Source: a virus (Duplodnaviria > Caudoviricetes). Taken from it: a DNA stretch of 34,201 nt. Positions 1 to 34,201 of this stretch are shown here, one piece after another. The notes beneath the pieces are model-generated. The model had not been told where the DNA came from, made no database searches, and saw only the letters and a program-made list of their open reading frames with translations. Numbering within the stretch: position 1 is the first letter of the stretch; each line of letters begins with the position of its first letter. The DNA is taken from positions 1 to 34,201 of the IMG/VR virus record IMGVR_UViG_3300032373_000071; one strand, 5' to 3'. The translations under genes were made by a program, and so were the position numbers.

Positions 1-139
1 TCCAGCTATTGCATTCGGGAAAAAGCCACATACCGTGGGGACGGCGGCAGGATCGTCCAGACAGGGGAACCCCTCCTGACGGCGGCTTCGACTGCTGAGG
101 CGTCAGGCATCACTGTCTGGTCCTCCTCCAAATCAAATC

Positions 140-159
140 CTCTCTCTCTCTCTCTCTCT
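140..159 (+). repeat. (CT)10 dinucleotide tract
   Basis: ctctctctctctctctctct ends 1 nt before the ATG at 161. Confidence 0.95.
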
Positions 160-160
160 G

Positions 161-778
161 ATGGAAGACGAACAACGCCCGGCTTGGACCTACGACATCG
201 GCGCATTCCTGCGCGCGAAGGTCAGGCCCGTGATCGCGCTGGACGAGCCCACGGTGCAACGCCTAACCGGCGTCTGCGCGGCGCTCTACGACCTCGAGTG
301 GCGCTTCGAGCAGGTGAGCGCCTGGGCGCTCTGGCTGGCGAAGCGAGTGGCCTCGAACCCCTCTGTGAAGTCGCCGGCAGCGGTCTACGTGAAGGAGATC
401 GAGAAGGGCTCCCCGAAGGAGATGCCCACCGCCCCGAAGCGCGTGGACCCCGAGGGCCACTCGGCGGACCCCAGCTACCGGCAGAAGCAGCAGGAGAACC
501 GCGAGCGCGTGGACGACCAGTACGGCGACACCTCGCCCCCGTTCTCGCTCTGCCTCCCCCTGGGCCGCGCGCTCCGCAAGGCGGACCCGCAGAACCCCGA
601 CCCGTTCCGGGAGGCGCAGCTCGTCCTGGACAAGGCGTGGCGCGACCAGGGGAAGCCCCCGTTCTACAAGTTCGACGCCACCGGGCTCAAGCTGGACCCC
701 CACGTGCTCGCTGAATTCGAGGCCGGCCAGGCCGAGGCGAGCGCGCATTTCGAGCGTCACAACAAGGAGACGACCTGA
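161..778 (+). CDS. Hypothetical protein, possibly the C-terminal part of a phage replication initiator/replisome organiser
   Basis: 205-aa ORF with GC3-rich codons; VKSPAAVYVKEIE resembles the 'I.NP.AY...I' C-terminal motif of phage initiators; no SD before the ATG; TGATG coupling to next gene. Confidence 0.55.
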   Translation: MEDEQRPAWTYDIGAFLRAKVRPVIALDEPTVQRLTGVCAALYDLEWRFEQVSAWALWLAKRVASNPSVKSPAAVYVKEIEKGSPKEMPTAPKRVDPEGHSADPSYRQKQQENRERVDDQYGDTSPPFSLCLPLGRALRKADPQNPDPFREAQLVLDKAWRDQGKPPFYKFDATGLKLDPHVLAEFEAGQAEASAHFERHNKETT

Positions 779-1236
779 TGAAACTCACCTGGACCGCAAA
801 GCAACCGACTCAAGAGGGCTGGTACGTCTACCGCGAGGGGCCGCAGGCCCCGGTGGAGGTAGTTCACGCCTTCTTCCTCACGGCCAAGAACAGCGGCGAG
901 CAACGCTACGGCTCCCCGACCGCATGGCCCCCGGCCTACGGGTACGCGAGGCCGGTCGGCAAGAACGTCGGCCCGCTCCTGGTGAAGCGGATGCACCAGC
1001 CTGAGTCCCTGGTAGAAGACGGCCTGGGCGGCCTGTACCTCTCCGACGCGGGGACTCTCCTGCCGTTCCCCTTCGACCTCGAGATGTTCCACGGGATGCT
1101 CGAGCTGCCCAAGGAGGAGCCGAAGAAGAAGGCCGCGCGCAAGAAGGCGACGAAGAAGAAGGCCATCGAGCTGACAGGCGGGGAGAAGGCCGAGCCGGTC
1201 GCGCCGGCCCCTGACACACCGGGGGTCGAGGAGTGA
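778..1236 (+). CDS. Hypothetical protein with Lys-rich C-terminal segment
   Basis: AAGGAG SD; TGATG overlap; W..KQPTQEGWY start typical of small phage proteins; KKKAARKKATKKKA stretch. Confidence 0.8.
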   Translation: MKLTWTAKQPTQEGWYVYREGPQAPVEVVHAFFLTAKNSGEQRYGSPTAWPPAYGYARPVGKNVGPLLVKRMHQPESLVEDGLGGLYLSDAGTLLPFPFDLEMFHGMLELPKEEPKKKAARKKATKKKAIELTGGEKAEPVAPAPDTPGVEE

Positions 1237-1589
1237 ACCAGGAAGACCTCTTCGCAGAGCCGCGCCGCCGTCGAGACGAGGGGATGGCGCTGGCCCTTGA
1301 GAACGCCGACGAGCACATCATGGACTCCTTCGCGGACCTGGTGATCGGCGTCACCGAGTCCTTCCCTCTGGGCACGGAGCTGATGGGCGAGGACATCCGC
1401 AAGGAGTGCCTGAAGCGGGGGATCGTCCCCCACCATCCGAACGCTTGGGGGGGTGCGATCAGCGCCGTCGTCCGCAGCGGCCTCCTGGACTACCAGGGGC
1501 ACCGGGCTCCTCGAGACCCCTCCTCGCACGCATCACGGAAGCCCTACTACGCCAGAGTCGAACCTACTGCGAAGGAGGACGAGGGGTGA
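1233..1589 (+). CDS. Hypothetical phage protein (possible winged-helix-like)
   Basis: GTGA overlaps on both sides; PHHPNAWGG..SAVVRSG motif recalled from small phage proteins. Confidence 0.75.
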   Translation: MNQEDLFAEPRRRRDEGMALALENADEHIMDSFADLVIGVTESFPLGTELMGEDIRKECLKRGIVPHHPNAWGGAISAVVRSGLLDYQGHRAPRDPSSHASRKPYYARVEPTAKEDEG

Positions 1590-1912
1590 ACCGCCCCTTC
1601 CACAAGCTGCGCCGCCCGAACAAGTACGGCGCGAAGGCGACCGAGGTGGACGGGTTCCGCTTCGACTCGCAGAAGGAGGCGCGGTACTACCGCGAGCTCA
1701 AGCTGCGCGAGAAGGCGGGGGACGTTGTGATGTTCCTGCGCCAGGTTCCGTTCCACCTCCCGGGCAACACCCGGTACGTGGTGGACTTCGTGGAGTTCCA
1801 CTCGGACGGCGCTGTGCTGTTCGTGGACGTGAAGGGCCGAGAGACTGAGATGTTCCGGCTCAAGAAGAGGCAGGTCGAAGACCTGTACCCCATCACCATC
1901 ACCACCGTTTAG
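1586..1912 (+). CDS. DUF1064-family PD-(D/E)XK nuclease-like protein
   Basis: Start moved to GTG 1586 (GGAGG SD, GTGA overlap); NKYGAK.TEVDG..FDSQKEA.YY, YVVDF and VDVKG..T..F.LKK match DUF1064. Confidence 0.85.
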   Translation: MNRPFHKLRRPNKYGAKATEVDGFRFDSQKEARYYRELKLREKAGDVVMFLRQVPFHLPGNTRYVVDFVEFHSDGAVLFVDVKGRETEMFRLKKRQVEDLYPITITTV

Positions 1913-1921
1913 GAGGACACC

Positions 1922-3574
1922 GTGTACGACAAAGAGAGCCACGACCCCATGCTGCGAGCGATGAAGGGCGCGCAGCGTTCGATTGAGAGGGCCATCGTCA
2001 TGCGTCGGGAGGAGGCGGGCTACGAGCCGCCGCCCGTGCCCGAGCCCGAGCCCGTGCCCAAGCCTGAGTGGCCGACCCGCCCCGCGCCAGCGACCCGGTA
2101 CAAGCCGGCGAATATGCCCGACGTGACGTTCACCGACGTGACGTTCAACGGGAAGCTGGTTCACTGGCGCAAGGCTGAGAACCTGCACGACACCTGGATC
2201 AGCTCGAACAACGTGAATGTGGGGCAGCTCATGGCCCACTTCGGCCCTGGTGGTCGCATCGTCGTGCGCGTCCTGAACTGCATCGCCTTCACCGACCGGC
2301 GCATCTACGCCGCCCTGCGCATCGCCGGGCAAAGCTACGGGGACGTGGTGCTCGAGCCTGGGTACTGCGCGACCTACGTGGTTGCTCATGGCGAGTCCGT
2401 CGATCCGGGTCTCGGCACCCCCGAGGGTCTGGCGAACGCCAAGAGGTGGTACTCCAGTGTGGAGGAGCTTCAGGCCACGCGGTCCTGGGTGGCCGGCACC
2501 CCTCGCGCGAACGATGGAGGCGGCGCTGGGATCTACGACAACATCGCGTGGGCCGCTGGGACGCAGTTGGGACTGGAGCAGGCCCTCGAACAGCAGCTCG
2601 GCTGGGCGAACCGCAACGCCTACTGGCGGGTGGATCAGGAGGAGTGGGAGCAGGGGCGCGTGACACCGTGGACGCCGGGTCGCGGCACCTGGTACGGGTT
2701 GGATCGCTCCAGGAACGAGGCCCCCGGGGGCTGGACGAGCGCAGCCTTCGGCAAGAGCTGTCCGAAGGTGGTGGGCAAGGACGGCCAGAAGTACGACCAG
2801 CTCGACCACGAACACCTGGGCCGCGCTACGCACATGGCTCACTGGTGCGCGCAGCAGGGGTACGAGGAGGCTCTGGTCCACCTGATGTTCCTGGCCGGTG
2901 ACGTTCGGCTCGGCTGGACCTGGTGGAACGCCGTGGACGAGACCCCTTCGGCTGAGAAGAGCCTGTACCTGACGGCGCACGGCATCATCGAGCACTACCC
3001 CAGCGAGGTGGGTTGCTACTGGACGGGACGAGCCTACGGGCACGCGCTCTGGACCCTCGCCAAGGCTGTGGAGCGCGGGCTGCCCTACGAGGACGACCTG
3101 GACACCATGCTGGACCTGGGCGAGCACGTCCTGGACAAGGACCGGCACGCGATCTTCGCCATCCCGCGGCGGTGCCCCCTCTTCGGCCACGAGGTCACGG
3201 CCTACGACACGAAGCTGGCCCAGTACGACGAGCGCATCCCCGAGGGGGCAACGCCGATGCTCGAGGTGCAGTTCGAGTCCTGGATCATCCTGCGCGCCAT
3301 GTCGTGCGCGGCCCACCTGAGAGAGAAGGGGCAGTTCGAGCTGGGGGCCAAGGCGCACCACCTGGCGTCAGAGCTGAAGCGCGGGCTCAAGAACGACGAG
3401 CTGCGCTCGCATCTGCGCGCCCTGGGGCATCCCGATTGGTCGGACCCTGACGGCCCGAACTGGTACTCCTGGCTGATGGGCCAGCGGACGGCGGACAAGG
3501 TGGCGACCGAGCAGGGTCGCCTCTCCTGGATGGCCGACAACGCGGCGAACGCGCTGCCGCAGGGGTGGGACTGA
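1922..3574 (+). CDS. 550-aa Trp-rich hypothetical protein, possible alpha/alpha-barrel carbohydrate-active fold
   Basis: AGGAGG SD; N-terminal Pro/Glu linker; DHEH and GRAYGHALW motifs in a helical C-terminal half; function is inference. Confidence 0.8.
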   Translation: MYDKESHDPMLRAMKGAQRSIERAIVMRREEAGYEPPPVPEPEPVPKPEWPTRPAPATRYKPANMPDVTFTDVTFNGKLVHWRKAENLHDTWISSNNVNVGQLMAHFGPGGRIVVRVLNCIAFTDRRIYAALRIAGQSYGDVVLEPGYCATYVVAHGESVDPGLGTPEGLANAKRWYSSVEELQATRSWVAGTPRANDGGGAGIYDNIAWAAGTQLGLEQALEQQLGWANRNAYWRVDQEEWEQGRVTPWTPGRGTWYGLDRSRNEAPGGWTSAAFGKSCPKVVGKDGQKYDQLDHEHLGRATHMAHWCAQQGYEEALVHLMFLAGDVRLGWTWWNAVDETPSAEKSLYLTAHGIIEHYPSEVGCYWTGRAYGHALWTLAKAVERGLPYEDDLDTMLDLGEHVLDKDRHAIFAIPRRCPLFGHEVTAYDTKLAQYDERIPEGATPMLEVQFESWIILRAMSCAAHLREKGQFELGAKAHHLASELKRGLKNDELRSHLRALGHPDWSDPDGPNWYSWLMGQRTADKVATEQGRLSWMADNAANALPQGWD

Positions 3575-4311
3575 TGCCCTGGGAACCGACTGACGAAGAG
3601 GTGCGGGCGTTCATCGTAGCGCGCGGGCTCATTCCCTACGGCCCAAGGCATCCCTGGTGCCCAAGGTACAAGCCACAGCGCAAGCTCCTCCTCGCCGCCT
3701 GGTCCGTGAGTCCGGGGCCGGGGCTGGAGGCTCGCGTGGCGGAGCTGGAGAGCCTGGTCGGCGGCTGGTACGCCGCAGCCCGCCTGCGCGGCCTCTGTCC
3801 ATCGAGCTACGAACCCAAGGATCCGTTCTACCCCGAGGGCGAGATCCTGGGCCGAGGCGAGACTGCCCGCCTCCGCGCCCGCGTAGCGGAGCTGGAAGAG
3901 GCGATGGTCGCCAAGATCGAGGGCTGGACGACACCGGCCCTGGAGAAGGCCGAGGCCCGCGTGGCCGAACTGGAGAGCAAGCTGGTCGCCGTTGAGAAGC
4001 ACGCATCGGACTCTGCCCGACTACTGGAGGGCGTACGAGCGGAACTGGTGACTCACGTTGACGAGGTGCGGCTTCGGGTGCAGGCCGAGGCCCGCGTGGC
4101 GGAACTGGAGGTGGAGGCGCGTAATCAGAAGGCCCGAGCCGATTACCTCTCCGACTTCAACGGGCGATTGCAGGTCGAGCGCGAAGCGGTGCGTGGGATG
4201 CTTGCCAACGGCGATGGGTTGCCCTTTGGATGCCCCGACACCTACGCGGAGCGTGCAGGCTACGCCCTCGCCGCCCTCACCCCCACCAAGGAGGAGACCG
4301 ATGGCAAGTGA
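3574..4311 (+). CDS. Ead/Ea22-like coiled-coil protein with four ARVAELE repeats
   Basis: ATG 3574 overlaps upstream TGA; LEARVAELE, LRARVAELE, AEARVAELE x2. Confidence 0.7.
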   Translation: MPWEPTDEEVRAFIVARGLIPYGPRHPWCPRYKPQRKLLLAAWSVSPGPGLEARVAELESLVGGWYAAARLRGLCPSSYEPKDPFYPEGEILGRGETARLRARVAELEEAMVAKIEGWTTPALEKAEARVAELESKLVAVEKHASDSARLLEGVRAELVTHVDEVRLRVQAEARVAELEVEARNQKARADYLSDFNGRLQVEREAVRGMLANGDGLPFGCPDTYAERAGYALAALTPTKEETDGK

Positions 4312-4423
4312 TGAAGAGAAGGTCCGCGTGGCCGAGGCGATTCGCGCCGACAAGTACTACCGGCAAGTGTTGGCTGGGCAGCGGCGCATCGCCACCCTGG
4401 AGGCCCGCGTGGCGGAGCTGGAG
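3724..4423 (+). repeat. Five dispersed ~27-nt direct repeats (consensus gaggcccgcgtggcggagctggag)
   Basis: Copies at about 3724-3750, 3871-3897, 3949-3975, 4084-4110 and 4397-4423, spanning two adjacent genes. Confidence 0.85.
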
Positions 4424-4780
4424 GCCGACCGCGATGCTGCGGTGCGAGAGTCCTGGGCCGCGTCCCCGGAGCCGCCAACTCGAACGCCCGGCCCAGTCAC
4501 CTACGCAAGCGAGACCGGCGCGGTGTCGGTCCCCGGAAAGCGGCTCTCCTACGAGGATCCGCCCGTCAAGGGCGAGCCCCTGTTCCGCGTAGTGGATGCC
4601 GAGGGAGTCGAGCAACTCGATCACTACGACTTCTTCATCGACAAGGACGGCGCAGTCTGGGCACGCGAGGATGACGTTCACGACACGCCGCACGTCGAGA
4701 TTGGCCGACGCATCGGATACCGCGTCGAGTGGCTGCTCGACCCGACCACCGGAAGGCCGCCGAGGAGGTTCGGCGTATGA
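4301..4780 (+). CDS. Hypothetical protein with one LEARVAELE repeat
   Basis: Start moved to ATG 4301 (AAGGAGGAG SD); ATGA overlap with next gene. Confidence 0.75.
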   Translation: MASDEEKVRVAEAIRADKYYRQVLAGQRRIATLEARVAELEADRDAAVRESWAASPEPPTRTPGPVTYASETGAVSVPGKRLSYEDPPVKGEPLFRVVDAEGVEQLDHYDFFIDKDGAVWAREDDVHDTPHVEIGRRIGYRVEWLLDPTTGRPPRRFGV

Positions 4781-5007
4781 GCAAGTTCAAGCCGTTCAAG
4801 CTGTTCAACTACGACAACCCGCCCGACCGCTCGCAGCCTGCGTTCCGCGTCCGGGCGCACGACCCCGCGAAGCAACACATGGCCGACGCGATGGCGAACT
4901 GCCTGCCGCCGCTTGCTGCCACCAACGCCCGACTGCTCCAGCGGTACGTGGAGGAGAACAGGCGGGCTGAGCGCGGATGCCGCTACTGGCAGGGGGCTCC
5001 GTCGTGA
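4777..5007 (+). CDS. Hypothetical protein
   Basis: ATG 4777 with GGAGG SD and ATGA overlap (MSKFKPFKLFNY...). Confidence 0.7.
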   Translation: MSKFKPFKLFNYDNPPDRSQPAFRVRAHDPAKQHMADAMANCLPPLAATNARLLQRYVEENRRAERGCRYWQGAPS

Positions 5008-5246
5008 AGCACCCCCTCGAACCCGGTACGGTGCTGCGGGACAGCAGAGGCAGGAGGTGGACCGTGCGGCGGTCGAATCACATCTCAGGCCACTGGCTGT
5101 CGGCCACGGACGCGCAATGCGACGGGCGCTTGGTCTACGTCCTGCGCCACAATGGCTTCGGCTTCGAGGCCCTCAGCCGATACCCCGCCTCCGAGGTCGA
5201 GGCCTGGGAGATCATCGAACACCCCAACCCCACCCCATCACCATGA
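5004..5246 (+). CDS. Hypothetical protein
   Basis: GTGA overlap upstream and ATGA overlap downstream (MKHPLEPGTVLRD...). Confidence 0.65.
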   Translation: MKHPLEPGTVLRDSRGRRWTVRRSNHISGHWLSATDAQCDGRLVYVLRHNGFGFEALSRYPASEVEAWEIIEHPNPTPSP

Positions 5247-5632
5247 AGAACCGAACCGCCCGCATCCTGTCCCTGTCCGTCGCCCTCGCCGCGCTCGCCG
5301 CCTGGGGCCGCGCCTCCGACTGCTCGACCAGCTCGAGCGGCGTCACCCTGCTCCCCGCCTTCAACGGGATCATCATGCAGGGCACGCCCGCGCTGGAGGG
5401 CCGCGCCGCGCTCCTCGTCTACTCGCCCAGCTCGATGCCTGGCGTCCCGTTCACCGGGGGCGAGCTGTGCGTCCAGCCCTTCGTGCCCGGCGCGGGCCGC
5501 ACGTCGGTCTCGATGTTCGACGCCGAGGGCAACGCCTTCCCCGTGCTGCCCCCGAGCGGCACCTTCTACCAGGGGTGGCATCGCACCGTGGACGGCACGG
5601 GCGACACGACCGAGATGAGGTTCATGCCGTGA
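5243..5632 (+). CDS. Exported protein: signal peptide plus a single Planctomycetota-type C-terminal domain
   Basis: MKNRTARILSLSVALAALAAWGRA signal peptide; PFTGGELCV, FYQGWHR and terminal MRFMP motifs. Confidence 0.7.
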   Translation: MKNRTARILSLSVALAALAAWGRASDCSTSSSGVTLLPAFNGIIMQGTPALEGRAALLVYSPSSMPGVPFTGGELCVQPFVPGAGRTSVSMFDAEGNAFPVLPPSGTFYQGWHRTVDGTGDTTEMRFMP

Positions 5633-5904
5633 GCGCGCAAGGAGACCGACCGGCGTTCCCGACCGCAGCGGTAGAAACCTGGGACTACCAGGTGGAGCGG
5701 TGGCTGACCAGCCAGGCGAGCCAGGGCATGACCCTCCGCGAGCACTACGCGGGGCTGGCGATGCAGGGGATGGTAGGTGGGATGGTCGGCCTGCTGAATG
5801 GCGAGCCTTCCGCCTACGCCAAAGGTGCGTGCAACGCCGTCGTGGCTGACCGCGCCGTGGCCCTTGCCGACGCCCTCCTCGAAGCCCTGGAGGCGAAGCC
5901 GTGA
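5629..5904 (+). CDS. Conserved small phage protein (PAFP...GMTLR.YA..AMQG...ADALL family)
   Basis: GTG 5629 with GTGA overlap; RPAFP, GMTLREHYAGLAMQG and ALADALLEAL motifs. Confidence 0.8.
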   Translation: MSAQGDRPAFPTAAVETWDYQVERWLTSQASQGMTLREHYAGLAMQGMVGGMVGLLNGEPSAYAKGACNAVVADRAVALADALLEALEAKP

Positions 5905-6089
5905 GCGACCAGGAGGAGCCCGAGGAGCCGCGCGTGATCGCGATCGACTTCTGGCACAACAGCTACGTGGCCCAGATACGCCGCGACATGGAAGCCTGGA
6001 AGGCCATCGTCCTCACGTTCGAGGAGCCCCCGAAGCCGCCGACCAGGCGGGAGCGCCTCGCCCACTGGTGGAACGCGCTCTGGGAGTGA
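5901..6089 (+). CDS. Hypothetical protein
   Basis: GGAGG SD, GTGA overlap, 62 aa; last gene of the + strand run. Confidence 0.65.
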   Translation: MSDQEEPEEPRVIAIDFWHNSYVAQIRRDMEAWKAIVLTFEEPPKPPTRRERLAHWWNALWE

Positions 6090-6094
6090 GAGCA

Positions 6095-6165
6095 CCGGCC
6101 CAACGTGGGCCGGGCGGTGGGCGGGGGGTTGAGTTGGAAGCGGCTCTGGGAAGCCCCCCCCCACC
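6095..6165. terminator. GC-rich hairpins between convergent operons (putative bidirectional terminator)
   Basis: ccggccca-acg-tgggccgg (6095-6113) and imperfect ggtgggcggggggtt/aagcccccccccacc (6116-6165); no clear U-tract. Confidence 0.45.
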
Positions 6166-6181
6166 TTCTCCCCCCTCCGTC

Positions 6182-6868
6182 TCAGTAGTTGTAGCGGATC
6201 GCCGCTTCGACGGTCAGCTCGTAGGTGGTGCTCAGGGAGAACCCGCTTCCCGAGGACAAGTACCCGTTCACGTAGTTCGAGTCGAACTCGACCTCCACGG
6301 TGCCGGTGCCCGTCAGCGCCGAGAGCACACTCGAATCGGTGATCGTCCCGCTCCAGGTGTAGTCGGACTCGGCATCGGTCTGCTCGATCAGCAGGCTGTC
6401 CCCACCCGCGATCCGTTGCAGGAGCAGGGGGTGATAGTTCGAGTGGGCGAAGCTGAACTCCCCGTCTCTGCTCATCACGACCCGCTGGTAGTTCGATCCC
6501 TGGGTGTGGCCGGCGTCCCAAATGTCGAAGCCGAACGGGAAGCTCCCGGTGCCGTTCGCCACGCCGATCCCGATGGAGTTCGTGGACGAGCTGGTGTTCC
6601 CCAGGTCGAAGCTGTTGGTCCGGGTGATCTTCAGCCCAACCTCCACGCTGGTCAGCGTGCCGTTGGCCGGGTCGAACTGGTCGAAGTCGATGGGCACGTC
6701 GGTGTCCGACTCAAGGAGGCCGGTCACGACCTCCTCCTCGATGATGCGGGCCACCGGGGCGGCAAGCACGGTGCGACCACTGAACAGGTAGTCGCACGTG
6801 TTGAGGTCGGTCTCGTCGCCGGGCAGGAAGGCGCAGGCGAAGGCAAAGGGTAGCAGTAGGGCTTTCAT
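6182..6868 (-). CDS. Exported choice-of-anchor E domain protein, without a C-terminal anchor
   Basis: Hydrophobic N-terminus; FDQFDPANGTLTSV, LTGTGTV and terminal IRYNY match the recalled choice-of-anchor E pattern; GGAGAG SD. Confidence 0.75.
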   Translation of the reverse strand: MKALLLPFAFACAFLPGDETDLNTCDYLFSGRTVLAAPVARIIEEEVVTGLLESDTDVPIDFDQFDPANGTLTSVEVGLKITRTNSFDLGNTSSSTNSIGIGVANGTGSFPFGFDIWDAGHTQGSNYQRVVMSRDGEFSFAHSNYHPLLLQRIAGGDSLLIEQTDAESDYTWSGTITDSSVLSALTGTGTVEVEFDSNYVNGYLSSGSGFSLSTTYELTVEAAIRYNY

Positions 6869-6879
6869 GGTCTCTCCGG

Positions 6880-7167
6880 TCAGTGGCCCCCGGTGCCGTT
6901 GTCCAGCAGGGGGCCGAGTTTCAGGTCAGGGTTCAGCGCACCCGCTGTGCGCCACATCAGGTTGATCTCTGCGGCTGTCGGCCTGCGCTCCATGTCGTCG
7001 GCCAGGCGCTCCGCTGCGACCACCACGCGGTCCACCTTCGCGTTGAGGTTCGTCGCGTAGACAGCTGCGCCGCTGGTCGCCACGACGATGGTGCTCACGC
7101 CCCCGCCCACCCAGGCGAGCAGCCTGCGGTTCGCAGCCTGGAGGAGCGTTGATTCCTGGTCGGTCAC
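6880..7167 (-). CDS. Small single-TM membrane protein (holin-like candidate)
   Basis: LLAWVGGGVSTIVVATSGAAVYA hydrophobic segment then coiled coil; GTGA overlap. Confidence 0.65.
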   Translation of the reverse strand: MTDQESTLLQAANRRLLAWVGGGVSTIVVATSGAAVYATNLNAKVDRVVVAAERLADDMERRPTAAEINLMWRTAGALNPDLKLGPLLDNGTGGH

Positions 7168-7601
7168 TGGTGCTTCTCCTGCCAGGCCTCGACGGCTTCC
7201 TCATGCCGCTTGCACCACTCGTCCATGCTCTCCGGGTCGCCGTTCTCGTCCGTCCCCCGGCGCGTCACGATCTCGAACGTGATCCCCTGCCAGGTGACCG
7301 TGGTGGTCTTCTCCTCCACCTCGCCCGCCCCCTCGAGCACGGTCCCGTCCAGCGCCTTCCGGCGTGCTCGAGCTATCCAGGCGTCAGCGGGCTCGCCCGG
7401 CGCGCGGTAGATCAGGAGGGTCCGATCGTCGGGGTAGGCCCCGCGGATGCGGATGTACTGGGGCTGGGCGGATCGCTGCGTCATGGTCTTCGTCAGGTGG
7501 TCGAGGATGTCCAGGCGGGTCGAGAGCCCGCCCAGGTGCCAGGCCCAGAGCAGGGCCAGAGCAGCGACGAGCACCGCCAGGAGCCCGAGACGCCGCCTCA
7601 T
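7164..7601 (-). CDS. N-terminally anchored membrane/periplasmic protein
   Basis: MRRRLGLLAVLVAALALLWAW; two related R..GE/DP...W..R segments. Confidence 0.75.
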   Translation of the reverse strand: MRRRLGLLAVLVAALALLWAWHLGGLSTRLDILDHLTKTMTQRSAQPQYIRIRGAYPDDRTLLIYRAPGEPADAWIARARRKALDGTVLEGAGEVEEKTTTVTWQGITFEIVTRRGTDENGDPESMDEWCKRHEEAVEAWQEKHQ

Positions 7602-7602
7602 C

Positions 7603-7983
7603 TTAGAGCCCGATCTGGACCTGACGGACCACCGACTTGACGAGAATCATGCCCGCCTGCACGTCTGGGTCTTCGGACTCGCGGAGCAGTTCGTCGGCCA
7701 GCTCCAGGGCCGCGTCCAGCGCGCTCGAAGCCTCTGCCCCCTCCGAGAGCTGCAAGGCCTCCCCCGCCACCTCCAGCCATCCGGCCAGCGCGAGGAGCTC
7801 AGCCGCCAGGTCAGGCTTCTCGGCCTCGTAGATGGTCGCCAGATCGGTCGCAGTTCCGCCCGCCAGTTCCAACTGCTGACCAACTGCAACCGGGTCCACG
7901 GCACCGTCAGCCTTGCAGCCAACGAAGAAGGCCCCAGCCGCGAGAGCGACCAGGGCCATGACGAGCAGGATGGGGCGTCTCAT
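7603..7983 (-). CDS. Lipoprotein, helical and acidic
   Basis: MRRPILLVMALVALAAGAFFVG-C signal with lipobox FVGC. Confidence 0.8.
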   Translation of the reverse strand: MRRPILLVMALVALAAGAFFVGCKADGAVDPVAVGQQLELAGGTATDLATIYEAEKPDLAAELLALAGWLEVAGEALQLSEGAEASSALDAALELADELLRESEDPDVQAGMILVKSVVRQVQIGL

Positions 7984-7997
7984 GCCCCACAGGCTAC

Positions 7998-8222
7998 CTA
8001 CCGCTCAGGGGAGTCCGAAGCCTCTTCCTCCTTCCAGGACCGCACCCGGATCGAGCCAGACCCGCCCACGGGCCGCACCTCCAGTTCGAGCCGCAGACCG
8101 GCCCCGTACCGCATCACCTCGCAGGCTGCCCAGCAGTCGGGCGTCGTCCTGGGCCTCATCAGCACCAGCACCACCTTCCCGGTCAGCCGGTCCCCCTCGT
8201 CCATCTGTTGTCGGATGCCCAT
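7998..8222 (-). CDS. Hypothetical protein
   Basis: Start moved to ATG 8222 (GGAGGAG SD, TAATG overlap): MGIRQQMDEGD... Confidence 0.6.
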   Translation of the reverse strand: MGIRQQMDEGDRLTGKVVLVLMRPRTTPDCWAACEVMRYGAGLRLELEVRPVGGSGSIRVRSWKEEEASDSPER

Positions 8223-8506
8223 TACTCGTTCTCCTCCGTGCATCGCACGCAATTCGGTCCATGCCGGTCGCCCTTCGGAGCGTCGGCCACGTACTCAGAC
8301 CAGTCCCAGGACTCGTCCGGCTCGATCCCGGCGTGCTCCTGCTTGGCCCCACAGAGCCAGCAGGGCTGCTCAGACCGCTCCAGGGTCGCCTCCCGCGCAT
8401 CCGGGCGACAACCGGCGTGGTAGCCGTCGTCGTCGCTCTCCGTGGCGTGGGCCGGCTCTCCGCACCCAGGACACAGCTCCAGCTCGTACAGCTCAGGGTC
8501 GCGCAT
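8222..8506 (-). CDS. Small Cys/His-rich (zinc-finger-like) protein
   Basis: Start moved to ATG 8506 (GGAGG SD); CPGC, HAGC, CWLC and CVRC pairs. Confidence 0.7.
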   Translation of the reverse strand: MRDPELYELELCPGCGEPAHATESDDDGYHAGCRPDAREATLERSEQPCWLCGAKQEHAGIEPDESWDWSEYVADAPKGDRHGPNCVRCTEENE

Positions 8507-8507
8507 C

Positions 8508-8714
8508 CTACTGGCCCTCCTCGTTCGGGATCCAGATCCAGGCCTGGACAAAGCAGCCCCCTTCGGGCTCGCAATGGATCACGCCTGCCGTCTCGGTCAC
8601 GTCATGCTCCCCACGCTCGTCAGAGCCAGGGAGCTGCTTCAGGAGCACAGCGGCACGCTCGCGAGCCCGCTCGTCGCGCACCTCTTCGTCGGTCGGGGGC
8701 TGGATGTACCTCAC
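8508..8714 (-). CDS. Small conserved-looking phage protein
   Basis: GTGA overlap; C-terminal GCFVQAWIWIP motif. Confidence 0.7.
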   Translation of the reverse strand: MRYIQPPTDEEVRDERARERAAVLLKQLPGSDERGEHDVTETAGVIHCEPEGGCFVQAWIWIPNEEGQ

Positions 8715-9076
8715 TGGTCGCCCCCCTTCATCTCCCGCTCCAGAGACCCGATCACCTTCTCGCCCTCGGTGACAGCGCTAAAGCCCTTCACGCACTCCCG
8801 CATCGAGGCGTCCAGGGTCTCAGGCTTGATCGACCGGCTGGAGAGCTGCGCCATGATCCCCATCGCCGCCGCCACGCTCGAACGGATGATCTCAGCCCCC
8901 GCCTTCTGCTGCGCGATCAACCCCGCCAGCACGGTCCCCTTCGGGATACTCGCCTCTGGCATCAGGCACATCGCACGGGTGATCTGCTCACAAGCGAGGA
9001 GCTTCGTCATCGCCACCCCCATCGCAGCGTGCTCTGCCTCCGTCCAGTCCCCGCGCATCTTGATCGGTTCGCTCAT
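8711..9076 (-). CDS. Hypothetical protein
   Basis: AGGAGG SD; overlaps both neighbours. Confidence 0.7.
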   Translation of the reverse strand: MSEPIKMRGDWTEAEHAAMGVAMTKLLACEQITRAMCLMPEASIPKGTVLAGLIAQQKAGAEIIRSSVAAAMGIMAQLSSRSIKPETLDASMRECVKGFSAVTEGEKVIGSLEREMKGGDQ

Positions 9077-9246
9077 CGCTGGTTCCTCCTCTGCTTTCCA
9101 AGGTCCACGGCGTAGCGCCGCTCTAGTTCGATCGCCTCGCGACGGGCTCCCCCGTCACGCCAATGCCAGCCCCACAGGAGCCCGAGCCCGAGCCCGGTCA
9201 CCAGGGTCGCCGCCTGCACCACAGTCTCGACACTGATCTGGATCAT
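9073..9246 (-). CDS. 57-aa single-TM protein (not in ORF track)
   Basis: Hand translation MIQISVETVVQAATLVTGLGLGLLWGWHWRDGGARREAIELERRYAVDLGKQRRNQR; ATGA overlaps at both ends. Confidence 0.65.
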   Translation of the reverse strand: MIQISVETVVQAATLVTGLGLGLLWGWHWRDGGARREAIELERRYAVDLGKQRRNQR

Positions 9247-9464
9247 GCGGGCACCCCCGTCTCGCCCAGCAGAACCAGGCAGAGCCCAGCCACAATCGCC
9301 TTTGCGATGGCGTCTCGCTCGTCCCAGCCCTCATCGTTCGGGTCCATCGCCGCATAGCTCTCCAGCTCGTGCAGCAGGTCCAGCTTGCGCAGCGCGCACC
9401 GGGCGTCCGCCGTCGCGCGCTTCAGAGCCCGATCCGGGCTTCGGTCCTTCTCGGAGTTCTTCAT
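9243..9464 (-). CDS. Hypothetical protein, first gene of the minus-strand operon
   Basis: AGGAAGAG upstream; 73 aa; coupled to next gene. Confidence 0.6.
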   Translation of the reverse strand: MKNSEKDRSPDRALKRATADARCALRKLDLLHELESYAAMDPNDEGWDERDAIAKAIVAGLCLVLLGETGVPA

Positions 9465-9676
9465 GTCTACTCTTCCTGTTGTGGCTCGCGCCGTATGCGC
9501 TCACCTGAGACCTCAAGTATCGGCTCACCGTCCCGCAGCGGTCCAACCGATTCGGTTTTTCCTTGCCGCACTCACCCCAAGCGGGGACAGTTCGGGTGCT
9601 CGTTCGCCCCTGAATGAGAGCCCCAACCGGGGGGCGATGTAAGCCCCTGCAAAGGCTAGGCTTACGCTGAGACTCC
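9465..9676. promoter_or_regulatory. Divergent control region between the minus-strand operon and the late operon
   Basis: Longest non-coding gap; lower GC; palindrome aaccga-t-tcggtt (9545-9557); two ccccaa(g/c)cgggg motifs; gtaagcc...ggcttac inverted repeat (9639-9665). Confidence 0.55.
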
Positions 9677-10210
9677 ATGAGCGACGACCTACCCCTCCAC
9701 TCCGCAGACTGGCCCAGGCTCAAGGAAGTGGGTCACGCCTACGATCCTGCCGTGGCGAAGCCTGCCTTCCTGGTGGTGCTGGAGCGCGAGGGGAACATCC
9801 AGGACGCCTGCCGCGCCTGCGCCGTGGACCGGGCCACAGTCCGCACCTGGAGGAAGAAGGATCCCGACTTCAACCGGGCCGTGGTCAACGCGAGGCGCTG
9901 CTGGAGCGAGGAGAGGGGCAACCTGCTGGAGAAGCACGCGCTCGACGTGGCGCTCAACGGCGGGAAGAACCAGTACGTGCATGACGGAGAGGTGCACACC
10001 CTGCGCCGGCACGATGGCAAGATCCTCCAGGCCGCGCTCCAGCAGTTCAGCGGGTGGGGCCAGGCCGAGCAGGCCGCCGCCTTCGTCAAGGAGTACATCC
10101 TGGTCGGCAAGGAGGGCGAGACGTACTCGCTGTCCGAGATGCTGAAGACCTACTTCGCCCCCCAGCTCAGGGAGGCCCGAGTCCTAGACCATGACGACGA
10201 CGATCACTGA
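9677..10210 (+). CDS. terS: Terminase small subunit
   Basis: FL..LEREGNIQDACRACAVDRATVRTWRKKDPDF HTH followed by helical oligomerisation region; first gene of late operon. Confidence 0.75.
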   Translation: MSDDLPLHSADWPRLKEVGHAYDPAVAKPAFLVVLEREGNIQDACRACAVDRATVRTWRKKDPDFNRAVVNARRCWSEERGNLLEKHALDVALNGGKNQYVHDGEVHTLRRHDGKILQAALQQFSGWGQAEQAAAFVKEYILVGKEGETYSLSEMLKTYFAPQLREARVLDHDDDDH

Positions 10211-11090
10211 CACGGTACGCGGCGTGGCCGTGCTCTCCCTCTCCGGCACGCGCTCCCTGGAGTGCGAGAGCAACTACGAGCTGCCGCTCTACCTGCGCCG
10301 GACTGACCCCGACACCGGGCTGGACGTGGGCGCGACCAACCTGCGGCCCTTCGACACGGCCACGACCCCCACGCCGGGCCTGGGCCTCACCTGGGAGCTG
10401 TGGGACAGCGACCGCGACAACCTGCTGGCCGAGGGCGCAGCCACGCAGCGGGGGGTGCGCGCGGCGCTCGAGATCACCATCGACACCATCCCGGCAGACA
10501 CGGACACGATGGTCATCGAGTACGTGAACCTCTCGAACCCGGACCTGCCGACGATCACGCAGCGCACGTACACGTTCGAGGCGACCGACCCGCCGACCGC
10601 GCTCTCCGGTGCGGACCAGATCCGCGTCGAGAGCGCGCTCTCCGGGTCTGCGGGGATCGGCACCGTGATCGACCGCCTGGTCAACGCCATCAACGGCACG
10701 CTCGACCCCGGCGACATCATGTCCGCAGGCCCAGGCACGCAGAGCTGCGAGGAGCTGGTCGCGTACCGCTCGCTGACGGACACGCTGGTCATCGAGGCCC
10801 GCGACGGCGGCACCTGGGGCAACATGAACGCGGTCACGACGACGGGCGGCTACCTGCCTGCGGCTGCCGACTTCACCGACGAGCCCCTGACTGGCGGCAC
10901 CGGCAAGCGGGGGATCGCGCTCACGATGGACGCGGGCGACCTCCCGAACACGCTCATCACCGCGCCGGACACGCAGCGGCGCTGCTACGCGGACCTGTTC
11001 GGGCTCTACTCCGACCACACGGCGGAAGCCCCGGCCCGCCTGAAGCTGGTCGCCAGCCCCGCGCAGCTGCACAAGACCGCCACCACCTGA
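10191..11090 (+). CDS. Putative virion structural protein (Thr/Asp-rich, beta-rich)
   Basis: IPADTDTMVI...RTYTF...RLVNAING...LTGG module recalled from phage tail proteins. Confidence 0.65.
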   Translation: MTTTITDTVRGVAVLSLSGTRSLECESNYELPLYLRRTDPDTGLDVGATNLRPFDTATTPTPGLGLTWELWDSDRDNLLAEGAATQRGVRAALEITIDTIPADTDTMVIEYVNLSNPDLPTITQRTYTFEATDPPTALSGADQIRVESALSGSAGIGTVIDRLVNAINGTLDPGDIMSAGPGTQSCEELVAYRSLTDTLVIEARDGGTWGNMNAVTTTGGYLPAAADFTDEPLTGGTGKRGIALTMDAGDLPNTLITAPDTQRRCYADLFGLYSDHTAEAPARLKLVASPAQLHKTATT

Positions 11091-11093
11091 TCG

Positions 11094-13001
11094 GTGACCC
11101 TCCCCGGCCCCACTGACCCGACCGCCCGAGGACGCATCCCCTTGAAACTACCCGTCAGCGTAGGAGGCAGCCCGGAGCTACAGCCCGTCCAGGTGGGCGG
11201 GCGCGAGCAGATCCGTGCGCAGCCCCCGCTGAACCTGGTGCTGTGGATGATGGACGACACGGGGCGCAGCCAGATGCCGTCCTACGACGACTTCAACCGC
11301 TGGCCGGGGACGTACCCCCACGCCTCGATGCCGCGGCTGGCCGGGTTCATCACGGAGGGCATCCGGTTCACGCAGGCAAGGGTGGACGCCAGGTGCGCGC
11401 CGACCAGGGCCGCGATCTTCACCGGCAGGCAGGGGCACCGGACCACGCTGCACCCGGACGGCACGGGCGTCGGAGACGTGATCGCCAACACGCCGGACAC
11501 CAACAGCCCCTTCCACATCGGGATCGTGGCCGAGCAGAACCCCTGGCCGGGCCTGGTCCGCGCCTCTGGAGCGCCCCACGGCACCGGGATGTTCGGCAAG
11601 TACCACCTGTACGAGTACCAGCCGGATGTCGTCACGGGCGAGGGCATCCTGAGCACCAGGCTCAACCCGCGCGCCATCGTGGACGAGGCTGGCTTTGATG
11701 TGGCACACGAATGCCTGCGCCTGGGCAACGGCCAGCCGCTCTACGGCTTCTTCAACTTCCCGTACAGCTACACGGACGCGGACGTGCATGAGGTGTACTA
11801 CGCGGGCGACTTCGAGGGCGACCTGCCGCCTGGCGCGCTGCCGCTGCCCGAGGGAGACGTGTACAGCCCGGCGTTGATGTACAAGAAGGCCACGTACTAC
11901 ATCGACGAGTGCGTGGCGGCGGGCAAGCCGTGGATCATCGACTGGGAGATGAACCTGATCCACGACCTGCTGCCCGCGATGGAGCCGGTGCAGCTCATGG
12001 TGGACCCGGCGAACCCCGATGGCGTGGAGGTGGCGCTGTTCTCCTGCTACACGCAAGCCGAGCTGATCCCGGACGCGGCGGGGAACAACGGGGAGACGGT
12101 GGACGGCGGGTACGACCGGTTCGGGCAGCCGGACGACGATCCGACCACGGGCGTCTACGGCCCGAGCGGCCAGGTGCACGTCGAGTGGCGGCGCGCGCGG
12201 GCCGCGCTGGAGGTGGTGGACACGCTGGCCGGGATGCTGAACGACTACGTGAAGGTGAACCACCCGCAGGAGTACGCGCGGACGCTGTGGATGCACTACA
12301 GCGACAACGGCGAGCTGCAACGCGCGGCGACCCCGCTCGAGACGCCTGAGTTCACGGACCTGTCAAGCGGCCCCGGCACGCCGTACTACAACTGCATCCC
12401 GCCGACGACGACCGGCGAGGTGAGCGCGACCGTCAGCGAGCTGTACCACGTGTACTCCGACGCGAAGGGCACGACGAAGGACGAGGGCATCCTCACCCCG
12501 CTGATCGTCTGGGGCGGGCCGCTGTCCAGCGATGTGCGCGGGCAGGACTGCGCCCGGTACGTGGACGCCTGCGACTTCTACCCGACCATCTTGGACATCG
12601 TGGCCCCTGGCTGGCGCGCGACCCTGGGGGCGACGGAGCTGGCGAAGATCGACGGCGAGAGCTTCTACGAGTCGTTCTGGAACCTGGCCGCGCCGAGCAA
12701 GCAGTTCACGACCCATTGCGTCTTCGAGCCTGGGTACGTGGATGACGTGGCCCAGGAGGTCACGCTGTACGACTTCAGCATCGTGGGCACGGAGTCCACG
12801 GTGTCGTCCGAGGGCTACAAGTTCCGGCGCATCTTCGAGACCGGCGAGACGGCGCAGACCTACCAGATGTTCAACCTGGCGACCGACCCGAAGGAGACGA
12901 CGAACGTGGCGAGCGGTGGATCGGCGGCGGACGTTCTCGCCTCTGCCGAGCTGCTTGGGCTGCACCAGGCCTTCTTCGGCCAACCCTTTGTGATCCCCTG
13001 A
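11094..13001 (+). CDS. Formylglycine-dependent (S1, arylsulfatase A-like) sulfatase
   Basis: NLVLWMMDDTG, EGIRFT, CAPTRAAIFTGR (CxPxR at 11394-11408), GKYHL, SDNG, KGT..DEGI.TPLIV, DFYPTILD, IDGESF, FNLATDPKETTNV. Confidence 0.92.
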   Translation: MTLPGPTDPTARGRIPLKLPVSVGGSPELQPVQVGGREQIRAQPPLNLVLWMMDDTGRSQMPSYDDFNRWPGTYPHASMPRLAGFITEGIRFTQARVDARCAPTRAAIFTGRQGHRTTLHPDGTGVGDVIANTPDTNSPFHIGIVAEQNPWPGLVRASGAPHGTGMFGKYHLYEYQPDVVTGEGILSTRLNPRAIVDEAGFDVAHECLRLGNGQPLYGFFNFPYSYTDADVHEVYYAGDFEGDLPPGALPLPEGDVYSPALMYKKATYYIDECVAAGKPWIIDWEMNLIHDLLPAMEPVQLMVDPANPDGVEVALFSCYTQAELIPDAAGNNGETVDGGYDRFGQPDDDPTTGVYGPSGQVHVEWRRARAALEVVDTLAGMLNDYVKVNHPQEYARTLWMHYSDNGELQRAATPLETPEFTDLSSGPGTPYYNCIPPTTTGEVSATVSELYHVYSDAKGTTKDEGILTPLIVWGGPLSSDVRGQDCARYVDACDFYPTILDIVAPGWRATLGATELAKIDGESFYESFWNLAAPSKQFTTHCVFEPGYVDDVAQEVTLYDFSIVGTESTVSSEGYKFRRIFETGETAQTYQMFNLATDPKETTNVASGGSAADVLASAELLGLHQAFFGQPFVIP

Positions 13002-13180
13002 TGAAAAGCCGATTCGAGAAGGACTGGGACGACGACCTGGTGCCGACGCCGCGCGCGGACGCATGGCGCAAGGCGCACAACGAGACGTGGGCGCGACTCA
13101 ACGCCAGCGTGAAGGAGTCGCTACAAGAGTGGGAGGACGACCTGTGGGCCGTGCCCGAATCACTCAAGGAGGGATCCTGA
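13001..13180 (+). CDS. 59-aa acidic Trp-rich hypothetical protein (not in ORF track)
   Basis: Hand translation MKSRFEKDWDDDLVPTPRADAWRKAHNETWARLNASVKESLQEWEDDLWAVPESLKEGS; TGATG overlaps at both ends. Confidence 0.6.
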   Translation: MKSRFEKDWDDDLVPTPRADAWRKAHNETWARLNASVKESLQEWEDDLWAVPESLKEGS

Positions 13181-13380
13181 TGGACAAGTTCACCGAGTTC
13201 GTGGAAGCCTCGATGCAGCCCGGCTGGGGCGAGGAGTTCCGCATGGACGAGTACCGCAAGCACGTGTTCCACCTGCGCGACGAGCCGATCACGGAGCACC
13301 TGCAACTGCGCATTCGCGCGGCGTACTACCGCGCCGAGCACCACTACCCCCGAGACTTCCGCCTGGGAAAGAGATTCTGA
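13180..13380 (+). CDS. Hypothetical protein
   Basis: Start moved to ATG 13180 (AAGGAGG SD, TGATG overlaps). Confidence 0.65.
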   Translation: MDKFTEFVEASMQPGWGEEFRMDEYRKHVFHLRDEPITEHLQLRIRAAYYRAEHHYPRDFRLGKRF

Positions 13381-13802
13381 TGGCATCCATCCGACGCACA
13401 AGCCCGCAGGGCATCGCCGCCCAGCTCGACCTGACTACCGACCTCAAGGTGATCCTGATCGAGGAGTCGAGCGACATCACGGACGCTCTCTGGAACACGG
13501 CGACGACCCTGGCCGACTTCTCGTACACCAAGGCCGTGACCGAGCAGACGGCTGCGAGCGTGACGCTGACGACCACGGGGTCTCAGGTGTACCTGAACCA
13601 CGACCCGGTGACGTTCTCGCTGCTCGCGGCGAACGTGCCGGACATCGAACACGTGCTGTACGCGCTCGACCTGACCGGCGCGGCGGCTGAGACTGACTGG
13701 GTGCCGCTCATCTGCGTGGACGTTGCCGCGCAGCCGGACGGCACGGACTACACCGTGGATCCGGGCGGCGGCCTGGTGATCTGGGAGACCGATTCCGAGT
13801 AA
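13380..13802 (+). CDS. Putative minor virion/tail component
   Basis: 140-aa acidic beta-rich protein; DLTTDLKVIL...DPVTF...PLICVD...PDG.DYTV pattern recalled from small tail-associated proteins. Confidence 0.65.
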   Translation: MASIRRTSPQGIAAQLDLTTDLKVILIEESSDITDALWNTATTLADFSYTKAVTEQTAASVTLTTTGSQVYLNHDPVTFSLLAANVPDIEHVLYALDLTGAAAETDWVPLICVDVAAQPDGTDYTVDPGGGLVIWETDSE

Positions 13803-14428
13803 TGGCTGACAACATCCGACTGAACCCTGGCGTGGCCGGCGACCTGATCGCCGCCGACGAGGTGAGCGCGAAGAAGTACCAGATCGTCAAGGTCGCCTGG
13901 GGCGCTGACGGCACGGCGACGGACATCACCGCAGAGAACCGGCTGCCCGTGGTGACCGAGGACTCGATCCACCTGCGGATCCACCAAGGGACGATGTACG
14001 CGGCGGGCTATCACGACATGGCTGTCGCGGACAACGCATCCATCGAGCTGCTGATCCAGATCGACGCCTCTCTGCACGCCCACACGCTGATGTCGGTCGC
14101 GGTGGGCGGGGACTCGGAGGCGTTCCTGTTCGAGGGGACCACGTTCTCGAACGCGGGGACTTCGATCACGCCCACGAACAAGAACCGCTCGAGCGCGAAC
14201 GTGGCCTCGACCACGGTGTCTCACTCCCCCACGCTCACGCTGGACGGGACGCAGATCGCGGGCGGGCTGATCCCTGGCGGGACGAAGGCGCAATCTGGAG
14301 GCGGCACGGGGGCCAGCTTCGCGGAGTGGCTGCTGGAGAACAGCGAGACCTACCTCATCCGGCTCACGAACCGGGCGGGCAACTCGCAGCCGCTCGGCAT
14401 CATCATCGACTTCTACGAAGCGGCCTAG
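13802..14428 (+). CDS. Putative virion fibre/decoration protein
   Basis: MADNIRLNPG..GD.IAADEV...YQIVKVAWGADGTATD...NRLPV N-terminus recalled from phage fibre-like proteins. Confidence 0.65.
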   Translation: MADNIRLNPGVAGDLIAADEVSAKKYQIVKVAWGADGTATDITAENRLPVVTEDSIHLRIHQGTMYAAGYHDMAVADNASIELLIQIDASLHAHTLMSVAVGGDSEAFLFEGTTFSNAGTSITPTNKNRSSANVASTTVSHSPTLTLDGTQIAGGLIPGGTKAQSGGGTGASFAEWLLENSETYLIRLTNRAGNSQPLGIIIDFYEAA

Positions 14429-15117
14429 TGGTCCTCGTCACCCTCATTCTGAACGGTCTCGGCACGCCTAGCAGCGTGAGCGCGATCGACTCCGGGCTCA
14501 TGCCGGTGACGCAGACGCGCATCCGGCGCGTGGGGGTGCCGGTCTCGGTGCACGTGCGCCTGGACGACCAGCTCGCCCCGGTGGTGAGCGATAGGGTCGG
14601 CCCGATCTACACGCAGCTCATCGAGCCCTTCGGGCCAGAGGCCGAGGGCACGGGCCTGGTGCCTACCGTCCAGGTGACCCTCGCGGGCCGCCACTTCTTC
14701 GACCAGGGGAACGACCCGACCATGACCAAGCGGTACAAGAGCAAGGAGGGCCAGGACGTGTGGGTGCGAGGGCGCATCACCTCCGCAGACCTGTCGCAAG
14801 TCCTTCAGACAGACGTGTTCGCCGTGGTCTTCCTGCTGTTCGACGAGAGCAGGGACGACTCAGCAGACCCGGTGCACCAGGAGGAGCTGGTGGTGGAGGA
14901 CTTCATCGGCACGGCCCTGGTGGTGGACGCCACGTGGAAGGCGGACGCGCAGGGGTACAGCTTCTCGCACCGGATCCAGGGGGATCTGCTGACGGAGGGA
15001 GGGCGGACCTACCGGGCCGAGTACACGGTGAAGACGAAGACCAAGGGGATGTGCGGCGTGGACCTGGAGATCAACACCATCCCCCGGCGAACGTCGCGGG
15101 CCTACTTCGGGAGCTGA
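14428..15117 (+). CDS. Hypothetical, probably virion-associated beta-sandwich protein
   Basis: GTG 14428 overlaps upstream TAG; C-terminal GYSFSH...GGRTYRAEYTV; start uncertain. Confidence 0.6.
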   Translation: MVLVTLILNGLGTPSSVSAIDSGLMPVTQTRIRRVGVPVSVHVRLDDQLAPVVSDRVGPIYTQLIEPFGPEAEGTGLVPTVQVTLAGRHFFDQGNDPTMTKRYKSKEGQDVWVRGRITSADLSQVLQTDVFAVVFLLFDESRDDSADPVHQEELVVEDFIGTALVVDATWKADAQGYSFSHRIQGDLLTEGGRTYRAEYTVKTKTKGMCGVDLEINTIPRRTSRAYFGS

Positions 15118-15118
15118 G

Positions 15119-15529
15119 ATGATGAGACGCGACCCGATGCCCCTGAACCTGCTCGACCTGGCCTTCGTGGCTGCGATCGCCGTGCTGATCGTGCTCATCG
15201 CGTCGAGCTGCCAGATGGTGCCGGCGACCGTGGGCGACCTGGAGAAGATGCGCGCGAGCTGGACGGGCCGGGAGAAGGTGCAGGCCGCGGCGACCGACGA
15301 GCTCGCCGCCGCCTACAACCGCCGCATGGACGCGGGGGACAAGCAGCACGCCGAGCGCCTGGCCGCCATCGAGGAGGAGGCCGAGGACCGCGCGATGCGC
15401 GTGCTCGAGATGGCCCTCCTGGGTGCGGTTGGCGTGACCGGCGCGGGTGGGGTGCTGCTCGACCAGCTGCGCGACCGGCGCAGGAAGAAGCGTGGAGAGA
15501 AGACCGAGACCAAGGAGGCTACGGCATGA
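15119..15529 (+). CDS. Putative unimolecular spanin-like protein
   Basis: Hydrophobic N-region ending IASS-C, coiled-coil middle, C-terminal TM (MALLGAVGVTGAGGVLL) followed by RDRRRKKR. Confidence 0.55.
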   Translation: MMRRDPMPLNLLDLAFVAAIAVLIVLIASSCQMVPATVGDLEKMRASWTGREKVQAAATDELAAAYNRRMDAGDKQHAERLAAIEEEAEDRAMRVLEMALLGAVGVTGAGGVLLDQLRDRRRKKRGEKTETKEATA

Positions 15530-15723
15530 CCGAACAACTGAAGTCAGAGATCGAACGCATCAAGTGGATGGAGCAGCGGGAGGCTGGTCGCTTCCTGCGC
15601 GAGAAGGACGCGCTGCCCCTGTCCGGCTATGAGAAGCGCGACCGTGACAAGGCTCGCGTGGAGCAGGCAGTCGCGTGGCTGCGCGAGCTGGCACCCGAGA
15701 AGCTGGCCGAGGTACCGGCATGA
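15526..15723 (+). CDS. Hypothetical protein
   Basis: AAGGAGG SD; ATGA overlaps. Confidence 0.7.
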   Translation: MTEQLKSEIERIKWMEQREAGRFLREKDALPLSGYEKRDRDKARVEQAVAWLRELAPEKLAEVPA

Positions 15724-16067
15724 GGTTCACGTACAGCAGCGAGGAGGCGAAGGACTGGCAGGCGGCCATCCGCAAGGCGCTCCAGGATCCCGAGGGGCCG
15801 ATCAGCCTCCGCACCGTGGGCAAGGCGCAGAAGGCCGACCGCAACACGGTGACGATGCATGAGAAGGTGGTCTCCAAGGCGACCGGGCGCGACCTGAGCG
15901 AGGAGCGCACGAAGGAGCTGCTGGAGCCGTACCTGGACGGCCCGGTCAGCCAGCCCTGGGTCGAGACCAACTGGGTGCGCGGCGTGCAGCCGGTGACGAA
16001 GCGGCTTGTCCACGGCCTTCGCCAGGTGGCGCGAACCGTGGACTCCATGAGGGGGCTCGCTCTCTGA
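15720..16067 (+). CDS. Hypothetical protein
   Basis: Start moved to ATG 15720 (GAGG SD, ATGA overlap). Confidence 0.65.
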   Translation: MRFTYSSEEAKDWQAAIRKALQDPEGPISLRTVGKAQKADRNTVTMHEKVVSKATGRDLSEERTKELLEPYLDGPVSQPWVETNWVRGVQPVTKRLVHGLRQVARTVDSMRGLAL

Positions 16068-17605
16068 TGGTCGGACGGCAGATCGATGGCGTGGAAGAGA
16101 TGACGACGGTGGCCCGTAGCGCGGCCCCCGTCTTCAAGGCGTATGGAGCCTCCATCGAACTGCTGACGGCCTGCGAGCCCGAGATCCTGTACGAGGGGCC
16201 GGCCAACACCGGCAAGAGCCGCACCCTGCTCGAGAAGTGCTATATGCTCGCCAACGAGTTCCCGGGGATGCGGCAGCTCTGGGTGCGGAAGACGCGCAAG
16301 TCGATGACGGAATCGGTGCTGGTGACGTGGGAGGAGCACGTTCTGCCGGCGAACCACCCGTGTATCAGCGGGCCGAGCCGCGCGCAGCGGGACTTCTACG
16401 ACTTCCCCAACGGGACGCGCATCGTCCTGGGCGGGATGGACAACCCCGACCGGATCATGTCCACCGAGTACGACTTCGTGGCGTACTTCGAGGCGACGGA
16501 GGGGGAGCAGGACGAGTGGGAGAAGCTGGGCACGCGGATCCGCAACAAGAAGATCCCGGTGGGCGTGGACAGGGACGGCGAGGGTCTGTTCTGGGACCAG
16601 ATGGTCGCGGACTGCAACCCGTCACACTCGAACCACTGGCTGAACAAGCGGGCGTTGGACGGCAAGATGCGCCGGATCCGGGCGCGGCATTGCGACAACC
16701 CGGTGTTCACGAAGCGCGACCAGGCCCGTCTCGATGCGCTCACGGGCGCGCGGCGCGCGCGGCTCCGCGATGGGCTCTGGGTCAGCGCCGAGGGGCAGAT
16801 CCTCTCGAACTACGACCCGGCGAAGCACCACACGCGGCTCGATCAATGGCTCCTGGACCCCGAGGAGCCGAGCGCGGGCCTCAAGTTCGACTGGTACGGC
16901 GCCGGCCTGGACTTCGGCTACCGGCACGCCCAGGCGCTCGAAGTGTTCGGGATGATCGGTGAGACCGCCGTGCTGATCGGTGAGGTGTACCGGCGCGAGA
17001 TGCGGCCCGACTGGTGGGCCGGCGCGCTCGAGCGGGTGATCGACAAGTACGACCTTCAGATCATCGTGGCGGACGGCGCGGACCTGACGGCGATCCACTA
17101 CCTGAACGACCGGCTTGGCCCCCTGGGCGGGCGCGACGAGGGCGACCTGATCCGTGCAGCGGTGAAGAGGCCCGGCTACAAGCAGTCGAACCTCCAGATG
17201 ATGCAGGACCACCTGGCGCAGGGTCGGCTCCTGTTCGCGGAGGACGCGCAGCTAGAGGAGCGGTGCGGCGTCTGCCGGGAGCAGTTCAAGCCCCAGAGCA
17301 TCCTGGAGGAGATCCCCGACTTCCGCTGGGCCGAGCTCAAGGACGGCCAGCGCGCGCGCGAGGAGCCCGACCCCCGGTGTGTTGACCACGGCATCGACGC
17401 GGCCCAGATGTTCCTGGGGTGGCTGTGGGGGACGGACCTCACGCCGAAGTGGGGGCCGAAGTACGCGCCCGGCTCCTACGGGGCCGAGCTAGACCATGAG
17501 ACCGTGCTCGAGAACGACGCGCGCCTCCTCTCCACCGACGACACGACTGCCCCCGACGAGCATTGGCCCGACGAGGACATCGACGACCTGGGATACGTGA
17601 ACTGA
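16067..17605 (+). CDS. terL: Terminase large subunit
   Basis: Walker A EILYEGPANTGKS, Walker B-like FVAYFEATE, DCNP coupling motif, LRDGLWVSAEG, RNase H GLDFGY and DHGIDA. Confidence 0.93.
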   Translation: MVGRQIDGVEEMTTVARSAAPVFKAYGASIELLTACEPEILYEGPANTGKSRTLLEKCYMLANEFPGMRQLWVRKTRKSMTESVLVTWEEHVLPANHPCISGPSRAQRDFYDFPNGTRIVLGGMDNPDRIMSTEYDFVAYFEATEGEQDEWEKLGTRIRNKKIPVGVDRDGEGLFWDQMVADCNPSHSNHWLNKRALDGKMRRIRARHCDNPVFTKRDQARLDALTGARRARLRDGLWVSAEGQILSNYDPAKHHTRLDQWLLDPEEPSAGLKFDWYGAGLDFGYRHAQALEVFGMIGETAVLIGEVYRREMRPDWWAGALERVIDKYDLQIIVADGADLTAIHYLNDRLGPLGGRDEGDLIRAAVKRPGYKQSNLQMMQDHLAQGRLLFAEDAQLEERCGVCREQFKPQSILEEIPDFRWAELKDGQRAREEPDPRCVDHGIDAAQMFLGWLWGTDLTPKWGPKYAPGSYGAELDHETVLENDARLLSTDDTTAPDEHWPDEDIDDLGYVN

Positions 17606-19524
17606 TGGACTACTCGGACCCGAAGCAGCTCGAACGGTGGAGCGCGCGAATCAAGCAGGACTGCGAGTTCCGCGACGACCACCTCTGGTCGATGGACCAG
17701 ATGATCGCTGCGGGCCACGGCCCCCACTACTCGCGGCGCGTGACGGCGACCTATATGCCGTTCAACCACTACTACAGCTACACCTCGCTGATGGTGGGGC
17801 GGCTGATGTACGACAACCCCCGGACGCGGGTGACGACCAGGCGACCGGGCACGCAGAAGGACGTTGCCGAGGCGATCGGACACGGCCTGAACCGCTGGGT
17901 GCGGGACGTGAACCTGCGGCGCGTGGGCCAGCAGCTCGCCACGGACTTCTGCTACTCCTGGGGGGTGGCGATGGTGACGCGCGAGCCGAACCGCTGGGAA
18001 CTCCAGACGGACGAGCGAACGTACTTCGACAAGAAGGGGAAGGTGGTCCCGTCGATCAAGAAGTCGATGTGGCCTGCGGTGTACCGGGTGCCCCAGCCCT
18101 CGTTCATGGTGGACTCGAGGGCGCTGACGCTCGACTCTGCGGAGTACATGGGGCACACGTGGTACGCGAACATCGCTGACCTGATGGCCGAGGCGGACGG
18201 GCAGCCTGAGAAGGGCTGGAAGCGGGAGAAGCTGAAGCGGCTCCAGGACGGTGGCGCGGCCCCCGGTGGCGAGGCCGAGCACGTGGACCCGCTGCGGAAG
18301 CAGGCGGGCGACCGAGACACGGAGGCCGAACAGGTGGAGCTGCTGACGCTCTGGGTCTCTGGCTATGCCTGCGACGAGAAGAAGGGCCGGAAGCAGGGGT
18401 ACAACGGCTCGCTGGTGACGCTGGCGAAGGCGGCATCGGGGCCGAAGAACTACGAGTGGGAGGAGGTCAAGGATCCCGAGCCCTTCTACGGCCCGCCGAC
18501 CGGCCCCTACGTGGTGTTCGGTGCGTACACGTTGCCGAACCGGCTCTGGCCCCTGTCGCCCCTGGTCGCGGTCGAGGCGCAGATCCGAGCTGCGAACCGC
18601 CAGGCTCGAGCGGTGGAGCGGTCGAACGAGCGCCACAAGCGGGTGGTGCTCTACAACCAGCGGGACGCGAAGACGGCGGCGCTCCTGAAGCGGGCGCAGC
18701 ACGACTTCTACGTCGGCATCCCGGGCTTCGAGAAGGACAAGTTCGCCCAGGCCGAGCTGGGGGGCGCGACGGAGACGCAGTACAAGGGCGCGATGTGGGC
18801 CGTGGACACGCTCCAGCGGGTCAGCGCGATGGACGATGCCCAGCAGGGCCAGGTGACCGGCCAGGGCACGGCGACCGAGCACACCATCGCCGCGGACTCG
18901 ACGGCCTCGAGGCTCGCGCTCCTGCGCCAGCAGTTCGGGGACGCCATGAGCCAGGTGCTTCGGATCGTGGCGTACTACCTCTACCACGACACGTCCATCG
19001 TCTTCCCCCTGGGGGACGAGGCCGGTGAGCAAGTCGGCATGGAGGAGCCGTGGTTCCACGGTGGCCTGCACGATCCCGCGAGCGATGCCACGTTCGAGGA
19101 CTTGGAGCTGGAGATCGAGGCGTACTCGATGCAGCGGATGGGCCAGGGCGAGTGGGGTCGCGCGGTCGATCAGGCCGTCGCCGGCTACCTGATGCCCTCG
19201 CTCCAGATGCGCCAGCTGTTCCCCTTCGTGAGCTGGGACAAGCTGGACGACATGATGGCCCAGCGGTACGGGCTGCCGGACCTGGACGGCCTGGTGGACA
19301 ACGAGGCGGCGATGGCACAGGCCCCGTTCGAGGGTCCGGCCCCGGAGAACCAGCCCCGGCTCGACCGGGACGTTGGCGGCTACGAGGGCGCGCACGCGGG
19401 CCGTCCGAAGCGGGTGGCCCCGAGTGGTCCGATGGCCGAGGGGCGGCAGTTCGCGGGCGCTGGAGCGGGCTCAGGTGGGCCTGCGGCGTCTGGAGGGCAG
19501 ATGACCGGCCTGGGAGGGCTCTAG
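17605..19524 (+). CDS. Portal protein (P22-like)
   Basis: ATG 17605 in TGATG overlap directly after terL; about 640 aa; QQG...TATE..IA motif; Gly-rich tail. Confidence 0.85.
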   Translation: MDYSDPKQLERWSARIKQDCEFRDDHLWSMDQMIAAGHGPHYSRRVTATYMPFNHYYSYTSLMVGRLMYDNPRTRVTTRRPGTQKDVAEAIGHGLNRWVRDVNLRRVGQQLATDFCYSWGVAMVTREPNRWELQTDERTYFDKKGKVVPSIKKSMWPAVYRVPQPSFMVDSRALTLDSAEYMGHTWYANIADLMAEADGQPEKGWKREKLKRLQDGGAAPGGEAEHVDPLRKQAGDRDTEAEQVELLTLWVSGYACDEKKGRKQGYNGSLVTLAKAASGPKNYEWEEVKDPEPFYGPPTGPYVVFGAYTLPNRLWPLSPLVAVEAQIRAANRQARAVERSNERHKRVVLYNQRDAKTAALLKRAQHDFYVGIPGFEKDKFAQAELGGATETQYKGAMWAVDTLQRVSAMDDAQQGQVTGQGTATEHTIAADSTASRLALLRQQFGDAMSQVLRIVAYYLYHDTSIVFPLGDEAGEQVGMEEPWFHGGLHDPASDATFEDLELEIEAYSMQRMGQGEWGRAVDQAVAGYLMPSLQMRQLFPFVSWDKLDDMMAQRYGLPDLDGLVDNEAAMAQAPFEGPAPENQPRLDRDVGGYEGAHAGRPKRVAPSGPMAEGRQFAGAGAGSGGPAASGGQMTGLGGL

Positions 19525-19527
19525 GGC

Positions 19528-19893
19528 ATGAAGAAGGCGAAGGACACGGCGGGACTGCGGCGGATCTACCGCTACGAGGACCAGGAGACGGGCCAGAAGG
19601 TGCTCATGGAGCTGGCCGACGACGAGGAGATCCACGACATCGGGGAGGTGGCGACCTGGAACGGGCGGAAGCTCGTGCGGCTGCCCTCCGGGGACGGAGG
19701 CCGGCAACATGAGGTCTGCGTCAAGTTCGACGGGATGTTCAAGAACTACCAGGTGGACCGGAAAGACCCGATCACCAGGCACGCGGACGGGCGCGACAAG
19801 CGAGGAACACCCATGTTCCAGGGCCGCTCCCACGCACGGGACTATGCGGCCAGGATGCGGGACGTGGGGATGGACGTGGAATTCGACGGATGA
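19528..19893 (+). CDS. Small protein between portal and scaffold (FmdB-like position, no CxxC)
   Basis: GGAGG SD; IYRYEDQETG start; G.PMF..RSHARDY end. Confidence 0.7.
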   Translation: MKKAKDTAGLRRIYRYEDQETGQKVLMELADDEEIHDIGEVATWNGRKLVRLPSGDGGRQHEVCVKFDGMFKNYQVDRKDPITRHADGRDKRGTPMFQGRSHARDYAARMRDVGMDVEFDG

Positions 19894-19917
19894 TCTAACT
19901 CTAATCAGGGAGAGCAC

Positions 19918-20901
19918 ATGGAAGAGACAGAGCTGATCGAGGGCCAGGCGGCCCCGACGAACCAGGAGCAGCAGGCTTCGCAGGCGAGAGACACCTCTGA
20001 CGCCGAGCTGCTGCAAGGGATGCTGGCCCAGGCAGACGGCCCGACCGCGCTCGACGCGACGGCGCTGGCTGCGGAGGCGCAGGGCGAGACAGCCCCGCAA
20101 GGCAACCTGGAGGAGGCTGTCGAGCCTGCTCAGAAGGCGCTCGAGGACGCGCGCGCGGTGTTGGCCCGCGCGAAGATCCACAAGGACATCATCAACGGGT
20201 TGGCCCCCGACGCTCTGCTCGAGCAGGCCGAGACGCTGAAAGGCGTTCAGGCCGAGCAGGACCGGGAGGGGAACTGGCGAGACCAGTTGGTGAAGCGATT
20301 GGAACACCTCGAAGGTGGTTCCACGGAGGGAAGCGACGACACCGAAGAGGGCGGCAGCGATGCCGCGCAACCTTCGGATGGGCAGAAAGCCAGGACGCCC
20401 GACCTGTCGGAAGCTTTGCAACCCGTGGACGAGTACCTGTACGAGGGGATCCCAGAAGCCCTTACGGCGACGGCGACGGCGATGGCCGGCTACACGGAGG
20501 AGCGGATCGCGGAAGCGACGGCCCCTCTGATGGCGCAGGTTCAAGAGCTGACGCAGGAGCTTGTGAGGCGGGAACTGGTCGGTGAGTACCCCCAGCTCCG
20601 CGACGCCACAGCCTACGGCAAGGTCAAGCAGGCGATGGCTGAGATCCAGCCGCGTGTCCAGGTGGAGGGCGGAAGCGCCTTCGACCAGGTGTACGCGGTG
20701 ATGGGTCGAGCCTCGCAGATCGAGCTAGGGACAGGCGGCGCACCTTCGGAATCTCCCCCGCAGAACGGTGGCCTGGTGCCGCCCACTCGCAAACCATCCT
20801 CCGAGAACGCCATGTCTGCGGACGAGCGTTCGGCGGCCTACTTGAAGGCTGCTATGGCTTCCGGCTCATCGGCGGCTGGTAGACGAGCTGCGGGACTGTA
20901 A
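19918..20901 (+). CDS. Capsid scaffolding protein
   Basis: Acidic Ala/Glu/Gln-rich helical protein directly upstream of the capsid gene; GGGAGAG SD. Confidence 0.75.
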   Translation: MEETELIEGQAAPTNQEQQASQARDTSDAELLQGMLAQADGPTALDATALAAEAQGETAPQGNLEEAVEPAQKALEDARAVLARAKIHKDIINGLAPDALLEQAETLKGVQAEQDREGNWRDQLVKRLEHLEGGSTEGSDDTEEGGSDAAQPSDGQKARTPDLSEALQPVDEYLYEGIPEALTATATAMAGYTEERIAEATAPLMAQVQELTQELVRRELVGEYPQLRDATAYGKVKQAMAEIQPRVQVEGGSAFDQVYAVMGRASQIELGTGGAPSESPPQNGGLVPPTRKPSSENAMSADERSAAYLKAAMASGSSAAGRRAAGL

Positions 20902-20953
20902 CAGCGGTCCCACCAAAACACGGTCGGGCCGCGCAGCCTCTAAGAGGTAACCC

Positions 20954-22159
20954 GTGGACCTGTTCACCGACTTCATTCTGGCTACTGGGCCTGCCGACAT
21001 CGGCGGCGCTCAGGGCCTTCAGAACCTCATCACCCGCAACAGCTACTCGCTGAAGTGGATGGTGCAGGGCGGCCCCGGCGTCAAAATGTGCCAGGGCGGT
21101 TCTTCGATCCGTGGTGACGTGATGATCCGAGAGGTCAGCACGTACACCACCTACAAGCCGAACGACAAGCAAACCTGGTCGAACCCCCAGGTGACCGAGG
21201 ACTACAGCTGTCCCTGGCGCTTCTCGCTCGACCATATCTCCTGGACCGACCAGGAGATCATGCTCAACAACGCGACGGGTCCGCAGTACAAGGACGACGT
21301 TCGCATCCAGGCCTTCATCGACATGAGGAAGAAGGTCAACATGAGGGGCGTCACGTCTCTCATCCACGGCATGGAAGACGAGATGTGGGCGCTGCCGGAC
21401 TACGGCGAGATGGAGCTCACGGCGGGCTCTGGCGTCCAGTCGCTTCCGCTGTTCTCGAACGAGATGACCAATGGCGGTCTGTACTCGAGCTACCTGAGCG
21501 GCAACGGCGGTTCGGACACGGTGCAGGGCATCGACAAGACGCAGTACGGCGTCTGGGACAACGCTCGCGCGGCCTACAAGGCGGTCGGCACTCACGCCGC
21601 GAACCACCTCTTCGAGGCGTTCGATGACGTGTTCATGGAGGTCCAGTACGAGAAGATGCCGGGCATCGGTGCCGAGTACACGGACCCGATCAGCAATCCG
21701 TTCGTGGTCGCCACGCAGAAGCAGGGCATCATCAACTTCAAGCGCAGCCTGCGCCTGAACCAGGACTGGTATCGCCACGGCCCGGACGATCCGAAGTACG
21801 GAGCCCAGTTCGACGGCACGCAGCTCGAGTGGATCAAGGCGCTGGACACGGCGGCGATCTACCCGACTGCTGAGAACCAGGCGCACGGTTCGGAGACGAC
21901 CTACGGGCTCTGGTCGGAAACGACCAACAACTCAGCCGGTGGTGACACGGGCAACAACGACGGGCCGCGCTACCACGTGCTCGACTTCATGACGCTGCAC
22001 AAGGTCTGCCACTCGCAGCGTTTCTTCACCTACCTGCCGAACAAGCGGCCCAGCAACCAGGCGACGACGAACATCCTCCCGATCGACTCGTGGCACAACA
22101 ACTTCTGCCGCGACCTCCGTCGTCAGGCGTGCGTCTACCCTGACGGAGCCCTCGCGTAG
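20954..22159 (+). CDS. Major capsid protein (HK97 fold)
   Basis: 401 aa after scaffold; QGG..I and PWRF motifs, C-terminal N.FC..LRRQ; strongly biased codons; GAGGT SD. Confidence 0.85.
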   Translation: MDLFTDFILATGPADIGGAQGLQNLITRNSYSLKWMVQGGPGVKMCQGGSSIRGDVMIREVSTYTTYKPNDKQTWSNPQVTEDYSCPWRFSLDHISWTDQEIMLNNATGPQYKDDVRIQAFIDMRKKVNMRGVTSLIHGMEDEMWALPDYGEMELTAGSGVQSLPLFSNEMTNGGLYSSYLSGNGGSDTVQGIDKTQYGVWDNARAAYKAVGTHAANHLFEAFDDVFMEVQYEKMPGIGAEYTDPISNPFVVATQKQGIINFKRSLRLNQDWYRHGPDDPKYGAQFDGTQLEWIKALDTAAIYPTAENQAHGSETTYGLWSETTNNSAGGDTGNNDGPRYHVLDFMTLHKVCHSQRFFTYLPNKRPSNQATTNILPIDSWHNNFCRDLRRQACVYPDGALA

Positions 22160-22189
22160 GCCCTACCTCTCACACAAGGAGAAACTGAA

Positions 22190-22720
22190 ATGTCTGTTGG
22201 ACTAGAACCCCCCTACGGCTGGGGCGGCCCGGAGCCCTGGGAAGCCATCGTCTTCAACCCTGGAACTGTGGACTTCCTCCAGTGGGATCACGTCATGTTG
22301 GACATCGTGTTCAACGACGCGGAGACCACCACCAACACGGTCGGAGCGCAAAACTCCTGCTGGGCGAACATCAACTCGCTCACGGGCGGCGCTCGCAGCA
22401 GCGGCATCACGGCGATCTGCCAGGTGCCGATTGCCGCTCGCGAGTACGGGAAGGTGATGATCCGAGGGATCACGATGGCTCACGTCGGCACGTCTTCGAC
22501 GCTGACCGCGCCCACGGCTGGCACGAAGCTCTGGGTCGAGGCTGGCCTGGACACGTACCTGGACGTCATCAACCCGCCCGCGTTCGGGGTCGGCGCGATC
22601 CAGCGCGGCATCCTGACCACGGACGGAGCGGCTGCCTTCGCGGCAATCGACGAGCCGGGCCAGGTCGCTATGCAGATCTACTTCGACGGGGTGGGCATCT
22701 CCACCTACGCGGCGAGCTGA
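22190..22720 (+). CDS. Capsid cement/decoration protein
   Basis: AAGGAG SD; follows capsid gene; IAAREYGKVMIRGIT motif typical of cement-like proteins. Confidence 0.65.
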   Translation: MSVGLEPPYGWGGPEPWEAIVFNPGTVDFLQWDHVMLDIVFNDAETTTNTVGAQNSCWANINSLTGGARSSGITAICQVPIAAREYGKVMIRGITMAHVGTSSTLTAPTAGTKLWVEAGLDTYLDVINPPAFGVGAIQRGILTTDGAAAFAAIDEPGQVAMQIYFDGVGISTYAAS

Positions 22721-22743
22721 TCCGCGAGAGAACTCTCTCCCCC

Positions 22744-22779
22744 GCTCCCCGTCGTCGCGTTCCATCGGCGGCGGGGGGC
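22744..22779 (+). terminator. 14-bp hairpin after head genes (terminator or mRNA-stabilising stem)
   Basis: gctccccgtcgtcg-8 nt-cggcggcggggggc with three G-U pairs that work only on the + transcript; no U-tract. Confidence 0.5.
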
Positions 22780-22805
22780 ACTCCCTACAACCTGGAGCCT
22801 GACCC

Positions 22806-23546
22806 ATGCTGACCGTTGCCGATCTGTTGGCCGAGGTGCGCCACGCGAGCGGAGCGCAGAACTCGCTGCCCGGAATCTCCGACCTGTCCATCGTCAAGCA
22901 GGCGCTCCAGTACTTCAACTCGATGCACTCCTGGCGCACGATGATGCGCGCGGAGGCCTCTCTGTCCCTGGTGTCCGGCCAGGACTACCTGACGCTCCCC
23001 GAGGACTACCGGGACAGCGCGGTGATCGGCTACAACCAGGGAATCATCAACTGGTTCAGGTGGACCGACCCGGCGAGGCTCACCGAGCTGCGCGCTGCGG
23101 ACGACGACGATCAGGACTTCAGCGGCGGCTACTGGGGCACCATCGAGTACCGGACCCCGACGAGCGGCGGCAGGCCCGTGCAGGCGATCAGCCTGTACCC
23201 CCAGCCGGTGAACGCGCAGGCCGATGCTTTCCTGCTGCGGTACACGTCGAAGCTGGTGGCTCCGGGCACGGGCCAGGCTGCGGATACGACCTACCTCCAG
23301 GTGATCGACGAGCTGGAGCCCCTGCTGCGCCGGCTGACGCGGATCTACGCGGAGGCGTACTTCCACCGGGACGGGTCGGACATCGAGCACCGGCTCCAGG
23401 CGCTCGAGCAGTCGGAGTGGCTGATGCGCCTCAAGGAAGTGGACGGCGCTGGCCAGCTCGAGCTAGGCGAGGGCGAAGGCGGCGCGGCCCAACGCGCGGA
23501 GATCGACACCGGTTGGTGGGACTCTGCCGTGACGGACCCGTCATGA
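22806..23546 (+). CDS. Head-tail adaptor (P22 gp4 / T7 gp11-like)
   Basis: Position; H.WR..., L.LVSGQDY.TLPEDY and LYPQP motifs. Confidence 0.75.
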   Translation: MLTVADLLAEVRHASGAQNSLPGISDLSIVKQALQYFNSMHSWRTMMRAEASLSLVSGQDYLTLPEDYRDSAVIGYNQGIINWFRWTDPARLTELRAADDDDQDFSGGYWGTIEYRTPTSGGRPVQAISLYPQPVNAQADAFLLRYTSKLVAPGTGQAADTTYLQVIDELEPLLRRLTRIYAEAYFHRDGSDIEHRLQALEQSEWLMRLKEVDGAGQLELGEGEGGAAQRAEIDTGWWDSAVTDPS

Positions 23547-26500
23547 ACAAGCGATTCCAGCTCCGGCCTGCCCTTCGCGGGGTGAGCGAGGACCAGGGGG
23601 AGGCGAACCAGCTCCCCATGACGAGCCCGAAGGCGCGGAACGTGCGCGCGCTGGACCCGGAGACGGGGCGCGTGCAGATGGCGCAGCGAGCGGGCTACAC
23701 GGACGCGCTGGCGTGCTCGCTGCCCGCGCGCGTGGAGGCCGCGGCGACGGTGACCTACGACCACCCGAAGACGGAGTTCGTGGGGCCTGGCGAGGGCACG
23801 ATCACGGTCAAGTGGGAGCGGATCACCCCTTGCCAGAACTGCGCGCCGGGCCTGGCCGTGGACTTCGAGGGCAACGTCTACGCCATCGACGGCGACGGCG
23901 TGTTCATCGTGTACGGGCCGGACGGGGCCGAGCGCAACCGGACGACGATCTGGGTGCCGCAGCTCGAGAAGGTGGTCGAGCGGATCCAGGTGGACTCGAA
24001 CGGCAACGTCTACGTGGCGACGACGAACGGAGACGGGTTCTCGAGCACGCTGTCGAAGTACGAGCGCGTGGAGAACGAGGACGACACGGACACCTACGAC
24101 CTGGCCTGGCGCTGGCAGGGGCTCTGGGGCATCCGTGACTTCGCGGTGCGCGCGGGGCTCTGCGCGGTGGCGCGGTTCTACGGCCAGGGCGAGGAGGGCG
24201 ACGAGGAGAACATCACGGTGCTGTCGCAGCTCTACGCGACGGCCCCGGTGGAGGCTGGGCAGTCGGCGGTGCCGAGCCCGGTGACGAGCGTGGACTTCAA
24301 CGAGGCGGCGGAAATCCTGTTCAGCGTGGACGCCAACGCGAACCGTGGGGGCAACCCGATCACAGAGGAGGGGTGGACGGCCAGGCTGACGTTGTTCTCC
24401 CCGCATGAGATCAGCAACGGCGGCGGCGGCATCGACGCGACGGGTAACTCGTTCGCGCAGCGCGCGCACTTCTGGATCGACGCGGACACGGTTGCGAACG
24501 AGCACGTCAACAACGACTCGGTTACGCGGGTGAAGGACCGGCGCTGGCTGCACACGCAGATCGACCCGACTGAGCTGAAGGACGGGATGGCGCAGCCGGA
24601 CGGCGACCTGTCCTACGTGGCTCCCACGGACCTGACCGCGCGCCCGGCGAAGGGTGACCTCTACTCGAACTTCCGTCGCCCCATCTACAAGCAGACCGGC
24701 GCGGGGCCGAACCCGACGATCCACTTCATCGGCCCGGAGGGTCGCCCGCCCTGGCGCAGCTACGACGACTACGGCAGCGTGTTCTTCCTCTGGGACGGAA
24801 CCGACCTCAACCAGAACATCTACAACTGGAAGGTGGACAACCTCACCGGGGGGCAGCTGCGCCTGGGCGAGAACAAGACGAACAGCGGGCAGAAGTCCGA
24901 CACGTCTGGCGACGACCTGCCGGACGCGGACGGCCTGATGGAGAACCAGGGGTCGATCATCCCTGGCGGCCCGAACACTCCCTGGGCGGCGTTCTTCTTG
25001 GTGCGATGCAACCCGTCCACGCACGGGGAGGTGATCTTCCACCACCGTTCGAGGACTGGGGACGAGTTCGCCATCCTGCACAATATGCACAGCAGCTCGA
25101 CCTACGCCTCAGGTGACAAGACGCTGAACGGGTACGCATCCAACGACACGCAGGTCTCGCTCAACCAGAACCACCTGAGCGTCTTCATCGGTCGCGTTGG
25201 TGACTTCGGCTCGCCTCTCATCGGGACGCCCACGGGCTACACAGGAGCGACTACCGGCACGGCTGTCGTGGACACGACCGCGTTCAAGATCCCCAGCGTG
25301 AACCTGGCGACGGGGGAGTACGGAGACCCGGCTGGTGCGAACACCAGCACGACTTCGACGGACTACTGGGACGACTTCTCGAACGACCGGGGGGTCGCGC
25401 TGATCTCCATCGTCCACAACGGCAAGCACGGATCCGGCGAGGTGGACGATAGCGGGGGCACGCTCCAGTCAGACGGCAACTCGATGGTGCGGATCAACGG
25501 GCGGCTGGTCTGCAAGCTCAAGATGACGAGCGACCTGGCCGACGCGATCTACACGGGCGCGATCTTCGGGGGCTCGACGGACGAACACGGCCACCCCGGC
25601 CTCACTCACCTGTCCTCCTGGCACGGCGACCTGATGGAGGCCATCGGCATCGTGGGCGGGACGAGCGGCGCATCGAGCGGCGACCCGAACCCGAACCAGG
25701 TGCGTTGGCCTGGCGTGACGGACTCGGACACGCCTGCGGATCCCTTCACGGAACACCAGTGGACGGACATGACGGGGTTCAGCTACGACACGTCGCCGGA
25801 CACGCGCGAGACGTACACAGCCGCCGCCTGCACGGTCGAGCAGATGGAGGGCTACCTGGCGTACAAGCACGGGTGCGGCGACATCCTGCCCGGCGCTGGC
25901 GTGGACGAGAGCACAGGCGCGGGCGTCTTTACGGGCACCGGCAGTCTTGGCCTGGGCAACCTGTTCCAGGCGAAGCACCCGTTCGCCTACGGCGAGGTCG
26001 ATGGTAGCGGTGCCCCGTGGAACACCCCCCGGCCCCCGGTGGGACGAGCTGCGGCGGGCGGCGTGACGCTGGGGCCTTCCGGCGTGGCGCTGCTCTCCCC
26101 GAAGGAGATTGTGGCGAAGATGAACGCGAGCGGGGAGGTCGCGTGGGCGCTGTCCGGCAACGGGCACGGTCTCGGCGTGCTCGCTGGGCCGGATCGCTCG
26201 GTGCTCACGGTGGGTCGGCACGACGGCAGCGACACGACGGTCGCCAAGCGGCTGAAGGATCTGGGCTCGAGCTACCGGGCGACGGGCGACGACACCTGGG
26301 CGATCGAGGAGGCTGCGAACCCGGCGCGGGTTCCGGTGCGCGGGCTGGCGACGGACGTGAAGGGGAACCTGTACTGGCCGCGTGAGGACGCGCGGCAGTC
26401 TGTCCTGCTCCAGTTCACGAGCAACCCCGCCAACGCGGATATCGTGGCCCTCTCTGTGGAGGGCGGCACCCGTGGCTTCATCTTCAGGAACACGCTGAGC

Positions 26501-28363
26501 GGATCCGATCCGGTCTCGGTGCAGATCGAGTCCACGGCTATCGAAACGGCGCTGAACTTCGTCGCTGCGGTGAACGACACCGGCACGGCGGCCCAGTACA
26601 GCTTCGCCATCGGCGTCCCAAGCGGCGGCCTCGAAAGCTGGAGCGCGCAGTACTCGTTCGATGTCGTGCCTCACGTGCGGCTCACGCGCAAGGGCGCGTT
26701 CACGGCGGCCACCATCTCGATCAATCCGGGGATCGGGAACATCGACTTCGACGAGTACCCCTCCGACGCGACGATCACAGGGACCACGCTGCTAACCCTG
26801 AAGGCGCAGAAGGAGGCGCGGCTCGAGCTGCGCGATGCGGAGGACGGATCGCTGACCTACGACGAGCAGTTCGGGGAGGCGCGCGCGCTGGCTGTGGCTA
26901 CGGATCCGGTGATCCCGCTGTGGCCGGAAGACGACGACCGAGAGGGGACGGCAGAGAACGTGTACGTGGGCCTGTTCACGGACGGGACGGAGGACGACCC
27001 GACGATCAAGAAGCTGGCCCAGGTGAAGCGCCGGCAGGTGATCGGGGAGAACGCGAGCCCGCGCCGCACGGCGCACGTAGCGGTGTCGGCGGGCCACCTG
27101 TACCAGACCCCGCGCGGCGGGGCTCCTTCGGTGGTCGAGCTGGGGGCGCGGCGGTTCAACCCGCTGTCGCCCTTCACGAAGCTCTGGGTGTACCGCCAGA
27201 AGCTCTACGGGCTCGACGGGCTGAACTACGTGGTCTGGGATCCGAAGACGAACCGGGTCGAGGAGTGGGAAGCGGAGGGCGCGGGGAAGATCCCCCAGGG
27301 CGCGAAGCTGGCCTGCGTGTTCGGAGACCGGATCGTGCTCGCGCGCACGGACGACGACCCCCACAACCTGCACATGAGCGGGCGGGGCAGCCCAGACGAC
27401 TGGGACACGGATCCCACGGTGCTGACGCCGCTCTCGGCCTTCTCAGGCAACTCGACGGGGAACCTGCACTTCCGCTCGCACGACCTGGTGAACTGCATCA
27501 TCCCGGCGCGGGACGACCTGCTCTACATCGGGGGCGCGCAGTCGTTCACGCGGCTGACGGGCGATCCGGGCGGCCAAGGGCAGATGGACAACGTGAGCCA
27601 GCTCGAGGGCATGGCCTTCGGGGATGCCTGGGCCGTGGGGCCGTCTGGCGAGGTGTACGTGAAGGGCCAGAACACGGGGATCTGGAGGCTCGCGCCGAAC
27701 GGCGGGGTGGACCTCATCACCGAGGGCTGGATCGAGCGCCGGATGCAGGACATCGACCTGGCGACCTACGATGTCGTCATGGCCTGGTCCTTCCGGCAGC
27801 GGGGGCTCCACGTGTACGTGACCCCGAAGGTCGAGGGGCCGGCCAAGACGGATAGCTACTGGTGGGACGCCAAGACCGGGGGTTGGTGGCCGGATGACTG
27901 GTCGGACGAGGCCGTCCAGCCCGTCTGTACTGCCGTCTGGGACGGCGACGAGCCGACCGACCGGGGCGTAGTGATCGGCTCCGAGGACGGGATGCTGCGG
28001 ATCGAGGACGAGCTCGCGACCGATGACGGCGCGTACCGGATCGAGAGCGAGGTGGTGCTGGGGCCGCTGACCCCTGGGGAGCTGGGCCAGGTGCTATTCA
28101 CGGCGCTCGAGCCCGTCCTGGTCGGCAAGCCTGGGTACGGCGGGGTCTGGCTCGAGGTCTACACCGGAGCGACTCCCGACTTCCAGGGGGGCGATGACCC
28201 GGTGTTCGAGCACTACGTTGGGGCCGGCTACGGCGGCGACCTGGCGTTCACGGCGCTCGGAAACGAGTTGTGGGTGCGGCTGCGGAACGGTGCCTTCGGA
28301 GAGAAGTGGGCGCTCCAGAGCCTTTTTGCCCGTGCGCGCGAGGCTGGAGCGCGCAGAATGTAG
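23543..28363 (+). CDS. Tail nozzle/hub (P22 gp10 / T7 gp12-like), 1606 aa, with inserted beta-propeller and LamG/ConA-like domains
   Basis: Start moved to ATG 23543 (ATGA overlap); AVDFEGNVY/VDSNGNVYV propeller blades; WIDAD...EQMEGYLAYKHG...HPF lectin-like insert; FGDRIVLA..DDPHN.HMS..G.PDDWD nozzle core. Confidence 0.75.
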   Translation: MNKRFQLRPALRGVSEDQGEANQLPMTSPKARNVRALDPETGRVQMAQRAGYTDALACSLPARVEAAATVTYDHPKTEFVGPGEGTITVKWERITPCQNCAPGLAVDFEGNVYAIDGDGVFIVYGPDGAERNRTTIWVPQLEKVVERIQVDSNGNVYVATTNGDGFSSTLSKYERVENEDDTDTYDLAWRWQGLWGIRDFAVRAGLCAVARFYGQGEEGDEENITVLSQLYATAPVEAGQSAVPSPVTSVDFNEAAEILFSVDANANRGGNPITEEGWTARLTLFSPHEISNGGGGIDATGNSFAQRAHFWIDADTVANEHVNNDSVTRVKDRRWLHTQIDPTELKDGMAQPDGDLSYVAPTDLTARPAKGDLYSNFRRPIYKQTGAGPNPTIHFIGPEGRPPWRSYDDYGSVFFLWDGTDLNQNIYNWKVDNLTGGQLRLGENKTNSGQKSDTSGDDLPDADGLMENQGSIIPGGPNTPWAAFFLVRCNPSTHGEVIFHHRSRTGDEFAILHNMHSSSTYASGDKTLNGYASNDTQVSLNQNHLSVFIGRVGDFGSPLIGTPTGYTGATTGTAVVDTTAFKIPSVNLATGEYGDPAGANTSTTSTDYWDDFSNDRGVALISIVHNGKHGSGEVDDSGGTLQSDGNSMVRINGRLVCKLKMTSDLADAIYTGAIFGGSTDEHGHPGLTHLSSWHGDLMEAIGIVGGTSGASSGDPNPNQVRWPGVTDSDTPADPFTEHQWTDMTGFSYDTSPDTRETYTAAACTVEQMEGYLAYKHGCGDILPGAGVDESTGAGVFTGTGSLGLGNLFQAKHPFAYGEVDGSGAPWNTPRPPVGRAAAGGVTLGPSGVALLSPKEIVAKMNASGEVAWALSGNGHGLGVLAGPDRSVLTVGRHDGSDTTVAKRLKDLGSSYRATGDDTWAIEEAANPARVPVRGLATDVKGNLYWPREDARQSVLLQFTSNPANADIVALSVEGGTRGFIFRNTLSGSDPVSVQIESTAIETALNFVAAVNDTGTAAQYSFAIGVPSGGLESWSAQYSFDVVPHVRLTRKGAFTAATISINPGIGNIDFDEYPSDATITGTTLLTLKAQKEARLELRDAEDGSLTYDEQFGEARALAVATDPVIPLWPEDDDREGTAENVYVGLFTDGTEDDPTIKKLAQVKRRQVIGENASPRRTAHVAVSAGHLYQTPRGGAPSVVELGARRFNPLSPFTKLWVYRQKLYGLDGLNYVVWDPKTNRVEEWEAEGAGKIPQGAKLACVFGDRIVLARTDDDPHNLHMSGRGSPDDWDTDPTVLTPLSAFSGNSTGNLHFRSHDLVNCIIPARDDLLYIGGAQSFTRLTGDPGGQGQMDNVSQLEGMAFGDAWAVGPSGEVYVKGQNTGIWRLAPNGGVDLITEGWIERRMQDIDLATYDVVMAWSFRQRGLHVYVTPKVEGPAKTDSYWWDAKTGGWWPDDWSDEAVQPVCTAVWDGDEPTDRGVVIGSEDGMLRIEDELATDDGAYRIESEVVLGPLTPGELGQVLFTALEPVLVGKPGYGGVWLEVYTGATPDFQGGDDPVFEHYVGAGYGGDLAFTALGNELWVRLRNGAFGEKWALQSLFARAREAGARRM

Positions 28364-28365
28364 GC

Positions 28366-28671
28366 ATGGCCCGAAAAAAGGGAAACGTCCCGGTCGGACA
28401 GGGCCGGGTGAGTAAGAGCCTGGGGGCTGCGGACCCCCGGGCCTACCGGAACGCGCAGGCGGCCCAGGCGTCCCACCTGAATCTTGGGAAGGGTGTGGAG
28501 CGGGACTCCAGGGGTCGCTTGCGCGTCACCCCCGCGCGGCGCGTCGAGAAGGTGGACGTGGCCGGCGTCGAGGACACGCAACAACTGGCCGAGAACACGG
28601 CGGCGGCCTTCAACAAACTGGTGGACGAGCTGCGCGAGAGCGGAGCCCTTGACGACGGGAAGCAACGATGA
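28366..28671 (+). CDS. Small head/tail fibre-like trimeric protein
   Basis: Start moved to ATG 28366; C-terminal AAFNKLVDELRESG resembles head-fibre trimerisation helices. Confidence 0.55.
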   Translation: MARKKGNVPVGQGRVSKSLGAADPRAYRNAQAAQASHLNLGKGVERDSRGRLRVTPARRVEKVDVAGVEDTQQLAENTAAAFNKLVDELRESGALDDGKQR

Positions 28672-29369
28672 TCGGAACAGGAGCACTCTTCGGGCTGGGG
28701 GCGATGAACCTGGGCGGTTCGGTGCTCGGCGGCATCTTCGGCAAGCAGGGCCAGGACAGCGCGAACGCGGCGAACCAGGACGCGCTGAACCGCGCCCTGA
28801 TCCGGCTCCAGGAGGGGTGGGCGAAGGGCGAAGGCGCACACATGAAGGGGATCGGGGCGCTGAAGAAGGGCTTCGGCCAGGCCCAGGGCGCTCTCCAGGG
28901 CCAGGGCGGTGCCGCTCGAGCGCGGCTCCTCCAGCGCGAGTCTCAGATGATGGGGACTTCGGACGCGCAGATGGCGAGCCGGGGGCTCTACAGCTCGACC
29001 CGCGCGATGGGCCAGCGCCGCGCGATCCACGACCAGACGAACCTGGGGCTCGCCGGGATTGACGAGTCGGTGGGCCGTCAGCAGGCGCAACTCTTCCAGA
29101 ACCAAGGGGTTACGCTCGGACGCGCCTATCAGAACCTCGCCTCCATGTACGGCGGCTACGCGGGGATGCAGGCGCGGACGGAGATGGCGAACCAGCACGT
29201 CTCCTCGAACATCGGCCCCCAGATGGCGACCATGATGGGCAACCTGACGAAGCTCCTGGCCTTCGGGCTCTCGAACCCGGGCGGCACAGGCACAGCCTCA
29301 GTGGGTCAGACGGCCAACGGCTACGGGCCTGGCGACTACGGCCCCCTCCAGTCCAACGGGAGCTTCTGA
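28668..29369 (+). CDS. Putative DNA ejection/pilot protein
   Basis: Gly/Ala/Gln/Met-rich, hydrophobic Gly-rich N-terminus, located after nozzle. Confidence 0.65.
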   Translation: MIGTGALFGLGAMNLGGSVLGGIFGKQGQDSANAANQDALNRALIRLQEGWAKGEGAHMKGIGALKKGFGQAQGALQGQGGAARARLLQRESQMMGTSDAQMASRGLYSSTRAMGQRRAIHDQTNLGLAGIDESVGRQQAQLFQNQGVTLGRAYQNLASMYGGYAGMQARTEMANQHVSSNIGPQMATMMGNLTKLLAFGLSNPGGTGTASVGQTANGYGPGDYGPLQSNGSF

Positions 29370-30943
29370 TGGCCGGCATCATCGAACACGGCCCCGTTGC
29401 TCTCGGCGTGGCGGCAGAGGCGTTCGGCGCTGGCGCAGGCGGCGGCCTCGCTGGGGTGAACGAGCGGAGCGCCTACGAGCGCGGCATCCAGCAGATCAAG
29501 GCCAACCGGATGAAGCTCGAGGCCGCCCAGATGGAGCTGGACGGCGAGCGCGAGCAGATGGCGCTCCGCGACCAGGCCGAGGGCCTGCTGGCGAACTACG
29601 GGCCGGGTGCGCTCGAGGCCGCGCAGTTCCAGGACACGGGCGAAACCGGCGTCCCCGGGGTCAAGCGGGCTCCGATGCAGATGCCACAAGACCTGTGGGA
29701 GCTGTACGTCCAGGGGGACGCCGAGACCAAGGAGCGGATCAAGGGCGATTTTGACTTCGCCGTGGCGCAGGCGAGCCATGCAGCTGTCACGCAGCACGTC
29801 TCAGAGCAGGGCATGGCGATCCTCGCCGGTGAGGGCGTGTACGGAAGCGTCGAAGAGGGTGCCGAGCCGCCCCCGGAACTGCTCGCGGCCCAGCAGGAGG
29901 TCCAGCAGATCCTCGAGGAGGTGGATAAGGGGATCCTCGACCCCTTCGCGGCGAACGAGCGGCTGAACGAGATCGACCAGGAGCTATTCCAGGCCCGGCA
30001 GACGGGCATGGCGAAGGCGGGCGTTCACGCGGCCTTCCGCCAGAAGATCACCGGTGCGCTCACGGCGGACGATCTTGGGCAGACGAACACCGACCTGGCC
30101 CAGTACTACAGCGGGTGGCAGCACGCCTACCAGAAGGGGGAGATCACCGAGAACCAGGCGCTCGCCATCCTGAACCTGAGCCCCGACCAGCTCGAGGAAA
30201 TCGGCAACCTGTTCATGGGGACCGTGGGCGCGCGGATGCCCCAGGGATCCGTCATGCAGCGCGGCCAGGCGAACCTCGATGGCCTCTCCATCGGCCTTCC
30301 GGGTGGCGAGCAGCAGGCCCAACCGGGCGCGCAGATGCCCCCTGGCCCCGACGTGCCGGCCCCGGAGAGCCCTGACGAGGAGGTCTCTGTGCTCCAGCAG
30401 CCCCCGCCGAAGGGGTGGAAGCCGCCGCGGTGGATCACGCCGGGCACGAAGGGCGACTTCGCCAAGAAGCACGTGGGGGCCGTGCGCGGTGCCGTCGATG
30501 CGCTCGCGCAGGGGAACCACGCCTCGCTGACCAACTCGATGAACCTGATCCTGGGCGACGACCCCGACGAGCGCGAGGTCGCCATGCTCTCGGAGGTGCT
30601 GCGGCGCAGCAAGGACTACCTGGTCGAGCAGGTGGGCACGCTGGACGACTACAAGCCCCTGGGGGACGCGATGACCCCGAAGGTGAAGGAGATCATGCGC
30701 GGGGTCTGGGACGAGCAGAAGGAGCTGATCCTGGGCTCCAGGAAGAAGGCCGCGCCCGGCCCCGGCCCGGCAACTCGAGAAGGCTTGGAGGGCGTCTCGG
30801 AGATCGACCCGGAGAGCACGGCCACATCGGTCTCCAAGAAGAAGAAGGCCAAGAAGAAGAAGAAGAAGACCTGGGAGGAGGTGAAGAAGCGCGGAGAGGA
30901 AGGCCGAGCCGCGCAACGCCGCACCCCACCGAAGAAGGACTAG
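29369..30943 (+). CDS. Putative internal virion/ejection protein with polybasic C-terminus
   Basis: TGATG coupling; helical Gln/Glu-rich; ends with KKKKAKKKKKK. Confidence 0.65.
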   Translation: MAGIIEHGPVALGVAAEAFGAGAGGGLAGVNERSAYERGIQQIKANRMKLEAAQMELDGEREQMALRDQAEGLLANYGPGALEAAQFQDTGETGVPGVKRAPMQMPQDLWELYVQGDAETKERIKGDFDFAVAQASHAAVTQHVSEQGMAILAGEGVYGSVEEGAEPPPELLAAQQEVQQILEEVDKGILDPFAANERLNEIDQELFQARQTGMAKAGVHAAFRQKITGALTADDLGQTNTDLAQYYSGWQHAYQKGEITENQALAILNLSPDQLEEIGNLFMGTVGARMPQGSVMQRGQANLDGLSIGLPGGEQQAQPGAQMPPGPDVPAPESPDEEVSVLQQPPPKGWKPPRWITPGTKGDFAKKHVGAVRGAVDALAQGNHASLTNSMNLILGDDPDEREVAMLSEVLRRSKDYLVEQVGTLDDYKPLGDAMTPKVKEIMRGVWDEQKELILGSRKKAAPGPGPATREGLEGVSEIDPESTATSVSKKKKAKKKKKKTWEEVKKRGEEGRAAQRRTPPKKD

Positions 30944-30946
30944 AGC

Positions 30947-33900
30947 ATGGCCGACCTGAGCGCACTTGCAGCCGACCTTATCGGGGAGGCCGCGCCGGCC
31001 CCCGCTCCCGCCCAAGACCAGGCCTCAGCCCCGGTGGGGGGGTCGGTCGATCAAACGGCCTCCCAGCTCATCGCGGAGGCTCGAGGCGAGGGGTCGCACA
31101 CCTTCATCGGTGGCGTGGCCGGTGCCCTGCATGAGGCCTACGCGGACGGCGAGTGGAAGAAGCGCATCCCGTTCACGGGCACGGCGCTCCAGGCGGACGA
31201 CCTGCACCAGCTCTGGCAGGCCGCGCGTCGGACGGAGTTGGGCGAGCAGAGCCGGGAGGACGAGGCGCTGATCCTGGCCTACCTCGCGAAGAACGAGGCC
31301 GGTGCGAAGCGCGGGATGGGGGGCACGGTCGGCGCGATCCTGGCCGAGCTGCCGACGTTCTTCGCGGAGTTCGGGGCCTCTGGTGGCGCAGCGAACTTTG
31401 CGAAGGCCGGTGGTAAGGCCGCTCTGGGCAAGGGTTTGCGCGAGGCGCTGGAGGCGTCGGCGTCGAAGATCGGCGCTCGAGTGGCGGGGGTCAAGGTCGG
31501 CAAGCTGGGCGTGGGCAAGGCGGCCCTGGGCGCGGCTGGCGCGATGGGCAACACGGCCCTCCAGCTAGGCGCTGCGACGGGCATGGGGGAGGCCGTGGGG
31601 GGCTCGAGGATCACGGCGGACGCCTGGCGGCGCGCGCTGCCTGAGTGGTCCCTCTCGGAGAACGAGGCCGGCCACGTCCACCTGGCGTTCCACACGACGA
31701 CGGGCGAGTTCGTGGACCAGCTCCCCAAGGCGATCCTGAACGAGTACATCGAGTTCCTGAGCGAGCGGTCGGGCGAAGCCCTGATGGCTGGCGTGAAGGG
31801 GGCGGCGAAGCGGGTGCCTGGCGCGGCGATGGTGGCGCAGATGCAGTCCCAGGTGGCTGAGTGGTGGGTCGCGCGCAACGGCGGGTCGGTCACGGACTTC
31901 CTGGAGCGCGTGGCGAAGAAGGGCGGCTGGAACGGCCCCGTCAGCGAGTACCTGGAGGAGCGCCTGGGCGGTGCCCTGCGGGGTGCCACGGGCGTCGAGG
32001 AGGGCGGCGTGCTCGCCAACGCCTTCCCGGCCCTCGAGCAGCAGGCTGCGGAGCTGATCGCGTTCAGCGTGCCCACGGCGGGCCGCGCTGCGATCCAGGA
32101 GACCTTCCGCAGGGATGCGACTCAGGACATGGACAAGGGGCTTACGCGCTCCTTCACCCAGGGGGAGCCGCGCAGCTTCCAGCAGATCGACGCCATCGTC
32201 GAGGCCAGCGGAGCTCAGCGCGTCCCCGCGGACGCGGAGGTGTCCCCGGAGCTGGAGGCAGCCGAGCGCGTGGCGGCCCGCCAGGGGCTCGAGGTGGTGC
32301 GGGTCCAGTCGGAGGACGGCGAGCCCATCGAGGGCTTCGATGCTGTCCTGGTCGAGGAGGGCATCGTCCTGGTGGACGTGAACGCGGTTGAGGATCCGGC
32401 CCGCCTGCTCACCGAGGAGCGGCTGCACGACCTGGCGCGGAAGGATCCCGAGTTGCACTCGGTCCTGGAGTCCACGGTCCAGGCCGGCGACTCGGCGGGG
32501 TACGGGGCCTTCCTGGGCTCCTATATGCAGACCTTCGAAGAGGTGCGCGGGAAGGAGCTGGACCCGGAGAAGGAGGGCGTCGAGGGCGTAGGCCAGTGGG
32601 GCCGCGCGATGGCCCCTCTCGTCTGGCTGTCCGAGACGAAGGCCGGGCGGATGCAGCTCTACGAGATCGTCCAGAACAACCGCAACGTGCTCGAGAAGCT
32701 GCGGGACTTCGTGGCCGGGGGCCTGAACGGTCTGGGCGCGAACGTCCGCACGACCCAGGAGCGCCGACTGGCGAAGCTCGACGCCTACCTCGAGCGGACG
32801 GGCGGCAAGGCTACGGGCGTGGACATGAAGATGAGCGGGGACGCCGACCCTGGCGTCCACCTGGCCGCTGCGCTCGCTGAGGCCGAGCCGACGACCCTGG
32901 AGCGCATCCAAGTCGGCGTGGTCCTGGGAGAGGCCCTGGAGGCCATGACGGGCCTGGACGTGCCCACGGAGCGCCGCACGCCCACGACGAGGCAACTGCC
33001 GGCAGCGGAGCGCCTTGCGCGCCTGGCGGCGGGAGAGCCGCCCCTGCGCCTGAAGGCCGGCCCCCAGCCGAAGCTGCCGGCTGCGCCCGAGGTTCCGCGG
33101 CTGACCGAGGGGTCCAGGTCGGAATCCAAGTCGGAATCCAAGCCGGTCCAAGACGGTCCAACGCGGTCCAAGGGCGATCCAACGCGGTCCAAGTCGGAAT
33201 CCAAGTCCAAGCCGGGAGGTCTTACAAAAGATCCAGAGGAAAAAGGCGGCCACCCTGACGGGCTGGCAGAGGTGTACGGCTGGACCTACCAGTCCGGCCT
33301 CACCCGCTCGAACGCCGATGCCGTCCAGGCGATGACGGACGGGCAGGATCTTGGAGTCTCGGCCCACGGGCCGTGGTCCGAGAACATGAAGAGGATCCTC
33401 GACACGGCTGCGCGAGGGGGTCACTTCATCTTCCTGGACAACGGGGCGTTCACGCACTTCAAGAAGGGCACCCAGGCCAACTGGGCTGCGGTGCGGGACA
33501 AGTTCGAGGATCTGCTCGACCGCGTTCCGTGGGAGTCCCAGGAGAACATCGTCGTCGTCCTGCCGGACGTGGTGAACGACCCTGACCAGACCTACGAGCT
33601 GCTGAACTCGGTCATCGACCTGACCTGGGACGACATCCTGACGAGCAACGCTCGCTTCATGGTGAACGTCCAGAAGCCGAAGGAGGGCGAGGCCAACATC
33701 GTCGCGGAGGCCGCGTCTCTGACCGAACTGTTCGACGACGATGCGTTCACGTCGGGCAAGTACAGGTTCGGCATCCCGTTCAACGCTGCGGCGTGGTCTC
33801 AGGAGGACGTGCTCGAGCTGATGGAGGCCTGGGAGGACCAGGGGGGGGTCGGTATCCACCTTCTCGGCGCGGGCCACCAAACGCTGATGGACCTGATCGA

Positions 33901-34201
33901 GAAGGCTAGGGCGAAGGGTCTGAACGTGGACAACCTATCGTCCGATGCGCTGCCGAAGGGTATCTCCAGGCGGAAGCGCGGCGAGGGCGGCACGGGGGCC
34001 GATGTTGCCGAGCTACAGAAGAAGCTGGCGAAGCCGAAGGCCGCCACGGCTGGCTCCGTTGAGGCGATGCGGAAGGATCTGTTCGACGGGCGCGACCTGT
34101 CGAAGGTCAGGATCACGACCCAGGCCGAGCAGGAGGACGCGGAGATGGCCGTCGTCCTGGCGGCGCGCGACATCGTGGCCCTGGGCATGGGGACCGGCGC
34201 G
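30947..34201 (+). CDS. Giant internal virion (polyvalent, DarB-like position) protein, partial; degenerate zincin plus TGT/DpdA-like domain
   Basis: ATG 30947 with AAGGA upstream; open by hand translation for 1085 codons to window end, so absent from ORF track; LLTEERLH; IFLDNGAF, VLPDVVND, IHLLGAG, SSDA. Confidence 0.85.
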   Translation, partial: MADLSALAADLIGEAAPAPAPAQDQASAPVGGSVDQTASQLIAEARGEGSHTFIGGVAGALHEAYADGEWKKRIPFTGTALQADDLHQLWQAARRTELGEQSREDEALILAYLAKNEAGAKRGMGGTVGAILAELPTFFAEFGASGGAANFAKAGGKAALGKGLREALEASASKIGARVAGVKVGKLGVGKAALGAAGAMGNTALQLGAATGMGEAVGGSRITADAWRRALPEWSLSENEAGHVHLAFHTTTGEFVDQLPKAILNEYIEFLSERSGEALMAGVKGAAKRVPGAAMVAQMQSQVAEWWVARNGGSVTDFLERVAKKGGWNGPVSEYLEERLGGALRGATGVEEGGVLANAFPALEQQAAELIAFSVPTAGRAAIQETFRRDATQDMDKGLTRSFTQGEPRSFQQIDAIVEASGAQRVPADAEVSPELEAAERVAARQGLEVVRVQSEDGEPIEGFDAVLVEEGIVLVDVNAVEDPARLLTEERLHDLARKDPELHSVLESTVQAGDSAGYGAFLGSYMQTFEEVRGKELDPEKEGVEGVGQWGRAMAPLVWLSETKAGRMQLYEIVQNNRNVLEKLRDFVAGGLNGLGANVRTTQERRLAKLDAYLERTGGKATGVDMKMSGDADPGVHLAAALAEAEPTTLERIQVGVVLGEALEAMTGLDVPTERRTPTTRQLPAAERLARLAAGEPPLRLKAGPQPKLPAAPEVPRLTEGSRSESKSESKPVQDGPTRSKGDPTRSKSESKSKPGGLTKDPEEKGGHPDGLAEVYGWTYQSGLTRSNADAVQAMTDGQDLGVSAHGPWSENMKRILDTAARGGHFIFLDNGAFTHFKKGTQANWAAVRDKFEDLLDRVPWESQENIVVVLPDVVNDPDQTYELLNSVIDLTWDDILTSNARFMVNVQKPKEGEANIVAEAASLTELFDDDAFTSGKYRFGIPFNAAAWSQEDVLELMEAWEDQGGVGIHLLGAGHQTLMDLIEKARAKGLNVDNLSSDALPKGISRRKRGEGGTGADVAELQKKLAKPKAATAGSVEAMRKDLFDGRDLSKVRITTQAEQEDAEMAVVLAARDIVALGMGTGA
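33113..33210 (+). repeat. Ten TCCA(A/G) units spaced mostly 10-12 nt apart
   Basis: TCCA starts at 33113, 33125, 33137, 33147, 33157, 33167, 33178, 33188, 33200, 33206. Confidence 0.9.

Follow-up and report, generated by a model that had tools for sequence, protein, structure and literature searches.

In the literature cited here, standalone DpdA enzymes place deazaguanine marks on DNA that has already been replicated. Members of the TGT/DpdA superfamily carry three invariant Asp residues, acting as general acid/base, as reader of the Watson-Crick edge and as nucleophile (PMC10164549). A sequence-only reading of the locus described below took phage DpdA to lie usually beside que genes, which is too strong, as phages with nothing but DpdA form the largest group in Hutinet 2019 (76 phages; PMC6884629). 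Among DpdA-only phages, 7-11 contains 50 dADG per million nt and Orion shows no modification (PMC6884629). The DpdA of phage 9g alone inserted dPreQ0 into plasmid DNA in E. coli. Giant phage proteins of the LPD38/DarB-like type have been found in virions by mass spectrometry, namely phi24B gp47 and JC1 gp69 (the latter in PMC9144972).

The window analysed here is a 34,201-nt virus record (IMGVR_UViG_3300032373_000071) rated 82% complete by CheckV; all features are given on its + strand. Its last gene is an ORF of 1085 aa (30947..34201), absent from the ORF track because it is open at the contig end. It forms the 5′ part of a giant polyvalent protein that closes the virion block, and a contig in run X2 extends 11,225 nt beyond the window end. 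Full-length orthologues measure 3434-4185 aa. The gene lies in the late block, downstream of terminase, portal-like and SU10 adaptor genes and directly after two genes of no known family (28668..30943; 233 and 524 aa). By analogy with phage JC1, whose virion proteins gp67, gp68 and gp69 include the same size series (196, 510 and 4515 aa; PMC9144972), these probably encode the small and middle ejection proteins.

The conserved N-terminal block (30947..33013, aa 1 to about 689) is 36-48% identical to eight orthologues, has no strongly hydrophobic membrane segment and contains a zincin-like HExxH site, present here in the degenerate form EERLH (aa 490-494). A low-complexity Pro/Ser/Lys linker (33080..33258) precedes the TGT/DpdA-like cassette (33259..34036, aa 771-1030); a small assembly bubble lies at 33034-33147. 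The window ends in a lead-in segment (34055..34201) that precedes an adenine methyltransferase domain in orthologues, matching P0096 (704-747), P0097 (871-917) and P0002 (up to 1163), where an NPPF motif then follows. Full-length orthologues go on into a DarB-like methylase, an SF2 helicase and LPD38, the last two present in 8/8 close orthologues. One polypeptide in the window combines two domains and a methylase lead-in after portal and adaptor genes, a layout of the polyvalent type, and gene position together with the SF2 helicase and LPD38 of the orthologues bears out the DarB-like virion setting that had been proposed. By analogy with such giants, the protein probably travels in the virion and enters the cell along with the DNA. 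Neither the four tblastn queries nor the putative capsid protein found a match among 50,697 cultured phage records, and no RNA holder of the sequence is listed.

The giant phage protein carries the domain as an optional cassette that can be swapped. Only two of nine orthologous giants carry it, and one orthologue (P0099) has a Mom-like domain at the same slot (E 1.3e-14). Two public runs contain an allele in which exactly the 778 nt of the cassette are replaced by 553 other nt; a search with a 30-base pattern for this allele and for the rest of the gene matched no viral contig. P0002 and P0098, 78-81% identical, form a natural pair with and without the cassette. In run X1 the cassette has no read cover, which is not counted as evidence. 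The span first proposed for the domain, 33270..33960, was correctly located but slightly narrow, the module extending over 33259-34036.

Several lines of comparison place the cassette in the TGT/DpdA superfamily. With a profile built from 103 other loci only, the ORF reaches 107 bits (E 5.8e-35), and none of the 825 controls (500 shuffles, the reversed ORF and all other window frames) exceeds 3.8 bits; judged by these scores, the match is not due to chance. The ORF also matches PHROG 887, 'queuine tRNA-ribosyltransferase' (E 3.8e-7), and profile comparison with que-linked DpdA1-type proteins gives 97% (E 7.8e-11); the DpdA1-type reference used, L004, shares 42-45% identity with the DpdA proteins of 9g and CAjan. 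The corresponding comparison against five bacterial TGTs is not significant (1.7%), and PF01702 gives no match. Searches of Pfam, NCBIfam and PADLOC with 43 members yielded no fitting model for the family, one of the 43 matching DUF6610 (DpdA4; E 0.0027), and no PDB entry matches the cassette in sequence. A word-based search returned no relatives of near domain length; phmmer later found such relatives.

The structure model (pLDDT 92.9) has eight strands and a predicted alpha/beta barrel. TGT heads both the Foldseek list and the Z-scored VIA list, the top matches being aTGT (Z 13.8), bTGT (13.1) and DpdA (12.7), with other barrels tying within 1-1.3 Z. Aldolases tie as well (Z 12.5 in one comparison, 13.5 vs 13.2 in another), and the modelled fold alone does not point uniquely to TGT. 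Unnamed proteins of phiST and nt-1, which may be DpdA3 and DpdA2, respectively, match at TM 0.52 and 0.49. Viral clusters of the ESM Atlas match at 0.93, one with PF23859 DpdA in 17% of its members; recognition is low and this serves as a lead only. The cassette is related to phage DpdA but is no DpdA proper.

The active-site residues named in the sequence-only reading lie in frame at exactly the positions given. The IFLDNGAF motif begins at 33428 and contributes Asp831 (D60 of P0004; codon 33437..33439) at the end of strand 3, the predicted general acid/base and counterpart of DpdA Asp95, which aligns with the DSGAF Asp of DpdA1-type proteins. Asp874 (D103; 33566..33568), after strand 4, is the predicted Watson-Crick edge reader corresponding to DpdA Asp130; both residues are kept in 173/173 members. 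Asp1000 (D229; 33944..33946) on strand 8 is the predicted nucleophile, kept in 172/172 aligned rows and in 86/86 rows found without motif patterns; its equivalence to DpdA Asp256 derives from motif order and strand position, while Asp831 and Asp874 are aligned directly. His971 (H200; 33857..33859) on strand 7 pairs in the alignment with the VHGFG-motif His of DpdA1 and is kept in 172/173 members. By our own count the VHGFG His is residue 196 in 9g, and its identity with the 'His196' of the papers is uncertain. In the model, D60, D103, D229 and H200 stand at the C-terminal ends of strands 3, 4, 8 and 7, respectively. The proposed kinship with TGT and DpdA and the presence of both catalytic Asp residues are supported by the 97% profile match, the structural matches with a predicted eight-stranded barrel, and retention of the residues in 172 or 173 of the 173 relatives. 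The strand-8 Asp is followed within 3-9 residues by an Arg in 147/172 members, as in TGT, which would suit nucleic-acid binding.

The cassette keeps the Asp residues and the strand-7 His but departs from DpdA at the Gly-Gly loop, the Zn site and the other DpdA His. The Gly-Gly loop in TGT and DpdA shapes the pocket for the 7-substituent. It is replaced here by G-I-P-F-N on strand 6 (33770..33784, Gly-Ile-Pro at 33770-33778); across the family this G-I-P-x-N loop has Gly at the second position in 0/173 members, Pro in 166/173 and Asn in 124/173. Gln909 (Q138; 33671..33673), after strand 5, resembles TGT and takes the place of a DpdA1 His (in the alignment, His129 of L004 DpdA), the position being Q in 155 and H in 11 of 173. 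There is no Zn site; neither the domain nor the sequence that follows it within the window contains a Cys. The cassette is predicted to be an active guanine transglycosylase. With the loop remodelled in every member and the DpdA His mostly Gln, the base may differ; because the base-pocket loop differs, the cassette is not a DpdA1 member, and preQ0/preQ1 can be called no more than likely.

With 90 clusters at 50% identity and 56 plasmid records, this is a large family, which occurs in giant polyvalent phage proteins and on plasmids. Giants hold 76/173 members, 73/173 are short proteins, many of them standalone, and one member sits in a plasmid polyvalent protein near traW. A tree of the 173 members with five DpdA1 rows holds the family together with a support of only 0.44; at least 28 giant/non-giant changes occur on this weakly supported tree, and no order of events is claimed. 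Mom-like domains are fused to the cassette in four proteins, and others are fused to C5 or N6 methylases or to DUF6884, which is distantly related to PF03883, the family to which DpdC is assigned; DUF6884 shares the polypeptide in only 2/48 viral carriers. Around the 57 short carriers no conserved partner gene stands out; portal-like genes form the largest cluster of neighbours, with 6 loci. The window had been said to contain no que or folE genes, and indeed folE, queC and canonical TGT are absent from the 34.2-kb record. Neither folE nor full-length queC was detected in 48 carrier virus records (0/48 each), with positive controls. Chromosomal queC occurs in 23/23 bacterial genomes with a standalone copy; this evidence is weak because all named genomes are Proteobacteria, 16 of them Pseudomonas.

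Our preferred reading, to which we assign a probability of about 0.5, is that the cassette is an injected anti-restriction base-swapper that uses preQ0-type bases of the host at low level. The giant protein would be made late and packaged like DarB, and after entry its fused SF2 translocase would carry the adenine methylase and the cassette along the phage DNA. Asp1000 would attack the sugar, Asp831 would give a proton to the departing guanine, and the enzyme intermediate would be resolved by a free base from the host. Some guanines of the incoming DNA would thereby be replaced by a 7-deazaguanine of host origin, probably preQ0 or a similar base, blunting restriction; the marking would be sparse or transient, with no genome-wide coat. 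No phage-made base is available to an enzyme acting before phage gene expression, and this would account for the lack of accompanying que genes. Protection of DNA is favoured over attack on the host because of the fusion to, and slot exchange with, DNA modifiers. Palindromic 6-mers are strongly avoided in the window (observed/expected 0.41 vs 0.76 and 0.70 in two DpdA1+que phages), suggesting that its DNA is not well shielded, which counts against this reading. So do the unmodified DNA of phage Orion and the rarity of DUF6884 in the same polypeptide among viral carriers; in its favour, a host base can be used, as 9g DpdA in E. coli and the dADG of phage 7-11 show.

Of the other readings, the one that survives best, unlikely though it is, keeps the chemistry and changes the base or the direction: another purine would be taken, or guanine or host 7-deazaguanine marks would be stripped by an offensive glycosylase or eraser. 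The replaced Gly-Gly loop in 173/173 members, the complete decoupling from folE and queC, and the frequency of offensive domains such as ART-PolyVal in polyvalent proteins, according to PMC5512222, agree with it, but the catalytic Asp pair and the Watson-Crick Asp are retained as in exchange enzymes, and the domains found beside it or in its slot (methylases, Mom) write protective marks. In a similarly tentative extension, the giant would be injected to rewrite DNA and would bear an exchangeable writing head, phage populations swapping a transglycosylase for other modifiers such as Mom at one slot; the transglycosylase, with its G-I-P-x-N pocket, would insert a base new to DNA or erase host deazaguanine marks at entry.

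Somewhat less probable is late action, in which the cassette, made with the structural genes, would give progeny DNA low-level marks before it is packaged or in the process, as a DpdA-only phage would. The gene's place in the late block, the low-level dADG of phage 7-11 (PMC6884629) and the many short, standalone members are in line with this, which leaves unexplained the repeated fusion into packaged giants (76/173) and the plasmid copy near traW. We consider it improbable that the injected domain acts on host tRNA, removing or exchanging wobble queuine-type bases and so shifting or blocking host translation: the best structural matches are tRNA enzymes and the Gln is at the TGT position, yet the closest sequence kin is the DNA-acting DpdA1 and not TGT, the partners are DNA modifiers, and the Cys-free domain has no Zn site. 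Least probable of all is a reader or decoy that binds deazaguanine-modified proteins or free bases like Cap10 of type IV CBASS, blunting deazaguanine-based defence; the tied structural matches include Cap10 (9ntn; Z 12.5), which has the same Asp residues, but the 48 carriers have no QueC-like partner, the strand-8 Arg suits nucleic acid, and the slot is exchanged with a Mom-like enzyme. That Cap10 keeps these Asp residues yet binds modified protein is an observation that goes against the preferred base-swapper reading.

If the base-swapper reading is true, a packaged enzyme writing on entry with a host base would represent a new timing of anti-restriction, common to phages and large plasmids. 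The family is new to the catalogues, having no Pfam, NCBIfam or PADLOC model despite its 90 clusters, and the cassette bears on what DpdA-like genes without que genes do. Its natural borders and the natural pairs with and without it make the 260-aa cassette directly testable. In a search of open-licence papers, none described polyvalent or ejection proteins that carry a TGT/DpdA domain.

Compared with P1 DarB and the polyvalent proteins of Iyer 2017 (PMC5512222), the giant likewise ends a virion block, its orthologues carry adenine methylase, SF2 helicase and LPD38, and domains are mosaic among them; unlike in these systems, whose description names no TGT, queuine or deazaguanine domain in the main text, a TGT/DpdA-like domain is present. 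TGT (PF01702) and Cap10 share the fold, the Asp residues and, for TGT, the Gln position with the cassette, which differs in having no PF01702 match, no Zn subdomain and no Cap9/QueC partner (48/48 carriers without full-length QueC). Bacterial DpdA of Salmonella Montevideo (PDB 7ui4; PMC10164549) resembles it in the barrel (Z 12.7, rmsd 3.8, 200 aligned), in the counterparts of Asp95, Asp130 and Asp256, and in the PF03883-related DUF6884 sometimes fused in the cassette family, recalling DpdC. In contrast to that enzyme, the cassette has neither Ins8 nor the CXCX2CX22H Zn site, the alignment ending at chain residue 268, and it is encoded by an invader with no dpd cluster seen rather than by a defence island. 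Phage DpdA1 (9g gp3, CAjan; phrog_887; Hutinet 2019, PMC6884629) also differs, having at the Watson-Crick position His (His181 of S. Montevideo DpdA) for Gln, and Gly-Gly for G-I-P-x-N, and the cassette's phrog_887 match is partial (E 3.6e-9 over profile positions 47-123 of 509, vs 1e-61 to 1e-77 for true members), its family being embedded in giants and present on plasmids. With phage DpdA1 the cassette nevertheless shares the aligned DSGAF Asp, second Asp and strand-7 His, a compact barrel, and a setting without phage que genes, in which DpdA1 can function.

The giant protein is encoded by an ORF at 30947..34201 (+) of 1085 aa that is open at the contig end; the record is a single contig, identical to the window, with a completeness rating of 82%. 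The sequence-only reading had placed a tRNA-guanine transglycosylase (TGT)/DpdA-like domain in this ORF from an ordered set of motifs, and all motifs and coordinates were exact on re-check. Against a profile of 103 other loci the ORF scores 107 bits, and none of 825 controls exceeds 3.8 bits. The transglycosylase-like domain, here termed the cassette (33259-34036 (+), aa 771-1030), is real.

The AlphaFold2 model of the cassette (43-row alignment, pLDDT 92.9) is a barrel of eight strands, with conserved residues at the C-terminal ends of strands 3 (D60), 4 (D103), 5 (Q138), 6 (G171-N175), 7 (H200) and 8 (D229), numbered on a 242-aa piece (P0004; ORF numbering = +771). Foldseek ranks Z. mobilis TGT first, and VIA-align yields aTGT (Z 13.8, rmsd 3.7, 205 aligned), bTGT (13.1), DpdA (12.7), Cap10 (12.5) and an aldolase (also 12.5); for a standalone family member, the scores of an aldolase (13.5), aTGT (13.2) and DpdA (12.9) are tied. 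Because aldolases score level with TGT and DpdA, the fold alone leaves the family unsettled. The sequence evidence settles it: the family profile matches three proteins of the DpdA1 type, the phage 7-deazaguanine inserters that include those of 9g and CAjan (97%, E 7.8e-11). All three matched genes are adjoined by folE and queC or queE, and one of the proteins shares 42-45% identity with the DpdA proteins of phages 9g and CAjan.

For DpdA of S. Montevideo, the roles are acid/base for Asp95, base recognition for Asp130 and His181, and nucleophile for Asp256 (PMC10164549). Both Asp positions proposed as catalytic are retained among 173 family members below 90% identity (D60, 173/173; D229, 172/172 aligned), as are D103 (173/173) and H200 (172/173); loci were retrieved with patterns containing D60 or D103, and each of these four residues is present in 86/86 rows found by phmmer only. 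Not counted in this set are 7 proteins that were partial or spurious, and 7 loci comprising duplicates, one fragment, DpdA1 genes and the window itself. The position after D60 is Asn in the window copy and Ser in 161/173 members.

By phmmer the family forms 90 clusters at 50% identity, 38 of which, including 14 of the best 19, are at least 1000 aa long. Among viral loci (80 kept from 109), 48 carry the domain inside an ORF of at least 1000 aa. It also occurs in 56 plasmid records, as a standalone protein, a DUF6884 fusion or within an LPD1 polyvalent protein near traW. No model in Pfam, NCBIfam or PADLOC covers the family. Standalone members end in a conserved helical extension (residues 236-365 of P0076), which contains a DxTE motif and is absent from giant-embedded copies. 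Fusions of the domain to InPase, with RadC added in L034, occur at four loci (L011, L022, L034, L087); the proteins measure 588-1218 aa and several are encoded close to portal-like head genes, a second setting that is linked to the head.

The window encodes, in order, terminase, a portal-like gene, an SU10 adaptor, a long tail-like gene, 233-aa and 524-aa genes and the giant. The virion block of phage JC1 ends with proteins of 196, 510 and 4515 aa, all seen in virions by mass spectrometry (PMC9144972), and gp47 of phi24B, an LPD38 protein, is a virion component for which ejection has been proposed (10.64898/2026.04.10.717836). The eight orthologues of the N-terminal block (3434-4185 aa) all contain an SF2 helicase and LPD38, and six have an adenine-methylase NPPF motif, whose lead-in matches the last residues of the window ORF. 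Such polyvalent proteins are taken as injected, and DarB as a protector of DNA in cis (Iyer 2017, PMC5512222); the main text of that paper contains no TGT or deazaguanine term. We infer that the giant protein is packaged in the virion. The zincin-like motif of its N-terminal block (32414-32428 (+)) is EExxH in this protein and three orthologues and HExxH in the other five, and the predicted processing peptidase may lack activity in certain lineages. Between the terminase subunits lies a sulfatase-matching gene (11094-13001 (+), 635 aa; PF00884, E 1.4e-10), which phages seldom carry and which may hint at the host.

The cassette is present in 2/9 orthologues, the window giant and P0002. Over the N- and C-terminal blocks P0098 and P0002 share 78-81% identity, yet P0098 lacks P0002 residues 730-1090; P0099 carries a Mom-like domain in the equivalent slot (E 1.3e-14; profile of three proteins, each matching phrog_1384). 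In public sequencing runs X1 and X2 (95% likeness), contigs join 33258 to 34037, with 778 nt absent and 553 other letters between. In X2 both alleles appear as arms of one bubble, at depths of 19.9 and 7.2, which together match the depth of the flanks (26.5, 27.4). The short side of the junction is 30 letters, one under the tool's bar for a bridge. In run X3 a single contig contains the cassette; the window DNA may itself derive from X1 or X3. These data show a cassette swap within a phage population. The length difference of 75 codons would, judged by length alone, preserve the reading frame. A second, small assembly bubble lies just upstream of the cassette (33034-33147; X1, X2), and run X3 shows 15 clustered differences at 32230-32467; the giant gene shows local mosaicism within the population.

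We propose, with a probability of about 0.5, that the injected cassette would mark phage DNA at entry with a host-derived deazaguanine. The DpdA of 9g alone placed dPreQ0 in DNA in E. coli; the DpdA-only phage 7-11 had 50 dADG per million nt (Table 2), and the DpdA-only phage Orion, in a host without the pathway, had no modification (PMC6884629). A host-made base can serve DpdA. Among 48 carrier records, picked by length out of 86 viral loci and including 35 that are at least 90% complete, we found no FolE, no full-length QueC (2 partial weak matches) and no second, canonical DpdA, with both DpdA1 controls positive. This absence fits an entry-acting enzyme, which cannot draw on a phage-made base. 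One bacterial assembly has two tandem DpdA1-like genes adjoining folE and queE (L114:9923-11664). It is unlikely, in our estimate, that the enzyme uses another base or erases one, a reading favored by the loop that selects the 7-substituent in TGT and DpdA, which differs from Gly-Gly in 173/173 members.

Palindromic 6-mers have an observed/expected ratio of 0.41 in the window (non-palindromes, 1.0), versus 0.76 in 9g and 0.70 in MMDA13, with a median of 0.70 (range 0.25-0.96) over 40 giant-carrier loci. CGGCCG (0 vs 42.6 expected), GGGCCC (0 vs 27.9), GGCGCC (1 vs 28.1) and GTCGAC (0 vs 15.8) are nearly or entirely missing. Such strong avoidance points to a host rich in type II restriction systems and counts against a full shield of phage DNA; because hosts differ between the phages compared, we read it as restriction pressure with sparse protection at most. 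Late, low-level marking of the DNA is a quite doubtful substitute for marking at entry.

The domain's partners point to DNA as its probable target. Mom-like domains share its polypeptide in 4 proteins and are encoded by neighboring genes at 6 loci, and C5 and N6 methylases are also among the partners. DUF6884, in the same ORF in 2/48 viral carriers and some plasmid copies, is a distant relative of PF03883 (PMC11701544), the family given for DpdC, which converts dPreQ0 to dADG (PMC12839542). One 1177-aa viral protein (L082:8570-12103) carries three consecutive DNA modifiers: a C5 methylase, a TGT-like domain and a Mom-like one. With such partners, action on tRNA is improbable. A role as reader or decoy, for which Cap10 offers a precedent in that the same conserved residues can accommodate a protein ligand (10.1101/2025.04.06.647259), is marginally more improbable.

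Compared with DpdA, the cassette family differs in several respects. The DpdA His is replaced by Gln (155 Q, 11 H among 173). In the Gly-Gly loop, which governs choice of the 7-substituent in TGT and DpdA (PMC10164549), the second-place Gly occurs in 0/173 members, while 166 have Pro and 124 have Asn; the loop register is inferred, and the base is uncertain because this selecting loop differs. Unlike DpdA, the cassette domain contains no Cys. We make no assignment to DpdA2, 3 or 4 (Cui 2023, 10.1101/2023.04.13.536721) and predict that the cassette works like DpdA, yet it lies outside DpdA1 on three features, the His, the Gly-Gly loop and a full-length match to the DpdA1 profile (phrog_887 aligns over profile positions 47-123 of 509 only).
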